The notes beneath the pieces were generated by a model. It did not search any database. It was not told the DNA's origin and saw nothing but the letters and a program-made list of their open reading frames with translations. The position numbers were made by a program, and so were the translations under genes. From the sequence record PV740454.1: 64,000 bases of DNA, one strand, 5' to 3'. Within the stretch, counting starts at the first letter, position 1. Each line of letters begins with the position of its first letter. Shown in pieces: positions 1 to 64,000 of this stretch.

Positions 1-213
1 ATGATTACTAAAATTGACGTGTTTGATGGTTGGTTAGACGTACTAGACGAGCCACAACAAAACAAAATCGTTGATGGTACTACGTATTACAGATTATTTG
101 GGTTTGATTTGTTCAAACGCAACCGTAAGTTTGAAGTTGCAACACACAACTATAACATACATCTGTCGCCTGAGTGGCATCTATACATGTGGAGAGTAAC
201 ACGTGTCATTTAA
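1..213 (+). CDS. hypothetical protein (may be 5'-truncated)
   Basis: ORF at window edge, overlaps next gene. Confidence 0.55.
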   Translation: MITKIDVFDGWLDVLDEPQQNKIVDGTTYYRLFGFDLFKRNRKFEVATHNYNIHLSPEWHLYMWRVTRVI

Positions 214-601
214 AAACATGAGAAAAATAAGGGAATACATGTCAAATTTCAAAGCAAATCTAGTAGGTCGCGGCACAATCGAAGTCAATGGTAAAAAATA
301 CCAAGGTACGAGCGTGACTGTGAAGAACGGCAAAGTCATCGTTGATGGTCGTCTGCAAGAAGATGTGTCTGATTGCCAAACTGTGACTGTTAACATCGAA
401 GGCAGCGCAACGCTTGTTCAGAACGAAAACGGCAATGTTACTATTGGCGGCGAAGTGAAAGGCGATGTCAAGACAACTAATGGCGATATTCATTGCTTGA
501 ACGTTCATGGTAATGTTAAGACAACCAACGGTGATATCGATTGTTACGATGTTGCTGGTGATGTTGAAACTGTTAATGGAGATATTAGTCGAAAATGGTA
601 A
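203..601 (+). CDS. DUF4097/adhesin-like beta-solenoid repeat protein
   Basis: Three ~17-aa repeats (DVKTTNGDI, NVKTTNGDI, DVETVNGDI); GGAG SD before GTG. Confidence 0.6.
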   Translation: MSFKNMRKIREYMSNFKANLVGRGTIEVNGKKYQGTSVTVKNGKVIVDGRLQEDVSDCQTVTVNIEGSATLVQNENGNVTIGGEVKGDVKTTNGDIHCLNVHGNVKTTNGDIDCYDVAGDVETVNGDISRKW

Positions 602-888
602 AACAAACAGATTTCTTTGGTCGTGATATCAAAGACGGTGATTTCATCTTGCGTGCTAAAAACGCAGGTCGTTCTTATACTATGGAAGTGTTGCTAATCG
701 TTGATGTTTCAGATGGTAAGCGAAAATACATCAGCGTATCTCGAACGTATGCTCATACTGGCGCACGTCTACCGTGTGGTAGTTCAGCGACAATCGTCGA
801 GTCAGAGCTAGTCGAGGCGCAATACCCAGATGGGTTCAAGCAAGCATTGCAACTCGCAAAAGAGCTTAAAACTCCAATGCTGAAATAA
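595..888 (+). CDS. hypothetical protein
   Basis: Tiles with neighbours; starts with phage-type DFFGRDIKDGD motif. Confidence 0.7.
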   Translation: MVKQTDFFGRDIKDGDFILRAKNAGRSYTMEVLLIVDVSDGKRKYISVSRTYAHTGARLPCGSSATIVESELVEAQYPDGFKQALQLAKELKTPMLK

Positions 889-889
889 C

Positions 890-917
890 TTGACACATGT
901 TGTCAGTCGTGTATAAT
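890..917 (+). promoter_or_regulatory. sigma70-type early promoter
   Basis: TTGACA-16-TATAAT upstream of the rII operon. Confidence 0.75.
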
Positions 918-939
918 TCTCATAAAACAGGAGAACACT

Positions 940-1077
940 ATGATTGACAACATGATAAAAGACATGATTGAGTCTGAATTTGCAGTAGAAGACATCATTG
1001 ACTGTCTAGTAAACCAGTACCAAATGCCTCACGATGAAGCGTTCGACGCATATCAAGAGGTGCTTAACGAAATGTGA
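940..1077 (+). CDS. small acidic hypothetical protein (45 aa, not in ORF track)
   Basis: GGAGAACACT-ATG; MIDNMIKDMIESEFAVEDIIDCL... Confidence 0.65.
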   Translation: MIDNMIKDMIESEFAVEDIIDCLVNQYQMPHDEAFDAYQEVLNEM

Positions 1078-1084
1078 GAAATAC

Positions 1085-3169
1085 ATGATTATCCATACCC
1101 CTGATAGTACCGTACAAACGTCTGGTAAGATGCGTACGGCTGGCTTTAATATGAAAGCGAGTGCAAAAGGCTTTCGTATCATTTCAACTACACTCTACAA
1201 AGATCCTATTCTAGCAATTGTACGTGAGCTGACGTGTAATGGCTGGGATGCTCATCAAATGAACAAGAATCTATCTAAAGCGATTGAAGTTCACTTACCG
1301 AATCAGTTTGAACCATGGTTCAGTGTGAAAGACTTCGGTTGTGGTATGAGTGATGATGAGATCTTTGGCGTTTACACGACTGTGTTCGATTCAACCAAAG
1401 ACGATTCAAACGACGTTATTGGTGCAATGGGACTAGGCTCAAAGACGCCATTCAGCTACAACAACGGTCAATCGTTTACTGTTAAGTCAACGAAGAACGG
1501 ATTGAAAGCTGTGTACTCTGCTTATCTTGATAAAGGTGAGCCAGCGATCACTTGTATGTCAGAACCTGCTCCGACTGATGAACCAGACGGCGTAGAAGTC
1601 ATTGTACCTGTTCGTAAAGAAGACTTCAGTCGATTTAAAGAAGCAGCGAACAAAGTAATGCCATACTTCAAGTCACCTGCTGTTGAGACGAATATCACGC
1701 TTACTGAGCGTAAATTCACTCGCATGGATGGTTACTTCACTGAGCCATCTAGCAGTTCATGGCGCTCAGGCGACGTGTATGCAGTCATGGGCAACGTTTG
1801 CTATCCATTGAACGAAAGCTACATCAAAGACATTAACATTGTTCGTAGCTACTTCAAGCAAACAGATTTGTACATTGACTTTGCTATCGGTGATCTAGAT
1901 GTCAGCGCGTCACGTGAAGAGCTTCACTATGATGACTACACGATTGAGAACATCAATAAGCGCATCAACGTAATCAATGATCGCTTCATCAACGAAGCAC
2001 AAACATGGGTTAACGATCAGAAGTTCAAATACATTGGTGATGCTTACCGAGCATGTGATATGCGATTTGCTGACTCAGTGATGCAAAAACTGAAGTTTGG
2101 TGACGTTGCGATCAACACGTATGCAAGGGAATTGCTTGCTGATTACAATGCTTCTGGTAAAGTTGTGTACTTCAGACCAGAACACAGCAATAAAGAAGGT
2201 GTTCAGCGTCGCACTAACTTCGGTCGAGCGTATGATCTAGTCAACCCTCGCACTGATTACGCTAAGAACCCGATTAAAATCATCGTAGATGACATGAAAT
2301 CTGGTGGTGTTCGTATCGCGAAAGAATACGTTCGTGTGACTAACAAAGGCGCTTATTACCATCACGACGATAAGTTATCAACGATTGGTGCACTTAAATT
2401 CTTCAAAGAGCGTTTGCGCGATTGTGAATACACAGTGCTGAAGACATCTGATCTGAAAGCAAACTACACGCCAGCGCCTAAGCAAGTCGCTAAGAAGAAT
2501 TACGCCCCGACGGTTACGCTGTATGAAATGCGTTTCGACGAGAATGGTGAACGTCGTGTTGAGCAATCGACTGTTAAGCGTGATTTCTTGCGTAAAGAAG
2601 AATTTTATTTCGTGAGCATGTTCCGTGATTACATCGAGCGCACGCCTGAATTTATGAACAACAGCATGGAATATCGCAGTGCGCTTCCACTTCTTGAAGC
2701 TGTGATGCGCCTTAAAGGTATTGATGTGCTATATATTGCGCGTCGCCCTGAGTATGCTTGCATTAAAGAAAACGAAAACGCGAAAAATTTATTCGATGTT
2801 AAGTTTAACAAGCGTGAAGCTCGTAGTAAAATCAACTGGAAGTTGTACGCAATCGACAACAACATGTATAGCTTCAGATCGAAGCTTCGCGACACGTGGT
2901 ATCAGCGTGACGTTCGTAAACTGTTTAAGGTAATTGGAACAGGTAAGCAATATGAAGTAACTGACCGCTCGACTATTGATAAAGTGTGTCGATACTTCCC
3001 TATCTTTGGTGCGATTCGTGCTGAAGAAGAATCAACGCAATTGAAGAAGCTCATTGAAGCTCAAGAAATGCCGAAATATCAATTGCTATTCGATTTGGTT
3101 GACAATCGCACGTCACCAGAAGCAACGAAAAAACTAATTAAACTCTTGAGAGGAAAACGAAATGGTTAA
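1085..3169 (+). CDS. rIIA: RIIA protector from prophage-induced early lysis
   Basis: GHKL-type N-terminus (RELTCNGWDAH, KDFGCGM, GAMGLGSK), DVSASREEL; followed by rIIB. Start moved from 1034 to ATG 1085 because of the upstream small ORF. Confidence 0.92.
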   Translation: MIIHTPDSTVQTSGKMRTAGFNMKASAKGFRIISTTLYKDPILAIVRELTCNGWDAHQMNKNLSKAIEVHLPNQFEPWFSVKDFGCGMSDDEIFGVYTTVFDSTKDDSNDVIGAMGLGSKTPFSYNNGQSFTVKSTKNGLKAVYSAYLDKGEPAITCMSEPAPTDEPDGVEVIVPVRKEDFSRFKEAANKVMPYFKSPAVETNITLTERKFTRMDGYFTEPSSSSWRSGDVYAVMGNVCYPLNESYIKDINIVRSYFKQTDLYIDFAIGDLDVSASREELHYDDYTIENINKRINVINDRFINEAQTWVNDQKFKYIGDAYRACDMRFADSVMQKLKFGDVAINTYARELLADYNASGKVVYFRPEHSNKEGVQRRTNFGRAYDLVNPRTDYAKNPIKIIVDDMKSGGVRIAKEYVRVTNKGAYYHHDDKLSTIGALKFFKERLRDCEYTVLKTSDLKANYTPAPKQVAKKNYAPTVTLYEMRFDENGERRVEQSTVKRDFLRKEEFYFVSMFRDYIERTPEFMNNSMEYRSALPLLEAVMRLKGIDVLYIARRPEYACIKENENAKNLFDVKFNKREARSKINWKLYAIDNNMYSFRSKLRDTWYQRDVRKLFKVIGTGKQYEVTDRSTIDKVCRYFPIFGAIRAEEESTQLKKLIEAQEMPKYQLLFDLVDNRTSPEATKKLIKLLRGKRNG

Positions 3170-4193
3170 TTTACCAATCGAAACAAAACAGTCTATCGTC
3201 AAAGCATCTGCAAACGGTATGACACAGAAAGACAACGCGGCGAAGCATGGTACTTCGCCAACCACTCTGCGCCGTGTTCTTGCTGAGCATCGTGAAGGTA
3301 AATTTAGTCTGAATACAGCAAAGCAAGTAGTTAAACGCCCTGCTAAAACTAAGTCGCTTGCAACTGACTTCAAATCAAACTTAGACGAGTTGCTAGACGC
3401 TACTGGTACAAAGCAGAAGATGAAAGCACCAGAGCCTGCTAAGACTCTTGAGCAGAAGCTAGACGAAGCGATTGAAGACTTTGCGTACGTCATTACGCCA
3501 GTTAACGTGTCGTTCACGCATAAAGGTCAGGCTTATTCTGCTGACATCACTGCACCGAACTACAGCAAAATCGTTGCTGCATTGCTTGAATCTGACGGCG
3601 AACTTGCAGTATCGCTTCTTGATGTTGCTAAAGGCATTGAAGAGTTCATGCTTGGTAACGTAGTAGTTAAAGGTGGCGTTGTTAAGTATCGCGATCTTGA
3701 CATCGACGGTGGTATGACTGACCGCATTCTTGAAGCAATGGAAGACGGTGACAAGTCTCAAGTGACTAAGCTGGTGAAGTTCTTCGAGAATCTAATCACC
3801 AACCCGTCTCGCCGCGCTGTAGAAGAGCTGTACGGCTTCTTAGAAGCTGCTGACATCGAACTAACAGACGATGGTCACTTCCTTGCGTACAAGAAGATTC
3901 GCGACAACTACAACGACATTCACAGCAACAGTATGTGCAATAAGCCAGGGTCTCGCGTGTGGATGCTACGTCACCAAGTGAACGACGACAAAGAACAAAC
4001 ATGTTCTGCTGGTCTGCACGTGTGTTCTAAAGGTTACTTGCCACACTTTGGCGGTGCTTCTGGTAATCGTGTTGTACTGTGTAAAGTCAACCCACGTGAT
4101 GTTGTGTCAGTACCATCAGATTACAACAACACAAAATTAAGATGTAGCGAGTATCTAGTTCTGAAAGAGCTAGACAAAAATACTTTGAAATAA
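3162..4193 (+). CDS. rIIB: RIIB protector from prophage-induced early lysis
   Basis: N-terminal HTH; C-terminal CSAGLHVCS and KVNPRDVVSVPSDYNNTKLRCSEY rIIB motifs. Confidence 0.93.
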   Translation: MVNLPIETKQSIVKASANGMTQKDNAAKHGTSPTTLRRVLAEHREGKFSLNTAKQVVKRPAKTKSLATDFKSNLDELLDATGTKQKMKAPEPAKTLEQKLDEAIEDFAYVITPVNVSFTHKGQAYSADITAPNYSKIVAALLESDGELAVSLLDVAKGIEEFMLGNVVVKGGVVKYRDLDIDGGMTDRILEAMEDGDKSQVTKLVKFFENLITNPSRRAVEELYGFLEAADIELTDDGHFLAYKKIRDNYNDIHSNSMCNKPGSRVWMLRHQVNDDKEQTCSAGLHVCSKGYLPHFGGASGNRVVLCKVNPRDVVSVPSDYNNTKLRCSEYLVLKELDKNTLK

Positions 4194-4199
4194 TTTAAG

Positions 4200-4276
4200 A
4201 AAAGGGTTGACAGATGTCAGCCCTTTTTTGTATTATAGCTACATCGAAACGAAATACACAAAGAGAGAACATTATG
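4200..4276 (+). promoter_or_regulatory. terminator-fused early promoter/leader cassette (PeSL-like)
   Basis: AAAAGGGTTGAC-AGAT-GTCAGCCCTTTTTT hairpin+U tract containing TTGACA; TATTAT; ATCGAAACGA leader; AGAGAGAACATT-ATG. Confidence 0.85.
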
Positions 4277-4624
4277 ACAGATTTACGCACAGCACAAACT
4301 TTAGTAGAACAGAACGACGCAGCTATCGTTATTCAACAAGAATATCGCAATGCTCTTTCATTTGCATATGGCTGCATGACTGGTGTTCAGCGTCAGGTGT
4401 ATCGCGACTTTCATATGAAAGTGTTAGTAGAGCGATTTGATACAGAGTACTGCCACTCAAACGAAGTGATTCTTCCGTACGGTGAATTGAAATCAGCAAT
4501 CAAGTACATCAAAGATAGCTTGAACGAGATTGACTACGCAGAACTCAAAGAACACTTTCAATTTAACATTCACGTAGCGAAGGATCAACATGAAACGATT
4601 GAAGAAACACATACGCAAGTATGA
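4274..4624 (+). CDS. hypothetical protein
   Basis: Start set at cassette ATG 4274. Confidence 0.75.
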   Translation: MTDLRTAQTLVEQNDAAIVIQQEYRNALSFAYGCMTGVQRQVYRDFHMKVLVERFDTEYCHSNEVILPYGELKSAIKYIKDSLNEIDYAELKEHFQFNIHVAKDQHETIEETHTQV

Positions 4625-5276
4625 TGAACATGGCGTAGTACAGTATAATATGCTATTGATATTCGCTTTGATTATATCAATATCTACGTCAATAGCATTT
4701 ATCGCTGCAAACTTTCTATTTTACTTCGAAATGCAAGATCCACTTGCAAATATTCGAACATACGGTGATGCGTTTTGGACTGTATGGATGGCAATGAGTA
4801 CTATCGGGTTTGGTGATCATTATCCTGTCACTGAAGGTGGTAGATACATCATCGGGTGTATGTTTGTTGTTGGCGCATCACTGATTGGTTTGAACATTGG
4901 TATTGTCAACGGTTGGATTTCATCGAAGTTCGATAAAAGCATTCAAAATCGAGTGTTGAAGAGTCAAAATGACGCTCTATTGCAGAAACTTGACCGACTT
5001 GAGACGTTCTTGGGTGTTAATCAAGAAGTTTTGTTCGATAAAGATGCACACGGGGTTGATACGTTCATCGATCAGTATTATGATAGTAACGAATCGGCAG
5101 ATAGAATTGTAACTCTTGGTCAAGACGACAGCGGTCGATATGTAGTTGCAGTCAATCAGCAAGTACGCGACACGCAGAAGACATCATTGAAGTGGCATAC
5201 GTTCATTTCAAAAAATGATGCGCTTAAATTCTACAAAGACACAAGTGAGCTATTTCACACGGAGATATTTTCATGA
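4590..5276 (+). CDS. KcsA-type two-TM potassium channel
   Basis: TM1, pore helix (YGDAFWTVWMAMS), selectivity filter TIGFGD, YPVTEGGR, TM2, C-terminal helical bundle. Confidence 0.9.
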   Translation: MKRLKKHIRKYDEHGVVQYNMLLIFALIISISTSIAFIAANFLFYFEMQDPLANIRTYGDAFWTVWMAMSTIGFGDHYPVTEGGRYIIGCMFVVGASLIGLNIGIVNGWISSKFDKSIQNRVLKSQNDALLQKLDRLETFLGVNQEVLFDKDAHGVDTFIDQYYDSNESADRIVTLGQDDSGRYVVAVNQQVRDTQKTSLKWHTFISKNDALKFYKDTSELFHTEIFS

Positions 5277-5845
5277 AACGACTAATTTTCGCAGCACTTG
5301 CAGCACTTGCGTTGTCTGCATGTGATAACAAATCAGCAACGCTAGACACAAATGCATATTATGCAGAGCAAGAACAGCCGACTGTTGCAGCGCCTACAGT
5401 TGAAGACTTTCAACCAATTGAAGTCGAAGCACCACAAGTAGTGCAACAGCAACCGCCAGTGATCATTCAACAAGATGATGGTGGGTTTGATTTAGGTTCT
5501 GCTGCGATTGGCTTCGTTGCGGCTGAAGTGCTAGATGAAGTTGGTGATGCGTTCGAGACGAAGCATAAGAAGACGTACGTCGCACCTGTTAACAATTATC
5601 CAGTCGTTAAGCGCGTTGATCCTCAGAAATCGATGATTAAGATTGATAAGAGCGTTACTAAGCCAACAATTGTGAAGAAAGTTGAGCCTAAGCCTGTTAT
5701 CAAGAAGATAACACCAATCAAGCCGAAGAAAGTCGAGAAGGTTGGGGTTGCTCCGAAGAAAGAGCGAAAGATTGAGAAGCGAACTACTAAGCCGCCCAAG
5801 AAGAGTATTTTCAAGAAGTTTAAGTCAAGTAAAAAGCGTCGATAA
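5273..5845 (+). CDS. lipoprotein with Lys/Pro-rich basic C-terminal tail
   Basis: Lipobox LSAC; low-complexity K-rich C-terminal third; ATGA overlap with channel gene. Confidence 0.75.
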   Translation: MKRLIFAALAALALSACDNKSATLDTNAYYAEQEQPTVAAPTVEDFQPIEVEAPQVVQQQPPVIIQQDDGGFDLGSAAIGFVAAEVLDEVGDAFETKHKKTYVAPVNNYPVVKRVDPQKSMIKIDKSVTKPTIVKKVEPKPVIKKITPIKPKKVEKVGVAPKKERKIEKRTTKPPKKSIFKKFKSSKKRR

Positions 5846-5863
5846 AGAGGCATTGCCTCTTTA
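5843..5863. terminator. bidirectional hairpin terminator between convergent genes
   Basis: TAAAGAGGC-ATT-GCCTCTTTA. Confidence 0.6.
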
Positions 5864-6379
5864 TGATTCAAGAGCATTGAGCACAGCTTGAAGCTCAGTA
5901 GCTAACTTAGTCATTTCGGTGCGGTATTTTTGACTCTGACGAATATCTGTTCTTAATGCACCACGTGATGTTTTAATGTCTGCATCATAATCGGTTGCAA
6001 AGAGTAATGATTCAGTCAAATGAATCGCTCGATTTAAGTCGATAGTCAGTTCGCGTAGTTCGGTATTGCTTATCTTCTCTGCTGGGATTCGCATGTACTT
6101 GTCGATTCGTTTCATGACTTGCTTTAGTTCTTTGAAGTGTTGACGTGCTTTACCTCCAGCGAACAGAGAACCATGAACTAGACCACCAAGACCACCTGCG
6201 ATACCACCCCAGATTGCCATTGGCAACACTAATGCAGGGCCAATGAACGTAACAATTGACGCAAATGTGCCAGCAGCAACAGCACCAGCAAGTGCAGAAC
6301 GCTTAGCCCATTGAGTGATTGTTGCTTCATTCAACGACTTTGATGCTTTATATTCATCAAATGTTTTAATCTTCATCAT
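5861..6379 (-). CDS. late-expressed putative internal head protein
   Basis: N-terminus MKIKTFDEY...LNE|A resembles T4 capsid-targeting/gp21 cleavage leader; CTAAATA late-type promoter upstream; Gly/Ala hydrophobic hairpin. Confidence 0.6.
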   Translation of the reverse strand: MMKIKTFDEYKASKSLNEATITQWAKRSALAGAVAAGTFASIVTFIGPALVLPMAIWGGIAGGLGGLVHGSLFAGGKARQHFKELKQVMKRIDKYMRIPAEKISNTELRELTIDLNRAIHLTESLLFATDYDADIKTSRGALRTDIRQSQKYRTEMTKLATELQAVLNALES

Positions 6380-6406
6380 TATGCCTTATAATTGATTTAA
6401 AAGAAT

Positions 6407-6475
6407 ATGAGGGGTGCGACTATAGTAGGACCAATACTCGCAGTGACCAATGCGTAACATAGTCACATCCCTCAT
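6407..6475 (-). ncRNA. putative structured RNA (three-way junction) in late 5' leader
   Basis: 17-bp closing stem 6407-6423/6459-6475 enclosing two 4-bp hairpins whose loops share a motif (UUGGUC on minus strand). Confidence 0.5.
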
Positions 6476-6479
6476 CTAT

Positions 6480-6486
6480 TATTTAG
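6480..6486 (-). promoter_or_regulatory. T4-type late promoter variant
   Basis: CTAAATA on minus strand. Confidence 0.5.
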
Positions 6487-6617
6487 TGATACAACACTCA
6501 ATGTTTTACACTTTTCTGACAATAAAATTAAAGTAATTGTTGTGTAAAGTGTAATTTTTAATAACTACATGCGTAAAATTAATTGAACGCTTAAAAAGTA
6601 TACAAAAGGACTATCAA

Positions 6618-7034
6618 ATGACTATGAAATCAATCATGCGTGCTGTAAACACACGAGCATCTGAGCTAAAAATCTTCCGACGTGAGCACAGCACTGTTGT
6701 TGCGGGAACAGTTGCTAGTGGTAAGAACGCTATGCTAATGGGAATGATTGTTCAGCGCGGTGCAAAAGACTGTACGATGATCGTTACTGAATCAAATGCA
6801 TTCGAAATGGCAAGTAAGCTCGGTGATGGTTCATACGTAGTTCGCGGCGGGTTGAGTCTTGAATCTCTAGTTAAATCAGTATCATATGCATGTGCTCAAG
6901 ATCGCGAACACATCTTTATTGAGCAAGTGAACTTGTTTCAAGGGCATGATATCATTGAGATTCTTGAATCAATCACACAGTCATTCAACAAACAACTTTA
7001 TATTGCTGTGCAAGCACCACGAGGTGGTCTATGA
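6618..7034 (+). CDS. degenerate P-loop NTPase-like protein
   Basis: VVAGTVASGKN Walker-A-like and HIFIEQ Walker-B-like segments. Confidence 0.4.
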   Translation: MTMKSIMRAVNTRASELKIFRREHSTVVAGTVASGKNAMLMGMIVQRGAKDCTMIVTESNAFEMASKLGDGSYVVRGGLSLESLVKSVSYACAQDREHIFIEQVNLFQGHDIIEILESITQSFNKQLYIAVQAPRGGL

Positions 7035-7258
7035 CAAACGAAGAATTATATGACACATTTCTTGTTGATTGGGTGTCAAATGCAATGTCCAGCAAACTAA
7101 GCGACGCACGCGAGAAAGGTCGTCATGGGTGGTATGACAAGAATGTGTGCTCTATTGACTATCTCTATGAGTTACGTGATACAGCACTTAAAGATAATGA
7201 TCATGTCAGTGTAATGAACTACACTGCAATGATAGCAATAAGAGAGTGTAACAAATGA
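7031..7258 (+). CDS. hypothetical protein
   Basis: Overlap-coupled; KL..AREKGR.GW motif. Confidence 0.7.
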   Translation: MTNEELYDTFLVDWVSNAMSSKLSDAREKGRHGWYDKNVCSIDYLYELRDTALKDNDHVSVMNYTAMIAIRECNK

Positions 7259-8268
7259 ATGTGATGTTCACGAGTCTATTTGGCTCAAAGTTATATGGCA
7301 CAGACACACCAGAGTCAGACACTGACTATAAAGCTGTGTTTATGCCTGAAATGCGTAAGCTATTGCGCGGCGTTGCAATCAAAAACTCAGTCCATTCAAC
7401 TGGCAAGTCATTCTCGAAGAATGGCGCAGATGACGAAGACTTTGAATACATACCAGTTCAAGTGTTCATGCGCGACTTTCTTGGTGGGCAGTCGTATGCA
7501 ATCGAGCTTGCATTCAATGCATTACAGAACAAAGATGATTGCTCACCTCAGTTCTACAACATGTGTGAGCAGCTAACAACACGCTTCTTGACATCAAACG
7601 TCAAAGCAATGACTGGCTATGCGCTTAACCAAGCACAAAAGTACGGCATCAAAGGCACACGCCTTAACAGTCTTATGGAATTTGCACGTGCTGTAGAGAC
7701 GCACAACGTCGATTCTAAAGCTAAGTTAGGCTCAAGCCCTGAGTTGTGCAAACAACTTTGGGAACTGTGCTCAGAAGACGCTCACGTGCGTTTTCAGTGG
7801 TATCATGGGCCAAAGACTACAGACGCAAGTGAATTGAAAGATCCTGCATTCAGCGTGCTTGAGAAAGTATTCGGTCTTGAAATCACGTTCGAAGAAGCGG
7901 CTGGTCGTCTTGAGAAGATGATGAGCAAGTACGGTGCTCGTGCATATCAAGCGCGTGCTGCTAGTGGTTCAGACTGGAAAGCTATATCTCATGCAATGCG
8001 TGTTATCGATCAAGCGATAGACATTCTTGAAAAAGGTAAGCTTGAGTTCCCATTACCACTTGCGTCGTTCTATCGCGACGTGAAGCAGGGCAAATACAAA
8101 TGGGAATACGTGTCTGAAGTTCTACAAGAACGACTTGAATTGCTCGAAAAGGTAAAAGAGACAACGAAGCTCCCGAATCATACACCAGATCTAGTAGAAG
8201 AATTCTACGAATGGTATGATGATTGGCTTGAAGAGTTTTACTTCCCGTGTATAATGACTTGCGAATAA
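7255..8268 (+). CDS. DNA pol-beta superfamily nucleotidyltransferase (T4 NrdC.11/RlaP-like)
   Basis: FGSKLYGTDTPESDTDYK signature; C-terminal DWKAISHAMRV. Confidence 0.8.
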   Translation: MNVMFTSLFGSKLYGTDTPESDTDYKAVFMPEMRKLLRGVAIKNSVHSTGKSFSKNGADDEDFEYIPVQVFMRDFLGGQSYAIELAFNALQNKDDCSPQFYNMCEQLTTRFLTSNVKAMTGYALNQAQKYGIKGTRLNSLMEFARAVETHNVDSKAKLGSSPELCKQLWELCSEDAHVRFQWYHGPKTTDASELKDPAFSVLEKVFGLEITFEEAAGRLEKMMSKYGARAYQARAASGSDWKAISHAMRVIDQAIDILEKGKLEFPLPLASFYRDVKQGKYKWEYVSEVLQERLELLEKVKETTKLPNHTPDLVEEFYEWYDDWLEEFYFPCIMTCE

Positions 8269-8294
8269 TGAAGTAATGCGTGGTGCTTACTAGT

Positions 8295-8302
8295 TATAAA
8301 TA
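8295..8302 (+). promoter_or_regulatory. T4 late promoter
   Basis: Perfect TATAAATA 24 nt before ORF 8327. Confidence 0.8.
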
Positions 8303-8326
8303 CGATAAACAAACTAGGAATTTAAC

Positions 8327-8680
8327 ATGAAAACATTCAATCAATTCGTTAGCGAATCATCATACACGTTCACCCCACAGTCTCAAGTTGATGAAGCTCT
8401 TCTTAAAGCAGGTCAAGAAGTATTTGGACGCATGATTCAGCCGATGTTGAGCAAGGTATATGGTGATGTTCAATTCACATTCCCAGTACCAAGCAACAAG
8501 AAAGCACCACGCGGTTGGTTCACAAAGCTAGTTGCTAGTTTGACAAAGCATTTAGGCGTACAACCTAAATACGTTGATGAAAAGCGCAAAGAAGCTGAGT
8601 TTGTAGTCGGTGAAAAAAGTATCTCAATTACTAAAACGATGACTGGTTCACCTGGCGGGTACATTCGCGATAAGTTTTAA
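8327..8680 (+). CDS. putative internal head protein with capsid-targeting sequence
   Basis: MKTFNQFVSE|S parallels T4 IP leader MKTYQEFIAE; late promoter. Confidence 0.7.
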   Translation: MKTFNQFVSESSYTFTPQSQVDEALLKAGQEVFGRMIQPMLSKVYGDVQFTFPVPSNKKAPRGWFTKLVASLTKHLGVQPKYVDEKRKEAEFVVGEKSISITKTMTGSPGGYIRDKF

Positions 8681-8694
8681 GATAAGGAAAAGCA

Positions 8695-8946
8695 ATGCAA
8701 GGTTTTAACGATTATTTCAAGAAAGGTGAAGTCAAGCTTCAAGAAACTGAACAAGAGTTTCATGAGCGCGTTGTCAAGCATCGTAAAGTAGATGATCAAC
8801 GTTACCCTGACCTATCAAGTTCTGGTCTTGAGGGACCATACACTGACTTGAATGGTAAAGTGTACTACTACGATCCACGTGAAGGGATGTACTACGACCC
8901 TGACACTGACATCTACATCACTGGTAAAGAATTACGTCTACCGTAA
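8695..8946 (+). CDS. late small protein with YYYDP/YYDP aromatic repeats, possible virion protein
   Basis: MQGFNDY...LQE leader; co-transcribed with 8327; terminator follows. Confidence 0.55.
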   Translation: MQGFNDYFKKGEVKLQETEQEFHERVVKHRKVDDQRYPDLSSSGLEGPYTDLNGKVYYYDPREGMYYDPDTDIYITGKELRLP

Positions 8947-8950
8947 CACA

Positions 8951-8973
8951 AAAGCGCCTACGGGCGCTTTTTT
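8951..8973 (+). terminator. intrinsic terminator
   Basis: AAAGCGCC-TACG-GGCGCTTTTTT. Confidence 0.85.
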
Positions 8974-8987
8974 ATTGAGAAAAATAT

Positions 8988-9428
8988 ATGATTACGTTAA
9001 TACAAGACCAAAACTCTCTTCAATTCATGTTAAATGATGAACTGTTGCTATCTGCAACATGGGAATCATACATCGATCAAAACTATAACTGCGAAGTATT
9101 CAAGACTGCTATCGTCGAAATACCTTCTCTATCATGCACTATCGTGCGTGAAGAACATTATGCAGAATCACTTATTCGAACGCTTCTAATGCAACGTGAG
9201 CTTTATCACGACGACTTCCACACGATTATTGACTTATTCCCTCACGTTAAGCTTGAACAAGAGCACAATGATTGGTATTGTGACTGTTGTGGGGGTGTAC
9301 ATGATGTCTGCACAACAATCACAAACAATCAAAGTAACAAACAGTTAGATTTTTTCCACGATGACCACTTTGGTCGCGGCAATTCGATCATGCCGCATCA
9401 ATTACTTGAGTTCTGTCTAGATGTTTAA
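8988..9428 (+). CDS. hypothetical protein, possible metal-binding (CDCCG, HDDH)
   Basis: ORF tiling. Confidence 0.65.
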   Translation: MITLIQDQNSLQFMLNDELLLSATWESYIDQNYNCEVFKTAIVEIPSLSCTIVREEHYAESLIRTLLMQRELYHDDFHTIIDLFPHVKLEQEHNDWYCDCCGGVHDVCTTITNNQSNKQLDFFHDDHFGRGNSIMPHQLLEFCLDV

Positions 9429-9795
9429 CCCACGTGTGCTCGTATGTGGCGGTCGTAAATTTTCAGACAGAAAACTTGTTTATGCTGCGTTAGATAAGCT
9501 ATACAATAGCAATTATATAGGTCGCATGACTATTATCGAGGGTGGCGCGTTAGGCGCTGACCGACTTGCGCAAGATTGGGCGAATCAAGCGCATATCGAT
9601 GTTGATTTAATCACGTGCGAAGCTGAATGGGATAAGTATGGCGATTCTGCGGGCTATCGACGTAACACTGACATGGCTAATCTCAAGCCAGACATCTGTT
9701 TGGCATTTAAAGGGGGTCGTGGCACTCAGAACATGATAGACATTTGTCGCGAACGTTCAATAAAAGTGCATACAATCAATTGGAAATATAGATGA
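9421..9795 (+). CDS. SLOG-superfamily protein (DUF2493/YspA-like)
   Basis: VLVCGGRKF, IIEGGALGAD, AGYRRN, AFKGGRGT motifs. Confidence 0.8.
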   Translation: MFNPRVLVCGGRKFSDRKLVYAALDKLYNSNYIGRMTIIEGGALGADRLAQDWANQAHIDVDLITCEAEWDKYGDSAGYRRNTDMANLKPDICLAFKGGRGTQNMIDICRERSIKVHTINWKYR

Positions 9796-9806
9796 GGAAA
9801 ACATAA

Positions 9807-11072
9807 GTGGGATTGACAAATTGCCAACAAGGTGCAATGGATGCATTTCTTAACGACGACGGGAATATGACTATTTCTGGACCCGCTGGTTCTGGTAAGA
9901 CATTCTTAATGAAGTCTATTCTTGAAGCATTGAACTCTCAAGGCAAGAACGTCGTCATGGTGACACCAACTCACCAAGCAAAGAACGTACTACACAAAGC
10001 GACTGGTCAAGATGTATCGACTATTCACAGTCTGTTGAAGATACACCCAGACACATACGAAGACCAGAAGCACTTCAAGCAAGCTTGTGAAGTTGAAGGG
10101 CTAGACGAAATCGATGTGCTTGTTGTCGAAGAAGCAAGTATGGTAGACAACGAACTGTATGACATCACTGGTAGAACTATGCCACGTAAGTGTCGCATAC
10201 TTGCAGTTGGCGATAAGTATCAGCTACAACCAGTTAAGCATGAGCCTGGTGTTATCTCACCATTCTTCACTAAGTTCAAGACATTTGAAATGAATGAAGT
10301 TGTGCGACAAGCGAAAGACAACCCATTGATTCAAGTTGCAACTGGTGTTCGTAACGGTGAGTGGTTGCGTACAAACTGGTCTAAAGAACGTCGTCAAGGC
10401 GTGTTGCATGTGCCAAACGTGAGCAAAATGCTAGACACATACTTGAGCAAAGTGAATTCACCGGAAGATTTGCTCGACTATCGCATTCTGTCGTACACAA
10501 ACGATTGTGTTGATACATTCAATGGGATTATCAGAGAACACGTCTACAACACGACTGAGCCGTTTATTCCAAATGAATATCTCGTGACTCAGATGCCAGT
10601 CATGGTATCAACTGGCAAGTATCCTGTTTGTGTCATCGAGAATGGTGAAGTTGTTAAGATACTCGACGTTCGACAAAAGACAATCGACGGTATGTTGCCG
10701 AAAGTAGACAACGAATCGTTTGATGTTGCTGTGCTGACAGTAGAGAAAGAAAACGGGACTGTGTATGAATTCACAGTGTTGTGGGATGATCTACAGAAAG
10801 AACGCTTCGCTCGTTACTTGTCTGTTGCTGCTGGCACTTACAAGTCTATGCGTGGCAATACTAAGCGTTACTGGCGTGCGTTCTGGGGCTTGAAAGAGCA
10901 GATGATTGAAACTAAGTCTCTTGGTGCATCAACGATTCACAAGTCTCAAGGTACAACAGTCAAAGGCGTGTGCTTGTACACTCAAGACATGGGATTTGCA
11001 GAGCCAGAGATATTACAACAGCTAGTGTATGTTGGTCTGACTCGCCCGACTGATTGGGCATTGTACAATTAA
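9807..11072 (+). CDS. dda: Dda SF1B DNA helicase
   Basis: GPAGSGKT, TPTHQA, STIHS, VEEASM, GDKYQLQPV, TIHKSQG, YVGLTR motifs; T4 Dda size. Confidence 0.92.
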   Translation: MGLTNCQQGAMDAFLNDDGNMTISGPAGSGKTFLMKSILEALNSQGKNVVMVTPTHQAKNVLHKATGQDVSTIHSLLKIHPDTYEDQKHFKQACEVEGLDEIDVLVVEEASMVDNELYDITGRTMPRKCRILAVGDKYQLQPVKHEPGVISPFFTKFKTFEMNEVVRQAKDNPLIQVATGVRNGEWLRTNWSKERRQGVLHVPNVSKMLDTYLSKVNSPEDLLDYRILSYTNDCVDTFNGIIREHVYNTTEPFIPNEYLVTQMPVMVSTGKYPVCVIENGEVVKILDVRQKTIDGMLPKVDNESFDVAVLTVEKENGTVYEFTVLWDDLQKERFARYLSVAAGTYKSMRGNTKRYWRAFWGLKEQMIETKSLGASTIHKSQGTTVKGVCLYTQDMGFAEPEILQQLVYVGLTRPTDWALYN

Positions 11073-11085
11073 TTGCAAAAAGTCG

Positions 11086-11126
11086 TTGACAACTGCGTTG
11101 AGAGATCGTATTATTCTCTCAACGCA
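11086..11126 (+). promoter_or_regulatory. early promoter with -10 in loop of a 12-bp inverted repeat
   Basis: TTGACA-17-TATTAT; TGCGTTGAGAGA/TCTCTCAACGCA flank the -10. Confidence 0.75.
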
Positions 11127-11146
11127 AACAAAAAGAGAAAATTAAC

Positions 11147-11455
11147 ATGAAACTTAAAAATTTGTTCGACAATGCAGTCATTCTCGCTCAAGAAGCAAAG
11201 TCAAAGCCTAAGATCACTGCATCTGTGCTGTTAGCTGTTCTTGCATTAGGTTATGGTGCGTACACTCGTGTTCCTGCTATCGCATCGTGTACTTGGACTG
11301 CTGTTATCGATCAGTCAGTGCCATGGGACTTGTGGCGACACAACATGTGGAACAACAACTGTCAGTATTACAATGGTACACGTTGGATTGACTTGAAGAA
11401 AGTCATGGATGTTGGTGCTGGTAACGCTGAAGAACTAGAAGATCTAGCACAATGA
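11147..11455 (+). CDS. membrane-anchored hypothetical protein
   Basis: One hydrophobic segment, Cys/Trp-rich C-terminus. Confidence 0.7.
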   Translation: MKLKNLFDNAVILAQEAKSKPKITASVLLAVLALGYGAYTRVPAIASCTWTAVIDQSVPWDLWRHNMWNNNCQYYNGTRWIDLKKVMDVGAGNAEELEDLAQ

Positions 11456-11625
11456 TCGTAGCAACTGCTGAAGAAGTTCAAGAATACTTAGACAAAGCGA
11501 GTGCATGGTTATGCACTCCGTCTGGTCGCATGTTCAGCGATTGCAAGTCTGTTGCTAAGACTGCATACGCTGAAGCACTTGCAAACGTCGATGGCAAGAC
11601 AATCTACAATTTGAGACAAAACTGA
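11452..11625 (+). CDS. small hypothetical protein (57 aa, not in ORF track)
   Basis: ATGA overlap with previous stop. Confidence 0.55.
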   Translation: MIVATAEEVQEYLDKASAWLCTPSGRMFSDCKSVAKTAYAEALANVDGKTIYNLRQN

Positions 11626-11691
11626 TTTTTTAACAGTATCGTAACGTAATAAACGTATACATGAGATAAATACATAAGAGAGTGAAATATT

Positions 11692-12453
11692 ATGAGTATT
11701 GCAACAACATCTGGTCACCGCTTTGGTATGTTGGTAAGATCTATCACATCTGGCTTACATGGTACCGTTATTGGTATCACACAGTGCATCGCAGGGTGCG
11801 AACTGCTTGAAGTTAAGACAAAAGACAGTAAAAATGTCACGAAAACACACGTTTTCAGCTCAAAGCTGGTAGAAATTGTCAATTCTGATAAAGTTGATGA
11901 GTACGAAGCAATCTTTGCTAAGACAAACACAACTATGCCTATTCGTCTTGGCGATGAAGTTGAAGACACTGTTTCTGAAGCGAAAGGCATCGTGACTGAA
12001 ATTCAATACTCAGTAAATGAAGCACCAAACGTTCTAATGGTTAAACCATACTCAGAGCATGAAACGAATATTTATGCATCTGCACGTGTGATTAGCTGTA
12101 AGAAAACTGGTCACTCTATTCACGATAAGATTCTGAACAATCGCAACAAACGTGAGCGTGATGAACTTAAAGTTGAACTGCTTCAAAAAGCTCGATGCAT
12201 GGCAACTGGCGCAGAAGGTTTAGTTACTGCTGTGTTCAATCAAGCAAACGGGACAGTATCAGTTGGCATTCAGCCAGTGAGTAAAGAAGGTCGTCTTCTT
12301 GATACACACTACACTGATATTGAATTAGTAGAAATCATCACTGAAGAGCCTAAGAAGATCGTACAACCAGAGAAAGCTAAGCTTAAAAAGTCTGGCTGTA
12401 TGCGTTCGCATGAACTATCTTCTATGCAACGACGTGGTATGCATACAGTGTAA
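11692..12453 (+). CDS. protein with three tandem SH3/Tudor-like beta repeats
   Basis: Repeats FGMLVRSITSGLHGTV, LGDEVEDTVSEAKGIV, LLQKARCMATGAEGLV. Confidence 0.55.
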   Translation: MSIATTSGHRFGMLVRSITSGLHGTVIGITQCIAGCELLEVKTKDSKNVTKTHVFSSKLVEIVNSDKVDEYEAIFAKTNTTMPIRLGDEVEDTVSEAKGIVTEIQYSVNEAPNVLMVKPYSEHETNIYASARVISCKKTGHSIHDKILNNRNKRERDELKVELLQKARCMATGAEGLVTAVFNQANGTVSVGIQPVSKEGRLLDTHYTDIELVEIITEEPKKIVQPEKAKLKKSGCMRSHELSSMQRRGMHTV

Positions 12454-12506
12454 AAATAAAGAGCGTTACATATGTTGCACGTGTGCAATGCACAAGGAAG
12501 CACATT

Positions 12507-12977
12507 ATGAAGTTCGCATCAATATTAATTACGTTAGCTACAACAATACCGCTAATAGCGAATGCTCATATACACCAAGACTGGATGACTGTTCACAGAG
12601 TAGACGTCCGCACGCATGAAATTATACATACAGCAAGCACGAACTCATTTAATCGACTTGCTGTACTCACTATTGACTGTGGGAAAAGCATAACGCTGTT
12701 CGAAACACGCAAATATGCTAACTCACCAATCACTGGTGAAGTGTGGTACTCATTGGACGAGAAACCGCTTGTATACGTGAGTAAAGATCTCATTCATCGT
12801 GATGCTAACGTTACAACGTACGTTGGTAATGTCGATGACGCAATCAATAACCTGAAGAATGCAAGCACACTCAAGTATGTGTTGAGCACAGGTGAGGGAG
12901 TGTCTTACTCGTATAACTTCAGCTTGGAAGGGATATATGAAGCATATTCAGCATTAGGTGAACTATGTGAGTGGTAA
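12507..12977 (+). CDS. exported protein
   Basis: Signal peptide ending ANA; C-terminal FSLEG..EA motif. Confidence 0.65.
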   Translation: MKFASILITLATTIPLIANAHIHQDWMTVHRVDVRTHEIIHTASTNSFNRLAVLTIDCGKSITLFETRKYANSPITGEVWYSLDEKPLVYVSKDLIHRDANVTTYVGNVDDAINNLKNASTLKYVLSTGEGVSYSYNFSLEGIYEAYSALGELCEW

Positions 12978-12980
12978 GCA

Positions 12981-13499
12981 ATGAAAATTATATTCTTGGA
13001 CATAGACGGTGTTCTGAATAACAGTTTGGAAGCTGATAAGCACACGGAAGTGCTCTTAAACGATGAGTATTATGGATTTTACTCACCGCGCTGCGTTGAA
13101 CTGCTTAATAAGCTAGTCAAAGAGACTGGTGCTAAGATTGTCCTGAGTAGCACATGGCGTCATGGCGTAACAATTGAAGAAATCAATCAGTTGTTCACTA
13201 ACATGGGCGTTGAAGCTGAGTGCATCGGGAAGACTGATGACTTAGACAGACAATACAAATGGGCATTTCGTGGTAATGAAATACTAAAATGGATTCACGA
13301 TAACGAAGAGCGTGTTGGCAAACGATATGCGTTTACAAGTTATGTCATCTTAGATGATGATACCGACATGCTGTTCTGGCAACGCAACAACTATGTTAAC
13401 TGTGATCCTGATATTGGTATGACTGATCGCGTAGTCTACAAAGCAAAAGCAATACTAATGAAATCGCAATGCGAAGACGTTGGTCAAGAATTTAGTTGA
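12981..13499 (+). CDS. HAD-family phosphatase (Swiss-army-knife RNA-repair type)
   Basis: IFLDIDGVLN, IVLSSTWR, YVILDDD motifs. Confidence 0.8.
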   Translation: MKIIFLDIDGVLNNSLEADKHTEVLLNDEYYGFYSPRCVELLNKLVKETGAKIVLSSTWRHGVTIEEINQLFTNMGVEAECIGKTDDLDRQYKWAFRGNEILKWIHDNEERVGKRYAFTSYVILDDDTDMLFWQRNNYVNCDPDIGMTDRVVYKAKAILMKSQCEDVGQEFS

Positions 13500-13557
13500 C
13501 AGAACTAATCAAAACTGTAATAATCATTCAAAATCATGACAAAATGGGGAGTCCAAC

Positions 13558-14589
13558 ATGTCACATGCAATCTTTATCGGTCGCTTTCGACCATTCCACA
13601 ACGGTCATCTATCTGCAATCACTCAAGCATTCGAAGCACTTGAGTTAGAAACGATGACTATCTTAGTCGGTAGCTCTAATCGACATCGTTCAGTGAAGAA
13701 TCCATTTACTTTCGAAGAAGTATCTGAAATGATTCGCGACTCACTGCCAGATGAACTAAACTCAAAAGTAATTCTTGCACCTCTTGGCGATCATGCTAAA
13801 GACGATGTATGGCAATCAGAAGTTCGTATGCTTTCTGGTGATATCATCCCAGCTACTCACATCGTTGGTTATGACAAAGATGAAAGCAGCTATTACTTAA
13901 AGCTGTTCCCTGAACTGAAACTATATCAACCAGAGCCTGTTATGCTGTACAACAAAACTATCTCAGCAACAGACTTTCGTGATCTGTACTTCAGCGAAAT
14001 CTTAATGAATCATCCAACTGTAGCATTACTGCCGCGTGGCACAATTGATTTTCTTGAACGCTGGTCTAAGACTGAGTTATTCACTGACATGAAAGCTGAG
14101 TACGACAAATCTGTCGAAGAGATTGGTAAGTTCTTAGACTATCCATACGATGGTCATTTGAATATCGCATGTGCTGATAACGTCGTCACTTGTGCTGGTC
14201 ACGTGCTACTTGGAACTCGTAAGCATAACCCAGGCAAGAACTGCTTAGCTCTACCTGGCGGTCACAAATCAGACAGCGAAACGTTCTTAGCTGCTGCACT
14301 GCGTGAGCTGAAAGAAGAAACATGCATCAAAGTACCAGAGAAAGTGCTGCGTGGTTCGCTAAAAGGTGAGAAGATGTTCGACGACCCGAAACGCTCTTAC
14401 CCACACGCTCGTATTTCAATGGCGTATCACTACGATATTGAACTGAATCATGACGGCTCATTCCCTAAAGTGAAACCTGCTGATGATTTAGTCAAAGTCG
14501 AGTGGGTTGCACTAAGCGATGTTCGTAAACTACAGCATCTATTGTACGATGATCATTACCAAATGATTCAGTACTTCACTGGTATCTAA
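13558..14589 (+). CDS. natV: bifunctional NMN adenylyltransferase / Nudix hydrolase (NadM-Nudix)
   Basis: IGRFRPFHNGH, KNPF, ISAT; Nudix box LPGG...AALRELKEET; DH.Q.I end. Confidence 0.9.
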   Translation: MSHAIFIGRFRPFHNGHLSAITQAFEALELETMTILVGSSNRHRSVKNPFTFEEVSEMIRDSLPDELNSKVILAPLGDHAKDDVWQSEVRMLSGDIIPATHIVGYDKDESSYYLKLFPELKLYQPEPVMLYNKTISATDFRDLYFSEILMNHPTVALLPRGTIDFLERWSKTELFTDMKAEYDKSVEEIGKFLDYPYDGHLNIACADNVVTCAGHVLLGTRKHNPGKNCLALPGGHKSDSETFLAAALRELKEETCIKVPEKVLRGSLKGEKMFDDPKRSYPHARISMAYHYDIELNHDGSFPKVKPADDLVKVEWVALSDVRKLQHLLYDDHYQMIQYFTGI

Positions 14590-14627
14590 CTAATCAAATG
14601 GGGCATCACTGCCCCAGTGAGGACTAT

Positions 14628-14900
14628 ATGAATATCAATCTACTCATTCGCAATGAAGTAAAGAACAACAAAAGCCGTTACGCTACAGTCTATGACATCA
14701 TGGAAGATATGCTTGAGAAGTATCCACAAGCACGCATGTCAGCTAAAGCAAACGACGGTACAATGAAAAACAGCACACTACGTCGTGAAATCTCTCGTGC
14801 TCTTGATAACTCAAGCACATGGGAACGCATAGGTCAAACTGATGGTGGCCATAAACTTTATCGTCGCATCGACGGCAATACTCTGGAGCAATTTGTATGA
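14628..14900 (+). CDS. hypothetical protein, possible winged helix
   Basis: GAGGA SD; helical core with C-terminal wing-like GGHKLYRR. Confidence 0.55.
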   Translation: MNINLLIRNEVKNNKSRYATVYDIMEDMLEKYPQARMSAKANDGTMKNSTLRREISRALDNSSTWERIGQTDGGHKLYRRIDGNTLEQFV

Positions 14901-15244
14901 AAGCATTTCGCATCAACACAAAAGTCGTTGGCTTAGCTATCTTAGAAGGCGATATCTTTGTTCAAAGCCCATTCGATGAATCAGTGTTCGTCATTGCTCG
15001 TGTACCATCACGACCTGGCACTAACATTGCGCTGATCAACGAGTTTAGACACCTGTATGATGAAATCACAGTGACTAAAGAAGAAGTACCAGAACTGGTT
15101 GAGTACTGGAAGAAGCAAGTCGATGCTAACATTCAATCGCTCGGGTTGTTTCGTCAGTCACTACTCGACCAACGTCGCTCAATCGATGACCAAATCCAAC
15201 AAACTGAATTGACCATCGAAAAACTCAAACAATTTGGCGAATAA
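14897..15244 (+). CDS. hypothetical protein, C-terminal coiled coil
   Basis: ORF tiling. Confidence 0.7.
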   Translation: MKAFRINTKVVGLAILEGDIFVQSPFDESVFVIARVPSRPGTNIALINEFRHLYDEITVTKEEVPELVEYWKKQVDANIQSLGLFRQSLLDQRRSIDDQIQQTELTIEKLKQFGE

Positions 15245-15299
15245 CGCTTGAGTTTGTCAATGTCATGTGCTACTGTACATGCATTGACGAGGAAAATAT

Positions 15300-16007
15300 A
15301 TGAAACTAACAGCAAACTTAATCTTTGATGCACTGAAAGACATTCGTGGTGAGTTCACGACACGCGATCTCGTAGAAAAATGCATTGACATGAACGATGA
15401 AATGTATAAAGCTAAGCTTGAACAAAGCGATAACGATGTCGTAGTTGCAATGAAACGCATCTATCAACACATTGCATCTGACCTATCAGAATCAGTTCGA
15501 GAAGGTAATCGACTTCAACCGAAACTCGCTGAAGAAAATCTAATGCTTGTGTCTGGTGAGAGTCGTGGCACTTACATCATCATTGCAATGCATCAAGAAG
15601 ATTCAAACGATGAAGTTGAGTTCAATCGTTCTGTCGTGATTCGTGAGTCAGAAAGTTCAATGACGAAAATTGAACTGAATCGAATCAAACAACAAAAGCT
15701 TATCATGAATGACATCAACGACATCATGAAGTGGAAAAACTCTGACTTCTCTATCGAATGGGATCATGCTCAAGCTCTTGCTGATAACGGTAAACATCAT
15801 CCCGATAATGGTCAGTTGATTACACGTCAACGCAATCGCACAAAAAATGCGAAATCAATGAAACGCATGACATACAAAGAACAATGCGTCTATCTAATGA
15901 ATGTAGTTGATTTCTACTTGAATGATAGATTCATCGACGATGAAGACGCTTTTATTATGAAAATGAATGTCGCTGCTCGTCTGAAAATACTTGAGGAATA
16001 CTACTAA
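15300..16007 (+). CDS. hypothetical protein, possible N-terminal winged helix
   Basis: GAGG SD; FTTRDLV helix pattern. Confidence 0.6.
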   Translation: MKLTANLIFDALKDIRGEFTTRDLVEKCIDMNDEMYKAKLEQSDNDVVVAMKRIYQHIASDLSESVREGNRLQPKLAEENLMLVSGESRGTYIIIAMHQEDSNDEVEFNRSVVIRESESSMTKIELNRIKQQKLIMNDINDIMKWKNSDFSIEWDHAQALADNGKHHPDNGQLITRQRNRTKNAKSMKRMTYKEQCVYLMNVVDFYLNDRFIDDEDAFIMKMNVAARLKILEEYY

Positions 16008-16630
16008 TGAATCCATACGACTTAGTGAGAAAAATGCAAAAAGTTGTTCACTCATGCACTACAGTTGAACAACTACTCAATGCAAGAAAGTATCTGTTAC
16101 GCTGTCACACTTACGCGCAAGAGCAATCAGATCAAGCATTCCTCGTGATTGTAACTGAAATTGATGAGCTAGACGAGCGCATCACCAATAAGATTGTTGA
16201 ATTGTCTGACACTCGCGGGATGATGGCAATTGAAACGGGCGTTATCAAAGTTGGTATCGATATTCATGGTGTAATCGATCAAGCACCAGAGTTCTTCGCG
16301 CTACTGAGTAAGCTACCAGTCGAAGTTCATATCATCACTGGTATCAAGAAAGAGCTTGACACTGATGTGCCAGACGACTTAGAGTATGATCATTGGTTTA
16401 GCATTCATCAAGAGTGTGAAGACCGTGGTATCGAAATCAAATATGATGAGAAACAACGCCCATGGGTTGCTGATGAGATTTGGAACAACATGAAAGCAGA
16501 ATACTGCAAGAAGAATCACATCAATATCATGATAGATGACTCACCAACGTATGCTAAAACATTCGAAGGTCTTGATACTTTCTATCTGCAACTCACCAAC
16601 GTTGTTCGTGATGAATGGAGACGAAAATGA
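16007..16630 (+). CDS. HAD-family (5'-nucleotidase-like) phosphatase with N-terminal extension
   Basis: VGIDIHGVID motif I variant, IITG motif II, MIDDSP motif IV. Confidence 0.65.
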   Translation: MNPYDLVRKMQKVVHSCTTVEQLLNARKYLLRCHTYAQEQSDQAFLVIVTEIDELDERITNKIVELSDTRGMMAIETGVIKVGIDIHGVIDQAPEFFALLSKLPVEVHIITGIKKELDTDVPDDLEYDHWFSIHQECEDRGIEIKYDEKQRPWVADEIWNNMKAEYCKKNHINIMIDDSPTYAKTFEGLDTFYLQLTNVVRDEWRRK

Positions 16631-16851
16631 AACCAGTCACTGAAGTACTACACGAGATTATTGTAATGGCTGAAGATATACATCAATGCGTTGTGGCAGT
16701 CGTTCACGAACGATATGAAGGGTGTTGGTACTCGATTAAAGAATGCGTGTACGATAGAGAGAAACGTCATTACGAATTGGTTGTGTACGTCGATGGTAAG
16801 AACGTCGATTGTATTGTGACTCTACACGAACTAGAAGGAAGACGCAAATGA
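16627..16851 (+). CDS. small acidic paralog family, member 1
   Basis: SIKECVYDREKRHYELV motif. Confidence 0.6.
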   Translation: MKPVTEVLHEIIVMAEDIHQCVVAVVHERYEGCWYSIKECVYDREKRHYELVVYVDGKNVDCIVTLHELEGRRK

Positions 16852-17063
16852 ATAGCGCAGCGATAATGCAAGATTACATGCAACTCAAAGAAGCATTGAT
16901 TTATATGCTCGATGATATGTTTGACGGCATGGGTCACATCGACCACATAGAGTACTTCGAAGACGAACAGATGTGGGATATTCAATACTATGATGGTAAT
17001 GAACTGCATGAAGTATCGGTAACTACTATCGCTCTTGATCATTGGATGGACAAAAACAAATGA
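16848..17063 (+). CDS. small acidic paralog family, member 2
   Basis: HIDHIEYFEDEQMWDIQ motif. Confidence 0.65.
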   Translation: MNSAAIMQDYMQLKEALIYMLDDMFDGMGHIDHIEYFEDEQMWDIQYYDGNELHEVSVTTIALDHWMDKNK

Positions 17064-17251
17064 CAAACTACTGTATCTACCACGAAGAACTAAAGTCAAT
17101 CTTGGAACTGCATATCAATAACGTCATCAAAGTAACTGCTGTGTTCGGCAGTGTCGGTGATGCGTATCGTGTACTATATGATGGTGAGTTTGATAAGAAA
17201 GGGTTCGTTGTTCGCGAAATGGCACAACTACGCTTGAAGGAATCCAAATGA
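17060..17251 (+). CDS. hypothetical protein
   Basis: ATGA overlap tiling. Confidence 0.6.
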   Translation: MTNYCIYHEELKSILELHINNVIKVTAVFGSVGDAYRVLYDGEFDKKGFVVREMAQLRLKESK

Positions 17252-17481
17252 ACATCGAACAAACAATGAAGAACTACTCACGGATTATAACTGCAATCCA
17301 TAAACTGTTAGTTCTTAAACCTTACCAAGACATCTATGACATCGAATACGATGAAGACAGACTTCTATTCGAAGTCACCATCGTAACTGAAACACATAAC
17401 GGAACAGAATACGACGACGCTAAGATAACTGTTCAACTACTTGAAGACTACATGATGAGGAATCCACATGAAACTGCCTGA
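17248..17481 (+). CDS. small acidic paralog family, member 3
   Basis: DIYDIEYDEDRLLFEVT motif. Confidence 0.65.
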   Translation: MNIEQTMKNYSRIITAIHKLLVLKPYQDIYDIEYDEDRLLFEVTIVTETHNGTEYDDAKITVQLLEDYMMRNPHETA

Positions 17482-17638
17482 ATACCTAAGTCACATTTCA
17501 GTTAAAGAAAACGTAATCACTATCGACTCAGCACGCGATAAAGTATTAGTTGTTGAGTTTCTTACTGCATCAAAAGCTAAGTTCCATATCGTTCAAAAGA
17601 CCGTTAGTCGTTGCGAAATTCATGTGAAGAGAATCTAA
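17468..17638 (+). CDS. small hypothetical protein (56 aa, not in ORF track)
   Basis: GAGGA SD; fills gap. Confidence 0.55.
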   Translation: MKLPEYLSHISVKENVITIDSARDKVLVVEFLTASKAKFHIVQKTVSRCEIHVKRI

Positions 17639-17639
17639 T

Positions 17640-18170
17640 ATGACAGAACCAACACTTACTAACTGGAACGAGCTTAAAGACAATAGCTTAGTGTATCGTA
17701 TCAATAACGAAATACTACACCCAATGGGATATGCTGCTGTACTCAATACCGAAACTGGTACGAGTGATCGCGTGCTCAAAACAGATAAGTTTGAATTCCC
17801 AGTCGATGTACACGACAAACATAAAAACAATGTCACTATGTCTGGGCTACTCGCGACTCATAAAGCTGTTGAAGCTCAAATCGCTGCTAAGTTCGGACTA
17901 GATGAATTATGGCACAATGTAATCGATAAAACAGATTGGTATTTCACGTGCGACGAAGAAGTAATAGAAGAGTCATACGAGTTTGTATTCGCCAAAACAC
18001 TCGATGAACTCGAAGCAGAAGACTACTACTCTATTGAAGTATACGGAACATCTATCTGGCGCTCAACTGATAAAGAATACTTCTTAGTAGTTGGTAACGA
18101 CGGTTGTGGCAATCAAGATATGTATCTGTTCTCGGCAAGCAATCTCGTAAAAGAAATAGAAATTTATTAA
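17640..18170 (+). CDS. hypothetical acidic protein
   Basis: ORF tiling. Confidence 0.7.
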   Translation: MTEPTLTNWNELKDNSLVYRINNEILHPMGYAAVLNTETGTSDRVLKTDKFEFPVDVHDKHKNNVTMSGLLATHKAVEAQIAAKFGLDELWHNVIDKTDWYFTCDEEVIEESYEFVFAKTLDELEAEDYYSIEVYGTSIWRSTDKEYFLVVGNDGCGNQDMYLFSASNLVKEIEIY

Positions 18171-18172
18171 AC

Positions 18173-18249
18173 AAAAGGGTTGACACATGTCAGCCCTTTT
18201 TTGTATTATAGCTACATCAAAACGAAACACGAAAAAGGAAAACATTATG
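18173..18249 (+). promoter_or_regulatory. terminator-fused early promoter/leader cassette
   Basis: GGGTTGAC-ACAT-GTCAGCCCTTTTTT; TTGACA-18-TATTAT; AAGGAAAACATT-ATG. Confidence 0.85.
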
Positions 18250-18471
18250 AACATCAACGACACTATCAAACAAGTTATCGCATACCGTGCTACTGAAGAA
18301 GGTAAACATGCTCATATCGCTGTATACCCTCGTAACTTCTTTCTTCAATCACCTTCAGTTCTTGTATGGCACCCAGAACAAGATAACAAAGATGTCGCTA
18401 TCTCTGAACAAGAACTTAAAGAATGGCGCGCTGCCGCTCGTGTTCATAAATTCATCGACATCGTTAAGTAA
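18247..18471 (+). CDS. hypothetical protein
   Basis: Cassette ATG. Confidence 0.7.
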   Translation: MNINDTIKQVIAYRATEEGKHAHIAVYPRNFFLQSPSVLVWHPEQDNKDVAISEQELKEWRAAARVHKFIDIVK

Positions 18472-18480
18472 GGATTCATT

Positions 18481-18657
18481 ATGATTTCAACAATCGCTGC
18501 TATACTAATAGCGTTCATGCTACTCGTGCTGGTAGTCAATGAGTTCAAAAACTTTCTAGATGATGACACCCGCGCTTACATAATCATTACAGCAACTGCT
18601 CTTGCAATCACTAATGCATATGCTGTTTTCAAACTAGAACACTATCTCATACCATAA
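18481..18657 (+). CDS. small 2-TM membrane protein A (58 aa, not in ORF track)
   Basis: AAGGA SD; MISTIAAILIAFMLLVLVVNEFKNFLDDDTRAYIIITATALAITNAYAVF. Confidence 0.65.
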   Translation: MISTIAAILIAFMLLVLVVNEFKNFLDDDTRAYIIITATALAITNAYAVFKLEHYLIP

Positions 18658-18666
18658 GGATAGACC

Positions 18667-18861
18667 ATGACTGTTATCATACTATTCCAAATGAGTATAT
18701 TCGCACTACTGCTGATGATACTCGTTAATGACAACAACAAATTCCTAGCAGATGGTGTCAAAGAAATACTACTCGTATCTGCTATCACTATATGTCTGAT
18801 TAATACTTTCTTTATCAGTCAATACGCAAGCATGTACAACATGCTAATGGAGAAACTATGA
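18667..18861 (+). CDS. small 2-TM membrane protein B, paralog of A
   Basis: AAGGA SD; LVNDNNKFLADGVKE aligns with VVNEFKNFLDDDTRA. Confidence 0.65.
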   Translation: MTVIILFQMSIFALLLMILVNDNNKFLADGVKEILLVSAITICLINTFFISQYASMYNMLMEKL

Positions 18862-19019
18862 CACTACTAACTATGATAATACTATTCGTCGTGCTGTCTA
18901 TAATCACAGTAACAATAGCTATTAGCTTTATCAACAACCCTGGCTTCATTAAACTAATGATTTTCGCTATCACAGGCTTTATCGCTTATGTGCTACTGAA
19001 TGTGATAGTCGCATCATGA
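18858..19019 (+). CDS. small 2-TM membrane protein C (53 aa, not in ORF track)
   Basis: ATGA overlap, GGAG SD; two hydrophobic helices around NNPG. Confidence 0.6.
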   Translation: MTLLTMIILFVVLSIITVTIAISFINNPGFIKLMIFAITGFIAYVLLNVIVAS

Positions 19020-19105
19020 GTGATATACCAATCAATTATATCATGCTTCTGCTATGCGTTCTAGCAGGGGTAGCTGGATGGTGCTTGAGCGATATCGGCA
19101 AATGA
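19016..19105 (+). CDS. small membrane peptide D (29 aa, not in ORF track)
   Basis: ATGA overlap; ends GWCLSDIGK. Confidence 0.45.
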   Translation: MSDIPINYIMLLLCVLAGVAGWCLSDIGK

Positions 19106-19121
19106 CTATATAAGGCAAACT

Positions 19122-19301
19122 ATGTTTATTATCTCAATCGCTATTTTTCTATCTGCAATCTACCTAATATGGACTGATAATAGCACAGATAACCTAGAAA
19201 GAATCTTAGCGCAAGTGATACTGCTAATGGCAGCAGCAATCAACTGCGTAGCTCAATGGGCTCTAAGCGACATTCTATCAGTAACGATGACTATATCATG
19301 A
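19122..19301 (+). CDS. small 2-TM membrane protein E (59 aa, not in ORF track)
   Basis: TAAGG SD; contains QWALSDI like D. Confidence 0.55.
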   Translation: MFIISIAIFLSAIYLIWTDNSTDNLERILAQVILLMAAAINCVAQWALSDILSVTMTIS

Positions 19302-19403
19302 TGTACTGCAAAAACGCTTAGAATACCACACAGACAGGCTCAGAGCATAGTACAACACTCATTGTTTTTTAATATATCGCACCCCGGTTCGTTTTCTACA
19401 ACA

Positions 19404-19512
19404 TGTGGGTAAATCTGTGGATAATATGTGTGTGAGACTGTGCATAAGTGTCTGAGATATGTGGATAAAAACAGAAATCAACTGTGGATAAGTCTGTGGA
19501 TTACGTGGATAA
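19404..19512 (-). repeat. array of seven co-oriented DnaA boxes (candidate origin or DnaA sink)
   Basis: TGTGGATAA at 19416, 19460, 19483; TGTGCATAA 19439; one-mismatch boxes at 19404, 19495, 19504; in gene-free gap 19302-19670. Confidence 0.8.
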
Positions 19513-19670
19513 GTTTTTTGGCTAAAAATAGCAAAAGGCTCATCGGGAGTGGTGGGAATTAGAGAACATCGAAGAACATCGAAGGTGGTAAAGAACTTAC
19601 ACCATTTCTGAAAAATAATTTGACACCACTTGCGCTTATGTGAGAAGATAGCGCGGTGAGAGGAGAGAAT

Positions 19671-20195
19671 ATGAAACAATTGATATTAAAAGATCGCATG
19701 AGTTTGCGCGTGGTAGATCAAGTGCATAGAGTGCATTACCATACGTTGCGACATGAGAATCGAACTGGTATGCCGTTTAATGTTGAGTGTAAAGGTGATG
19801 ATTGTGTTGTGTGTTCGCATGTTGACGGGTTGATTGCAGCACAGAAAGGTTCAGAGGCGTGTAATTTACGAGCTAAAGTGCAATACCAAGTGCGAGTAAT
19901 CGACTTGAATGATGTATCGAGTGGTGTACAAGTGTTGTGTTTCAGTCGCACGTTGCTTGATGCCGTGACTGATGCGCTTGAAGGTTCAAACGAGCGTGAG
20001 TATCGACCACTTGAGATACGTTCATCTGAATTTGCTCGTGGGTTTCGTAGTTATAGAGATTCATTTGCTGGTAATGTTATTCGTACAGCAATTAAGATGA
20101 AATTCAAGTCAACTGAAGAGTACAAGCTACCGTTTTACATTACGCCGTATGATGCTGATGCGATTCTGCGACATTTATTGAAGGGGTTAACATGA
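19671..20195 (+). CDS. gp32-like Zn-binding OB-fold ssDNA-binding protein lacking acidic tail
   Basis: H...C...CxxC ligands; RAKVQYQVRVID, GVQVLCFSRTLLDAV, GFRSYRDSF parallel T4 gp32 KRKTSYWANILV, GKVFKYRFGKKIWDKI, GFSNYDESKF. Confidence 0.65.
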   Translation: MKQLILKDRMSLRVVDQVHRVHYHTLRHENRTGMPFNVECKGDDCVVCSHVDGLIAAQKGSEACNLRAKVQYQVRVIDLNDVSSGVQVLCFSRTLLDAVTDALEGSNEREYRPLEIRSSEFARGFRSYRDSFAGNVIRTAIKMKFKSTEEYKLPFYITPYDADAILRHLLKGLT

Positions 20196-20338
20196 TTACA
20201 TTAGCTTTGTTCTATATGAGTCGAGATATGAGTTACAGCGAACGACCAAGTGACTTGTATATGGGTACAGTGATATTAGATTTTGCCTTAATCGCGACTG
20301 TGTTTTGTGGTATTATGATGTTTACGGGAAATTGGTAA
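20192..20338 (+). CDS. small membrane protein (48 aa, not in ORF track)
   Basis: ATGA-type overlap, GGGG SD. Confidence 0.5.
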   Translation: MITLALFYMSRDMSYSERPSDLYMGTVILDFALIATVFCGIMMFTGNW

Positions 20339-20952
20339 TGAAAAAGATTGAATTGAAGAAGAAAGTAATAGAGAAGAAAGGTGTCTTGCCAGATCAAGTT
20401 ATGGTGCGAGTTGAGACGTATTACCGTTCATTGAGTGGTTATTTGAATCATCTAAGTGCTGAGCATAAGTTACGTGGTATTACTTATTCTACGCATATGC
20501 TTGTTACAGAAGATGGTGCATTCTTCAGTATTGACGAAGACCGTTTGAATGGTGATAAGCAGACACGTGAAAAGCACGATGGTCAGTTAGTTGCAGTACA
20601 TGCGCGTTTACAATTGCCATCGAAAGATTGGGATTGGTATCCATGCAAGTGGAAAAGCGGTCGTCTTGTGTATACGTACAAAGAGCAAGATTTCGTAGAA
20701 GAAGAACACGAGCTAGTGGTTGGTGAGATTATCGACATTTATGCTGCTGATGATGAGCAAGCACGTTCGCCTCATGATGCAACTATCATTGTGAGTCGTC
20801 CGAAGCAAATCGTTGTTGAAGCGTATAGTAGACTTGCGATATTCCATGTTAGTAATGCAGAGAACAATGGTGATTTGATTTCTGATTGTGGTGAGTATCG
20901 TTTAAGTGGCAAGTACGCTGCTAGTGAATACGACGAAGAGCTTCATTCGTAA
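20338..20952 (+). CDS. hypothetical protein
   Basis: TAATG coupling. Confidence 0.7.
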   Translation: MKKIELKKKVIEKKGVLPDQVMVRVETYYRSLSGYLNHLSAEHKLRGITYSTHMLVTEDGAFFSIDEDRLNGDKQTREKHDGQLVAVHARLQLPSKDWDWYPCKWKSGRLVYTYKEQDFVEEEHELVVGEIIDIYAADDEQARSPHDATIIVSRPKQIVVEAYSRLAIFHVSNAENNGDLISDCGEYRLSGKYAASEYDEELHS

Positions 20953-20961
20953 AAGTTAAAG

Positions 20962-21042
20962 AAAAGGGTTGACACATGTCAGCCCTTTTTTGTATTATCT
21001 CTATATCGAAACGACATCGACTAACAAAGAGAGAATATTATG
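20962..21042 (+). promoter_or_regulatory. terminator-fused early promoter/leader cassette
   Basis: Same hairpin and leader as 4200. Confidence 0.85.
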
Positions 21043-21396
21043 TTTAACGCTACTACAGTACTAAACCAACTTACACAATCAAACAACGGTCAATCTCGCT
21101 TAGTTGCTATGACTGGTGCTAAGAACTTGCTTCAGTCTGAAGAGAAACAGTTTGTTTCATTCAAGCTGCCGAAAGTAGTACGTGGTATTAACTACGTGAA
21201 AATCACTCTGAACAGCAAAGACCTATATGATGTTGAGTTTGGTAAAGTCTCTAACAAAGCTTGTCCAGAAATGAAAAAGCTTGGTATTAAAGTGATGATG
21301 CCGAATTACGACGTGAAAACAGTAGTAAACGACGTATACAATGACTCGTTAAAAGCTTGTTTTGAACGTGAAACGACTCTTTTACTATCTCTATAA
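21040..21396 (+). CDS. conserved phage hypothetical protein (MTGAK motif)
   Basis: Cassette ATG; L.QL...MTGAKN...INYVKITL..DLY. Confidence 0.7.
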   Translation: MFNATTVLNQLTQSNNGQSRLVAMTGAKNLLQSEEKQFVSFKLPKVVRGINYVKITLNSKDLYDVEFGKVSNKACPEMKKLGIKVMMPNYDVKTVVNDVYNDSLKACFERETTLLLSL

Positions 21397-21406
21397 GGAA
21401 AATATT

Positions 21407-21769
21407 ATGTCTATTCCATCAATTGTTGGTAATATCGCTGCTGATTTGCTTGAAAACACCGAGCTTTTAAGCGATTACACGTCTTATACTTGCTTTATGC
21501 TAGAAGACAAAGCATACAATCACGTAGAACACAAGATTGATTTGCTTGAGTACATTCACGTTTCAGGCATTGAATTCATCTTGGCAATTCGTGATGGTAA
21601 AGTGAAACTGCCATTTGTACTAGGCGAAGATGCTGAGCGAGACCTCAATACAATGATCGCTGACCAATATGCAGGCGCTTTTGTACACGTTTTAGCAAGC
21701 GGTGATATGGAAAAATTCACTGTCATACGCTCAGAATGGTTGAAATTCCTTGCAAAAGAGGCAAAATAA
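21407..21769 (+). CDS. R.xWL paralog family, member 1
   Basis: YTC...GAFVH...RSEWLKFL. Confidence 0.75.
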   Translation: MSIPSIVGNIAADLLENTELLSDYTSYTCFMLEDKAYNHVEHKIDLLEYIHVSGIEFILAIRDGKVKLPFVLGEDAERDLNTMIADQYAGAFVHVLASGDMEKFTVIRSEWLKFLAKEAK

Positions 21770-22185
21770 TGAAGAAAATCATACTTTTAGGTGCATTTTC
21801 AGCTATTTTGACTGGTTGTGGTGGTGATTGGGAGACATTAGAGCGCGTATATCTGATGCAGAGAACGCCAGCACAGCAAGCTATTGTTGACGAATGGGCT
21901 GTTCAATGTAAAGAGAAAGAGCTTGACCAAGGGTTGGTTGCTGGTTGTACAACGCTTGCTGAAGCGACATATGCGAATTACGGTGATAGAGTTGCATACG
22001 CTACTTACATTAGAAACGGTCGTGTGTATAAGCGTACGCCTTGTAATGTCGATGGACTTACTGAACGAGAAGGTTTAGTTTGCAGTGGTAAAGTTGAAAA
22101 AATCGTAATTAAATCTGAAAAACTGCTTGACGTAAGCTCCCAAAACCGCGATAATAGCTCTATCGAAACGAGATACGTTAACTAG
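21769..22185 (+). CDS. lipoprotein
   Basis: Lipobox LTGC; four further Cys. Confidence 0.7.
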   Translation: MKKIILLGAFSAILTGCGGDWETLERVYLMQRTPAQQAIVDEWAVQCKEKELDQGLVAGCTTLAEATYANYGDRVAYATYIRNGRVYKRTPCNVDGLTEREGLVCSGKVEKIVIKSEKLLDVSSQNRDNSSIETRYVN

Positions 22186-22198
22186 AGAGAACATTATG
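22127..22198 (+). promoter_or_regulatory. early promoter/leader cassette without terminator
   Basis: TTGACG-17-GATAAT; ATCGAAACGAGATAC; AGAGAGAACATT-ATG. Confidence 0.75.
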
Positions 22199-22420
22199 AC
22201 TGATTACGAATTCGACGCACTATCAAACGCAGCACAAGTTGCACACATGAACGTTGAAGTTGTTGAAACTGTAAAGACAGTAAACGACGTGAACTACGTA
22301 AAGCGCGAATTCTTGCTTGATGGTGAAGAGTACAAAGCACCACACTTCGAGTGCAACTGCACTATCAAGCACACAGAAGAAGAAATTCTTGCGTGGATTG
22401 ACGAAGTATTTTTTGCTTAA
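22196..22420 (+). CDS. hypothetical protein
   Basis: Cassette ATG. Confidence 0.7.
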   Translation: MTDYEFDALSNAAQVAHMNVEVVETVKTVNDVNYVKREFLLDGEEYKAPHFECNCTIKHTEEEILAWIDEVFFA

Positions 22421-22432
22421 ATGGAGAACATC

Positions 22433-22765
22433 ATGACCAATTCAGATATTCAAGACATCAAAGACGCTGCTATTACGGTACTAGAACGTCGTAAGTTCGA
22501 CGATTGGACTTGCTGTCAAATTGCAATGCTACTGCCTGATGACGATTCAATCAGAATCGCTGCTCTTAACTACATCGAATCGTTCAGTGGTGCGTTTATC
22601 GATACTCTAGGTCTACCAGAGCATATCGCATCAGAAGCGGTAAACTACACGTCATTTTTAGACTGTATTGAAATCGACACTAAAGGCACTCAATGCGAGT
22701 TGTCAATGGAATACCTTCGCGAAGCATGGTTGAAATTTCTAATTGACAACGTGGAGAAAAACTAA
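22433..22765 (+). CDS. R.xWL paralog family, member 2
   Basis: WTCC...GAFID...REAWLKFL. Confidence 0.7.
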   Translation: MTNSDIQDIKDAAITVLERRKFDDWTCCQIAMLLPDDDSIRIAALNYIESFSGAFIDTLGLPEHIASEAVNYTSFLDCIEIDTKGTQCELSMEYLREAWLKFLIDNVEKN

Positions 22766-23139
22766 TGACTGATTTAGAGATTCAAGGACAAGTACGTTCT
22801 CAAGCAGCGCGTATTCTTAAAGAAAACGACTTTCATCATATCTGCATGTACACGTGCAATGATATCGAGTATTCGATTGTCGAAGACAACAAGGTTACTG
22901 CTGAAGAACAACCGCATGTGCGTTACGTAGTTCGTGATTACATCGAAACTCAAGCTACGGGGTTTCTTCGTGCATTACGCGATGACAGCTCAATTCTAGG
23001 GTTTAGTATTGGTCGTATTTTACCATTCGGCGCGTTTATTCATTCAATCGCACGTGTTGGTATAGAGAATGTTGATCAATCTCGATTTACAGCAGCACGA
23101 GCAGCTTGGTTGAAATACCTTTCTACTGGAGAAATGTAA
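22765..23139 (+). CDS. R.xWL paralog family, member 3
   Basis: YTC...GAFIH...RAAWLKYL. Confidence 0.75.
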   Translation: MTDLEIQGQVRSQAARILKENDFHHICMYTCNDIEYSIVEDNKVTAEEQPHVRYVVRDYIETQATGFLRALRDDSSILGFSIGRILPFGAFIHSIARVGIENVDQSRFTAARAAWLKYLSTGEM

Positions 23140-23498
23140 TGGAAAAAGTACTACGCGAAGTAGCAAAAGAGCTACTTGAAGAAACCGATCTTCTTAAAGA
23201 CCGAGGCTTTTTTAGCTGTCATGAGCTACGTGACCGCGCAAAACGTCGAGGTGTCAATGCATTCAAAGTTGAAATGCTAATCGACAATATTGGCGAAAAA
23301 TTCGTTACGCGCATCAGAGCACGTAAAATCGGTGTTGCTAATATCACTGACTTTGCGTACCGCCGTAATGAAAATCGTAGTTACGTTGGTGCTTTTGTCC
23401 ATGCATATTCGTACGTAGCAGAAGACGAGATCGACGTAAACACGTTATTCGAGATTCGCACAGCATGGCTTCAATTTGTAGCAGAAGGCGATTACTAA
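23139..23498 (+). CDS. R.xWL paralog family, member 4
   Basis: FSC...GAFVH...RTAWLQFV. Confidence 0.75.
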   Translation: MEKVLREVAKELLEETDLLKDRGFFSCHELRDRAKRRGVNAFKVEMLIDNIGEKFVTRIRARKIGVANITDFAYRRNENRSYVGAFVHAYSYVAEDEIDVNTLFEIRTAWLQFVAEGDY

Positions 23499-23872
23499 TG
23501 ATTGATGAACTAGTAAAAACAACCGCAGCGAGTATGCTTGAAGATACAAGTTTGCTTTGCGACGAGAAAGAATATTCATGTTGCGTCATCGTCGATAAAA
23601 TGGTAGAGCATCATGGCTACGTACCTCATACTGTATATCAGCATTTAGACGTAAAAGGCGTTGAGTTCTTACAGCTTGTTTTAGACAAGCCAGAAACACT
23701 ATGCTTTGAATTATCACCTGATACACTCGCTATGGTAAAAGAAGACATCGATGATCAAGACCCATCTGCGTTTGTTCATTATATCGCTCGTAATAGCAAT
23801 GACAGTTTAGACCCAGTGAAATTCGAGAACGTGCGCACAGCATGGTTAACTTTCTTAGCAGAAGGCAATTAA
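23498..23872 (+). CDS. R.xWL paralog family, member 5
   Basis: YSC...SAFVH...RTAWLTFL. Confidence 0.75.
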   Translation: MIDELVKTTAASMLEDTSLLCDEKEYSCCVIVDKMVEHHGYVPHTVYQHLDVKGVEFLQLVLDKPETLCFELSPDTLAMVKEDIDDQDPSAFVHYIARNSNDSLDPVKFENVRTAWLTFLAEGN

Positions 23873-23873
23873 G

Positions 23874-24395
23874 ATGACATTAGAAGAACGCCTTGCATTG
23901 CTCGAACAAGAGCTAAGCACCACACCACCAGCGCAAATACTAGCTGAATTGAAGTCATACGAGCCTAAAGGTTCGCTGGTGGATGATTTCATTCTTGACA
24001 CACTCATCCCGACTCTAGCTAAAGCCAAAGCACATGAGCTACTAGCTGATGAGCGTATGGTCACAGACATGGAAGTTTACACGTGCAACGAGATCAACAA
24101 CTTTGTAATTGATGCGCTTGAAATCGACGATTACGACGAAGCACAAGCGGTTCGTTTTTATCTTCAAGATCAATCTAAGGCGTTTGTTGAAAGCGTTGTA
24201 TCTGATGCAGAATCTGTAGTAGGGTTTACACCATCTGACTATGCATTATCTGAATTACAGGTAAGTCTTGATAATTGTCGTTACCAAGGTGCGTTTATTC
24301 ATGTAATGGTAATGAACGACTACGGCTATAAAGACGAGACGAAGTTCCCATCTGCTCGTACAGCTTGGTTGAAATTTATCTTAGAAAATGCTTGA
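23874..24395 (+). CDS. R.xWL paralog family, member 6 (N-terminal extension)
   Basis: YTC...GAFIH...RTAWLKFI. Confidence 0.75.
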   Translation: MTLEERLALLEQELSTTPPAQILAELKSYEPKGSLVDDFILDTLIPTLAKAKAHELLADERMVTDMEVYTCNEINNFVIDALEIDDYDEAQAVRFYLQDQSKAFVESVVSDAESVVGFTPSDYALSELQVSLDNCRYQGAFIHVMVMNDYGYKDETKFPSARTAWLKFILENA

Positions 24396-24443
24396 CAGAC
24401 ATTTCATACATCTGTATTCTACGTGTATTGAAAAGGAGATAAC

Positions 24444-24839
24444 ATGAAACTACGTACACTAATCATCGAAGGCGCAGCAGAGCTAGTTCAAGACAAAGAG
24501 CTTTTATCAGACAAATCCCAATTCAGTTGCGGTCTAGTTGCAATGCACTGTTGTAAACACGTTAAATCATCTAGACAATTTCGAGTTTACGACGAAGCGC
24601 AGAAAATCATTCGTCTTGAAGCGAAGGTGTTTTTGAAAAAGATACTAGCTGATGACGAATCGATTATCGGGTTTAGCTTATCTGATGAACTACGCGAAAA
24701 AACAGAAGGTATGCTTGGTTACGAGTGTAATGCCTTTGTTCATACGCTATCAACAATAGCTGAAGACGTTCGCGACGCGAATCGATTCACTGCTGTACGT
24801 AAAGCATGGTTAACTCACTTAGCAAATGGAGAAGTATAA
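24444..24839 (+). CDS. R.xWL paralog family, member 7
   Basis: FSC...NAFVH...RKAWLTHL. Confidence 0.75.
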   Translation: MKLRTLIIEGAAELVQDKELLSDKSQFSCGLVAMHCCKHVKSSRQFRVYDEAQKIIRLEAKVFLKKILADDESIIGFSLSDELREKTEGMLGYECNAFVHTLSTIAEDVRDANRFTAVRKAWLTHLANGEV

Positions 24840-25207
24840 TGTACGATTTAATGGCAGCAAAAGCACGTAAGATTCTAAGCGATTCTGATTTCATGACAAA
24901 CGAGCACGAGTTTAGTTGCCTTGCTATTGCTGGTTATGTTGAGCGTAACAGCGACATGCGTTACCGTGATGCAAGTGCAGCAGTGAAAGAGCTTGGTGCA
25001 TCGTTTGTTTACCAAGTGCTAAAAGACGACGTATTCATGCTTGGTTTTGAGCTATCAGATTATGCTCGTGCGAAGATCGCAGATGAAGTCGACCAGTTTG
25101 TTCATGATATCGCGTCATCATCTGAAGACAATATCGACCCAGAGCTGTTTCGACGTGCTCGTAAATCATGGTTAGAGTTTGTCATTGAAAATGGGGAAGT
25201 GCAATGA
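24839..25207 (+). CDS. R.xWL paralog family, member 8
   Basis: FSC...DQFVH...RKSWLEFV. Confidence 0.75.
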   Translation: MYDLMAAKARKILSDSDFMTNEHEFSCLAIAGYVERNSDMRYRDASAAVKELGASFVYQVLKDDVFMLGFELSDYARAKIADEVDQFVHDIASSSEDNIDPELFRRARKSWLEFVIENGEVQ

Positions 25208-25560
25208 TTTCATTGGTTGTTCAAGTAGAAGCATTCAAGTTGCTTGAAGACAAAGACCTTCTACGTGATACATGTCAGTACACATGTAATATTCTAGAAG
25301 ACAACGCGCATCGAGTCAGTGCATACGGTCGTATTGCTATTGGTGAATACATTGAAGCGAAAGGGCTAGAGTTCTTACAGTGCGTTCTAGACGAAGAAAT
25401 CAATTTCAGTTTTGATTTTGACCGTGAATCGATTGCTGATTCTGTACGTGATAAATTCCCGGGTGCATTTGTGAATCATATTTCAGGTGAAGACATAGAG
25501 TGTTTTGCTGAAGTTCGCAGAGCATGGTTAGAGTTTTTGACAGTGGAGCGTGACGTATGA
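25204..25560 (+). CDS. R.xWL paralog family, member 9
   Basis: YTC...GAFVNH...RRAWLEFL. Confidence 0.75.
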   Translation: MISLVVQVEAFKLLEDKDLLRDTCQYTCNILEDNAHRVSAYGRIAIGEYIEAKGLEFLQCVLDEEINFSFDFDRESIADSVRDKFPGAFVNHISGEDIECFAEVRRAWLEFLTVERDV

Positions 25561-25904
25561 AATTAGAAGAACTAGCAGTAGATCATCCGTATTACTGTTC
25601 AGACAGTAATTACTACAGTAATGACGCGGGGTGTTCGTTTGAGACAGCGACTGACTTTCTAGAAGAGTTCAACGACGCTGACATTGACATGAACTTGGTT
25701 TTTCGTTGGGATGTCAAGCCGCATTTAGACGAAACAGAAGAAGTCACAGACAAGTTCTACGCTGATGTGTTTATGATACACCAACGCAAAGGTATTTTCG
25801 CGCCGTATCACATCGAGTCTATTACAGAGGACGAAGCATCTAGTTTCGCTGAGTATCTACGTAGACATAAAGAAGCATTAACTAAGTTATGGGAGCCGTT
25901 ATGA
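25557..25904 (+). CDS. hypothetical acidic protein
   Basis: HPYYC...NLVFRWD. Confidence 0.7.
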   Translation: MKLEELAVDHPYYCSDSNYYSNDAGCSFETATDFLEEFNDADIDMNLVFRWDVKPHLDETEEVTDKFYADVFMIHQRKGIFAPYHIESITEDEASSFAEYLRRHKEALTKLWEPL

Positions 25905-26137
25905 TTTTCTTCAATATCTTATTGCTATACGTGTTCATTGCTGTTATGCTGTATCTGTACAGCGCGGGTTGTGAATACGCTATGTACAAGTTAAAAGGTC
26001 ACCTAGATAGCAAGTTTCCAATCACATTCTTTGACACTCACAAGATGATTGCTGCTGGTTGTTTCTTGTGGTTACCTATTCTTATGTTCATTGTTCACAA
26101 TGAAATCGTGAATTTGAAATCGAAGTTCAAGAGGTAG
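25901..26137 (+). CDS. 2-TM membrane protein
   Basis: Hydrophobic helices. Confidence 0.65.
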   Translation: MIFFNILLLYVFIAVMLYLYSAGCEYAMYKLKGHLDSKFPITFFDTHKMIAAGCFLWLPILMFIVHNEIVNLKSKFKR

Positions 26138-26139
26138 AC

Positions 26140-26445
26140 ATGAAAGACTACAATCGAACGTTAGTAGGGATCAACTACAAGAGCGGTATTAAGGTAGCGT
26201 TTTGGGTTTACAACATGAAAGTTCGTTCTCGCGGTTCATCGTATGAGAGAATCAATTGGTCTTCAGCTACTCCGCCAGTTGATCCTCATATGCAAGAGCG
26301 ACTAAAGCACATATCAAAGCATGTGTTAATCGGTGAGCCGCCTATTTCGTTAGCGGGTGATATTAATGACATTGAAAGCGTATGGAATCTTTATTCATAC
26401 GAAGGTGAAGATGGTAGAAAGCCAGAGGAAGAAGATGAAATTTGA
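26140..26445 (+). CDS. hypothetical protein
   Basis: GAGG SD. Confidence 0.65.
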   Translation: MKDYNRTLVGINYKSGIKVAFWVYNMKVRSRGSSYERINWSSATPPVDPHMQERLKHISKHVLIGEPPISLAGDINDIESVWNLYSYEGEDGRKPEEEDEI

Positions 26446-26626
26446 TTTTGTAGTAGACGTATTCTTGACAGTAGTTATGCTGTTCGTCGGTGTCCTTCAG
26501 CTAGTTGTTGGTGCATTGCTGTTAATCTTAGGTGTTATCATTGGTGTAATTGCGATTGTTGGTGGTGTTATTATTACTGCTATTGTATGGCCATTGATTC
26601 AGCTTTACGAATGGATCGCGAAATGA
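26435..26626 (+). CDS. very hydrophobic small membrane protein
   Basis: Gly/Val/Ile-rich; GAGG SD. Confidence 0.6.
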   Translation: MKFDFVVDVFLTVVMLFVGVLQLVVGALLLILGVIIGVIAIVGGVIITAIVWPLIQLYEWIAK

Positions 26627-26943
26627 TAGACTTAAAATCGCTTATCAAGAACGTGAAACAAGCTCGTGATCATCCAGAACTCGACTTATGTCGATGTAGC
26701 GTATGTCATACTGATTTTAAAGTCAGTGAATGTATTCACGACTACGGTCACCATGACGGTTGGGAAATGCCGGCTTATACAGAGATTCAATGTCCTGATT
26801 GTGACGAAGGTTGTATTGAAGATTTCTGGTCAAGTGATAAAGCAGTTCTTGAGTACGGTGAATATCTACAAGAGAACGACCCAGAGCGTTTTGACGAGTA
26901 CAAGACGTATTATCCAGATGTGTATGGAGAGAAAAATGTATAA
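26623..26943 (+). CDS. Zn-ribbon protein
   Basis: CSVC...CPDC. Confidence 0.65.
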   Translation: MIDLKSLIKNVKQARDHPELDLCRCSVCHTDFKVSECIHDYGHHDGWEMPAYTEIQCPDCDEGCIEDFWSSDKAVLEYGEYLQENDPERFDEYKTYYPDVYGEKNV

Positions 26944-27091
26944 TGGTGATATGAACACGCCTGCGGGATTAGATTTCGACAAGCGTTCAGAGACGTATGA
27001 AGATTATTTGCTAAAGAGCAAAGACAACTCTGATTACTCGCGCCGAGTGAAGCGAGCTATTAAAGCGAAGCAAGCTAGACGTGGTTATTAG
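26936..27091 (+). CDS. small hypothetical protein
   Basis: GGAG SD at internal ATG of track ORF 26666. Confidence 0.55.
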   Translation: MYNGDMNTPAGLDFDKRSETYEDYLLKSKDNSDYSRRVKRAIKAKQARRGY

Positions 27092-27092
27092 T

Positions 27093-27302
27093 ATGAAAAT
27101 TCGCAAAGGCAGTGTTTTAGAAGAGACGTTGTTAGGTGATGTGTTCAACTACAAGATCGTTTCTCCAGTGACGAGCGTTGACAAAAAGCAGTCTTTTACA
27201 ATGCAAGTTGTTTCTGTTGCGGGTAAGCAAGTCGTGAATGGTTATAGTGCCAACGTCACCATTTACAAAACATCTAGCAGATTTAAAGTACGAGAGTATT
27301 AG
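27093..27302 (+). CDS. hypothetical protein
   Basis: ORF tiling. Confidence 0.6.
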   Translation: MKIRKGSVLEETLLGDVFNYKIVSPVTSVDKKQSFTMQVVSVAGKQVVNGYSANVTIYKTSSRFKVREY

Positions 27303-27311
27303 AGAGGAAAT

Positions 27312-27746
27312 ATGATTTATCGATTTTGGGAAACACCAACTAGCGATTGTCTAATTGAAATCATACATGATGGTAAAGAAGACGGTGAGCGTGCTTACAT
27401 CACCGACATGATTGATTTCTATCATACAGAAAATGGTCGTCAAGCGTTGTTGGGTCATACTGATGGTTGGGGAACTGTTAACTTTACCAAGTATGATATT
27501 CGCGAATTAAAGTGTCTTGGTCGTATTGAGACTAAACCTCTTACATTATCAGCGAATGACAAGTCTGTTTTGAGTCGTTGCATTGATAAAGAAGGGTTTA
27601 ATTACGCTATGTTTGATTACAGCGATTATCAATCAGTCGAACGTAACGTTGTTCAGTCGCGTGAGTTTCATGAGCTACGCAACGGCTTGATTGATGCGAA
27701 GAGCAAACTACAAACTTGGTTAAAGATGCAGGGGATTGACGCATGA
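27312..27746 (+). CDS. hypothetical protein
   Basis: GAGG SD. Confidence 0.7.
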   Translation: MIYRFWETPTSDCLIEIIHDGKEDGERAYITDMIDFYHTENGRQALLGHTDGWGTVNFTKYDIRELKCLGRIETKPLTLSANDKSVLSRCIDKEGFNYAMFDYSDYQSVERNVVQSREFHELRNGLIDAKSKLQTWLKMQGIDA

Positions 27747-27897
27747 TCAAATACAAAGTTCGACCAGCGTTGTTTGGTCTATTATGGAAAGTTGTGCTTC
27801 ATGCTAACAGTTATGATCGTGCGACTATGAGTTTTCACACTACGTTTGCAGGTGCTATTGATTGTGCGCGTGCGTTGCAAGAAGAGGAGCTGTGATA

Positions 27898-28221
27898 ATG
27901 AGTCAGATGGAATACAACAAAGGCGTATTGACGCTTATTGATCAATCGCCTGAGAGTCTAGCTGAAGAGCTTATTACAGAGTTACCGTTATATTACGATT
28001 CTAAGCTTGAATGCTTACGTGACAACTCAGAAGCACATGGTCTAGTTTTTATTCTAGACAAGTGTTACCGTGTCACGTTTGAGCGAGAAGCAGAAGACTT
28101 GTATATGATTGCGAATGCAGACGTACAAGACAATGGTGATATTCATTTCGAAACGTATCATTACAATGGTGGTGCGCATTGGACTGAAGTCGTAGAAGGG
28201 GCGTTACGTGAAAATCGATGA
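27898..28221 (+). CDS. hypothetical protein
   Basis: GGAG SD. Confidence 0.7.
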   Translation: MSQMEYNKGVLTLIDQSPESLAEELITELPLYYDSKLECLRDNSEAHGLVFILDKCYRVTFEREAEDLYMIANADVQDNGDIHFETYHYNGGAHWTEVVEGALRENR

Positions 28222-28498
28222 ATTCATAGCAACGCCGTATGTACGTTCTAGACTATCGATGGTCGACAAATACGGAGATGTTGTGGTCACTTGTTCTAGT
28301 GAGTGGCATATGGATCATGTTGAGCGTGTGTTACTTGAGAACGCTAAGCTCAAAGAAGCACTTGGGAATACGCTTACGCATATCGATCAGGTAGAAAACA
28401 GTATGATGCGAATGGGCGTTGATGAAGTTGTACACGAAGATCTACCACGCGATTTACCGGAGTGGGATTTTCAAGAGTACGTGCAGTTGAGCAAATGA
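28208..28498 (+). CDS. hypothetical protein
   Basis: Overlap tiling. Confidence 0.65.
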   Translation: MKIDEFIATPYVRSRLSMVDKYGDVVVTCSSEWHMDHVERVLLENAKLKEALGNTLTHIDQVENSMMRMGVDEVVHEDLPRDLPEWDFQEYVQLSK

Positions 28499-28544
28499 TA
28501 TTACTTAATCTATTAGCAACTGTGATTGCTGTATACGGTGTATT

Positions 28545-28847
28545 ATGACCAGAATTGAAGAACTAGAAACGCAGATTCGAATGTTGAAAGACGAGTTGAA
28601 TGAAGAGCGTAATCGCTGTCATCATACTCGCATTACATACGAATACAAATCAAACACGGGTAATTACGATCCAACGTGTGATTCGTATTGGGTCAATGTG
28701 AAGTGCATTGATTGTAATCATCGTATGACGTTTGATTCTGATGAAGACAATACCAATTACAGAATGGTTGGTGAAATCGGTTCGGGTGGTCGAGTTGAGA
28801 CTCACGACTATGACACATATTTGAAAGTTAAGGGGATACTAGAATGA
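28545..28847 (+). CDS. coiled coil plus Zn-binding hypothetical protein
   Basis: CHH, CD, CIDC. Confidence 0.65.
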   Translation: MTRIEELETQIRMLKDELNEERNRCHHTRITYEYKSNTGNYDPTCDSYWVNVKCIDCNHRMTFDSDEDNTNYRMVGEIGSGGRVETHDYDTYLKVKGILE

Positions 28848-29179
28848 AATACGCACGTTACACTGAGTTCAACGATCATGAAGGTGAAACCTGGCATCGA
28901 TTTATTCCAATGACGGATCCATGTCTAGACAAGTTTCTAGATGTGATGAAGACCGTTGAAGATTCAGACGATACCTTTTCAATCGAGATTGACGGCGAAG
29001 GTAAGGTTGTTCAGTACGATGAATCATACGTTAAAGTGCTAGTTGACGAATCAGCTATGTACATGAACGGTTACATGGATGCATATGCCGTGTGCAACAT
29101 CAACGAAGACGCTTTAATATACACGAGCGACTACGAAGAAGCGTACGAAATGCTATACAAGATGGGGTGGGCGAAATGA
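28844..29179 (+). CDS. hypothetical acidic protein
   Basis: E.ND.EGETW motif. Confidence 0.7.
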   Translation: MKYARYTEFNDHEGETWHRFIPMTDPCLDKFLDVMKTVEDSDDTFSIEIDGEGKVVQYDESYVKVLVDESAMYMNGYMDAYAVCNINEDALIYTSDYEEAYEMLYKMGWAK

Positions 29180-29499
29180 GTCAAGCATTAACAGACTTAG
29201 CGATCAAGTTCAACGAAGCGCATAATTACAGCACAGAGCCAAATGAGTTGTACGAGACGTTCATTGAATGTCTAAGCAAACGCATCGTACAAGAAGAAAC
29301 CGAATCTGAGCATCGTTGGTATGACATTCGTTCTGTCGTACACGCTGTTGATATCGACGGGACAGAGCGTTACTTCGAGACGTTTGACTATCACATTACT
29401 GGTGATAACTCGGCGCGTGATATGGATTTGGACATGCCGACGCTTGAAGACGTGGTAGAAGTTCATCCGCATCAAGTTACAATGACAGTTTACAAGTAA
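29176..29499 (+). CDS. hypothetical protein
   Basis: ATGA overlap; ends at terminator. Confidence 0.7.
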   Translation: MSQALTDLAIKFNEAHNYSTEPNELYETFIECLSKRIVQEETESEHRWYDIRSVVHAVDIDGTERYFETFDYHITGDNSARDMDLDMPTLEDVVEVHPHQVTMTVYK

Positions 29500-29500
29500 T

Positions 29501-29643
29501 AAAAGCCCCTTAATTGGGGCTTTTTTAGGTTTGAAGAAAATAATTCCCATTTATTGGCAAAAAAGGCTTGCGTTGGTGGTGGTGATTTCGTATTATAGCT
29601 ACATCGAAACGAGATACACAACTAACAAAGAGAGAACATTATG
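29501..29643 (+). promoter_or_regulatory. terminator plus early promoter/leader cassette
   Basis: AAAGCCCC-TTAATT-GGGGCTTTTTT; TTGCGT-17-TATTAT; ATCGAAACGAGATACACA; AGAGAGAACATT-ATG. Confidence 0.85.
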
Positions 29644-30198
29644 TCTAGCAACTTAAACAACATCACAATCAAAGACATTCGCGAATTTGGTATCAGCACT
29701 GTTGAGTACAAAGACTTCACTATCTTTGCTACTGAATCTGACGGTGAAATTGAACTACGTGCTGCTGTACTGTACGATGCAGATTCAGATGCTCACGTGT
29801 CAGTAACTCAAGTTTACGCAGACACGTTACGTGAAGCGAAAGAGTCTCTTCAAACTGAATTGAACGATATCAAGCACAGTGCTGGTCAAATCGCGGGTAT
29901 GGCGCTTGTACTAGACTTTGTGGGTTCATATGAAGCTTTACTAGCTGAAGTTGAAAAATCGCGTACAGCCCCACAGAGCGCGTCTGAGACGGTATCTAAG
30001 AAACCAGCTCGTGGTGAATCAGCAAGAGCAGAGATTGCAGCGATTGCAACTGAGCATTTAGGTCTTGAAGATATCACATTTGAGAAGCGTGGTAAGAATG
30101 GTTTAGACTGGTACATTGTCGCGACTAAAGATGGTGCTGAGTTTGTTAAGCGTCTAGACGTATTCAAGAAAACATTGAAATCAATGGGTGTGTTATGA
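29641..30198 (+). CDS. hypothetical protein (early)
   Basis: Cassette ATG. Confidence 0.75.
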   Translation: MSSNLNNITIKDIREFGISTVEYKDFTIFATESDGEIELRAAVLYDADSDAHVSVTQVYADTLREAKESLQTELNDIKHSAGQIAGMALVLDFVGSYEALLAEVEKSRTAPQSASETVSKKPARGESARAEIAAIATEHLGLEDITFEKRGKNGLDWYIVATKDGAEFVKRLDVFKKTLKSMGVL

Positions 30199-30470
30199 TT
30201 AGATTCAGAAGAGAACGTGTTGTCTATGAGACGATTGAGATCACGACGGCACAAGAGTTGCTTGATAACGTAACTGCCGTTCGTTGTTACGATGACGAGC
30301 TTGACATTTACGTACCAGATGGTAGACCTGGGTTGTTGAATCGAATCGCAACTGTGAAAGTATCTGATGTGGGTTATGAAGGTAGTTCATTTGAAGATGC
30401 ATTCGATCACTTTAAAGAGAATTACGAAAAATACTTTGAACTTATTGAAAAAACGCTTGACGCGAACTGA
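30195..30470 (+). CDS. hypothetical protein
   Basis: ATGA overlap. Confidence 0.65.
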   Translation: MIRFRRERVVYETIEITTAQELLDNVTAVRCYDDELDIYVPDGRPGLLNRIATVKVSDVGYEGSSFEDAFDHFKENYEKYFELIEKTLDAN

Positions 30471-30485
30471 GTCAAGCTGTAAAAT
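30457..30485 (+). promoter_or_regulatory. early promoter with inverted repeat over -35
   Basis: TTGACG-17-TAAAAT; GCTTGAC...GTCAAGC. Confidence 0.7.
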
Positions 30486-30518
30486 CACTTTCGAACTAAC
30501 ACAAAAGAGAAAAATATT

Positions 30519-31100
30519 ATGAATCGTCGAGTTAAAATGAATTCATCACATCACACAATGCCAGTATCTAAAGGCGAAGATGGTATTCTGTTGCACACTG
30601 ACAACACGAAATACACAGTCTACTGGCCATCGATTGCGCGAGTGACGAAACACTTGAAGGATAAAGACATCATTGTATTGACGTTTGAGAACGCTTCTAA
30701 TGAAGAGACTGAAACTGCAATTCATGCGTACGCCGACTACAAAAACGGGCTAAAGAAACGCAAGAAGTCAGAAACAACTTCAGCTTCATCAGAAGTTGAT
30801 TACTCAACGCATTGGGGTTACCAAATAGGGTTGTCTCGTGATGATTTATCAGTAAAAGAAGTTGCAAAGCTTTTCATCGGTCGTCAAAAAGCAGACATGA
30901 TCTTGATTGAAAAGGTAAATGCATTGACTGGTGAAAAACACGACAACATTCGTGATGCTGCACATGCAATTGCACACGCTGAGATATCAGTGCGCTTTAA
31001 AGATGCAGAATCAGAGATCGAAGAAGTTTTAAAACGCAACGGGATTCCTGCTGCACAACTAAAAATTATGACACAAAACATTATGAACAAAGGTGAATAA
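30519..31100 (+). CDS. hypothetical protein
   Basis: Leader AAAGAGAAAAATATT-ATG. Confidence 0.7.
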   Translation: MNRRVKMNSSHHTMPVSKGEDGILLHTDNTKYTVYWPSIARVTKHLKDKDIIVLTFENASNEETETAIHAYADYKNGLKKRKKSETTSASSEVDYSTHWGYQIGLSRDDLSVKEVAKLFIGRQKADMILIEKVNALTGEKHDNIRDAAHAIAHAEISVRFKDAESEIEEVLKRNGIPAAQLKIMTQNIMNKGE

Positions 31101-31653
31101 CATGAATCGTTCCGTAGCATTAGTACTTTCTTACGCAGGCGTTTTCGAACCAACAACATACGAACTTGCTCAGCATTTTTATGATGCAAGCAGTTCAACG
31201 AAATACATTGATTCTGTTCGCCGAGCAGTTCATGACGAGCTACGCGCTGGTGTTGAATCTGGTGTATTGACGCGATACAGCGCAAAGAAACATGTTGGTA
31301 GCACGAAGCACGCTCACCGTTACATGTGTCGTAAAAAAGCAGATGCGCTTGGCATTAAGTCAGTACCATATATTGATGGTCGCAACACAATCCCACGCAC
31401 TGGTATTATCGCGTTGCTTGAGAAGTGCTTAGCGGAAATGATCGTTGATAAAACTTACCGTCACAAGAAGTTCACATCAAACGAAGATGGTCTAGCTACG
31501 CTTCTTCAATACATTCGCGAAGGCAAGACAGCAGCAGCACGCAAAGTGTTAAGCTCACATGCAAACACATATGAGCGCAATGCAAAGTACGTTATTCGCA
31601 ATCATCGTGGTGTTCTTGATGATGCTGGCGTTAAACTATCTGCATTGAAATAG
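31093..31653 (+). CDS. basic hypothetical protein, possible DNA binding
   Basis: Arg/Lys-rich, winged-helix-like N-terminus. Confidence 0.65.
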   Translation: MNNMNRSVALVLSYAGVFEPTTYELAQHFYDASSSTKYIDSVRRAVHDELRAGVESGVLTRYSAKKHVGSTKHAHRYMCRKKADALGIKSVPYIDGRNTIPRTGIIALLEKCLAEMIVDKTYRHKKFTSNEDGLATLLQYIREGKTAAARKVLSSHANTYERNAKYVIRNHRGVLDDAGVKLSALK

Positions 31654-31663
31654 GGATAGAATC

Positions 31664-31906
31664 ATGACACTAGACCAGATTGGATTTATCATCTATGGTG
31701 TAGTTGCAGTTCTGGTTGTTATCGGCTTCGTGATTCACGAAGTCGTTACAAACAAAGATAACGATACACCATCAGAGTTCGGCATTCAAACAATTTGCAT
31801 TGCACTCATATGGCCAGTAATTTCAATATTGATAATCGTTGTTGGCGGTGCACTTGCAATCGAGACAATCACAACTAAGCTCATGAACAAATTAAAGGGT
31901 AGATAA
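31664..31906 (+). CDS. 2-TM membrane protein
   Basis: Hydrophobic helices, IALIWP. Confidence 0.7.
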   Translation: MTLDQIGFIIYGVVAVLVVIGFVIHEVVTNKDNDTPSEFGIQTICIALIWPVISILIIVVGGALAIETITTKLMNKLKGR

Positions 31907-32289
31907 TGCAACCAATAGACGTTAGAGACAGACTACCGACACAAGACGGGACTTATCTTTGCATTCGATACGGTATGTCGTATATGCCAGAAGCGATTGA
32001 GTTCTTTATTGACTGCGACGACATCGGAACTTGGGCAGATGAGATTCTTTGCAGAGAAGGTGGCGGTGGTGTTAAGCCTTACAATCAGCTAACAAACGCT
32101 GAGAAATACTGGCGAACTAACTATGGTAAAGTTATCTACTGGTTCGAAATGCCAGAGAATCACATGAGCGCAAGCGACTTCAAAGATTATATGCTTGCTG
32201 AACTATGCAGTCGCGGTATTGATCCAGATGCGATTGACGGTAAATGGGATAGAGTAGAAGCACACGGAGAAACAACATGCACAAAATGA
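31906..32289 (+). CDS. hypothetical protein (DUF551-like DRLP start)
   Basis: IDVRDRLP...YWFEMP. Confidence 0.6.
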   Translation: MQPIDVRDRLPTQDGTYLCIRYGMSYMPEAIEFFIDCDDIGTWADEILCREGGGGVKPYNQLTNAEKYWRTNYGKVIYWFEMPENHMSASDFKDYMLAELCSRGIDPDAIDGKWDRVEAHGETTCTK

Positions 32290-32870
32290 CAGTACACGTA
32301 TGTGACTATTGCGACTTTCAAAGCATTCTAGAGCGTGAAGTCGCAGCACACGAGAAAGTTTGCGCTGCTGTTAAAACGTTCAACGACGTTAAAGCGATTC
32401 AGCAAGCACAAGCACACGCTTATCTCGACACGATTCGTTTACGTGCTTGCTCATTCAAACACTTGTTCGATATCATTCTTGATGAAGAAGACATGATCAT
32501 CGAAGCTGTTCACGTGTTGCATTACTACGGGGAAGAACGCAAAACACCGCGTATGATGAACTTCAGATGGGAATTCTGTCATTTCTGTCACGAGTATCAG
32601 CAATTTCGAGACGAGCGCAAGACACACAGCGCACCAGTTGGTGAGAAAACTTGCCCGATGTGGTCTGAAAACAGAGAAGACATCAAATTTGGGTTGGCTT
32701 CTTCAATTCGTTGTCATTGGGAACATCAAGGCAATCGTAAAAAGTTCGATTTATATCGCAAGTACATCGGTCGCATCCCGGGCATCAACTGTGGTACTGG
32801 CGGTGGTGTTGAGAAATGCGACTCTTATCTAACACTATGGAAAGATGACTTTCCATTAATTCGAGGTTAA
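32277..32870 (+). CDS. hypothetical protein with N-terminal Zn finger
   Basis: CDYC...HEKVC. Confidence 0.7.
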   Translation: MHKMTVHVCDYCDFQSILEREVAAHEKVCAAVKTFNDVKAIQQAQAHAYLDTIRLRACSFKHLFDIILDEEDMIIEAVHVLHYYGEERKTPRMMNFRWEFCHFCHEYQQFRDERKTHSAPVGEKTCPMWSENREDIKFGLASSIRCHWEHQGNRKKFDLYRKYIGRIPGINCGTGGGVEKCDSYLTLWKDDFPLIRG

Positions 32871-32871
32871 C

Positions 32872-33546
32872 ATGAAATACGTATTGAAAGTAGCAGAACG
32901 AAACTCAAGTCGAGTTTCAGACGGTTCGATTGGGTTGCTTGTTAATGAGCACTCACCAACGTTGATATTCTGGTTGAGCTTAGGTGAGATTATTGAATAC
33001 ACGACGTTGAATGTATCTGGAATTGAAGTTCAAACGAATGATTGTGTTGATCGAAAGCTAATTGCCAAAGCAAACGAAATGGCAAATGCATGGTTGAATG
33101 ACACTCCATTCACAATCACGGAAGATAGCGCAATGACTCCTGAAATGTTCACTGAGCGTGCAAAGATTATAATCAAGAACGCTGATAAATTTGCATCAAA
33201 CATTACAGATCATTTGTCAGCGTTTGAGGGATATGATGCATCGGAGTTCAAGCATGTTGATTCTGGTCTAGATGAACTAGGTAATGCATACATAGCATTC
33301 GAAGACTTTTTTGGTGAAGATGAAGGTCGAATTTTCTACTTGCATGACGTGAAAGACTTCTGGACAGAAGAATCAACGAAAGAAACTGAACGTCGATTCA
33401 TCGAAGAAGCAACCCGACGAGCTGAAGAGCGCGAGTTGAAAGAAGCAGCTAAGATTGCATACGATGAAGCAGTTTCTGAAAACAAAGAACGAGAAGAGCT
33501 AAATCGATTGATGAAGAAATACATCTTCAATGCCATACCAAATTAA
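32872..33546 (+). CDS. hypothetical protein, C-terminal coiled coil
   Basis: GAGG SD. Confidence 0.7.
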   Translation: MKYVLKVAERNSSRVSDGSIGLLVNEHSPTLIFWLSLGEIIEYTTLNVSGIEVQTNDCVDRKLIAKANEMANAWLNDTPFTITEDSAMTPEMFTERAKIIIKNADKFASNITDHLSAFEGYDASEFKHVDSGLDELGNAYIAFEDFFGEDEGRIFYLHDVKDFWTEESTKETERRFIEEATRRAEERELKEAAKIAYDEAVSENKEREELNRLMKKYIFNAIPN

Positions 33547-33563
33547 TTTCAATTTTACCAAAG

Positions 33564-33635
33564 AAAAGGGTTGCGCTATGCAGCCCTTTTTTGTATTATA
33601 GCTTTATCGAAACGAGATACAGAGAGAACACTATG
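33564..33635 (+). promoter_or_regulatory. terminator-fused early promoter/leader cassette (TTGCGC variant)
   Basis: GGGTTGC-GCTAT-GCAGCCCTTTTTT; TTGCGC-17-TATTAT. Confidence 0.85.
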
Positions 33636-33875
33636 ACTTCAGTAATCAATGCAAAATTTCAAGCTATCATCGACGCAGCCCAAGAAAAAGTTGTTGCTGA
33701 TAATGCAGAATTCGAAATCGAGCTAACTAACGCTGATATCGCAACGTTCATCTGGCACAACGAAATGACTCCTTTTGAGCGTCTAGAGTTCGTTCAAGAA
33801 TTCACGCAAGAGAATCTAGTTATCGAGCGTCGTTACAAACTTGCACTGTGGTTAATTGAAAATTCTTTAAAATAA
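33633..33875 (+). CDS. hypothetical protein
   Basis: Cassette ATG. Confidence 0.7.
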   Translation: MTSVINAKFQAIIDAAQEKVVADNAEFEIELTNADIATFIWHNEMTPFERLEFVQEFTQENLVIERRYKLALWLIENSLK

Positions 33876-33878
33876 TCA

Positions 33879-33939
33879 TTGACAGCAATCACCAAAAAGC
33901 CGATAATAGCTACATCAAAACGAAAGAGAGAACATTATG
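33879..33939 (+). promoter_or_regulatory. early promoter/leader cassette
   Basis: TTGACA-17-GATAAT; AGAGAGAACATT-ATG. Confidence 0.75.
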
Positions 33940-34227
33940 AACTACACTACTGAAACAATCACTGCTTGCATGAATCTAGTTGCTACATTGAAATCAGACA
34001 AGATTACAAAAGGTAACGTTGCTAAGCTACGTGCTGCATACAGAGCGCAAGATGATCAAGAAGTGTCTATTGCAATGTCTTCTATCTGTTCAGTTGCTGA
34101 GCGTCACTTAGACCGCAAAGCAGCGAATCGTCCTAGCATCACGAAGTGTGCAGAGTCTTACTTGAACTTTGATTGGACAACTATTCCTGGTTGTATTGGT
34201 TTCACTCGCGAAGTAGCAGAGGTTTAA
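33937..34227 (+). CDS. hypothetical protein
   Basis: Cassette ATG. Confidence 0.7.
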   Translation: MNYTTETITACMNLVATLKSDKITKGNVAKLRAAYRAQDDQEVSIAMSSICSVAERHLDRKAANRPSITKCAESYLNFDWTTIPGCIGFTREVAEV

Positions 34228-34316
34228 ATGAGCAAAATCGACGAGGTAGTATGGTGCATTTTATTTTATGGGCTTTGGGCACTGCATGTTGTAACTAAAA
34301 CGACATATAAATTACG

Positions 34317-34625
34317 TTGGATTTTACTCGGAGCATTTATCATATGGTTAGTCTTTTAAAAGCAGTAAACAGTGAGTTTACAGACAAGACAGGTTATATT
34401 CTGCCTGCTGAAATCGCAGAGAAAGTCGCACGCGAGTGTGAGCAAGAATATTGGGCATCGTTTTACACGCATGATTGCACGTCGTTAGACACTGCTGATC
34501 GTGACATTGCATTCGATTGCATTGCAGTAGAGCTTGGCTTTGAAGCTGGTTGGCCATTGTACATGTCAACTAAAGAATACACAGACCTGTTCTGGGCAGC
34601 TATTGAAAAATTGGAGAAAGCATGA
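34317..34625 (+). CDS. hypothetical protein (start uncertain)
   Basis: ORF tiling. Confidence 0.55.
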   Translation: MDFTRSIYHMVSLLKAVNSEFTDKTGYILPAEIAEKVARECEQEYWASFYTHDCTSLDTADRDIAFDCIAVELGFEAGWPLYMSTKEYTDLFWAAIEKLEKA

Positions 34626-34906
34626 AAATCATCAAACAGATTAAAGAGTACTTCTTCCCAACAATCATCCCGCCACAAATCGGTGATAAATTTCGTCAGA
34701 CCGAACATAATTGGATTGACCCTGACGAATCAGCGACTATAATCGAAATCGTGAACGTATCTAAAGATGGTAAGCACATCAAATATGTTTTTGTGACGAA
34801 TAATGGTAACCCAGTCGTGCAAACATTTGCAGGCAATGTATCTAATAGAACGTCACACGATTTCCCAACTGCACAACTTTATAGACTATTCGAGAAAGTA
34901 GAATGA
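34622..34906 (+). CDS. SH3-like paralog 1 (IGD/DPDE/SKDG motif)
   Basis: PQIGDKF...DPDESATIIEIVNVSKDG. Confidence 0.65.
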   Translation: MKIIKQIKEYFFPTIIPPQIGDKFRQTEHNWIDPDESATIIEIVNVSKDGKHIKYVFVTNNGNPVVQTFAGNVSNRTSHDFPTAQLYRLFEKVE

Positions 34907-35325
34907 CACGAATCAATTGCATGCCTGTTGAAACACTCTCTGACAAACATTTGCTTGCAGAGTATAAAGAGATAACTCGCCCTTTTAGCAAAGTCGAAGC
35001 ACGCATTGCAAACGACACAATGACAAATCTGAAAATCCCAGAGCACTACGTTCTGGGTACAGGGCACGAGACATTCTTTTTCGATAAGTTGCATTATCTT
35101 TATCTTCGATATCAAGATCTATGCGAAGAGCTGATTCATCGTGGCGTGAACATCGATATGACTAAGTTCAATGACATTTGTAATTGGGTTGTTACGACGT
35201 TCGAAGATACTGCATATTGGAACTATTGGGTTCCGCGTCCAGAAGACATGTACTTGAATATGGCACGACTTGTTAAACGCAGCAACTTTGAAGTTGCAAA
35301 ATCAGAAGCATTATCGGAGAATTAA
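34903..35325 (+). CDS. denV: pyrimidine-dimer DNA glycosylase/AP lyase (endonuclease V)
   Basis: MTRIN...LSDKHLLAEYKEITR, Y.LG.GH..FF.DKL.YL..RY. Confidence 0.92.
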   Translation: MTRINCMPVETLSDKHLLAEYKEITRPFSKVEARIANDTMTNLKIPEHYVLGTGHETFFFDKLHYLYLRYQDLCEELIHRGVNIDMTKFNDICNWVVTTFEDTAYWNYWVPRPEDMYLNMARLVKRSNFEVAKSEALSEN

Positions 35326-35327
35326 TT

Positions 35328-35777
35328 ATGGCAATCAGACCCAAATTCGACAATGAGCGTCGCGACCCACCAAAATGCGCACGATTCGATGACAGCGAGT
35401 ACGCAATGCCTAAAAAGCCTAAGGCTCGTGTTATCAAAGAAGACGATGTTGATTCAGATAAGAACGAAGTGAAAATATTACTTCTGCTTCTTGCTCTTAT
35501 TGCTGTCGTTGTGCTTGCTTTGAAGTTTGCAGGTGTATTCAGACCAGTTGATGTCGGTGATCGATATGCATATATCGAAGACAAGGGATGGACTTCTGCC
35601 TCACCAATGTATGAGATTGTAATCACTGATGTGAATTACAGTGAGCAATTGGTTCGTTATCAATACATCGGTCTTAATGATGTGACTAGAGAAATGTCGT
35701 TTCATGTATTAGACACTTTATATGTACCGTCAGATGACGTTGATGTGCCTGTACAACGAGCGGAGAAATCAAAATGA
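35328..35777 (+). CDS. membrane-anchored SH3-like paralog 2
   Basis: TM helix then VGDRY...EIVITDV..VRYQY. Confidence 0.6.
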   Translation: MAIRPKFDNERRDPPKCARFDDSEYAMPKKPKARVIKEDDVDSDKNEVKILLLLLALIAVVVLALKFAGVFRPVDVGDRYAYIEDKGWTSASPMYEIVITDVNYSEQLVRYQYIGLNDVTREMSFHVLDTLYVPSDDVDVPVQRAEKSK

Positions 35778-36139
35778 AATTCAAGTTGACACCATTTCGT
35801 TTTTTATGCGTGGTTGTTCTAGCATGGGTAACGATTGTATTTTTTCTATTCAATGTAACAAACGGGTTTACTAGCTTCAAAGCTGAACCTAAAGTTGGTG
35901 AATTATACAAACGTGTTAAAGTTTCTAATTTCGAGAGTGACCCCGATGAAGTAACAATAATCGAAATCACTGAAATCAGTAAAGATGGCGATGACGTTCG
36001 GTACATCTATCACATGATAGACAATAAAGAATATCATGACGATGACCCGTATCATTGGAGTGAAAAGGTGCATTCAATTCACAGAAATTACGAGAAGGTT
36101 GAAAATGAAAGCAACACAAAAGCAGATCGAACTATGTAA
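35774..36139 (+). CDS. membrane-anchored SH3-like paralog 3
   Basis: TM helix then PKVGELY...DPDEVTIIEITEISKDG. Confidence 0.65.
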   Translation: MKFKLTPFRFLCVVVLAWVTIVFFLFNVTNGFTSFKAEPKVGELYKRVKVSNFESDPDEVTIIEITEISKDGDDVRYIYHMIDNKEYHDDDPYHWSEKVHSIHRNYEKVENESNTKADRTM

Positions 36140-36329
36140 CTTGCTCATCGACAATGGTGCGCCATTTGAATTGAAGCACCCACACGAAGATAGTATTGAA
36201 GCTGCCGATCAATTCATCAAAGCAAATCGTCATTATCTACAGCGTGGTATTGTCAAACATGAGAACTATTACCACAAAGCAGTTGAGAACGGATTGATGC
36301 CAGAAGATCTAGGCGTGTGGAATATGTAA
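36105..36329 (+). CDS. hypothetical protein
   Basis: AT.KQ start; AAGG SD. Confidence 0.6.
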   Translation: MKATQKQIELCNLLIDNGAPFELKHPHEDSIEAADQFIKANRHYLQRGIVKHENYYHKAVENGLMPEDLGVWNM

Positions 36330-36336
36330 AAAGTAC

Positions 36337-36398
36337 TTGCAATGCTTATTCAGAAGTGTATAATGAATTCATCAACTAGAGAGAAGGAACACATTATG
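36337..36398 (+). promoter_or_regulatory. early promoter, CATCAACTAGAGAG leader variant
   Basis: TTGCAA-16-TATAAT; AAGGAACACATT-ATG. Confidence 0.7.
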
Positions 36399-36533
36399 AC
36401 TACTGACAGACTAGATTGGAACATCGTTAAGAAATCAAGCTTCATTGCAACGTACAAAGACGGTACAGTAATTGTAGCTCGTACTCGCAGTGAGTTAAAC
36501 AGCAAAATCAACGAATTCGAGAAAACGCTATGA
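36396..36533 (+). CDS. small hypothetical protein
   Basis: Cassette ATG. Confidence 0.55.
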   Translation: MTTDRLDWNIVKKSSFIATYKDGTVIVARTRSELNSKINEFEKTL

Positions 36534-36772
36534 TTGATTGGGACTTGATTCAAAAGAAGATACTAATCAATTCTAGTAACGGTAAAGCATTAGTTGCACA
36601 CGTTGATTTCAATAAAGTATCAGACATCGGGTGCTTGAAATTAGTAAGAGTTCATTACATTGAGGTTGATGAATTCACAGACATCAACTTCACTGAAGAA
36701 GATTCACCGAATTTAGATAGCTTCGTATACGTTGGCGAATGGTCGCTTGATTACATTAACTCACTCCTGTAG
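36530..36772 (+). CDS. hypothetical protein
   Basis: ATGA overlap. Confidence 0.6.
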   Translation: MIDWDLIQKKILINSSNGKALVAHVDFNKVSDIGCLKLVRVHYIEVDEFTDINFTEEDSPNLDSFVYVGEWSLDYINSLL

Positions 36773-36781
36773 GAACACATT

Positions 36782-37189
36782 ATGAGCAATGCAAATCTTG
36801 ATAAAGACTTGAAATGGATTTTTAACTTACTTCTTATCTCGTGTCTTATTGGCGCATCGTTTATCGGTCTTATAATTTACAGCGCAGCGACTAAATCTGA
36901 TGTGATGAATGATGTTCGCATCACTGAATACGGCACAGTGAAGTCTGTTAGCTCATGTAACAAGTCAAAGCATTCGTTGAAGTGTCGAGTTGTGACTGAC
37001 AAATATACATTCAGTAACACTGACATTACAGATTACCCAGGTGATTTTGTTCAAGTTGGTGACAGAATATACTTGGAACGTCGATTTTACGATGATCGTG
37101 TTGAGACGTGGATAGGCAAAAATCAAACTGTTCGTTCTCGTGGCGTATGTCACTCATGGATGCCGTGTTTTAACAAAGCAGATAACTAA
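36782..37189 (+). CDS. single-TM membrane protein
   Basis: TM helix then OB-like beta domain with Cys pairs. Confidence 0.65.
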   Translation: MSNANLDKDLKWIFNLLLISCLIGASFIGLIIYSAATKSDVMNDVRITEYGTVKSVSSCNKSKHSLKCRVVTDKYTFSNTDITDYPGDFVQVGDRIYLERRFYDDRVETWIGKNQTVRSRGVCHSWMPCFNKADN

Positions 37190-37198
37190 GGAAAACAA

Positions 37199-37420
37199 AT
37201 GAAAGTAGTATACGAAAACGCAACCAAGCACGAAAAGGGACTTGTCGTTAATTTGAAATTCAACGATGAAACAGAGTTTCGTGTAGGCAATGGTGCTGTT
37301 CAACGTGGTAAATCGTTTCAGGGTAAAGTAAAGAAAGGCGAAAAAGTCTACGCAGATGAATTCGTTGTCGCTCACGCAAGTCAGACAGTTGACGAAGCTA
37401 ATAAGCGAGTATGCAAATGA
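37199..37420 (+). CDS. hypothetical protein
   Basis: AAGGA SD. Confidence 0.65.
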   Translation: MKVVYENATKHEKGLVVNLKFNDETEFRVGNGAVQRGKSFQGKVKKGEKVYADEFVVAHASQTVDEANKRVCK

Positions 37421-37579
37421 ACGACAATGAACGAAAAGGTCTACCAGCAGATATCGACTTGTTAGAGACTGCGATACGACTCCTTAAAGTGAACCCGAAC
37501 GATCAGCGTCGTCTACAACATTTAGCAAACGTAATTGCTCGTGTTAAAGAGCAAGTAAATCAGAAATTGGAGAAGTAAT

Positions 37580-38554
37580 ATGCACGCAGGTGTAATCGGT
37601 AAATTCAACAACTATCATCAAGGCCACTTCAAACTAATCAAGTTCGCATTGTCGATTGCTGACAAAGTAACAGTTTTGCTTTGCACTGAAGACACTGATC
37701 CGATTTCAGTTGAAACTCGTATGAAGTGGATGCATCAAGATTTCGGCAATCGTATTCGCATCAGCGTATTGCAACCAAGCGCACACGGGTTATCAAACAA
37801 GTCAGAATCTGATCGCGAAGTATCGAAGCAATGGGCCGCGTTCATCGATGACAATTATCCAGAGATTGATGCGTTTGTTGGCTCAGAGCAATACATCAAT
37901 TACTGTGCTGAGTACGGTAACTTTGATGGTATCATTTACGACGAAGCACGCGAGATCACACCTTGCTCAAGCACGTCTGTTCGTGAGAATGATTCGCATG
38001 AATTCTACAGTCCGAGCGCACAACAAGATCGAGTTAAGCGAATTGCATTCATCGGTCCCGAGTCTTGTGGTAAGTCATGGAACGCAGCGACTATCGCATC
38101 AGCAAACGGTTACGAGCTTGTGCTAGAAGCAGCCCGCGACATCATGAGCGACAATCATTACACTGAGCACGACGTTCTAGAGTTCGCGATTGCACAAACT
38201 GCTCGTATTGAAGCAACTGGTAAAGAAAGTGACACTGTAATCGTTGACTCATCTGCTGTTACGTCTGCTGTGTATAGTCAATTTCAGTTCAATGAAACAC
38301 CGACATTGCTGCAAGCACTGGCTGCATACGAAAGCATTGACGCATACGTGCTGTTTCGCCCGAACTGTGAGTTTGTTCAAGACGGTACTCGAACGCAATC
38401 ACAACGTGAACGAGAACTGTGGTTTGAAATCGCACATGAACTAGTTTTGAACACTGGCAAGCCACATATAATTGTTCAGAAGGGTCAGAATTGGGAAGAG
38501 CGTCTGCATGAGACAGCGCATCACGTCGCATTGTTAAAGGATTTAATCAAATGA
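37580..38554 (+). CDS. nadR: NadR-like NMN adenylyltransferase / ribosylnicotinamide kinase (no HTH)
   Basis: GKFNNYHQGH NTase motif, SSTSVR, P-loop GPESCGKS, VDSS, DGTR; near pnuC. Confidence 0.85.
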   Translation: MHAGVIGKFNNYHQGHFKLIKFALSIADKVTVLLCTEDTDPISVETRMKWMHQDFGNRIRISVLQPSAHGLSNKSESDREVSKQWAAFIDDNYPEIDAFVGSEQYINYCAEYGNFDGIIYDEAREITPCSSTSVRENDSHEFYSPSAQQDRVKRIAFIGPESCGKSWNAATIASANGYELVLEAARDIMSDNHYTEHDVLEFAIAQTARIEATGKESDTVIVDSSAVTSAVYSQFQFNETPTLLQALAAYESIDAYVLFRPNCEFVQDGTRTQSQRERELWFEIAHELVLNTGKPHIIVQKGQNWEERLHETAHHVALLKDLIK

Positions 38555-38910
38555 GTGTAATTACGTTTCTTTATGTAGCGAACCTAGCAATATTCTTTCT
38601 GATTACATTTGCAGTGTTTGTTCTTAAATTTGCGTTTCTTCGTGATATCACGTTCAAGCAAGTTCTTAACAGAGTGCAATATTTTAAATACGGCATGATA
38701 CTACCGCAGACGCTACACGATGAGCTTCACTATAAAGGTGACGAAAAAGAAGATAACTCGCCATATTGGCTGTTCATGTTCATTGCGTTTGACGTTGCGA
38801 TTTTAGTGGTGTTCATGTTGATAGTAAACATTTTCCCAATCGTTGGTATTGTAGCAGCAGTGCTGATCGCAATTCGCATGATTATGATGAGGGTTAAACA
38901 TGGTAACTAA
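38551..38910 (+). CDS. membrane paralog 1 (nadR-pnuC insert)
   Basis: FAFLRDITF...FKY...FD. Confidence 0.6.
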   Translation: MSVITFLYVANLAIFFLITFAVFVLKFAFLRDITFKQVLNRVQYFKYGMILPQTLHDELHYKGDEKEDNSPYWLFMFIAFDVAILVVFMLIVNIFPIVGIVAAVLIAIRMIMMRVKHGN

Positions 38911-39244
38911 ATTTCTAATCGTAGTACTGCTAACTGCATGGGTTATTAACGCATTGATAACACCATTCTTGGCAATCGGTGGTATGATTTTCAATTTCAC
39001 GTTCAGAACTAATATCAAGTTTGGAAATCTCGTAAGAACTTGGCAAGAATTCAAATATGATTGGTTCTGGTCATTCGGGTATGATGATGTAGACTACTTC
39101 GCGACGTGGATTTTCTTAGATGTGATCATATTAGGTCTTGCTACTGGGATATCAGCCGCAGCGATTCAAGATATATCACCTCTGTTAGCTATTGTAGTAG
39201 TTCCATTTATCATTCGCTTTATTATAGGATTTTTCAAAAAATGA
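38900..39244 (+). CDS. membrane paralog 2
   Basis: FNFTFRTNI...FLD...PFIIRFIIG. Confidence 0.7.
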   Translation: MVTKFLIVVLLTAWVINALITPFLAIGGMIFNFTFRTNIKFGNLVRTWQEFKYDWFWSFGYDDVDYFATWIFLDVIILGLATGISAAAIQDISPLLAIVVVPFIIRFIIGFFKK

Positions 39245-39585
39245 TTGACACAATTTTCGTTATCGTGCTAGTATTAATCTCAGCAAACGCACTAAGTGTT
39301 CCACTTGTAGCATCTGTGATGTCATTGTTCAATTTCATGTTCAGAACTGAGATCGAATGGCAAACAAAACTCCAATCATTTCAGATGAAGAAGTATAGAA
39401 ATATGGTGCCACACGGTTCAAAATTTGATGTTGCTGACTTTTCAATGACATCATTTCTTGATATATGCATCGGCGCGATTGCTGCAATCGTAATAACTTG
39501 TATTTTACACATTGCTCCAGTTGTGTTTCTACTGATACCAATTCCTTTTATAGTCCGATTCATCGTCGGTAAGGTTAAGAAATGA
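39241..39585 (+). CDS. membrane paralog 3
   Basis: FNFMFRTEI...FLD...PFIVRFIVG. Confidence 0.7.
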   Translation: MIDTIFVIVLVLISANALSVPLVASVMSLFNFMFRTEIEWQTKLQSFQMKKYRNMVPHGSKFDVADFSMTSFLDICIGAIAAIVITCILHIAPVVFLLIPIPFIVRFIVGKVKK

Positions 39586-39848
39586 GTTTAGAAAACTACA
39601 CTGAAAATCAGCTTCGCGACGAAATAGCACGTCGCGAACGTGAACGCAAAACGCTTGAAAGCATTCAAGTCGTCATTGACAAAACACCAGCGCAAGAAGT
39701 CGAGAATCGACTTGTCAATCTAGGCAAGATGTATCTTCGTGATGAACTTGATGATCGAGAAATCGACACACAATGGGCATACGAAGAGTTAATGGAACTT
39801 GTATATGGCAAAGGCGTGTTTGACAAACTGAGTCAGTTACGTCGCTAA
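39582..39848 (+). CDS. hypothetical protein
   Basis: L..YT..QLRDEI.RRE motif. Confidence 0.65.
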   Translation: MSLENYTENQLRDEIARRERERKTLESIQVVIDKTPAQEVENRLVNLGKMYLRDELDDREIDTQWAYEELMELVYGKGVFDKLSQLRR

Positions 39849-39872
39849 CAATCAATTTGAGAGAAAAATATT

Positions 39873-40556
39873 ATGTTTGATTTACTGTTTAACATCAACC
39901 ACACTGTGTTTTCAATAGGCGATTATGCAGTATCTGGTCTAGAACTTTGGGCTACAATCACTGGCTTGGTATGTGTCATCATGGCGCGTATGAACATGAA
40001 GCACAACTTCACAGTCGGCATTGTGAACTGTATCGGATTTGCGATTCTGTTCTTTCAGATTCAGCTATACAGCGACGTGCTCTTACAGGGATTCTTCATT
40101 GCAGCAAGTGCATACGGGTTCTATCAGTGGAATAAGAAAGACGACGATGAAGTCCTCATTCAATATATGACGCCGCTAAGCACGTTCCTTGCTATCAGCT
40201 TAACCGCTATCGCAACATACGCACTTACCCACAGCATTGACACGATAATGTGGATAAGTGGCAACATTCTTGTGGATAACTATGAACATATCCCAGCAGC
40301 ACTATCTGGATTAGATGCATTCACAACGTGTGCGAGTATCATGGCGTTCATGCTGATGATTCAGCGTAAAGTCGAAGCGTGGTTGTTCTGGGTAGCAGTG
40401 AACGTCGTGTGTATCTACAACTACAGCGCACAAGGTGTTATCGTAGTCGCAGTCGAGTACTGTATCTTCCTAATGAACGCTATGTTAGCGGTATTAACGT
40501 GGCATCGTGAAGCATCACAAAACAAGTTGATGCTTGACTTGAAAGAGCAATGGTGA
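39873..40556 (+). CDS. pnuC: nicotinamide riboside transporter PnuC
   Basis: LELWATITGLVCV, YSD..LQ.FF...YG.YQW, DAFTT, RK.E.W..W..VN. Confidence 0.9.
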   Translation: MFDLLFNINHTVFSIGDYAVSGLELWATITGLVCVIMARMNMKHNFTVGIVNCIGFAILFFQIQLYSDVLLQGFFIAASAYGFYQWNKKDDDEVLIQYMTPLSTFLAISLTAIATYALTHSIDTIMWISGNILVDNYEHIPAALSGLDAFTTCASIMAFMLMIQRKVEAWLFWVAVNVVCIYNYSAQGVIVVAVEYCIFLMNAMLAVLTWHREASQNKLMLDLKEQW

Positions 40557-40560
40557 GCAA

Positions 40561-40983
40561 ATGAAAATCGTAAGGCAAGTTAAATTCGACAGCACGAATG
40601 GGTTAGACATCGACCGTATGCACCCGATGCTAGACTTCATCAAAGGTGAAGGTGAGATTAAACTCGGCAACAACTACTACAAAGTAGGTACGACGTTTGC
40701 AATCAATTCAAATAATGAGTGTTTCGTCGTTGAGTCAAACACGTGGGATGAAGTCAAAGACGCGGTAAACGGGATCTTCAAAACGACTGGTGAGTTTACA
40801 AAACGTTTCCCAGACACAGACGTTGTATCAGTTGTGTTTGACAATGCTCTGCCGCAAGCACTTGATAAAGCACTACAGCTTGCATTCATCCATGATCTCG
40901 ACCGTTATAGCGTTGATTGTCAAGTAATGCTTAACGGCTACGAGCAATTACGCACAAAAGGTTGGATTGGTGATGGCGTATAA
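40561..40983 (+). CDS. hypothetical protein
   Basis: ORF tiling. Confidence 0.65.
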   Translation: MKIVRQVKFDSTNGLDIDRMHPMLDFIKGEGEIKLGNNYYKVGTTFAINSNNECFVVESNTWDEVKDAVNGIFKTTGEFTKRFPDTDVVSVVFDNALPQALDKALQLAFIHDLDRYSVDCQVMLNGYEQLRTKGWIGDGV

Positions 40984-41470
40984 AAAGTTCAATATCCGCG
41001 AGAACTTCGAGCACAGCACTCATGATGAAATGCAATGTCTTCACTACGTATTTGATAAAGTCGAGCCGTATTGGCGTGATTGTAAGATGCTGACCGAAGA
41101 ACAACGATTCATAATGGCTCAATGTCATACCATGGCAGTGTCTCGTACGTTGAAAAACGCTATCATCGACGCCAAACGTCATGAAATAATGACTCGGCTA
41201 CGTCAAGAAGAAGCAGATCGCATTTACAATGGTGACACATCGAAGCTCTACTTGTATTACCCGCACCATCTTGTCGATGAAGAGTACCCGTTACATTGTG
41301 AATGGTGGGTTAGCTACTGTGAAAAAGACATCGAGATCATAGAAATTGCGGTTCAGAAAAGTCGGTACGCTGACGGTCGTTATCTTAGACGTGATCGCTA
41401 TCACCTTGAAACGATGATGAATGTTTTCGACGAAGTTCGTGAAAAACTTGAACGACGGTTTTTAATGTAA
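40973..41470 (+). CDS. hypothetical protein
   Basis: ORF tiling. Confidence 0.65.
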   Translation: MAYKKFNIRENFEHSTHDEMQCLHYVFDKVEPYWRDCKMLTEEQRFIMAQCHTMAVSRTLKNAIIDAKRHEIMTRLRQEEADRIYNGDTSKLYLYYPHHLVDEEYPLHCEWWVSYCEKDIEIIEIAVQKSRYADGRYLRRDRYHLETMMNVFDEVREKLERRFLM

Positions 41471-41679
41471 TGCAAATAGACGAATCTAAGCTTGATGACA
41501 TACGAAGCAAGTTAAGGGACTTGAATAATCGCGAAAAAACATTACTCATGGAAGAGATAATGCGCGATCTTAGCTTCTTTCACGGCAACCCGGATAAAAA
41601 GCGTGCTGCTCATTCTTATATGAAGATAGCACACGGCGGTAACTTCTACTTTAAGGACTTGAAAAATGAGCGCACCTAG
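41470..41679 (+). CDS. hypothetical protein
   Basis: TAATG coupling. Confidence 0.6.
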   Translation: MQIDESKLDDIRSKLRDLNNREKTLLMEEIMRDLSFFHGNPDKKRAAHSYMKIAHGGNFYFKDLKNERT

Positions 41680-41941
41680 TACTGCACATTTCTTTGCCGT
41701 TCATGAAAACGGTGGACGCGAACACTTAGGTTATATCTTCTGTAACTGCGGTTGGTTCTTTCATGAAGAACACTTCCTTGCAGATATTGCAGACGACATC
41801 GAACGCAGTGAGATTCTAAATGGCACAATGAAGAAAGGTGTCGAGTGGGATTATGTAATCGCATACGACATGGCATGGTCGAAAGATACTGTCATGAGTC
41901 ATTTACCAGAACTAGCACCGAGACGAGGTGATAATGTTTGA
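41666..41941 (+). CDS. hypothetical protein
   Basis: AAGGA SD. Confidence 0.6.
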   Translation: MSAPSTAHFFAVHENGGREHLGYIFCNCGWFFHEEHFLADIADDIERSEILNGTMKKGVEWDYVIAYDMAWSKDTVMSHLPELAPRRGDNV

Positions 41942-42161
41942 CGCAATTCATTTCATGATCATTAAATCACCAATCTGGTTCACTGTAATAGAAGCGTTTT
42001 TACTTATATTCACAGCAGCATCATTAGAAATGTTATCTGACAGTCATGTACTCGACTCAGAAGCAGAACGCAAGATAACTGTATGCGTATTCTACGTCTG
42101 TCTATTCATGTTGATATTCATACCATACATGTGGATATTCTACGAACCATCATACTTTTAA
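41928..42161 (+). CDS. 2-TM membrane protein
   Basis: Hydrophobic helices. Confidence 0.6.
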   Translation: MIMFDAIHFMIIKSPIWFTVIEAFLLIFTAASLEMLSDSHVLDSEAERKITVCVFYVCLFMLIFIPYMWIFYEPSYF

Positions 42162-42272
42162 GACGCTGCGGCGTCTTTTTTTCCGGTTTATTGAAAAAAG
42201 TGCTTGCAATGAAAATCGAATAGCAGTATTATAGCTACATCGAAACGAGATACACAAAAGGAAAACATTATG
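42160..42272 (+). promoter_or_regulatory. terminator plus early promoter/leader cassette
   Basis: AAGACGC-TGCG-GCGTCTTTTTTT; TTGCAA...TATTAT; ATCGAAACGAGATACACA; AAGGAAAACATT-ATG. Confidence 0.8.
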
Positions 42273-42626
42273 AAAACATTCATCAGAGACAACGCAGTAA
42301 CAAGCACGAATCACATTGAGCTTGAAATCACAACTGAAGTCCTAGGATGGTTCAATAATCAATTCAATCAAGCTGACGGCTGGGTTATCGTTGCACTTGA
42401 TAAATTCGAAGAATCGTTTCTTGAAGATGCATCAATCGATCACACAAACGTGTATCGTGTAATGAACGATGATCGCACTAGCTTATGTCGCATCAACGTT
42501 GAGAAAGAAACATATGCGTTTCTTGATAACGCTGAGCTAATGGAAACTGGTATGTACAGATTCGAGCGCCCAGCTAAGTATCGCTCACTGTACGCTGACT
42601 CTAAAAATGAACTATTCGAGGTGTAA
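42270..42626 (+). CDS. hypothetical protein
   Basis: Cassette ATG. Confidence 0.7.
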   Translation: MKTFIRDNAVTSTNHIELEITTEVLGWFNNQFNQADGWVIVALDKFEESFLEDASIDHTNVYRVMNDDRTSLCRINVEKETYAFLDNAELMETGMYRFERPAKYRSLYADSKNELFEV

Positions 42627-42627
42627 T

Positions 42628-42804
42628 ATGGATACTATCTTTTATCTGATGAATAACAATCCACCAATGACGATTCTTGCTATCTTCTTAATGACTGTTA
42701 TTTGTTTCTACTCGATTGCTAATCGAAATCATTTACTGTTGTTTTTGTGTGGCATGTTCTTTGGATTTATAATGCCGTTCGTCTTTTTATACACACCATC
42801 ATAA
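42628..42804 (+). CDS. small 2-TM membrane protein
   Basis: GAGGTG SD. Confidence 0.6.
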   Translation: MDTIFYLMNNNPPMTILAIFLMTVICFYSIANRNHLLLFLCGMFFGFIMPFVFLYTPS

Positions 42805-42813
42805 GGGAATATC

Positions 42814-43044
42814 ATGCTTAAATTGACAATTTTTGACGAAGAGAAAATCGTGCAAGTGGGACAAGCAGTACGTATTGAACACGTGCGTACAAAAGCTGTA
42901 GAAACTGCGTACGTTGGGTTGATCAGAGGCGCTTTTGTCGCGCTGTTTAGCGACGACGCAATCTATGTCTTCCACGACGGTAGCTTTCGCGACACAACAG
43001 GTACTTATCGCCTAGCACACAACGCAAAACTGACACATCACTAA
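42814..43044 (+). CDS. hypothetical protein
   Basis: AAGGG SD. Confidence 0.6.
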   Translation: MLKLTIFDEEKIVQVGQAVRIEHVRTKAVETAYVGLIRGAFVALFSDDAIYVFHDGSFRDTTGTYRLAHNAKLTHH

Positions 43045-43056
43045 GAGGAAAAGAAC

Positions 43057-43296
43057 ATGTTTGGATTTATTGAAGACGCATTCGACAGCGTAGTTAACAC
43101 AGTAGACGATTTTATCGATGATCCAGTTGGTCAGACTGTGTATCACGCAACGTCACCAATCCGTGATGCTGCTGAAATCATTGAAGGGCTTACCGAAGGT
43201 GAGATCAGAGCAATGGCAGTAGCTCGACTAGGCGCAGATGTCGCAGCAGGCATGGCGATTTCTGAAATCATTGAAGTACTTGAATTAGGCGAATAA
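43057..43296 (+). CDS. acidic helical hypothetical protein
   Basis: GAGG SD. Confidence 0.65.
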   Translation: MFGFIEDAFDSVVNTVDDFIDDPVGQTVYHATSPIRDAAEIIEGLTEGEIRAMAVARLGADVAAGMAISEIIEVLELGE

Positions 43297-43298
43297 CA

Positions 43299-43565
43299 AT
43301 GACTGAAGCAAAACAAACTATCTGGTTGCCGCACGTAGTATTCACGTATGTTCATGCAGCTCTTGTGCTTTTAAACTTGTGGACTGCTTCATCAATGTAT
43401 GAGTCGTATGTTCCAATGTTAATCGGGTTAATGCCTGGCATTAGTATCGGTATGAGTGTCACGCTCGTGTGGTTCATGTGGGACAAGAACAAAGAAACGT
43501 TCATCGATGATATTAAACAACCATTTAAACTGCGTATCAACAAGCGAGGTAATAACAATGCGTAG
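43299..43565 (+). CDS. membrane protein
   Basis: Two hydrophobic helices. Confidence 0.6.
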   Translation: MTEAKQTIWLPHVVFTYVHAALVLLNLWTASSMYESYVPMLIGLMPGISIGMSVTLVWFMWDKNKETFIDDIKQPFKLRINKRGNNNA

Positions 43566-43740
43566 CTTACCATTCACGCTGTTTCGCGTATGTTCGATAT
43601 TCTTTGCTGGTATGGCAATGGAGCGACTCATGCACACAGATAGCGTACCAACACTTGCAATATTAGCACCAATTGTAGTTCTAGTATGTTTCGGACTTGG
43701 CATAACCATCGAATTGGCAGATAAAAATGAAAAAGACTAA
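43558..43740 (+). CDS. small membrane protein
   Basis: GAGG SD. Confidence 0.55.
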   Translation: MRSLPFTLFRVCSIFFAGMAMERLMHTDSVPTLAILAPIVVLVCFGLGITIELADKNEKD

Positions 43741-44461
43741 AATCACAGCACGAGTTGGTATGATGTCTCTTGTGGGCGTATCAGGCTCATTCCCGTACGC
43801 ACGCGGAAATTACTGTAGTAACACACAAGGCTATTACTTTGTCAATCTATGGGCAGAGAATCTTGAACATCTAATCAACAACGGGTACTTGCCCGACGGG
43901 CAAATCGAAGTGCTGTTGTTTAGAGACAATAAGCAACAAGGCTACGCTTATGCCTACGTTATTGACGAGCGTGTGCCAAAAGAAGCACTACACGCGCCAT
44001 ACTTCTGCGGTATTGCGACTTCTGTTGAGATCATGCGCTACCACTATCAAACACCAGACGATAAATGTCTATGCGATACTGACGACTACAGCGTTCTTAG
44101 CGCACGTTCGTGGGACAATAAAGGTCGTTCAGTGCGTCATTGCCCACAGTGCGACACTCGCTTCACTATTCAGACGAAAAGGCGCAACGATGTGTATCGT
44201 GTTCAGATGTTTTCCGAATTCTCACGGGGTGAATGGAATCTGCTGTATTACAAGGATGGTGTGTTCTACACGATTCCCGGCAACGAGCCAGTAGCAGAAG
44301 AAGACATTATCAAAGTCGACCGAACGGCAGTGTGTGCATTCGGTAGTGGTGATGACCAACGAGGTGCGATTTCACTTGCGGATTTCAATTTCAGCGGCTT
44401 GATTGAGAAAGCAGTTTCTGATACAGTTGACGGTGTAACCACTTATACTGTACAAAAATAG
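43727..44461 (+). CDS. hypothetical protein with Zn ribbon
   Basis: CLC...CPQC. Confidence 0.7.
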   Translation: MKKTKITARVGMMSLVGVSGSFPYARGNYCSNTQGYYFVNLWAENLEHLINNGYLPDGQIEVLLFRDNKQQGYAYAYVIDERVPKEALHAPYFCGIATSVEIMRYHYQTPDDKCLCDTDDYSVLSARSWDNKGRSVRHCPQCDTRFTIQTKRRNDVYRVQMFSEFSRGEWNLLYYKDGVFYTIPGNEPVAEEDIIKVDRTAVCAFGSGDDQRGAISLADFNFSGLIEKAVSDTVDGVTTYTVQK

Positions 44462-44669
44462 TACAAAAATCGGCGTTCCTGCGGAGCTGGTGTCTTGCGA
44501 CACCGTGCGCTCCGCGTCTTGTAGGTAAAATATATGTTCACTCGACTTATTTCAAAATTTATTGTATGCAAGCATCTTGATAGAATAGAACATTCAGTTC
44601 ACGGTATTGTGTTTTGGCAATGCCCTCATTGTGGCGAAGATAACTATCGAGATCGTTAAAGGTAAAATT

Positions 44670-44963
44670 ATGTTCACAACAAAGCAATTTGTTCAAATCG
44701 AGCACAACTATTCTCATATTGATACTGTCAATCTTGAAGATCGCAAGGGCGTACCTCAGGCGAAATTCGTGATTGAAATCAACGCAGGAACATATTACAA
44801 TCACAAAACAGACTCGATGAAAGAGATAGATCCAGACTTAGTAGGCTATTGGATTCTATCAGACGCAATCGACCCATATTGGTACTCAGTTGACGAATGT
44901 TTAAAAGAGTACGAATGGGAACGAGCACGAGAAATAACAATCACATCATGGGAAGCAATTTAA
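44670..44963 (+). CDS. hypothetical protein
   Basis: AAGGT SD. Confidence 0.65.
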   Translation: MFTTKQFVQIEHNYSHIDTVNLEDRKGVPQAKFVIEINAGTYYNHKTDSMKEIDPDLVGYWILSDAIDPYWYSVDECLKEYEWERAREITITSWEAI

Positions 44964-45337
44964 TGAGCACAAATTCAAATATTAGCATTGTAAACGCAGA
45001 CGGCACAACACGTTCAATCTACTGTCACTGGGATGGTGGATTATGGGATGGTGGCGTAGCACAAACTCTAATCGAGTTCTATCGCACTGAAAGCGAAGTT
45101 AACGCACTGATTGATCAGGGTAGCTGTAGCTCACTTGGCGGTTCAATCGAAGACAGTTTATTCTATCATCGTGATCGCGGCGAAGATCTTGATATTCGAA
45201 TCAACGAAACACCAAATGAAGAATATCATTACACGTTCGATAAAGGTCAGTGGTATGTATGCTGCCCAGAAACTGAATGGGCTGATGTAGTTCTGACTGA
45301 AGAATTGCGCGTTGAACTAGAAAATTACGACGGTTGA
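44963..45337 (+). CDS. conserved phage protein with YCHWDG motif
   Basis: MST.S.I....SIYCHWDG...EEYHYTF. Confidence 0.7.
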   Translation: MSTNSNISIVNADGTTRSIYCHWDGGLWDGGVAQTLIEFYRTESEVNALIDQGSCSSLGGSIEDSLFYHRDRGEDLDIRINETPNEEYHYTFDKGQWYVCCPETEWADVVLTEELRVELENYDG

Positions 45338-45341
45338 TAAA

Positions 45342-45692
45342 ATGTCAGATATAATCAAAGACCCTTATGGGCGAGAATATCAAGTGGGTGCATATTACAG
45401 AGTTCGCTCGACTGATGAGGGTCCATTTGGTTACGGTGAGACTAAGATTATTCCCATGACTGCAAACTTCAGATTCGAGCACTGTCATGTTGAAGAAGTA
45501 CATGGCGTGTTTGGGACAATTCGCAAGTTGCCACCTAAACTAATCGAAGGGCGCATATACACGTTTTTTATTAACGATTCTTACGAACGCAGCGTTGGTA
45601 TATGGGGTGGAACGACTCGCGGATTTATATGCGGTCTAATTGATGTTAAAATGTCTCAGATTGACGCACAGACGATTTCAGAGGTACGATGA
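45342..45692 (+). CDS. hypothetical protein
   Basis: ORF tiling. Confidence 0.6.
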   Translation: MSDIIKDPYGREYQVGAYYRVRSTDEGPFGYGETKIIPMTANFRFEHCHVEEVHGVFGTIRKLPPKLIEGRIYTFFINDSYERSVGIWGGTTRGFICGLIDVKMSQIDAQTISEVR

Positions 45693-45967
45693 AAACTACA
45701 TTCTTTAATGCATCGGGAAATGAAATGGAATTCAATTGGTTTCACGTCCCGTATGCTTACACAAACATTAACCTAGGCAATAAGCAGCTTGTCATTGCTG
45801 AGATTTCACGAAATGTGAATCGTATCGCGTATGCACTACGTAACAATGACACTGGTAGAATTGGTATTGTTCGCTTCAAGAAGATTCACAATGATCGCAA
45901 TCGCGGCAAGTACTTCGATTACAAAGGCAAGAAAGTATTCTTGAAAGACGTGGGAGTTGTACTATGA
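45689..45967 (+). CDS. hypothetical basic protein
   Basis: GAGG SD. Confidence 0.6.
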   Translation: MKTTFFNASGNEMEFNWFHVPYAYTNINLGNKQLVIAEISRNVNRIAYALRNNDTGRIGIVRFKKIHNDRNRGKYFDYKGKKVFLKDVGVVL

Positions 45968-46112
45968 TTGTTAAATTAATTGCTGCTGTATTACTTGTAT
46001 ATGCAATGTACCAAAGCACAAAGCCAATAAAATGCGAAGCATGTGGCGCTGACGATGCATCAAGTGATGGTGTCGGTATGATGCTATGTGATGAATGTAT
46101 GAAAAAATAATC

Positions 46113-46182
46113 AAAAAGGGTTGACAGATGTCAGCCCTTTTTCGTATCATAGCAATACGCAAACAAAAGAGAGAAAATTATG
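46113..46182 (+). promoter_or_regulatory. terminator-fused early promoter cassette
   Basis: GGGTTGAC-AGAT-GTCAGCCCTTTTT; TTGACA-18-TATCAT. Confidence 0.8.
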
Positions 46183-46644
46183 ATTAATCCATTACCTACT
46201 GTACTTTGGTCTTATACTGATGTCGAACGCGAAACTGGTCTGCGTTTCTGGGAATTGATGATCCCTAATGTAGAAGGCACTGGTATTCGTTTGTACTCTG
46301 CAAAGCACAATAACTTTGTATTCGAAGCGGTTCATCCTCATTTGCCACTAGAGCATTATTTCAATATCATTGAAGAAGTTGAAGCTGGGGTTTACTTTCA
46401 CGAACAGAGTTACACGCTTGTAAGCATCACTGATGATACGTTTCATGTTCATGTATCACAACGTGTATCGCCACGCACTCTTGAAGATATCGAGCGAATC
46501 ATCAACGAGAACGTCATTCGTTGGAGTGAAGACAGGCTAGCAACACACAAACAGCAATATCGCATTGAGTGGTCTAGCGCATGTGGAGATTATGTCATCC
46601 ACACAGTCGAGTTCGACCGAAAATGGGGTAGCTCTTATGTCTGA
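46180..46644 (+). CDS. hypothetical protein
   Basis: Cassette ATG. Confidence 0.7.
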   Translation: MINPLPTVLWSYTDVERETGLRFWELMIPNVEGTGIRLYSAKHNNFVFEAVHPHLPLEHYFNIIEEVEAGVYFHEQSYTLVSITDDTFHVHVSQRVSPRTLEDIERIINENVIRWSEDRLATHKQQYRIEWSSACGDYVIHTVEFDRKWGSSYV

Positions 46645-46912
46645 GAAAGATATTTGCGTCATTATCGTAATTGCATTGTTAGTGCTCGGATTATTGATGT
46701 TGTGGTACTTACATCCCAACTGCCCTCATCGATGGGAAGTAGTCGTTGACAAGACGCACAAATCGAGAGGTCAAGAGTACGGTGAGTTGACAGGCAGAGT
46801 GCCGTCACCAACAACTCAATACGGAATGACAGAGCTAACAAAGCGCAAACATCTAGTCATTATGAAATGCAATCGTTGTGGTAAAATACACAAAACATCT
46901 GAATGGGTTTAA
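46637..46912 (+). CDS. single-TM protein with Zn-ribbon-like tail
   Basis: CPHRW...CNRCGK. Confidence 0.65.
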   Translation: MSEKDICVIIVIALLVLGLLMLWYLHPNCPHRWEVVVDKTHKSRGQEYGELTGRVPSPTTQYGMTELTKRKHLVIMKCNRCGKIHKTSEWV

Positions 46913-46914
46913 CA

Positions 46915-47727
46915 ATGGAAATTGAAATCGAACGCAAATGGTTAGTATCGCCTGAACAATACCGTGAATTTGTTAACTGGCTTGATTACGTATCAACGGC
47001 ATCATCATGTGTGATTATGCAACGTTACTTGCGAAAAAATGAAGTTGAATTTATCGACGGTGAATTTGTAATCTCAGATTTCGAAAACAAACGTCAATAC
47101 ATCATTGAAGCGCCAAATGACATTCCCGATTTGACAGGTGCGAATCTTCGCAAGTTCGGTGCGCGTGTTCGTCAAACAATGACGAGTCAATCATCGTCTC
47201 TTGAATTCACAGTCAAGCTGCCACTTCAAGACGGTTCGAAACGAGAAGTCAATATCCCGCTAGAAGATGGGTATCGCGATTTCATTTCAAATTCTCACGC
47301 GAAAGATATCAATTCAAATGAGAATGGCAATAATGTCGCGACTGGCTTTATCATCAAGCGTCGATGGTCTGGTGAGCTAGACGAAGTGCATTACGATGCT
47401 GATAAGTTCATGAATCGACCGTATTACGTCATTGAAGCAGAATTCAAGAGCGTAGAAGAAGCTGAATCATACATCCCTGTGTTTGAGTACATTCGCGAAG
47501 TAACAGACGACAATCGATTCAGCAACAAGCGCATGTCATGGAATATCGACAATATTGACACGACTGCATATAACATCAACTTGTATGCGGATAATCTAAT
47601 CAAAGAAGCTAACGCATTGCGCGGCGACACTCTTGTTTCTATGCGCGAAAGCGTAACAAACGAAATAATGGCAGAACGTTACGAGAAAATTGCTCGTGAT
47701 TTGAAACAACTGGTAGGTGAACAATGA
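46915..47727 (+). CDS. CYTH (triphosphate tunnel metalloenzyme) domain protein
   Basis: EIERKWLV ExExK motif, RVR, EFTVK, D.F, IEAEF, SN. Confidence 0.75.
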   Translation: MEIEIERKWLVSPEQYREFVNWLDYVSTASSCVIMQRYLRKNEVEFIDGEFVISDFENKRQYIIEAPNDIPDLTGANLRKFGARVRQTMTSQSSSLEFTVKLPLQDGSKREVNIPLEDGYRDFISNSHAKDINSNENGNNVATGFIIKRRWSGELDEVHYDADKFMNRPYYVIEAEFKSVEEAESYIPVFEYIREVTDDNRFSNKRMSWNIDNIDTTAYNINLYADNLIKEANALRGDTLVSMRESVTNEIMAERYEKIARDLKQLVGEQ

Positions 47728-48206
47728 AAGTATATGCAATTCACATCAACAACTTATCCACAGGCATGTTCTGCGGTGAGCCTATCGCGCAAGGTTGTTT
47801 CAATCTAATCGTAGATCGTCTACCGAGTGAAGCAATCTATGAGAGACACGGTCGTTTCTTAATCAGCAACACAGACGGGGTTTGGCGTCACTTTACAATC
47901 GGTGAGCAAGGCGGATTTGCTGGTCGTACGTTCAAATTGCGCATGAAAGGTGGCGTTGTATTCAAGAACAAAGGTTATCATTATGAAGAATTTCACGGCA
48001 ATCTTTGGGATACAGCAGCAGCCGTTCAAAAGTGTGAAGAACTCGCTGGTAGTCCATTAATGAGTGTTTCACTGCGACCGGACAGCAGTAACGGTTGTTT
48101 CATCGGTGGGTATTACTTCAGTCAAGATGAGGTGATCTTGAAGTTCAGTCATCTAATTCGATTCGCACACCCAACCCAGAACAGAGCAATAACATTTGGT
48201 GAATGA
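47724..48206 (+). CDS. hypothetical protein
   Basis: ATGA overlap. Confidence 0.65.
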   Translation: MKVYAIHINNLSTGMFCGEPIAQGCFNLIVDRLPSEAIYERHGRFLISNTDGVWRHFTIGEQGGFAGRTFKLRMKGGVVFKNKGYHYEEFHGNLWDTAAAVQKCEELAGSPLMSVSLRPDSSNGCFIGGYYFSQDEVILKFSHLIRFAHPTQNRAITFGE

Positions 48207-48207
48207 C

Positions 48208-48723
48208 ATGAGTCTGACAGAGAAAATAATCAACTTAGAGCTACGTATTGAAGCACTTGAGCGACAATTGAACAAACAGTCACAGCGTAACTCATACGAA
48301 TATGACGTTGAAGACGAACATATATCGTTGCATCCAGTTGATGACACGTTTGATATGTTCAGACTCAAGCGAGAGTTGCTTATTGCTCTTACTCAATCGT
48401 CTAAGCGTTATCTCGATATCACGTTCGAGAACTACCCTGAAGCACCTCGTTACAAAGTATATCAGAATCATCTAATGCAAGATGTTGGTATGTCTGACAA
48501 AGACAGAAAGCAACTTGCAAAGATTCGATATCTTATTGCAGAAGAAATGTCTGTTGGTGATGAGTTTGAATGTCCTGGTTGTGGCGAGCCAGTTATCAAG
48601 AAATCATATCAGCAACGATACTGTGGTGTTAAAAAGCGCGGTTCGAGTAATTGCAAAGATTTCATTAACAATTGGTTCAGTGTGAAACGTGCTGAACGCA
48701 CAAAGCAATGGATTGAGAAATAA
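48208..48723 (+). CDS. hypothetical protein with C-terminal Zn finger
   Basis: CPGC...YCG...C. Confidence 0.65.
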   Translation: MSLTEKIINLELRIEALERQLNKQSQRNSYEYDVEDEHISLHPVDDTFDMFRLKRELLIALTQSSKRYLDITFENYPEAPRYKVYQNHLMQDVGMSDKDRKQLAKIRYLIAEEMSVGDEFECPGCGEPVIKKSYQQRYCGVKKRGSSNCKDFINNWFSVKRAERTKQWIEK

Positions 48724-49016
48724 TGCCTAGTACAACTCTAGTCTGCTTCGATTGCAGAACGACAAAACGAGAGATATCGATTGCTTGTACGACATGGGAG
48801 AGAGATCGCCCAAGTTGTACTTGTCAACACTGCGGTCAAGATATGCACCGAGTCACATCGAGCATACCTGTACCGAAGAAGAGTGATGAACGCGGTTGGA
48901 AAGAATTGCTGAATCATGTCAGTAAATGGAACATTATTCAAGAAGAGAAAGATCGGTGGCATAATACTTTTAGATGCATGAGGTTGCGGGATGAAGCAAA
49001 GAATAGTAGAATGTAA
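48723..49016 (+). CDS. Zn-ribbon protein
   Basis: CFDC...CQHCG. Confidence 0.65.
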   Translation: MPSTTLVCFDCRTTKREISIACTTWERDRPSCTCQHCGQDMHRVTSSIPVPKKSDERGWKELLNHVSKWNIIQEEKDRWHNTFRCMRLRDEAKNSRM

Positions 49017-49227
49017 AGACTGGAACGGTAGAATTTATTACCGTATGCAGTTTAAAACATGGTACTTTCCATTCTGGCGATACGTGAAGCGCGACAACGG
49101 TTACGGCGGTGAATACATCGTCGAGCAAGACACACCAGAAGAACTAGTGCAATTTCTAAAACTCAAACACATAAAAGAGCGTGATAAAAAACGTGTTGTC
49201 ACAGGGGTGTATGATGATAACCTTTAA
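48991..49227 (+). CDS. hypothetical protein
   Basis: ORF tiling. Confidence 0.6.
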   Translation: MKQRIVECKDWNGRIYYRMQFKTWYFPFWRYVKRDNGYGGEYIVEQDTPEELVQFLKLKHIKERDKKRVVTGVYDDNL

Positions 49228-49561
49228 AGGTCTTTTCTCAAAGAAGAAGTGGAATGTTGTCGGTCGTTCAGAAATCACAAATCTATGGACTGTTACGAAA
49301 GACAATCCACAAGTTAAATGTCGATTACTTCTGAAAGAAGACCAATTCGGTAATCGAGATTATGAGCTTGATATGCTAGACGTTGATTCATGGTTTTTTA
49401 ATAGCTCGACGAAGTACTATATGATCGACCAAATCTTACCGCGTGAGTACGTTCACAAGTTCATGAAAGGTTGGTCTGTTGATAAAGTGAATCGCATCTA
49501 TGGTGAGAATGTTTTCACTATTGAAAAGACGCCGTACGAGTCGTTCAAAGATTGGCGATAA
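49214..49561 (+). CDS. hypothetical protein
   Basis: GGGGTG SD. Confidence 0.6.
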   Translation: MITFKGLFSKKKWNVVGRSEITNLWTVTKDNPQVKCRLLLKEDQFGNRDYELDMLDVDSWFFNSSTKYYMIDQILPREYVHKFMKGWSVDKVNRIYGENVFTIEKTPYESFKDWR

Positions 49562-49562
49562 C

Positions 49563-49685
49563 GAAAGCCCCTTAATTGGGGCTTTTTTAGGTTTGATGAA
49601 AAATAATTGAAAAAGTTATTGACTCATGTTTAGAAAACACTTATTATGTGTCTATCGAAACGAAACACGGAAAGAGAAAATTATG
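49563..49685 (+). promoter_or_regulatory. terminator plus early promoter/leader cassette
   Basis: AAAGCCCC-TTAATT-GGGGCTTTTTT (same as 29501, including downstream AGGTTTGA..AAAATAATT); TTGACT...TATTAT; ATCGAAACGAAACAC. Confidence 0.85.
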
Positions 49686-50012
49686 ACAACAATTACTGTA
49701 ATGAGCGACATGCACTTCGGTCACACTAACAAAGTAAAAGAAAACAATCTTGTTGCTGGTGTTATGAAGAAACTGATAAACGATAACAACGTATCTTACT
49801 GTAAGTTATACCGCGAGAAACGCACGTCAAAGCATCGTAGCAACATCAACGGTAAGAGCGTACGTTTCTTCGGGTTTTATGGTAAAGACGTTGAGAAGAA
49901 GCTACAGACGGTTCTACGCGAGTTCAACGAACTGTTTACTGATTCGTACGTAGCTGAACTACACTCATCATACTTTGGTCGCCGCAAAACGATTCAAATT
50001 TTTAGGAAGTAG
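49683..50012 (+). CDS. hypothetical basic protein
   Basis: Cassette ATG. Confidence 0.7.
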   Translation: MTTITVMSDMHFGHTNKVKENNLVAGVMKKLINDNNVSYCKLYREKRTSKHRSNINGKSVRFFGFYGKDVEKKLQTVLREFNELFTDSYVAELHSSYFGRRKTIQIFRK

Positions 50013-50014
50013 TT

Positions 50015-50395
50015 ATGAAAAGAGATATCAGTCGTCTATCAGTCACTGACATTGTATACAGTGCTGATTGGACAGAATCAATGATTCTTCAAGGTGAAGA
50101 GCATTGGGCAACAACAAAGACGACACATGGCAATTATCGATTAACTGGTATCCAGAAAGACGGTGAAGAGCTACCAGAGTTTTTGAACAATGATCTTGAG
50201 CACATAATCGAAGTAGTCAATCAATCGATTAAAGATCGTACAAGTGGGATGTACGCTAGACGTTTACATCGTCACGTCGTATTAGAATCGTCTGAAACAG
50301 TGTTTCACGTTCGTCTTGGCTATGGTGATGCAGAGTCGCGTTCACCTGCAAAATATCTGCATGAAATTAAAATTGAGGTTGTTGAAAATGAGTAG
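50015..50395 (+). CDS. hypothetical protein
   Basis: AGGA SD. Confidence 0.65.
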   Translation: MKRDISRLSVTDIVYSADWTESMILQGEEHWATTKTTHGNYRLTGIQKDGEELPEFLNNDLEHIIEVVNQSIKDRTSGMYARRLHRHVVLESSETVFHVRLGYGDAESRSPAKYLHEIKIEVVENE

Positions 50396-50837
50396 TTGGT
50401 CTGATTACGAACTTGAAGGTCGTTCAAACCCAGAACGTCACAAAATGCAAAATGTCGTTGATGAAATGTGTCGTATTATGACAGAAACACCGTTTCGCTT
50501 TGAAGATACACGACACACAGTTAATTTCGATAACGGAATTGAATTGTGGAAACGTGATATGACTAAAGTTTGGGAAGGCACTGACACGGTTACTGTCTTC
50601 ACATACGAACAAGCACAGCAGTTAAGAGCTGCGTATGATAAAACAATGGTTACAAAGAAATCACGCACACAAGAGCGCCTAGAGCGTAGTTTCATGTATA
50701 AGCACACTCAGACAACAAAAGCAGAAGGTGAAACATCGTCTAGTGAGCGTAGAAAGAATCGTGATCGCGGGATTGGAGTAGAGTACGTCCGCAAGAGCGT
50801 ACCAACAAACAAGAAATGGTGGGAGTTTTGGAAATGA
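50388..50837 (+). CDS. hypothetical protein with WWEFWK C-terminus
   Basis: GAGG SD; KKWWEFWK end. Confidence 0.65.
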   Translation: MSSWSDYELEGRSNPERHKMQNVVDEMCRIMTETPFRFEDTRHTVNFDNGIELWKRDMTKVWEGTDTVTVFTYEQAQQLRAAYDKTMVTKKSRTQERLERSFMYKHTQTTKAEGETSSSERRKNRDRGIGVEYVRKSVPTNKKWWEFWK

Positions 50838-51283
50838 TGACATCTGACGAAATGGCAAAAGAAATGATTCGCGTACGTTCAGCAGTGAACTTGTTTGATA
50901 CATGTTACACGTTGCAAGAAGCATACGAAAGAGACAGACGTTTGATGTCTGCATTGCCAGAGAATGTTCGCTTTATGTGGCAGAAACGTGATGAAATGAA
51001 CGAAGCTGTATTTGCTGAAATCAGCCGAATTGAAAAGCGCATCGACAAAACGCTTTGTGAAATCAACGATCCGCTACACGCAATCGGTAAGCGAGTTGTC
51101 AAGAAATCACGAAAACCGTTTAAAGGCGGTGAAGATATTGTTCGTGTCACTGGTATTACGAAGCACCCGAACGTTGACGGGTATGCATTCACGTACAACT
51201 ATTCAAAAGATGACGGGTCGCTAGGTCAGTCTTACATTTATACAAAAATGGTAACAATCGATTACTCAGATATGGAGCTGTAA
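50834..51283 (+). CDS. hypothetical protein
   Basis: GGAG SD. Confidence 0.65.
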   Translation: MMTSDEMAKEMIRVRSAVNLFDTCYTLQEAYERDRRLMSALPENVRFMWQKRDEMNEAVFAEISRIEKRIDKTLCEINDPLHAIGKRVVKKSRKPFKGGEDIVRVTGITKHPNVDGYAFTYNYSKDDGSLGQSYIYTKMVTIDYSDMEL

Positions 51284-51284
51284 C

Positions 51285-51689
51285 ATGTTAGAAAAATTAA
51301 ACGAATTCGTAAAAGATAAACCACTTGCTTCACTCGTGATCGCGGTTGCACTTGGTGTTGTTGGTACAAAAGTCATTCAAGCTGATCCACTTGCGGAAAA
51401 ACCGTTAACAAAATATCGCGTTGTTTACGAGCACACATTGGATTACGGTCGTAATTGTGGCACTGAAAAAGGCTACTTCTGGTTTACTCAAGAGCTTGAC
51501 GAAGGCTTGTTGTTCGATGACTGGAAGCCAATGGGTTGGTGTGCAGACAACGAAACTGAAGCTCGTACATTAGCAGAGCGCGTAATCAAAAAACGCATCG
51601 AAACTGAAAACTCTAAAAACCGAATCTACCAAGCATGGGCGACGAAAGAAGACTCAGTTCGATTTGAACCATTGAAGGTAATTGAATGA
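51285..51689 (+). CDS. single-TM membrane protein
   Basis: N-terminal hydrophobic helix. Confidence 0.65.
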   Translation: MLEKLNEFVKDKPLASLVIAVALGVVGTKVIQADPLAEKPLTKYRVVYEHTLDYGRNCGTEKGYFWFTQELDEGLLFDDWKPMGWCADNETEARTLAERVIKKRIETENSKNRIYQAWATKEDSVRFEPLKVIE

Positions 51690-52015
51690 TCAGTTTAACT
51701 ACTTTGATTGCACTGTTCGCAGTGCATTTCATTGCAGATTTCTTCGTACAGACAGAACATCAAGCAATGAACAAGAGCAAAAACATATTACCACTAGCAA
51801 GACATTGCTTCACGTATGCACTGTGCTTCTTGCCATTCGGCATCGTGTTTGCTATTCTATCGGGAATCTTGCACATGGTCGTTGATTACTGCACTTCAAA
51901 GATGACAAGCTCACTTTGGGCGAAAGGTGAAACTCGTAAGTTCTTCCAAGTAATCGGTCTCGATCAGTTTCTACATGCAATTAGTTTAGTGTCTGTGTAC
52001 GTTGCACTGAATTAA
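51686..52015 (+). CDS. DUF3307 family membrane protein
   Basis: HFIADFFVQT, RHC..Y, H...D, DQFLH motifs. Confidence 0.8.
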   Translation: MISLTTLIALFAVHFIADFFVQTEHQAMNKSKNILPLARHCFTYALCFLPFGIVFAILSGILHMVVDYCTSKMTSSLWAKGETRKFFQVIGLDQFLHAISLVSVYVALN

Positions 52016-52029
52016 TTTAAAAATATCTA

Positions 52030-52111
52030 AAAAAGTGCTTGCACTACGTAAGCACTTTCTGTATTATATCTACATCAACTGAGAGATAAACAGAAAAGAG
52101 AGAACATTATG
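52030..52111 (+). promoter_or_regulatory. early promoter with inverted repeat over -35
   Basis: AAAGTGCTT-GCACTACGT-AAGCACTTT; TTGCAC...TATTAT; AGAGAGAACATT-ATG. Confidence 0.75.
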
Positions 52112-52357
52112 AAAATCAATCTACGCAAACTTCTAATGTGGTGGGACGAGAACGAGCAAGCAGCAGACGAGTTTACAAACTTCGTTCTTGAATACGCAAT
52201 GAAAGCTGGTAATGACAACTTCATTTCTGACTACGCAACTTACTTGCGTGATTCAGGCAAATACACAGTGCCAAATCTATCTGACTTGGAATCTCTTCTT
52301 CGTCATGCTGGATTGAAAGCTCAATTTGATGGTCGTCATACTCGCATTGTTCTATAA
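52109..52357 (+). CDS. hypothetical protein
   Basis: Cassette ATG. Confidence 0.7.
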   Translation: MKINLRKLLMWWDENEQAADEFTNFVLEYAMKAGNDNFISDYATYLRDSGKYTVPNLSDLESLLRHAGLKAQFDGRHTRIVL

Positions 52358-52366
52358 GAGGTCAAT

Positions 52367-52792
52367 ATGTTAAAGAAACTGTGGTACAAGATTTTCGGCG
52401 ATCCTGAATGGAAAGTTGCAGGGTACACCAAGCGGCATTCATTTTCAGTAACTGATAGTAAATGGCATAGTGATGGTGACATCAAGTGTCGTGCAGTTGT
52501 TCTGGTTAACAAACATGATCGTCGCAATATCAAAATTGTATACGACGAGTACAATTATTCTGGAACTTGCAGTGACATGTCTTTGATCAACAAGATATTG
52601 TCACTGAAGAAACAAAACTTGATTTACAGTAGCATTTCAACGAAGAAGCTTAACACGTACGATGGTTTTGATTTGTGTGAACACCATGAAGCATTCTACG
52701 ATTGGGAAGCATTCAACAACGATTTCGTCTACGGTGTAACAGACTTGAGTGGTCGTTTAATTGAGAAAAGCGAAGCGACTGAAACTGAGTAG
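52367..52792 (+). CDS. hypothetical protein
   Basis: GAGG SD. Confidence 0.65.
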   Translation: MLKKLWYKIFGDPEWKVAGYTKRHSFSVTDSKWHSDGDIKCRAVVLVNKHDRRNIKIVYDEYNYSGTCSDMSLINKILSLKKQNLIYSSISTKKLNTYDGFDLCEHHEAFYDWEAFNNDFVYGVTDLSGRLIEKSEATETE

Positions 52793-52854
52793 GCGGAAAA
52801 ATTCCGCATCATCTTAGTAGTATTAGGGGTTTTAGTAATATTAGGGATATTAGA

Positions 52855-53583
52855 ATGATTCGTACATATCAAGCAATCAACGATTTGAAAATCAAAATGC
52901 ATCCGTTTGATCGAGTAGCCAATGCTAACAATGACGAAAGTTCAGTGCGCGAGTGGCACGATACTGAAAGAAACGAAACCGCAGACTGGAATATTCGCGA
53001 GTTTCACTGGCGTGACATTCTATTCTGGGAACCACCAACAGGTGATTTGTCAGTTGAGTATACATCATCGACGGGTGAGATTGGCAAGTGTCAAGCGCAT
53101 TATCTTGGTGAGCTAGATGATTGTCGCTTCTGGCGTCCATGTTTAACATCACTGAATGCTCAGTATATTGATAAAACTGATGTGCAGAAAGCACTTGATG
53201 ATCTGACTGCGGTTGATATCTTCTCAAAAGAAGAAGGCGTTGAATCTGGGTTGAAGAACCCAATTAACACTCACGTTCACGGGATTTCAGACGAAGAACT
53301 TGATAAAGCAATTGCTGAATCAGAAGTCGAAATCAATGCGAAATCAGACCATGAAACGTCGCATTACTTTCAAGGTCTTCCGTATCATGTCGTCGGCAAT
53401 GATCCATTCGATGACAACTACGTTTATGTTGTTCGCGAAGGCAGTGCTATACAGAAAGCGCATGTTAATGAAGTGTATAGTCAGCATGAAAAAGATGAAG
53501 CTGATAAAGTTCGTTCTGAATTTTCGATGACAGCCCGAGACGTAGACATTGTTAAGATGATTAAGTTCATCAAAGCAATGTAG
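52855..53583 (+). CDS. hypothetical acidic protein
   Basis: 242-aa ORF. Confidence 0.65.
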   Translation: MIRTYQAINDLKIKMHPFDRVANANNDESSVREWHDTERNETADWNIREFHWRDILFWEPPTGDLSVEYTSSTGEIGKCQAHYLGELDDCRFWRPCLTSLNAQYIDKTDVQKALDDLTAVDIFSKEEGVESGLKNPINTHVHGISDEELDKAIAESEVEINAKSDHETSHYFQGLPYHVVGNDPFDDNYVYVVREGSAIQKAHVNEVYSQHEKDEADKVRSEFSMTARDVDIVKMIKFIKAM

Positions 53584-53622
53584 CTAAATAAGTCATATGT
53601 TATCAACAAAAGGGTTTAAATT

Positions 53623-54555
53623 ATGACATTACCTTCGACTGGCTCAATAAGCATGTTAGATGTAATCGAAGAGCTTGATGGTGTCAGAACTGCTAGACAA
53701 ATCTCATTAAATGATGCGGATGTTCGTCAACTTGCGGGTAAAGCGTCTGGCATTATTACGATGAATGATTTGCGCGGGAAGAGCAACAGCAGTCATATTC
53801 TAACGTCTGCGTCGTATAGTTGGTTTGGCAACACCTTCTACGGGTTCTCAATAACTGATAATTCGCTTAGTTTTGGTCCATTCGGTTCGATAAGTCCGAA
53901 CACGTTAGTACATACAACTGGTACAGCTACGATACAAAAATTATATGCTGCATCTTCTGGTAATGTAATGGCGTTTATAACTGACACAATTCCATCGTTC
54001 AACATTGCAACGCTGAAATTGTCAAACCAGATTATCAACCCGATTAAAAGTTCGCCGAACAATAACATTAAGAATATCACTGTTGATGCGACGCTAGTTA
54101 ATGCGATAAGAGCAACTGGTGATGTTCCAATGACTATCAATTCCATCATCAACAACGGCGAAGATCTTGGGTTCAATGATACAAGCTCTAACAGTGATTA
54201 CGAATACCCTGATTTCGTGATTTACATGAACGGTACATTCGGTGGGTATCCACTTGCAGGGCCGAACAGATGGATGAAAACAGGGTTCACGCCTGTGATT
54301 GGTCGTAAATATCGAGTTATTTTAGGTAGCCCGCTATATGCACCAACATTCAACACTAGCCCAGCAAGTAACAGCAATGTTACAGTAAGTGGCATTACTC
54401 TGAACGAAGGTCTTGGTCGTCAGTTCGACTTTACACCTATAACAAACTCAGGGTCAGTTACATTCTCTATATTCATGGAGCAGACAACTGATTTTGCAAT
54501 CATTGACATGGTAACCGGTGAAATAGCGTTCCACAAAGTAACATATTTCCCGTAA
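53623..54555 (+). CDS. late-type, probably virion-associated fibre/adhesin-like protein
   Basis: CTAAATA at 53584; N-terminal MTLPSTGSIS...ISLND..VR.LAG..SG.I.M.DL.GKS phage module; N/S/T/I-rich beta-type remainder. Confidence 0.55.
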   Translation: MTLPSTGSISMLDVIEELDGVRTARQISLNDADVRQLAGKASGIITMNDLRGKSNSSHILTSASYSWFGNTFYGFSITDNSLSFGPFGSISPNTLVHTTGTATIQKLYAASSGNVMAFITDTIPSFNIATLKLSNQIINPIKSSPNNNIKNITVDATLVNAIRATGDVPMTINSIINNGEDLGFNDTSSNSDYEYPDFVIYMNGTFGGYPLAGPNRWMKTGFTPVIGRKYRVILGSPLYAPTFNTSPASNSNVTVSGITLNEGLGRQFDFTPITNSGSVTFSIFMEQTTDFAIIDMVTGEIAFHKVTYFP

Positions 54556-54627
54556 GAAATAGTTTAACTTAACAAAAACGTGATATAGAATTTAATCACA
54601 CAAACAGCATAAAATGGGAGACATACA

Positions 54628-56121
54628 ATGCTAAACTTCAATCAAAATATCGTAATCGCAACTGACAGCTACAAAGTTTCACACTGGTCTCAATTCCCTC
54701 GTGGTCTAGAGTACAGCCAATATTATGCCGAAAGTCGGGGTGGCAAGTTCGACAAAATTATGGTCGATGGTATGGCATACATGTGTCGTATTCTCGAAAA
54801 AGGTGTTGCAATGAATGATGTCAAGCGTGCGAAACGTCTGTTCAAAAAGCACTTTGGTTCAGAAGTCTTCAATGACAAGGGTTGGGAAATCATCGTTAAC
54901 GAGCTGAAAGGCAAACTGCCTATTAAGATTCGTGCGGTGAAAGAAGGTACTGTAGTACCAGTTAAGCACCCTATCTTGACGATTGAGAACACAGATCCAC
55001 GTTTTGGCTGGCTTCCTGGCTATCTTGAAACGTTTATCTTGCGTGCTATTTGGTATCCGACAACTGTGGCAACGATCTCGTTCGAAGTGAAGAAAATCAT
55101 CCGCGAATTCATGAAGAAAACTGTAGATGACAATCGAATTGCAGAACAAGAGCCGTTCAAACTTCACGACTTTGGTTCTCGTGGTGTATCAAGTGGCGAA
55201 TCGGCAGCTATTGGCGGTCAAGCACACTTGAAAAACTTCTTGGGGACTGACACTGTTGAAGCACTAATCGCAGTTGAAGACATTTACGCTGAAGACGTTG
55301 AAGACTTCATTGCGGGATTCTCAATCCCTGCACGTGAGCACTCAACAACTACTATCTACAAAGAGCAAGGCGAAGATCAAGCGTTCTTAAACTCAATTGA
55401 GCAATGGGGCGCAGGTGCATACGCTTGTGTAATGGACAGCTACGACTACGAGAATGCTATGAATCGTATTTCGACTGGTCGTTTTAAAGAGCTGATCATC
55501 AGCAAAGGCGGCGTGTTTGTTGCACGTCCTGACTCTGGTGTTCCTGTAGATGTCGTAATGAAAGGTCTTGAAATTCTTGGTAAGAACGTTGGCTACACAG
55601 TCAATAGCAAAGGCTACAAAGTTCTACACCCGAGTTTCCGTATCATTCAGGGCGACGGCGTAAACATCGAAGAAATTCGTCGAATCTTGTCTTACATGGA
55701 AAGTAAAGGTTGGTCGGCAGAAAACATTGCGTTCGGCATGGGTGGTGGTTTGCTTCAGCAACTAGACCGCGATACTCAACGCTTTGCAATGAAGATGTCA
55801 GCAGCTATCATCAATGGTGAATACGTTAGCGTATTTAAGATGCCAAAGACTGATCCGACTAAAGCATCAAAAGCGGGATTCTTAGATTTGATTGCATTCG
55901 ATGCAGAAAATCCGAATCCAGCAGCACGTGGCTACCGTACTGTCTCATCTGAAGACTACGAAAATCGCGTACATGCGAAAAGCGTGATGCAGACTATCTT
56001 CGAAAATGGCGAAACAGTTGGCGACTTCTCGCTAGAAGAAGCGCGTAAACTATCAGACGTACAAGCAGATTTCACAAACGAAGGTGAGTGGAAGGTTGCT
56101 AAAAAGATTGTAACTGCTTAA
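54628..56121 (+). CDS. nadV: nicotinamide phosphoribosyltransferase (NAMPT)
   Basis: TDSYKVSH, LHDFGSRG, AREHST, DSYD, RPDSG, IQGDG, GMGGGLLQ. Confidence 0.95.
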   Translation: MLNFNQNIVIATDSYKVSHWSQFPRGLEYSQYYAESRGGKFDKIMVDGMAYMCRILEKGVAMNDVKRAKRLFKKHFGSEVFNDKGWEIIVNELKGKLPIKIRAVKEGTVVPVKHPILTIENTDPRFGWLPGYLETFILRAIWYPTTVATISFEVKKIIREFMKKTVDDNRIAEQEPFKLHDFGSRGVSSGESAAIGGQAHLKNFLGTDTVEALIAVEDIYAEDVEDFIAGFSIPAREHSTTTIYKEQGEDQAFLNSIEQWGAGAYACVMDSYDYENAMNRISTGRFKELIISKGGVFVARPDSGVPVDVVMKGLEILGKNVGYTVNSKGYKVLHPSFRIIQGDGVNIEEIRRILSYMESKGWSAENIAFGMGGGLLQQLDRDTQRFAMKMSAAIINGEYVSVFKMPKTDPTKASKAGFLDLIAFDAENPNPAARGYRTVSSEDYENRVHAKSVMQTIFENGETVGDFSLEEARKLSDVQADFTNEGEWKVAKKIVTA

Positions 56122-56142
56122 TGTGATATATTCACATTTAAT

Positions 56143-56213
56143 AAAAGGGTTGACAGATGTCAGCCCTTTTTTGTATCATACTCATATTGAAAACACCCAA
56201 GGAAAACAATATG
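56143..56213 (+). promoter_or_regulatory. terminator-fused early promoter cassette
   Basis: GGGTTGAC-AGAT-GTCAGCCCTTTTTT; TATCAT; AAGGA SD. Confidence 0.8.
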
Positions 56214-56714
56214 AAAATCAAATCTATCATTCTTTTATCATCAGCTCTACTAGCATCAAACGCATATAGCGCAGAGCAAGAAATGACTCAAGAAGAACCA
56301 ATATATGCTTCAGTTGAAGTTGGTGTATTTACAAAACACCTTACAAGATCTAGAAACTATGGTGACCCGTGGAATGAAGACAATCATCTAATCGGTCTAG
56401 AAATCGGTAAAGGTGACTGGTCTGTTCATTTGTCACACTTCACAAACTCATATGACAACCCATCGACTACATTAGGCGCTAGTTACAAACTCATTAAAAA
56501 CGATGAATTTGTTATTAGCATTGCTGCTGGCATTGTTGAGGGATACACGAGAGAAGAAGCAGGTTTATGCATCAATAACAATATTTGTTTTTTTGCTGCT
56601 CCTAGTGTTCAGTACAATTACAAACTTACCGAAAACATCACAATTTCTCCTGTTGTGCGTCTGATGGGTTTGGCAATTGTTGGTAACGCTCAAGTTCGAT
56701 ACACTTTCGACTAA
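56211..56714 (+). CDS. PagP-like outer-membrane beta-barrel protein
   Basis: Signal peptide (AYS|A), alternating beta strands, KH...WNEDN...FTNSY pattern, C-terminal VRYTF beta-signal. Confidence 0.6.
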   Translation: MKIKSIILLSSALLASNAYSAEQEMTQEEPIYASVEVGVFTKHLTRSRNYGDPWNEDNHLIGLEIGKGDWSVHLSHFTNSYDNPSTTLGASYKLIKNDEFVISIAAGIVEGYTREEAGLCINNNICFFAAPSVQYNYKLTENITISPVVRLMGLAIVGNAQVRYTFD

Positions 56715-56729
56715 TTTGAAATATTTTCA

Positions 56730-56811
56730 AAAAAGGGTTGCGCTATGCAGCCCTTTTTAGTATTATAGCTTTATCGAAACGAAAGACACAAAACAAAGAG
56801 AGAACATTATG
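56730..56811 (+). promoter_or_regulatory. terminator-fused early promoter/leader cassette (TTGCGC variant)
   Basis: Same hairpin as 33564. Confidence 0.85.
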
Positions 56812-57138
56812 CAACTAACTACTAACATGACTAAAGCGCAAAAAACTAAAGTTGTTGAAGGTTTCAACTACGAGCGTGAAACAAGTCAAGGTCAGTACAA
56901 ATACCGTAACGGTACTTACAACATGGAAGGTTCAGATGTTGCTCGTCGTTTCAATCTGATGTCAACTATCGTTACTGGTAAGCCAACAATCCCTGCTGAA
57001 GTTACAGTTGCAGATTTTGATAAAATCATTCTTATGCAAACTGTAACAGATCAGTTCTTCGCAATGGGAGCGAATCAACAGATCTCTAAAGAAGAATCTG
57101 ACGAATTTGGTAAATTAGCACTTGCACACTTCGCTTAA
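56809..57138 (+). CDS. hypothetical protein
   Basis: Cassette ATG. Confidence 0.75.
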   Translation: MQLTTNMTKAQKTKVVEGFNYERETSQGQYKYRNGTYNMEGSDVARRFNLMSTIVTGKPTIPAEVTVADFDKIILMQTVTDQFFAMGANQQISKEESDEFGKLALAHFA

Positions 57139-57182
57139 TTCGATTAGAATACTTACATCAACTAGAGAAAAAGGAAAACATT

Positions 57183-57428
57183 ATGAAAGCAACTATCACT
57201 CAACTTAAAAAGAAAATCAATTCATACGCAGATCACAGTGGTTTTGCTTTTGATAAGAAAGCTCCGTATTATGTAAATGCAGAGCGTATCAAAGCTATTA
57301 AAGAAGGCATTCTGTTTGTCAAAGAAGACGGCGAGCAAAAGCCATCACGTCGCTATGAAATCAGTGAAAAGCAAATGGTATCTTTGAACAATTGGGTTCG
57401 TTCTCTAGAAGAAAAGTATCTACGATAA
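57183..57428 (+). CDS. hypothetical protein
   Basis: AAGGAAAACATT-ATG leader. Confidence 0.7.
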   Translation: MKATITQLKKKINSYADHSGFAFDKKAPYYVNAERIKAIKEGILFVKEDGEQKPSRRYEISEKQMVSLNNWVRSLEEKYLR

Positions 57429-57439
57429 GGTAAATTACA

Positions 57440-58714
57440 ATGGGTTCATTCAACACAACATGCGCGATTTCTCGCACACCTATCAATGAAGGCGATGAAG
57501 CGCGTGTGTTCTTCTTGATTATGCAAGCGAACGACATTCAACGTTCTATTGAAGAAAAGCAGTTCAGTAATATCATGATGGGTTGTGGTTGTTATCCCTG
57601 GGATAACTTCAAGATCATCGGATATCCTCTGAAAGGCAAATACGCTGATTACAATCGTTACGAATTTGAAGATCAGCAAATGTCTGATGAAGTTCTTCGT
57701 CTAATCAATAAGATCTACATGCCAAATCGCGTAGCTGAAGGCAAAGAACTAAGTGATTACAATTCATATCATGACTATATGGAAATCGATGAAATCACGT
57801 CGATGGAAGAGCTTCAAGATATGGAACACTCTGGTGCGTTGCGAGTTAAATCGTACTTCGGTACAACAGCTATCGTTAAAATGGCGATTCATGAAGAGAT
57901 CTACCAAGAGCTTATCATTTCTGGTGAGTTGACTACAGGTTGGGGTGAAGACGCGAAGACAATGACATTTGAACAAGAAGTTCAAGAGCTTTACGAACGT
58001 CATGCATCGCCAGGCGACAAAGATCCTCTATCACCTTCCGACCGAAAGTTGATCGACGAGACACGTGCTGACATGTACGCGAAAGCTGATGCGAATGAAG
58101 TTGACCAAGACGGCAAGCCAATCACACGCGAAACCGTTGATAGAATGATTGAACGATTCGAAAACATGTTAGCCCGTCAAACAGATTATTACGATCCGTT
58201 TGATCGCGCTGAGTGGTCAGAGAAAACATACCCTGTACGTTCGATGCAAGAGACAGACGACAACGAATTCATTCGTAAACTTGCAGAAGGTCAAATTGGG
58301 TTGAAGTGGACTGCATTGTGGTTTCAAGCTAATAACTACGAGTTCGGCCCTGCGATTACATCTGGTCAGTGGGGTGACCGTTTAGCAGAAGCAGAACGTC
58401 TTCGTAAGCTTGCAGACATCGTTGAATCTAAAGTACCTGAGTACTACTATCAAGAGCACATCCCAGTTCACAGAGAGCGTACAGTGCGTCTAGTGATGAA
58501 ACGTTCTGAGTTAGTTGAATCATACACTGACTGGTACGGTGAAGACGCTGATGAAATGGCTGAGCTGCAAGAAGCAATTGATTCAATGAAAGAACAAAGC
58601 TCATTCAAGGTAGGTGACGAAAACTGCAAAATGGCTCAGTTCTTAGCATCAAACGAATGCATCATGGAAGACGAAGCGAAAGACGGCGACGTGATTGAAT
58701 TTATTTTCGATTAA
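57440..58714 (+). CDS. large acidic hypothetical protein
   Basis: 424 aa; MGSFNTTCAISRTPI start. Confidence 0.75.
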   Translation: MGSFNTTCAISRTPINEGDEARVFFLIMQANDIQRSIEEKQFSNIMMGCGCYPWDNFKIIGYPLKGKYADYNRYEFEDQQMSDEVLRLINKIYMPNRVAEGKELSDYNSYHDYMEIDEITSMEELQDMEHSGALRVKSYFGTTAIVKMAIHEEIYQELIISGELTTGWGEDAKTMTFEQEVQELYERHASPGDKDPLSPSDRKLIDETRADMYAKADANEVDQDGKPITRETVDRMIERFENMLARQTDYYDPFDRAEWSEKTYPVRSMQETDDNEFIRKLAEGQIGLKWTALWFQANNYEFGPAITSGQWGDRLAEAERLRKLADIVESKVPEYYYQEHIPVHRERTVRLVMKRSELVESYTDWYGEDADEMAELQEAIDSMKEQSSFKVGDENCKMAQFLASNECIMEDEAKDGDVIEFIFD

Positions 58715-58718
58715 ACTG

Positions 58719-58759
58719 TTGACAATGCGACGGAGTGCTGTAGAATGTTACTCAGTCGC
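58719..58759 (+). promoter_or_regulatory. early promoter with -10 in hairpin loop
   Basis: TTGACA-16-TAGAAT; GCGACgGAGT...ACTCaGTCGC. Confidence 0.65.
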
Positions 58760-58777
58760 TACAAAGAGAACAATATT

Positions 58778-59038
58778 ATGAAAGATGAAGTAACACTACA
58801 CATTCGAAATCATTGGCTACATCGTCGTGCATACGACATTCTGTATCACAAGCCATTTAAATTTCGCAAAAACGCACTAGCGAAGTGGGAAGAAAAACGA
58901 GTTGATTTTTGGTATGTCGTTGAACGACTAAATCCTGAGTTTTTCGCGAAATGTCCTGAGGGAATGAAAGCATACTTATGTTGCGCACCTGCTCCTCGCG
59001 GCGCTGTACAATACTTCTACATCAAATTTGACAAATAA
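58778..59038 (+). CDS. hypothetical basic protein
   Basis: AGAGAACAATATT-ATG. Confidence 0.65.
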   Translation: MKDEVTLHIRNHWLHRRAYDILYHKPFKFRKNALAKWEEKRVDFWYVVERLNPEFFAKCPEGMKAYLCCAPAPRGAVQYFYIKFDK

Positions 59039-59049
59039 GAGAGAACATA

Positions 59050-59757
59050 ATGAAAAAACTAATCGCAATCGCAGCAATCGCAGGTACTGTACTTCTAACT
59101 GGTTGTTCTGAAACCGTCGAAGGTACTTCGAACGAAAAACTAAGTGCAGCAGCACCAGTTATGTCTCAGCTTGAAAAAGACATGCTTGATGTAGTTGGCG
59201 GTCCGAGCTTTTTGAATCGTTACGACGCAGTTTATACAGCCATCGTTAACAAACGAATCAAGTTTGGTGAAGAGCCTGTTGCTCGTTCTGAAACTGAAGT
59301 TCCGTTCTGTGATGTCATTAATACAGTACTTGAATCTGAGAGTCAAACTGGTCTAAATCACAAGTCATACTCGTTGAACAATCAATGGACTGTTAAGTAC
59401 GGCATTACTCTGAAACAACAATGTTCACAAACGTATGCTGAACTGAAACTGGCAACTCAAGAGCAAATCGAAGCAGAGCTTGACCGCGTTGTAATTGAAG
59501 AGCAAGAGTTCAGCAAGAAAGAAATCAAAGCTGAAAAGATCATCGAAGAATCAGTTGTAATCAACGAAGACGTTCTTCTATCGCCTGAGCTAGTTCGCGA
59601 ACTGCGTGGCTCAGTTAAAGACTGCAATCGTGCTAAAGTTCGACTAATGAATGTTGTCGATGCTGGTGAAGCACTAACTACGAAGCATTACGATGAAGTA
59701 AAAGGTTTAGTTCTTCAATGCGAAATGCTCAAACTTGAAGTTGAATTAAACAAATAG
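59050..59757 (+). CDS. lipoprotein
   Basis: Lipobox LTGC. Confidence 0.75.
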   Translation: MKKLIAIAAIAGTVLLTGCSETVEGTSNEKLSAAAPVMSQLEKDMLDVVGGPSFLNRYDAVYTAIVNKRIKFGEEPVARSETEVPFCDVINTVLESESQTGLNHKSYSLNNQWTVKYGITLKQQCSQTYAELKLATQEQIEAELDRVVIEEQEFSKKEIKAEKIIEESVVINEDVLLSPELVRELRGSVKDCNRAKVRLMNVVDAGEALTTKHYDEVKGLVLQCEMLKLEVELNK

Positions 59758-59765
59758 GTACTACT

Positions 59766-60200
59766 ATGAAATACTTTATCGCAATCCTACTACTTTCACT
59801 ATCTAGCTTTTCATTTGCTGGTGATTGGTATAAACATCCGGGAACTAATACTTGGTATACCGACGCGAAGAACAAGAACGGCGTATCCATACAAGTTAAT
59901 CGAACATCTGGTATGTCGATGATTATCAAGACACCAGTGTGTGAGTTCAAAAATCAAGAGCGTGAACTAGGCCATTCAGTTGACGTTATGACTCAAATGG
60001 ATAACGAATCTCGCATCCCGATTCGTTTTGATTTTTACTGTGTTGATGTCGGTAAGCTTGGATACATAGTTCAAATGAAAGACTACAACATGTTAATGGA
60101 TATGTTCAGAGTTTCGAGCGTAATCCGAGTTGGTGAAGTTGAATTCAGCGCAATGGGTTTCAACAAAGCACTAGACGAGATTCGGAAAACGATGAAATAG
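59766..60200 (+). CDS. exported protein
   Basis: Signal peptide ending SFA; C-terminal FSAMGF..A similar to ORF 12507. Confidence 0.7.
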   Translation: MKYFIAILLLSLSSFSFAGDWYKHPGTNTWYTDAKNKNGVSIQVNRTSGMSMIIKTPVCEFKNQERELGHSVDVMTQMDNESRIPIRFDFYCVDVGKLGYIVQMKDYNMLMDMFRVSSVIRVGEVEFSAMGFNKALDEIRKTMK

Positions 60201-60213
60201 TGACACAAATCAC

Positions 60214-60324
60214 AAAAAGCTCCTTAATTGGGGCTTTTTTCGTTTTTGTGCTTGCAATAAATTTCGTTTAAACGTATTATTACTTCATCGAAACGACATC
60301 GACTAACTAAGAGAGAACATTATG
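60214..60324 (+). promoter_or_regulatory. terminator plus early promoter/leader cassette
   Basis: AAAGCTCC-TTAATT-GGGGCTTTTTT; TTGCAA...TATTAT; ATCGAAACGACATCGACTAAC (as at 21005). Confidence 0.8.
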
Positions 60325-60603
60325 ACACAACGAATCGCAACTCAGAATCTTGAATTCTTCGGTCGCTCAGACATTCTAGAAAACGATACCGAAATATTCT
60401 ATCTTGTTGCTGAGTTACCATCTGGTCATCGTTTCGCGTTAGGCGAGTGGAATTTTGAAGGTGATGAAGCGCGTCTAGATGCAATGATTCAACGCATTAA
60501 AAAAGCAGATAGCATCAATCTTGAGCATTGGTATCAAATGGATCCATGCTACGGGTCAGAAGCATATCAAGGTACTGCTAAACTAACAGATTACATCATT
60601 TAA
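60322..60603 (+). CDS. hypothetical protein
   Basis: Cassette ATG. Confidence 0.7.
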   Translation: MTQRIATQNLEFFGRSDILENDTEIFYLVAELPSGHRFALGEWNFEGDEARLDAMIQRIKKADSINLEHWYQMDPCYGSEAYQGTAKLTDYII

Positions 60604-60613
60604 GGAGAACACT

Positions 60614-61120
60614 ATGTTTTACAAAGTCGGATATAAAACAGAATCGGTTACAAAAACTCGCTCAATTCATCTTGAAGACAAAGTTCAAATTGTATTTGAT
60701 AATAGAGTAATAAGCGACATGATTCTTGTCCATCATAACCGAGCAATCAACGCTGCTGTGTTTGTATCTTACGATGACGGGTTTTCAATTTCAATTGTAA
60801 ACGGTAAGGTTTACGGCACGTTTGAAAAGATTTGCTGTTATAAAACTGAATGGAAAGATGAAATTCGCATTGTTGACGCTATCAGTCTTCGTCATGAATA
60901 TACAAAGAATGAGCGTAAGCAAACTGATTTTGCAATTAACGAAGGCGACTTCATTGCGTGTTGGATTCATGATGAACTTGTAGAAATGAAAGTTCTTCAT
61001 TCGTCAGACAAAAAGCTTGTGTTGCTCGATACAGAAGATGAAGATGAAGAGATCATCGAAATCACAGAAGACTATATGCCGCAGCACTTCTCATTCAACG
61101 ATGCAATAACGTTCAAGTAA
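60614..61120 (+). CDS. hypothetical protein
   Basis: AGGAG SD. Confidence 0.7.
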   Translation: MFYKVGYKTESVTKTRSIHLEDKVQIVFDNRVISDMILVHHNRAINAAVFVSYDDGFSISIVNGKVYGTFEKICCYKTEWKDEIRIVDAISLRHEYTKNERKQTDFAINEGDFIACWIHDELVEMKVLHSSDKKLVLLDTEDEDEEIIEITEDYMPQHFSFNDAITFK

Positions 61121-61123
61121 AAG

Positions 61124-61150
61124 AAAAGGGAGCAATTTGCTCCCTTTTTT
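61124..61150. terminator. bidirectional intrinsic terminator
   Basis: AAAAGGGAGCA-ATT-TGCTCCCTTTTTT between convergent genes. Confidence 0.85.
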
Positions 61151-62204
61151 ATTTCACCATTTTAATTTGAATTCGATTATCCATGTACTTCATTTTCTGT
61201 TCGAATTCAACATCGTATTCTGGTCGATGTTCGTATTCAATTGAAAGCATCTGTTTTAGACAACGGAACAACTCATCTTTGTAGTATCCCTCATCCATTG
61301 CTTTCATCTGGTCGTACTGCTTTTTCATTGCAGCTTTGACGATTGTCGGGTCCATGAACTTCACTGACATTTCACGTGGTGCTTTCACTGTGCCAAAATC
61401 AACATACACTTGAGCTTCCATTGCAACTTGAATGAAGTCGTAAATTGTGTCATAGCTCATGCGACTTAGCGTATGATGCATCACGAGATCTTTGCAGTGA
61501 GCTTTTAGAATCGGCGCGTTACGCAACATCAAATCGTGGTCTAGATTTTGACGAATGTATTCGTTTCGTTCTTTACCACCATCACACGAAATCGTCATTG
61601 AAATGCGCTGTTTGTATTTCTTGCAGATTGCTAGTATTTTCTTGGCAAGTGGAGTGTGAAGAACTGTGCCATTTGTCAAAATGAATACGTGAGCTTTGGT
61701 CTCTTCCATCACTTCTGTTAGAACTTCGACTGTTCGTTTGTCCATGAACGGTTCACCCCCGTACAGAACAACAGTTTCAACGCCTTTTGGGATGCTGAAA
61801 TCGAGTTGGTTGTAATCGTAAGTGTCTTCAATGTCATACAGATCCATGTATGTCTTGCTATTCTTCCCGTAACACATTCTACACGCTAGATTGCACTTGT
61901 TTGACATCAGTATTTGAATGGTGCGCGGGTGCTCTTCTAGAGCTTCATACTCGAAGTATTTCTGGTCTGACAATTCACCGTAGCTCATACATTCTTTGCA
62001 GTAATCTGGTAATGTGTCATAATCGAACATTTTTGCACGATGTTCGTTGATGATATCACTGTGCCACCAATCTTCGACGTTCGGGAATGCTTCGCTTAAT
62101 TGCGAACAACAGATATGATAGCCGTCTGGTTTAGCGTCTCGTGTGTTGAAGGGAGAGCCACAAAGTGGCTTCTTCCCGTCTTTAAATCCAAATTTTTCAA
62201 ACAT
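61149..62204 (-). CDS. radical SAM protein with N-terminal Cys-rich (SPASM/twitch-like) region
   Basis: CNLACRMC, GGEPF, TNGT, SCDG; N-terminal C...CC...CKEC. Confidence 0.85.
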   Translation of the reverse strand: MFEKFGFKDGKKPLCGSPFNTRDAKPDGYHICCSQLSEAFPNVEDWWHSDIINEHRAKMFDYDTLPDYCKECMSYGELSDQKYFEYEALEEHPRTIQILMSNKCNLACRMCYGKNSKTYMDLYDIEDTYDYNQLDFSIPKGVETVVLYGGEPFMDKRTVEVLTEVMEETKAHVFILTNGTVLHTPLAKKILAICKKYKQRISMTISCDGGKERNEYIRQNLDHDLMLRNAPILKAHCKDLVMHHTLSRMSYDTIYDFIQVAMEAQVYVDFGTVKAPREMSVKFMDPTIVKAAMKKQYDQMKAMDEGYYKDELFRCLKQMLSIEYEHRPEYDVEFEQKMKYMDNRIQIKMVK

Positions 62205-62473
62205 TAATCTAACTCATCAAGTAGGGATTGAAATTCTTCGTCGCGTTCAGCGTCGATTTCATAGGTCATCATTGCTTTTAGTGTAGCAAGAGACTTGATC
62301 TCAGGTGGTCTAGGTCGTAGATCTTCTAAAATACAAATAATCGACTCTGCTGGTAAGTCATGTTCAATTATTTCTGGTGGTAGCGTGTGTTTGTAAACGC
62401 AGTTATCACCCCAGTCGATGACAACTGCGTGTTCCCATTTGTCAATCTCGACAATTTTAAAATCAGCTTTCAT
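62204..62473 (-). CDS. small acidic protein coupled between glycosyltransferase and radical SAM
   Basis: Overlapping start/stop on both sides. Confidence 0.65.
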   Translation of the reverse strand: MKADFKIVEIDKWEHAVVIDWGDNCVYKHTLPPEIIEHDLPAESIICILEDLRPRPPEIKSLATLKAMMTYEIDAERDEEFQSLLDELD

Positions 62474-63479
62474 GTTTCAATCCCCATAGTGTTTCCCAAT
62501 GTGTTTTCGTATCTTGTCGATACTTCTCAATATCAAATTTTTCGTACTGTTCGCGTGTCGCTTTCTCGATCACGTCAACGATTGTATCATTGTTTATATC
62601 TGCTCGAACAACAGGAAATATGAAATCGCGTGTATATGGTGCATCATATTGAACAATGCATGGTATATGTTGACTTGCTTCAACTACTGCATATGGCATG
62701 ATTTCGATATGAGACATGTGAAGAAGAACTTTGCTCTTCATCATGTGTGCAATCACTTCTTCGCGTGGCTTCTTAATGTGTACTTTGCAGTTAACACCTT
62801 GCGGCACGCTAACGAAATCAGTTGTGAATAGGTGGACACTCAAGTCACTGCCAACGAGAGATTTCAGCATTTCTGGTATTTGCTTTCTCTTATACGCGCC
62901 TGATACGATGATCACATCTGATTCTTTCGCGTTGTTCAACTCAGTATGCGACACTTCTGGTAGCTCAAACGGTTCGTACGCTGTGACATGATTACCACCC
63001 ATTATCTGTTCGCCCCAATAACGAATCCCATCAGATTGCGCTACGTTTGTAACAATAGCTGACTTGCCCATCATTGCTCGCCACTGATTTAAATTGTACA
63101 TTCGATTGATATCCATGTACTTCTTGTAAGAGTCTGGAACTATCAAGTCGCCGAAGTGATGCTGGTTGTAACATGCTCTATTTGCTTCTATACATGCGCG
63201 TAACGCTTCGTAAGAGTGTGTATATATGATTGTGTCGGCGCTTAGTGATTTGATTACAAGAGCGTTTGCTTTGTAGTCGTTAAATGCTCTATTCGTCAAC
63301 ACGAAATCGCAACCAAAATCCCAACTGTTCATATGCGGGCATCTGTCATCACCGAAGATGATAACCTTGACATCACAGTTGTAACTTTTCATAAGTCGAA
63401 TGTGATCTTGCAAGAATGTATAGATACCGCCACCGATGCCAAGCATGAAATCAGTGACCACGTATCGAATTTTTTTCAT
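62463..63479 (-). CDS. GT-B fold (GT4-like) glycosyltransferase
   Basis: N-terminal GGG loop; C-terminal SHIEIMPYAVVEA (ExxxxxxxE) donor-binding motif and PCIV. Confidence 0.75.
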   Translation of the reverse strand: MKKIRYVVTDFMLGIGGGIYTFLQDHIRLMKSYNCDVKVIIFGDDRCPHMNSWDFGCDFVLTNRAFNDYKANALVIKSLSADTIIYTHSYEALRACIEANRACYNQHHFGDLIVPDSYKKYMDINRMYNLNQWRAMMGKSAIVTNVAQSDGIRYWGEQIMGGNHVTAYEPFELPEVSHTELNNAKESDVIIVSGAYKRKQIPEMLKSLVGSDLSVHLFTTDFVSVPQGVNCKVHIKKPREEVIAHMMKSKVLLHMSHIEIMPYAVVEASQHIPCIVQYDAPYTRDFIFPVVRADINNDTIVDVIEKATREQYEKFDIEKYRQDTKTHWETLWGLKHES

Positions 63480-63486
63480 AAAAGTG

Positions 63487-63515
63487 TTGACTCCACGTGT
63501 CTTAATATGTAGACT
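63487..63515 (+). promoter_or_regulatory. sigma70-type promoter divergent from GT operon
   Basis: TTGACT-17-TAGACT. Confidence 0.6.
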
Positions 63516-63548
63516 ATATTTTATCGCAACAAGTACGAGATTTAAACA

Positions 63549-63752
63549 ATGCGCAAAGCATCAGAAGACTTAATTCGAATGAGAGTAGAATCCCTCCCTT
63601 TCGTGAGAATTAATGTTGATAATCAAATCAAGATATGCGAATATCTGTACTCGCTTGACGATGACGTTATCTATGCACTTGAGAAGCATACTGAAACTTC
63701 AGACGGTGCGCGTAAAATATTAAACTTTCTATTGAAGAAAATTGGAGACTAA
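63549..63752 (+). CDS. hypothetical protein
   Basis: ORF after promoter. Confidence 0.6.
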   Translation: MRKASEDLIRMRVESLPFVRINVDNQIKICEYLYSLDDDVIYALEKHTETSDGARKILNFLLKKIGD

Positions 63753-63756
63753 AATT

Positions 63757-64000
63757 ATGGCATATGAATCAGTATTCAACGGTACAAATCGTTATAAAGT
63801 CCTGCGTGAAGGCAGAGAATACATCAACAAAGTTGCTGAGCGTCATGGCGCAGTAGCAAACGGCATTTATGTGACAATGGATCATCACATCGTTGATCGC
63901 ATTATGGATCACTCGTTCCCTGCTCGTGTGTTTGAAATCATCGTAGGTCGATTGATCAAAAATCACCAAGATGAAATTCTAAAACTAGCAAACATGCCAG
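63757..64000 (+). CDS. hypothetical protein, 3'-truncated by window end
   Basis: GGAG SD; open to 64000. Confidence 0.55.
   Translation, partial: MAYESVFNGTNRYKVLREGREYINKVAERHGAVANGIYVTMDHHIVDRIMDHSFPARVFEIIVGRLIKNHQDEILKLANMP

Follow-up and report, generated by a model that had tools for sequence, protein, structure and literature searches.

Among the defences against T4-like phages, CmdTAC is a widespread one, a toxin-antitoxin-chaperone abortive-infection system in which CmdT is an mRNA ADP-ribosyltransferase and CmdC is SecB-like. The head of the antitoxin CmdA (PMC9519451; PMC11618068) is predicted to form a helix pair (PMC11618068). It is followed by a disordered, ClpXP-degradable chaperone-addiction tail. 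Stabilisation of CmdA suffices for T4 to escape from CmdTAC (PMC11618068), and a TAC antitoxin becomes chaperone-independent once the chaperone-addiction tail has been removed (bioRxiv 2024.02.24.581848). No natural phage inhibitor of CmdTAC was found in the searchable literature.

The locus described here lies in a window of 64,000 nucleotides of PV740454.1, the 247-kb genome of Vibrio phage CZ01, a T4-like vibriophage related to nt-1; at the same coordinates the window and that record agree at 100% of positions. The nine ORFs reported by the first-pass annotation are all present on the plus strand and are annotated as CDS in PV740454.1, namely CZ01_045 (member 1) and CZ01_048-055 (members 2-9). 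Each of the nine gives its own end-to-end match to PHROG 4354 (about positions 3-129 of the 130 in the profile), with E values from 4.8e-18 to 3.8e-38. Member 1 (120 aa, 21407..21769, E 1.3e-29; family HMM E 3e-40) is set apart from the rest by a pair of genes unrelated to the family (21769-22185 and 22196-22420). The remaining eight are consecutive, as had also been observed: member 2 (CZ01_048, 110 aa, 22433..22765, E 4.8e-18), which is the most diverged copy, member 3 (CZ01_049, 124 aa, 22765..23139, E 6.5e-26), member 4 (CZ01_050, 119 aa, 23139..23498, E 4.4e-27), member 5 (CZ01_051, 124 aa, 23498..23872, E 3.8e-38), member 6 (CZ01_052, 173 aa, 23874..24395), member 7 (CZ01_053, 131 aa, 24444..24839, E 2.6e-34), member 8 (CZ01_054, 122 aa, 24839..25207, E 1.2e-32) and member 9 (CZ01_055, 118 aa, 25204..25560, E 1.5e-29). 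Their only gap measures 48 bp (24396-24443). Member 2 starts at 22421 in PV740454.1, as against the ATG at 22433 of the first-pass ORF and the nt-1 annotation, and a lipoprotein-like gene is located within the array region.

The PHROG 4354 entry gives the function as unknown and provides neither fold nor context; the present analysis adds the fused head and the survey of copy numbers, both reported below. An HMM built from the nine ORFs matched those nine alone in the window, where the next match had an E value of 0.5, and a search with it for a tenth copy across the whole CZ01 genome found none. Profile searches of Pfam, NCBIfam and PDB sequences returned nothing above noise for the family, a match to a characterised housekeeping family included. 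The ESM Atlas search produced no usable match, and the word-index protein search recovered the nt-1 orthologue of member 5 only, with none for the 49-aa head. The similarity of member 4 to PDC-M10A of PADLOC (E ~0.006) was treated as noise. The possibility of an acidic DNA mimic was rejected, the isoelectric points (4.2 to 6.4) being no different from those of neighbouring genes. The nine array ORFs constitute a genuine phage-only protein family.

Seven residues are invariant in the nine members (A11, C29, F57, F92, R108, W111 and L112 in member 1 numbering). In a wider set of 39 sequences of the family (equivalent to about 30 effective ones, 20-35% identical), A, C, F, R and W are invariant too. 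The Cys, the Arg and the (S/T) preceding the Cys are conserved in 100% of this set and the His of AF(V/I)H in 87%, being lost in members 2 and 9, QD01_182, P0030 and P0035. Both exceptions listed in the first-pass annotation were recovered by the alignment: member 2 carries Asp at this position, and in member 9 the His is shifted by one residue (Asn-His). Because the His occurs in only 87% of the sequences, the proposed Cys/His site is unproven. The conserved columns are mostly hydrophobic, with a mean entropy of 1.47 bits versus 2.67 for polar columns.

The AF2 model of member 5 is a compact all-alpha domain (pLDDT 95.1, pTM 0.90), which superimposes on the BFVD models of eight nt-1 paralogs with TM scores of 0.78-0.89 and, more weakly, on the model of the member 2 orthologue (TM 0.59-0.67, probability 0.94). 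The member 6 model (pLDDT 90.7) retrieves the same BFVD matches. Confident models and mostly hydrophobic conserved columns support the earlier proposal of a single fold whose core is fixed and whose surfaces vary, and the predicted structures do share a fold. Foldseek gave zero matches with E <= 0.001 against the PDB. VIA-align against 48,161 chains gave best Z scores of 5.1 for member 5 (HTLV-1 capsid NTD) and 6.2 for member 6 (eIF2B), both below the noise level of the tool for helical models. Winged-helix, Cmr5 and T6SS-immunity (7jtu_B, Z 4.6 and 5.1) likenesses were scattered rows of the VIA-align output and were not taken as evidence. By these models the family shares one predicted all-alpha fold that was not seen among solved structures.

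The array adjoins a DnaA-box cluster and lies inside a long run of early genes with no assigned function. Upstream of CZ01_044 and member 1, a terminator-promoter cassette (20960..20998, plus strand) consists of a 14-bp hairpin holding TTGACA, a T-run and TATTAT; it agrees with the sigma-70 consensus at 11 of 12 positions, places the promoter at 20969 and is likely to be the early promoter for members 1-6. A second sigma-70-like promoter (TTGACA-17-TATTCT, 10/12; 24392..24420, plus strand) lies at the sole intergenic gap upstream of members 7-9. Sites of the form TTGACA-N16-18-TATNNT occur eight times in the window, all on the plus strand, the cassette being one of them; the expected number is 1.4. 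The 64 kb contain a single copy of the late motif TATAAATA. Judged by these promoter motifs, the array would be read from host-type early promoters. A search for sequencing runs covering the region found one DNA run and no RNA-seq run.

A family profile search of 1.84 billion representative proteins gave 35 matches, about 30 of them true and nearly all of these from T4-like vibriophages; P0020, P0031, P0032 and P0034 are long repetitive proteins and were set aside as false positives. The number of copies varies from nine in CZ01 and nt-1 to six in F86, four in VH7D and phi-ST2, three in QD01 and VS2, and two in KVP40, and the distribution of the family is narrow and accessory-like. Recent duplication or gene conversion was rejected, as DNA-level repeats are limited to stretches of 20-38 nt encoding R.xWL.F. 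The array consists of old, deeply diverged tandem duplicates. Member 2 is orthologous to the C-domain carried by QD01_182, with which it groups at 98/92 support and shares the DD(F/W)TCCQIA motif. Strong diversifying selection, implied by the first-pass annotation, was not seen between CZ01 and nt-1: their orthologues give an overall dN/dS of 0.31, indicative of purifying selection, and the value of 1.5 for member 3 derives from few changes.

The extra N-terminal helical module ascribed to member 6 was found in both the alignment and the AF2 model as residues 1-43 (23874..24002, plus strand), with predicted helices at 3-12 and 19-28, ahead of the PHROG 4354 domain (residues 44-172, 24003..24395, E 3.7e-37). 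The head alone matches the PADLOC profile PD-T4-9_B with an E value of 2.1e-7 (profile positions 4-43 of 77); in member 6, residues 3-43 align to positions 4-44. The same profile matches QD01_182 at 9e-13 (positions 1-46) and true Vibrio CmdA at 5e-16, and gave no match in 14 control genomes. Nine columns are invariant in the alignment of the heads of member 6, true Vibrio CmdA and stand-alone phage copies. The N-terminal module of member 6 is a homologue of the two-helix CmdA head, CmdA being the CmdTAC (PD-T4-9) antitoxin. Within the array it occurs in member 6 only, the other eight members having no head. The two carriers, member 6 of CZ01 and the member 2 orthologue of QD01, belong to different paralog subfamilies. 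The family is present and the head absent in KVP40 and F86, hence the core function of the family must be independent of the head.

The partners of CmdA, CmdT (PD-T4-9_A) and CmdC (PD-T4-9_C), were sought in the whole genomes of CZ01 and QD01 and none was found, although both profiles detected their targets in the prophage used as a positive control (1e-79 and 3e-52, respectively). This control, the P2-like prophage PQ189358 of V. cyclitrophicus, carries CmdT, CmdA and CmdC in one operon. The pattern is that of an orphan antitoxin: an antitoxin homologue occurs without its toxin in a lytic phage isolated on V. natriegens, and the complete CmdTAC occurs in the host genus, in the V. cyclitrophicus prophage. 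Scans of genome collections for bacterial relatives of Vibrio CmdT and CmdA confirmed none, and PD-T4-9 does not occur among the entries examined of a defence-system list for 21 V. crassostreae hosts.

The CmdA-like head was found in at least four C-terminally unrelated contexts, namely the ChAD tail, the PHROG 4354 domain, the C-domain of Arn.3 and 184E37 p0219, and also alone, as 51-aa genes of other lytic vibriophages. In T-even Arn.3 (the T4 NP_049871 family) the N-terminal 30 residues match the CmdA profile (E 1.2e-8, profile positions 1-30 only). Arn.3 is likewise an early gene, in the arn/asiA/motA region, but the domain at its C-terminus bears no relation to PHROG 4354 (family HMM E 0.16). 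Since T4 has the Arn.3 head and is still restricted by the CmdTAC of ECOR22 (PMC11618068), the head alone guarantees nothing or else is toxin-specific. Given its presence on Arn.3 and in the 51-aa genes of many vibriophages, the module may well extend far beyond the array.

The CmdA head suggests that at least member 6 disarms a suicide-type defence of the host. The array proteins, which are small, cytoplasmic and all-alpha, may well act as counter-defence binders rather than as enzymes, and the reading tentatively preferred here, which still falls short of an even chance, is that they are expressed early, with member 6 serving as an orphan antitoxin that needs no chaperone. Soon after infection begins, this protein would bind a CmdT-type mRNA ADP-ribosyltransferase toxin and would hold it neutralised even once the chaperone has been drawn off by capsid protein and the host antitoxin lost to degradation; in member 6 the stable PHROG 4354 domain takes the place of the chaperone-addicted tail of CmdA. 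The variable surfaces of the other eight copies may serve to bind further host proteins, toxins or defence components. From the CmdA head, the diversification against host defence proteins proposed in the first-pass annotation receives indirect support as far as member 6 is concerned; for the other eight members it is conjecture. A broader version, in which the PHROG 4354 domain acts as a general, immunity-like scaffold for neutralising toxins, each paralog faces a different Abi or TA effector, and heads are recombined between paralogs so that the array forms an "antitoxin library" aiding a broad host range, is regarded as unlikely.

Many T4 early proteins bind and redirect host housekeeping machinery, and it is somewhat unlikely, yet the most serious alternative, that the array encodes such takeover proteins, unrelated to defence and directed at transcription, replication, proteases or chaperones, with the head as a generic two-helix interaction or oligomerisation module shared with CmdA and Arn.3. 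The variety of contexts in which the head occurs, the position of the array within a long early-gene run beside the DnaA-box cluster and the purifying selection would all fit, and PHROG 4354 corresponds to BBH group 224, one of the core groups of 18 Schizotequatrovirus-type phages (PMC12028318). However, the only characterised protein with such a head is an antitoxin, a copy number of 2-9 in close relatives is odd for a conserved housekeeping target, and neither sequence nor fold searches linked the proteins to a known T4 takeover protein. Against the preferred counter-defence reading stand the low dN/dS, which gives no sign of an arms race between CZ01 and nt-1, the restriction of T4 by CmdTAC despite its Arn.3 head, the scans that confirmed no bacterial relatives of Vibrio CmdT and CmdA, and the presence of the family without the head in KVP40 and F86.

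A ligand or catalytic site may instead be marked by the Cys and Arg, which never vary, together with the frequent His. In the AF2 model the Cys is placed at the N-terminus of helix 3, and a helix N-terminus is a common place for nucleophilic cysteines. The family could accordingly be a small enzyme or a ligand- or metal-binding protein using the (S/T)-Cys, the His of AF(V/I)H and the Arg of R.xWL, with the His-less members inactive or regulatory, and conservation of this degree over about 30 effective, highly diverged sequences speaks in its favour. It nevertheless seems decidedly unlikely: the His is missing from five sequences, no acidic third residue is conserved in more than 71%, no enzyme was matched in sequence or fold (Pfam, NCBIfam, PDB, Foldseek, VIA-align), and in a monomer one Cys and one His are too few for a mononuclear metal site. 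That the array is a defence or superinfection-exclusion module borne by the phage, rather than counter-defence, is highly improbable. The head-only gene of phage 6E35.1a has been labelled "Defense?" from its PD-T4-9_B match (PMC12028318, Table S8), and the lipoprotein-like gene inside the array region could be counted for it; yet CmdT and CmdC are missing from CZ01 and QD01, a head without a toxin cannot serve as an abortive-infection system, and the carriers are strictly lytic T4-like phages.

New in this work are the homology of the member 6 head to CmdA and the presence of the same head on the member 2 orthologue of QD01. If the counter-defence reading is true, placing the toxin-binding head of an antitoxin on a stable domain would give phages a new means of defeating chaperone-gated TA systems. 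A confidently predicted fold without a solved match, present in nine copies in one genome, also merits structure determination and screens on defence panels in Vibrio natriegens, a convenient laboratory host.

T4 Dmd is a phage antitoxin against RnlA/LsoA. A further orphan antitoxin of phages is the DarG-like AdfB, which is reported to act against DarTG (PMC11257639; bioRxiv 2023.12.14.571748). The logic proposed for member 6 is the same: from a host TA defence, a lytic phage carries the antitoxin component and leaves out the toxin. Its target, however, would be CmdTAC, a chaperone-dependent TA system, and its putative mimicry would be confined to the head, which is mounted on an unrelated domain of novel fold. 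As compared with CmdA itself, the N-terminal helix pair is by prediction common to member 6 and QD01_182, but in member 6 the disordered chaperone-addiction element is absent and a folded, confidently helical domain of ~130 aa takes its place. Vibrio CmdA ends in Ala-Ala (ClpX degron) and adjoins CmdT and CmdC in an operon, whereas member 6 lacks the Ala-Ala end and stands without either partner in a lytic phage.

A family of nine small proteins, one of which carries an N-terminal module resembling the CmdA antitoxin, is encoded on the plus strand at 21407-25560 (CZ01_045 and CZ01_048 to CZ01_055, hereafter members 1-9) of Vibrio phage CZ01 (PV740454.1), a representative of Straboviridae with a 247-kb genome isolated on V. 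natriegens. All nine ORFs reported in the first-pass annotation are present as described there. Every gene of the region (bases 21000-26000, which match the CZ01 record with 100% identity at unchanged positions and phage nt-1 with 95.9%) is annotated as coding for a hypothetical protein, and a Pfam search of the nine members returned no match. Each of them, however, matches PHROG 4354, a family of unknown function, from end to end (E 4.8e-18 to 3.8e-38); the same group is listed as core, duplicated and of unknown function in a published pangenome table (PMC12028318). A profile built from the nine members found exactly nine copies both in the window, where the next ORF scored E 0.5, and in the whole CZ01 genome. 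In the alignment of the nine, identity to member 1 is 19-36%, and Ala11, Cys29, Phe57, Phe92, Arg108, Trp111 and Leu112 (member 1 numbering) are fully conserved. Since DNA-level repeats among the members are limited to short stretches encoding the R.xWL.F motif, the duplications are old. Members 2-9 are contiguous, and member 1 is set apart from member 2 by two genes, one lipoprotein-like and the other of 74 aa. The former, CZ01_046 (21769-22185), starts with a signal of the lipoprotein type, in which L-T-G-C closes a hydrophobic stretch, and has no PHROG match; it may code for a surface or superinfection-exclusion lipoprotein.

The AlphaFold2 model of member 5, obtained from a 39-sequence alignment (mean pLDDT 95.1, pTM 0.90), is all-alpha, with about eight helices and one tiny hairpin. 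A Foldseek search of BFVD with this model retrieved family members only, including eight nt-1 paralogs at TM 0.78-0.89, and no PDB entry was matched at E 0.001 or better; the fold is therefore common to the family and has no detectable solved relative. The superposition of the predicted paralog models bears out the earlier proposal of a single shared fold. In an exhaustive VIA-align comparison with 48,161 chains the best Z of member 5 was 5.1, which is below the noise level of the tool for helical models, and the top Z for the model of member 6 was 6.2. According to column entropy, the conserved positions of the family alignment are mostly hydrophobic (mean 1.47 bits versus 2.67 for polar columns). 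Of the polar positions, those conserved (member 5 numbering) are the (S/T)-Cys at the helix 3 N-terminus and Arg113, both 100%, His94 (87%), and Asp16 and Asp63 at 71% each.

When all family members were scanned with the PADLOC models, the sole significant match was that of PD-T4-9_B, the profile for CmdA, to member 6 (CZ01_052) and its nt-1 orthologue. Residues 3-43 of member 6 align with positions 4-44 of the 77 in the profile, and the module alone, termed here the head (residues 1-43), gives E 2.1e-7. In the AlphaFold2 model of member 6 it forms helices 3-12 and 19-28 preceding the family domain (pLDDT 83-87 in the head, 90.7 overall). The same head opens QD01_182 (E 8.6e-13) and is also found in VS1/VS2, ValKK3, XZ1 and phi-Grn1. 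The C-terminal domain of QD01_182 is an orthologue of member 2, not of member 6 (98/92 support; shared DD(F/W)TCCQIA motif), and the head has thus been fused to domains of two distinct paralog lineages. CZ01, nt-1 and QD01 have exactly one head each, KVP40 and F86 none, and the head HMM had no match in 14 control genomes.

PD-T4-9 is CmdTAC, made up of the toxin CmdT, which ADP-ribosylates mRNA, the antitoxin CmdA, encoded by the second gene, and the SecB-like chaperone CmdC (PMC9519451). CmdA is described as an N-terminal helix pair followed by a long disordered tail with a terminal ClpXP degron; once CmdC has been displaced by the T4 capsid protein, the antitoxin is degraded and the toxin becomes free, and T4 escapes by mutations that stabilise CmdA (PMC11618068). 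The CmdT and CmdC profiles found no match in CZ01 or QD01. The same profiles matched a P2-like prophage of V. cyclitrophicus, PQ189358 (CmdT 1e-79, CmdC 3e-52), where a full CmdTAC operon (L015:1908-3178) occupies a hypervariable region between ogr-like and replication genes, a site of the same kind as in E. coli ECOR22. Scans of genome collections with back-translated patterns for relatives of CmdT and CmdA were blank, a result which carries little weight for such patterns.

Heads also occur outside the family. The lytic vibriophages 6E35.1a (p0373, L017:2495-2650) and 1.103.O (gene 30, L016:2486-2641) have head-only genes of 51 aa, and 184E37.3a has a 105-aa form (p0219, L018:2001-2318), whose annotation as 'translation initiation factor 3-like' is wrong; in these three unrelated phages the match to PD-T4-9_B reaches E 4e-14 to 1e-12. 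The 6E35.1a gene had merely been flagged 'Defense?' (PMC12028318). Nine columns are invariant across true Vibrio CmdA, the head-only genes of phages and both fusions, and within this alignment a tail ending in Ala-Ala is present in true CmdA only. In addition, the Arn.3 proteins of T-even phages begin with a head of this kind: the first 30 residues of Arn.3 of Escherichia phage NR1 (L019:1501-1962; T4 NP_049871 family) match PD-T4-9_B positions 1-30 (E 1.2e-8), with a C-terminal domain unrelated to PHROG 4354; the same weak tblastn match recurs in about 260 records of enterobacterial T4-like phages.

Among 50,697 phage records searched by tblastn, the PHROG 4354 family was confined to 32 of Vibrio Straboviridae. 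When 1.84 billion representative proteins were searched with a profile, 35 matches resulted, four of which were repetitive proteins and were rejected as false positives. P0033 (L013:8001-8810), on a contig of an uncultured T4-like phage that also encodes endonuclease VII, is a natural tandem of two PHROG 4354 domains located between the genes for DNA ligase and uvsY. P0030 (L014:1129-1590), a distant member on a 5.7-kb contig, is situated upstream of the gene for a T7-type RNA polymerase, which is an early-gene position. The family therefore extends beyond the T4-like vibriophages; the remaining matches belong to Schizotequatrovirus, Mylasvirus or F86-type vibriophages. The HMM-based copy-number survey proposed at first pass yielded two to nine copies among related vibriophages (CZ01 and nt-1, 9; F86, 6; VH7D and phi-ST2, 4; QD01 and VS2, 3; KVP40, 2). 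The maximum-likelihood tree has a star-like shape and long branches; the CZ01 paralogs are mostly scattered, and F86 together with 6E35.1a-type phages forms an expansion clade of its own.

The nine copies correspond one-to-one between CZ01 and nt-1. The pooled dN/dS of the family is 0.31, versus 0.23 for 24 neighbouring genes, and member 3 alone exceeds 1 (1.5, on few substitutions). Along the array dS ranges from 0 to 0.30, which points to mosaic recombination. Compared with nt-1 (L009), members 1-5 are 86-95% identical (dS up to 0.30), and members 6-8 together with the downstream genes 98-100% (dS about 0); this pattern suggests a recombination breakpoint within the array (21407-25560).

Two sigma-70-type promoters were predicted on the plus strand: one at 20969-20998 (11/12 consensus match), inside a terminator-like hairpin, and another at 24392-24420 (10/12), within the array's single gap. 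The pattern TTGACA-N16-18-TATNNT occurs eight times in the window against 1.4 expected, always on the plus strand, and five of the eight sites represent the same hairpin-promoter cassette, nearly identical at 4207-4236, 18180-18209, 20969-20998, 46121-46150 and 56150-56179 (all plus strand). Its layout is a GC-rich hairpin with the -35 TTGACA in the stem, a T-run and then the -10 TAT(T/C)AT. CZ01 seems to reuse this cassette to punctuate its early genes. Across the 64 kb there is a single occurrence of TATAAATA, the late motif of T4 type. Judged by these motifs, the array fits an early transcription unit.

A role of the family in counter-defence is the favoured reading, though we hold it at somewhat below an even chance. 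Member 6 would act as an orphan antitoxin keeping a CmdT-type toxin neutralised during infection, a proposal which fits because the phages with the head are strictly lytic and have neither toxin nor chaperone, the region is an early one, and a stable domain takes the place of the tail. For the eight head-less members counter-defence is argued by association only: they have the same domain, array and promoters, vary in copy number and present variable surfaces over a fixed core. However, T4 has Arn.3 and yet is still restricted by the CmdTAC of ECOR22; CmdTAC was seen here in a prophage of V. cyclitrophicus, whereas CZ01 was isolated on V. natriegens; and KVP40 and F86 keep the family without the head. 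Nor does dN/dS give an arms-race signal. The invariant Cys and Arg may instead mark a ligand or catalytic site, and on these residues an enzymatic or ligand-binding function can be argued for, albeit an improbable one. Host takeover unrelated to defence is rated as unlikely but appreciable, and a defence system borne by the phage itself as most improbable.

In member 6 a stable domain stands where CmdA has its degradable tail. Chaperone addiction in TAC systems resides in the C-terminal tail of the antitoxin, and an antitoxin from which this tail has been removed no longer depends on the chaperone (bioRxiv 2024.02.24.581848). No paper tying CmdA homologues to counter-defence was found in the literature searched. 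Counter-defence by an orphan antitoxin has precedents in Dmd of T4 and in antitoxins directed against DarTG.

Follow-up and report, generated by a model that had tools for sequence, protein, structure and literature searches.

What does a T4-type phage gain from a glycosyltransferase, a small acidic protein and a radical SAM enzyme encoded together against the direction of the surrounding genes? The window analyzed here, 64,000 nt of record PV740454.1, derives from Vibrio phage CZ01, a lytic, KVP40/nt-1-like T4-type phage. Its minus strand carries three overlapping ORFs between a promoter and a bidirectional terminator: CZ01_145 (62463–63479), encoding a GT4-type glycosyltransferase of 338 aa with GT-B fold and EX7E motif (phrog_27514; orthologue of KVP40.0274); CZ01_144 (62204–62473), encoding an acidic protein of 89 aa (phrog_15094) whose reading frame overlaps, and is translationally coupled to, both neighbors; and CZ01_143 (61149–62204), encoding a radical SAM enzyme of 351 aa with an N-terminal twitch-type motif (phrog_14086; orthologue of KVP40.0272). 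The original prediction gave these coordinates exactly, the GenBank annotation agrees with them, and the two overlaps it described were confirmed as 11 nt between the glycosyltransferase and 89-aa ORFs and 1 nt, as TAATG, between the 89-aa and radical SAM ORFs. The operon is thus confirmed as real. As had also been proposed, it is the sole multi-gene minus-strand unit in the window, the remaining ORFs of 100 aa or more on that strand that lie outside plus-strand genes being isolated singletons (5861–6379, 16770–17099, and 19359–19679). It lies among early genes, between those for NAD salvage and nrd. Genes nearby encode a PagP-like barrel, a protein with a lipoprotein-type signal, and a secreted protein.

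Consensus scanning placed a sigma-70/T4-early-like promoter at 63518–63546 on the minus strand (GTTTAA/TTTAAA, 17 nt, TAAAAT), followed on the same strand by a GGAG ribosome-binding site for the first gene, the glycosyltransferase, at 63491–63494. The GTTTAA-17-TAAAAT spacing and the GGAG site are kept in five phages (CZ01, KVP40, K566, 6E35.1a, and VH7D), as is an invariant GAGTCAAC at the ribosome-binding site, and the −35 element shares nucleotides with the start codon of CZ01_146, the divergent gene, in support of the divergent promoter first proposed from the CZ01 sequence. Inspection against the consensus did not find the late promoter TATAAATA at this site. From consensus alone, we infer that the promoter is of the early type, and its function is predicted. 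At the other end, the intrinsic terminator (61124–61148, both strands), which is shared with the convergent plus-strand CZ01_142, is bidirectional as claimed: the hairpin has predicted energies of −20.2 kcal/mol (minus strand) and −17.9 kcal/mol (plus strand), a U-run follows it on both strands, and z is approximately −5.6 on each, with 0 of 200 shuffles folding as well. VH7D keeps the same hairpin.

Judged by sequence and model, CZ01_145 is a real, very divergent GT4-type GT-B enzyme. It matches phrog_27514 (PHROG; E=1e-214), and its match to Pfam Glycos_transf_1 (PF00534; 17.1 bits, E=0.004) falls below the gathering threshold of 26.4 bits, which two distant relatives exceed (P0017, 27.1 bits; P0019, 29.1 bits). 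The AF2 model (pLDDT 73) adopts a two-Rossmann GT-B fold. Its best Foldseek matches are all GT-B glycosyltransferases (E ∼ 1e-7), VIA Z is approximately 15 over 280–298 residues to SPS, HepE, MshA, PimA, BshA, WaaG, PglA, and SdgB (13.5–15.3 for GT4 enzymes), and TarM joins SdgB among the structural neighbors. The EX7E motif (E259-x7-E267), K199, H108, and G18 are invariant in 18 family sequences, down to 20% identity, with R198 nearly invariant across the same set, and the language-model atlas neighbors are GT4 families (score 0.98). The GT4 assignment was made because of fold, motifs, and language-model neighbors, the Pfam score alone being sub-threshold. With the modeled GT-B fold, the EX7E motif, invariant K199 and H108, and near-invariant R198, the enzyme looks active. 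No family matched its acceptor (N-terminal) domain, and T4 alpha/beta glucosyltransferases were not among its top 50 structural matches (Foldseek, VIA), so that the initial description of a GT4-like enzyme not recognizably of the T4 DNA glucosyltransferase type stands. The family is very rare, with 44 representatives among 1.8 billion proteins in an exhaustive profile search, and almost confined to marine phages; its 43 distant relatives came to light through this search alone, word-based searches having returned vibriophage relatives only. A broad alignment of the family contained no stretch conserved enough to seed a search for related loci.

The radical SAM enzyme CZ01_143 scores 48.9 bits against Pfam Radical_SAM (PF04055), above the 29.5-bit cut-off, and its C104/C108/C111 (CX3CX2C) and G149-G150-E151-P152 (GGEP) motifs are invariant in the alignment. 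The extra N-terminal Cys cluster that had been noticed is real: the motif C15-X12-G28-X4-C33, then C69-X2-C72, is a twitch/SPASM-type signature (CX9-15GX4C … CX2C) placed N-terminal to CX3CX2C. Its CC and CX2C elements are invariant in seven sequences at 22–28% identity, and bacterial relatives have Pfam SPASM matches at their N-termini. The NCBIfam model NF033640 (N_Twi_rSAM) aligns over positions 2–382 of 398 with 133.2 bits (E=1.3e-38), under the curated cut-off of 170 bits, which is passed by glycosyltransferase-adjacent radical SAMs at two other loci (L006, 202 bits; L031, 170.2 bits). By sequence, CZ01_143 is a divergent relative of this uncharacterized family, and the conserved CX3CX2C, GGEP, and twitch Cys residues make it look active. 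To our knowledge, no member of this N-terminal-twitch family has been characterized or assigned a reaction; the closest named relatives are the SPASM/twitch peptide maturases PapB, ScmE, GggB, YydG, and SkfB. Prokaryotic viperin (NF038283) was rejected as an identity, at 41.5 bits against a 180-bit cut-off and with only the radical SAM core covered. The GenBank labels viperin, QueE, MoaA, and “heme biosynthesis” likewise reflect generic core similarity, far below cut-offs.

Whether the two enzymes work together was addressed through their distribution. All three genes occur in the same 40 phage records (40/40) and are under purifying selection (pN 0.07–0.20, pS saturated); in the literature, their dN/dS is given as 0.07, 0.10, and 0.14. 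The two enzymes are also neighbors in distantly related marine phages: an N-twitch radical SAM lies near the distant glycosyltransferase relatives in 5/5 informative loci, directly adjacent in L006, K566, and L031 and at most 3 kb away in L032. Across four other lineages, members of the two families again adjoin or overlap each other, although not always in the same gene order, and one phage carries a GT8::N-twitch radical SAM fusion (L006:4013–6169). The radical SAMs beside the distant glycosyltransferases form one clade (SH-aLRT 99), which shares an 11-row group with the CZ01/KVP40 clade, and the glycosyltransferase-adjacent label requires 2 changes on the tree, a value as low being reached by 0 of 500 shuffles, for a tree from a quick search with long branches. 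The LpxC, PagP, and GT8 genes were also seen beside the K566 island. The gene-neighborhood survey thus found the predicted pair co-conserved and recurrent, and by sequence the two enzymes are supported as acting as one functional unit. The linkage is one-way, from glycosyltransferase to radical SAM. A general link of N-twitch radical SAMs to glycosyltransferases was rejected: among 80 viral N-twitch loci, none has this glycosyltransferase family and 9 have GT2, and most N-twitch radical SAMs of viral contigs lie in arrays without a detectable glycosyltransferase, and for this reason N-twitch radical SAMs in general are not tied to glycans. That the radical SAM family mostly lacks this partner is what one would expect if the two genes were mere neighbors with unrelated functions, e.g., a viperin-like or metabolic radical SAM beside an independent host-takeover glycosyltransferase, and a published annotation flags a radical SAM paralogue as weakly viperin-like. 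However, the recurrent adjacency in other lineages with clustering phylogenies, the complete co-occurrence, and the viperin model's 41 bits against its 180-bit cut-off make such a coincidence improbable.

The 89-aa protein is acidic; in a low-confidence model (pLDDT 65), its N-terminal domain has a beta3-alpha2 arrangement and is followed by a C-terminal helix that is acidic and invariant. It matched no family in Pfam or NCBIfam, fold searches gave Foldseek E>0.5 and VIA Z no higher than 4.0, the matches including no RRE, and KVP40 was its sole match in IMG/VR. The language-model atlas offers DUF3006 at 0.88, under the 0.9 level and a lead only. In 11 phage records (the VH7D/ValKK3 group), both enzymes are gone, while the promoter, the terminator, and the first 69 codons of the 89-aa ORF are kept; because these records are without both enzymes, the module is dispensable on some hosts. 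The N-terminal 69 residues are equally conserved in these enzyme-less phages, and the N-terminal domain would have its own function. The C-terminal helix was lost along with both enzymes. The protein was not found at any other glycosyltransferase–radical SAM locus and, on this distribution, is an add-on of the KVP40 lineage.

These features bear on a RiPP-like system, in which the 89-aa protein would be a precursor whose leader is folded and whose C-terminal core is acidic, modified by the radical SAM enzyme and glycosylated by the glycosyltransferase, or else a PqqD/MftB-like chaperone for another peptide. The mycofactocin system, which combines MftB, MftC, and a glycosyltransferase, offers a precedent; the nearest named radical SAMs are peptide maturases, the 89-aa protein has a beta3-then-helices topology, the distant homologue P0013 follows a 65-aa ORF, and helix loss coincides with enzyme loss. 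Against this, the protein has no RRE or PqqD match by sequence or fold and is absent from all other loci of the enzyme pair, its C-terminal 16 residues are invariant and include a single Ser but neither Thr nor Cys, and the VH7D group retains its N-terminal domain by itself. An RRE/PqqD-like chaperone is a minor candidate: the order of secondary structure fitted, while Pfam, Foldseek, and VIA (best Z 4.0) gave no support. No separate precursor peptide was identified. A RiPP-like system seems unlikely, and so, in equal measure, does the 89-aa protein itself as the target. The earlier suggestion of “substrate or adaptor” survives in its second half: because the first 69 codons survive alone in 11 enzyme-less records, and the protein is absent elsewhere, it is unlikely to be a substrate as a general rule, while a lineage-specific adaptor or regulator is possible.

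To consider what the pair modifies, DNA was weighed first. Glucosylation of DNA by GT-B enzymes is classical in T4-type phages, and hypermodification as an anti-restriction measure, with a sugar placed on a phage base and then tailored by radical chemistry, would fit this precedent, the predicted early expression, and the fact that this phage group already makes 7-deazaguanines. However, untargeted HPLC-MS of DNA from the relative 6E351A, which bears the operon, reported dPreQ1 as the only modified nucleoside (PMC12028318), and the T4 alpha/beta glucosyltransferases are missing from the top structural matches. Measurements on nt-1 DNA targeted 7-deazaguanines only, so that a rare or site-specific adduct would escape them. 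DNA is accordingly a very improbable target. Of the predicted two-step modification by a GT-B enzyme and a radical SAM enzyme, the functional pairing is upheld (40/40 records, 5/5 loci, tree, and fusion) and the DNA target disfavored.

A second possibility is that a virion or other phage protein, such as a fiber, is glycosylated, as adhesins are by SdgB-type GT4 enzymes, and that the radical SAM enzyme tailors either the peptide or its sugar. The structural neighbors include SdgB and TarM, and in L007 and L031 the distant glycosyltransferases lie just downstream of tail-fiber or virion-structural genes. The CZ01 operon, by contrast, sits among early genes behind an early-type promoter with no TATAAATA, no candidate acceptor gene adjoins it, both enzymes are lost in the VH7D group, and none of the three orthologues was detected in the 6E351A virion proteome. 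The virion-protein target named in the original prediction thus found no local support, and glycosylation of virion or phage proteins is rather doubtful. Protein in the wider sense, from phage or host, is a marginally better prospect, and a soluble small molecule or nucleotide-sugar with an anti-defense or metabolic role is on a par with it. A host envelope glycolipid or polysaccharide precursor is tentatively placed ahead of these, still as a possibility; the hint comes from the PagP-like barrel, lipoprotein-type signal, and secreted protein in CZ01 and from LpxC, PagP, and GT8 in K566.

Our verdict is that the CZ01 operon is a module coupling sugar transfer to radical tailoring, with a target other than DNA. 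The reading we prefer, to which we assign a probability of roughly one-half, is that of a two-enzyme tailoring module that works early in infection and is kept in the infected cell rather than the virion; its timing and location are suggested because the early-type promoter is conserved and the orthologues were undetected in the 6E351A virion. Both enzymes would probably build and tailor one sugar-bearing molecule early in infection. As its family suggests, the retaining GT4-type enzyme would transfer a sugar from an NDP-sugar to an acceptor located in the cytoplasm or on the membrane's inner side. SAM would then be cleaved at the CX3CX2C cluster of the radical SAM enzyme, and the resulting 5'-deoxyadenosyl radical would abstract hydrogen from the sugar or the acceptor, with the N-terminal twitch cluster as electron outlet. 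Because of that outlet, the most economical chemistry would be to oxidize a carbinol by two electrons, in the manner of BtrN/anSME, or to rearrange it in a related way. The acidic C-terminal helix of the 89-aa protein would be the likeliest enzyme contact, in the role of adaptor or regulator.

Few accessory genes of marine T4-type phages are as conspicuous, and as little explained, as radical SAM cassettes and glycosyltransferases. Descriptive accounts of them exist for pelagimyophages (PMC7029224) and for the Schizotequatrovirus “anti-defense island” (PMC12028318). In marine viral contigs, up to 9 N-twitch radical SAM paralogues are arrayed within 17 kb, and such arrays are likewise present in MAGs of Bdellovibrionota and Chloroflexota. 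It is conceivable, on a tentative view, that the glycosyltransferase and N-twitch radical SAM enzyme form the minimal unit of a widespread phage chemistry on a glycosyl residue or its carrier. If so, the large tandem arrays would elaborate the same kind of hypermodified product, and marine T4-type phages would use that product to remodel the infected cell or evade defense. The CZ01/nt-1/KVP40 operon is the smallest version, with one glycosyltransferase, one radical SAM enzyme, and one small protein. It is found in cultured phages of Vibrio natriegens, a laboratory host that grows fast, and VH7D/ValKK3 are natural deletion variants; the operon is therefore a practical entry point to the chemistry of the whole family, and its study could also show what these phages glycosylate.

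Comparison with known systems places each enzyme near, and apart from, characterized relatives. With GT4 enzymes (BshA, MshA, PimA, WaaG, PglA, SdgB, and sucrose-phosphate synthase), the CZ01 glycosyltransferase has in common the GT-B fold, EX7E, an N-terminal loop rich in Gly, and a Lys/Arg pair that precedes the helix of the C-domain; unlike them, it is sub-threshold in Pfam and its N-terminal domain has no family match. The T4 alpha/beta glucosyltransferases are similarly GT-B enzymes of a T4-type phage with early expression (predicted for CZ01), whereas the CZ01 protein bears the GT4 EX7E motif and the relative's DNA has no reported glycosylated nucleoside. The NF033640 family aligns with the radical SAM enzyme at full length, with the twitch motif ahead of CX3CX2C and the same conserved Cys/Gly positions, although CZ01_143 is under the cut-off and on a long separate branch of the tree. 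Mycofactocin (the chaperone MftB, the radical SAM/SPASM enzyme MftC, and the glycosyltransferase MftF) and HpnI/HpnJ of hopanoid tailoring are similar in combining a radical SAM enzyme, a small partner protein, and a glycosyltransferase, with radical chemistry after sugar transfer. MftF is a GT2 enzyme, however, HpnJ is B12-dependent, and CZ01 has no identified precursor peptide or RRE match. The list of the 25 best NCBIfam models for CZ01_143 includes neither MftC nor HpnH, which appear solely as weak generic matches (<40 bits) for related radical SAMs at other loci. BtrN and anSME carry their twitch/SPASM domain at the C-terminus, in contrast to the N-terminal auxiliary domain of CZ01_143; they have no specific sequence relationship to it, and the remaining pathway enzymes are absent in CZ01. 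BtrN, a radical SAM dehydrogenase with one auxiliary cluster, oxidizes a carbinol, and the butirosin/2-deoxystreptamine pathway also uses the GT4 enzyme BtrM. This combination of carbinol oxidation with a GT4 enzyme in one pathway, together with anSME, is the mechanistic model adopted here for the CZ01 pair.

The window matches Vibrio phage CZ01 (PV740454.1) at 100% identity, and window and genome coordinates coincide. CZ01 and phage nt-1, which is 94% identical to the window region, are KVP40-like T4-type myoviruses with Vibrio natriegens as host. Three minus-strand ORFs encode a glycosyltransferase (62463–63479; CZ01_145, 338 aa, hypothetical in GenBank), an 89-aa protein (62204–62473; CZ01_144, also hypothetical) and a radical SAM enzyme (61149–62204; CZ01_143, 351 aa, annotated as a radical SAM domain protein), with KVP40.0272–0274 as KVP40 orthologues whose Pfam matches are already tagged in that record. 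The first two genes overlap by 11 nt, and the second and third by a single base (TAATG). As anticipated by the original prediction, this is the only multi-gene minus-strand unit of the window, the remaining free-standing minus-strand ORFs being singletons, and both proposed boundaries held. The sequence at 61124–61148 forms a stable hairpin on either strand (−20.2 and −17.9 kcal/mol; 0/200 shuffles equally stable, z about −5.6) with a U-run after it in both directions, consistent with a bidirectional terminator. The divergent promoter at the operon's head was recovered as a predicted element: GTTTAA-17 nt-TAAAAT lies 5′ of the first gene and is conserved in five phages, as is the ribosome-binding site GGAG/GAGTCAAC upstream of the glycosyltransferase gene, and the −35 element shares sequence with the divergent gene's start codon. 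By consensus alone, this is a putative sigma-70/T4-early-type arrangement; the late promoter TATAAATA is absent upstream of the first gene. The operon lies among early genes, with NAD salvage upstream and nrdAB downstream. Just upstream is a cluster of envelope-directed early proteins comprising the PagP-like CZ01_134 (56211–56714), CZ01_139 (59050–59757), with an N-terminal lipoprotein-type signal (a hydrophobic stretch, then Cys), and CZ01_140 (59766–60200), with a cleavable-looking N-terminal signal peptide.

The glycosyltransferase matched only Glycos_transf_1 in Pfam, below threshold, and nothing in NCBIfam, while a word-indexed search of 5.8 billion proteins returned eight clusters, exclusively from vibriophages. 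An AlphaFold model built on these clusters (pLDDT 73) retrieved exclusively GT-B glycosyltransferases with Foldseek, and VIA-align superposed it on GT4 enzymes with Z of 13.5–15.3 over 270–300 residues (sucrose-phosphate synthase, HepE, LmbT, MshA, PimA/PimB′, BshA, WaaG, PglA, TarM and SdgB); the T4 alpha/beta-glucosyltransferases were not among these matches. An exhaustive profile search of 1.8 billion representatives added 43 relatives (best E=7e-19). In an alignment of 18 members (about 20% identity), the invariant positions are G18, H108, Q148, K199, H254, E259, P262, E267 and W328, with E259-x7-E267 constituting the GT4 EX7E signature, and language-model neighbours are likewise GT4 families (0.98). 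Fold matches, motif and neighbours together indicate that CZ01_145 is a bona fide, very divergent GT4-type enzyme, in keeping with its initial description as GT4-like rather than a T4 DNA glucosyltransferase. Its acceptor domain resembles nothing named.

CZ01_143 passes the Pfam Radical_SAM model and aligns over its full length to NCBIfam NF033640 ("twitch domain-containing radical SAM protein"; E=1.3e-38), although its 133 bits fall under the 170-bit cut-off. The extra N-terminal Cys cluster noted earlier proved to be a conserved twitch-type motif: the first 90 residues contain C15-X12-G28-X4-C33 and C69-X2-C72, which correspond to the opening portion of a SPASM/twitch signature but lie ahead of the CX3CX2C motif instead of behind it (hereafter N-twitch). 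These Cys and Gly positions are invariant among homologues at 22–28% identity, and the Pfam SPASM model matches the N termini of bacterial relatives. Among solved structures and named families, its nearest relatives are SPASM/twitch enzymes that modify peptides, with the similarity confined to the common core. No reaction is reported for NF033640 members, and no paper on the family was found in the literature. Because the glycosyltransferase falls under its Pfam threshold and the radical SAM protein under its NCBI cut-off, both are best viewed as divergent relatives of known superfamilies rather than filed members.

Co-conservation of the genes was confirmed by tblastn, in which the same 40 phage records carried all three. 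In comparisons among CZ01, KVP40 and K566, synonymous divergence has reached saturation (pS about 0.6–0.9), and pN is 0.07–0.10 for the radical SAM, 0.12–0.17 for the small protein and 0.18–0.20 for the glycosyltransferase. A pangenome study placed the orthologues VP6E351A_0337–0339 in the core of 18/18 phages, with dN/dS of 0.07, 0.10 and 0.14 (PMC12028318, Table S8). In a gene-neighborhood survey, every distant glycosyltransferase relative with readable context had an N-twitch radical SAM nearby, as the proposed pairing implied; two other contigs were too short to be judged. In a T4-like contig (L006), the relative and the end of a radical SAM gene (202 bits on NF033640) share 4 nt; in Vibrio phage K566, VPHK566_0307 immediately follows a radical SAM gene within an island of four N-twitch radical SAMs and two GT8 genes; in contig L031, a radical SAM gene (170.2 bits) begins 1 nt after the relative and four more paralogues follow; and in contig L032, the relative belongs to an island that combines GT2 and YdjC with radical SAM genes. 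Contig L006 also encodes a 718-aa fusion (L006:4013-6169) of an N-terminal GT8 domain to a C-terminal N-twitch radical SAM (NF033640 E=1e-41). NAD-related enzymes and, at L006:1-458, a phage SAM synthetase are encoded close by on this metagenomic contig. Elsewhere (L007:31-501 and 4584-9338), a tail-fibre gene encoding an S74 chaperone domain is followed, two genes on, by a distant glycosyltransferase relative; this contig carries a Tad2-like anti-Thoeris gene as well.

A quick maximum-likelihood search on 43 family members placed the radical SAMs adjoining distant glycosyltransferase relatives in one clade (SH-aLRT 99) and the operon orthologues from CZ01, KVP40 and K566 on a long branch inside the same 11-row group (support 94). 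Adjacency to this glycosyltransferase required two changes on the tree, and 0/500 label shuffles required as few. Given the quick search and long branches, this clustering is supporting rather than decisive evidence for linkage. The converse association fails: 80 IMG/VR loci found by radical SAM motif yielded 343 family ORFs, arrayed as densely as nine per 17 kb, with GT2 in 9/80 and the CZ01_145-type family in 0/80, and bacterial members (Bdellovibrionota and Chloroflexota MAGs) occur in arrays of seven to nine genes. The glycosyltransferase thus appears to be a specialized partner of one branch of a far larger radical SAM family. Tandem arrays run nearly back to back in IMG/VR contigs (L035:2509-15483, L044:88-16332, L049:999-16229) and recur in a Bdellovibrionota (L014:2699-13328) and a Chloroflexota MAG (L018:3124-13772); they reach nine or more paralogues, mostly without recognizable glycosyltransferases, and amount to an extensive, unexplained expansion of this gene family across marine phages and certain bacteria. 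One metagenomic contig has a layout that looks RiPP-like, in which three N-twitch radical SAM genes and a 327-aa gene of no assigned family come after a 65-aa ORF (L003:58-4494). KVP40 encodes two further paralogues, KVP40.0260 and KVP40.0261 (L114:7056-9162), beside QueC-like and PRTase-like genes; CZ01 lacks these counterparts, its only N-twitch radical SAM being that of the operon, so members of the phage group differ in their paralogue complement.

The 89-aa protein has its own PHROG, no family in Pfam or NCBIfam, and relatives confined to KVP40-like phages. In its weak model (pLDDT 65), a poorly defined linker separates three strands and two helices from an acidic helix at the C terminus, and no credible match emerged from Foldseek or a wide VIA search. 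At the syntenic site, 11 records of the VH7D/ValKK3/phi-ST2 group lack both enzymes: the conserved promoter and ribosome-binding site directly abut the start codon of the small ORF, codons 1–69 are intact before a short new tail, and the same terminator ends the unit. This solo ORF (roughly 75 aa; L002:4001-4222, unannotated in the VH7D record) occurs also in ValKK3, phi-ST2, phi-Grn1, Va3, R10Z, R11Z, XZ1 and PVA23, a pattern pointing to two neat deletions that removed the glycosyltransferase and radical SAM genes. Since codons 1–69 are retained without the enzymes at equal pN (0.13–0.17 for VH7D versus operon-bearing phages, 0.12–0.17 among the latter), the N-terminal domain is probably functional alone. 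Phages with the enzymes keep the protein's last 16 residues almost unchanged, and these residues disappear together with the enzymes, so the C-terminal helix is a predicted contact to the enzymes. In KVP40.0273 (L012:4711-5004), the recorded start lies 8 codons upstream of the start conserved in other phages, which makes the ATG at L012:4735 the likelier one. Retention of the N-terminal domain without the enzymes, and absence of the protein from all other glycosyltransferase–radical SAM loci, weaken the suggestion that it is the substrate; a RiPP-like target for the module is unlikely.

The broader idea of sugar transfer followed by radical tailoring gained comparative support, while DNA bases as its object lost ground. 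HPLC-MS of digested DNA from the operon-bearing phage 6E351A reported dPreQ1 (15% of dG) as sole non-canonical nucleoside (PMC12028318), with no sugar nucleoside, rendering a DNA target highly improbable; measurements on nt-1 targeted 7-deazaguanines and have no bearing on sugars (PMC6884629). We tentatively favor the host envelope (probability roughly 0.3), as is commonly proposed for marine T4-type phages (PMC7029224), consistent with the PagP-like barrel, lipoprotein-type signal and secreted protein neighboring the CZ01 operon and with the LpxC, PagP and GT8 genes abutting the K566 island. A small-molecule target is also conceivable, as the small-molecule enzymes BshA, MshA and LmbT are among the nearest GT4 structures and the region has been termed an anti-defence island (PMC12028318). 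Protein modification, a comparably tentative proposal, would fit the glycosyltransferase relatives at the end of fibre modules in contigs L007 and L031, but the early-type promoter and early-gene position appear to fit host takeover better than late decoration of virion proteins. All three proteins went undetected in the 6E351A particle proteome (PMC12028318), as expected for the enzymes and arguing against the 89-aa protein as a virion component.

The operon is a real, conserved and uncharacterized module: as judged from sequence comparison, both enzymes retain their catalytic motifs, their translationally coupled genes are inherited together, and the two are paired again in other lineages. 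Neither the three genes nor the N-twitch family has a published function. This operon is the smallest and most tractable form of an unexplained gene set that is widespread in phages. From family knowledge, a retaining GT4 enzyme would transfer a sugar from an NDP-sugar, and the radical SAM would then abstract hydrogen with its single auxiliary cluster as electron acceptor, modeled on BtrN and anSME. The pairing is reminiscent of BtrN/BtrM, MftB/MftC/MftF and HpnI/HpnJ in logic alone.
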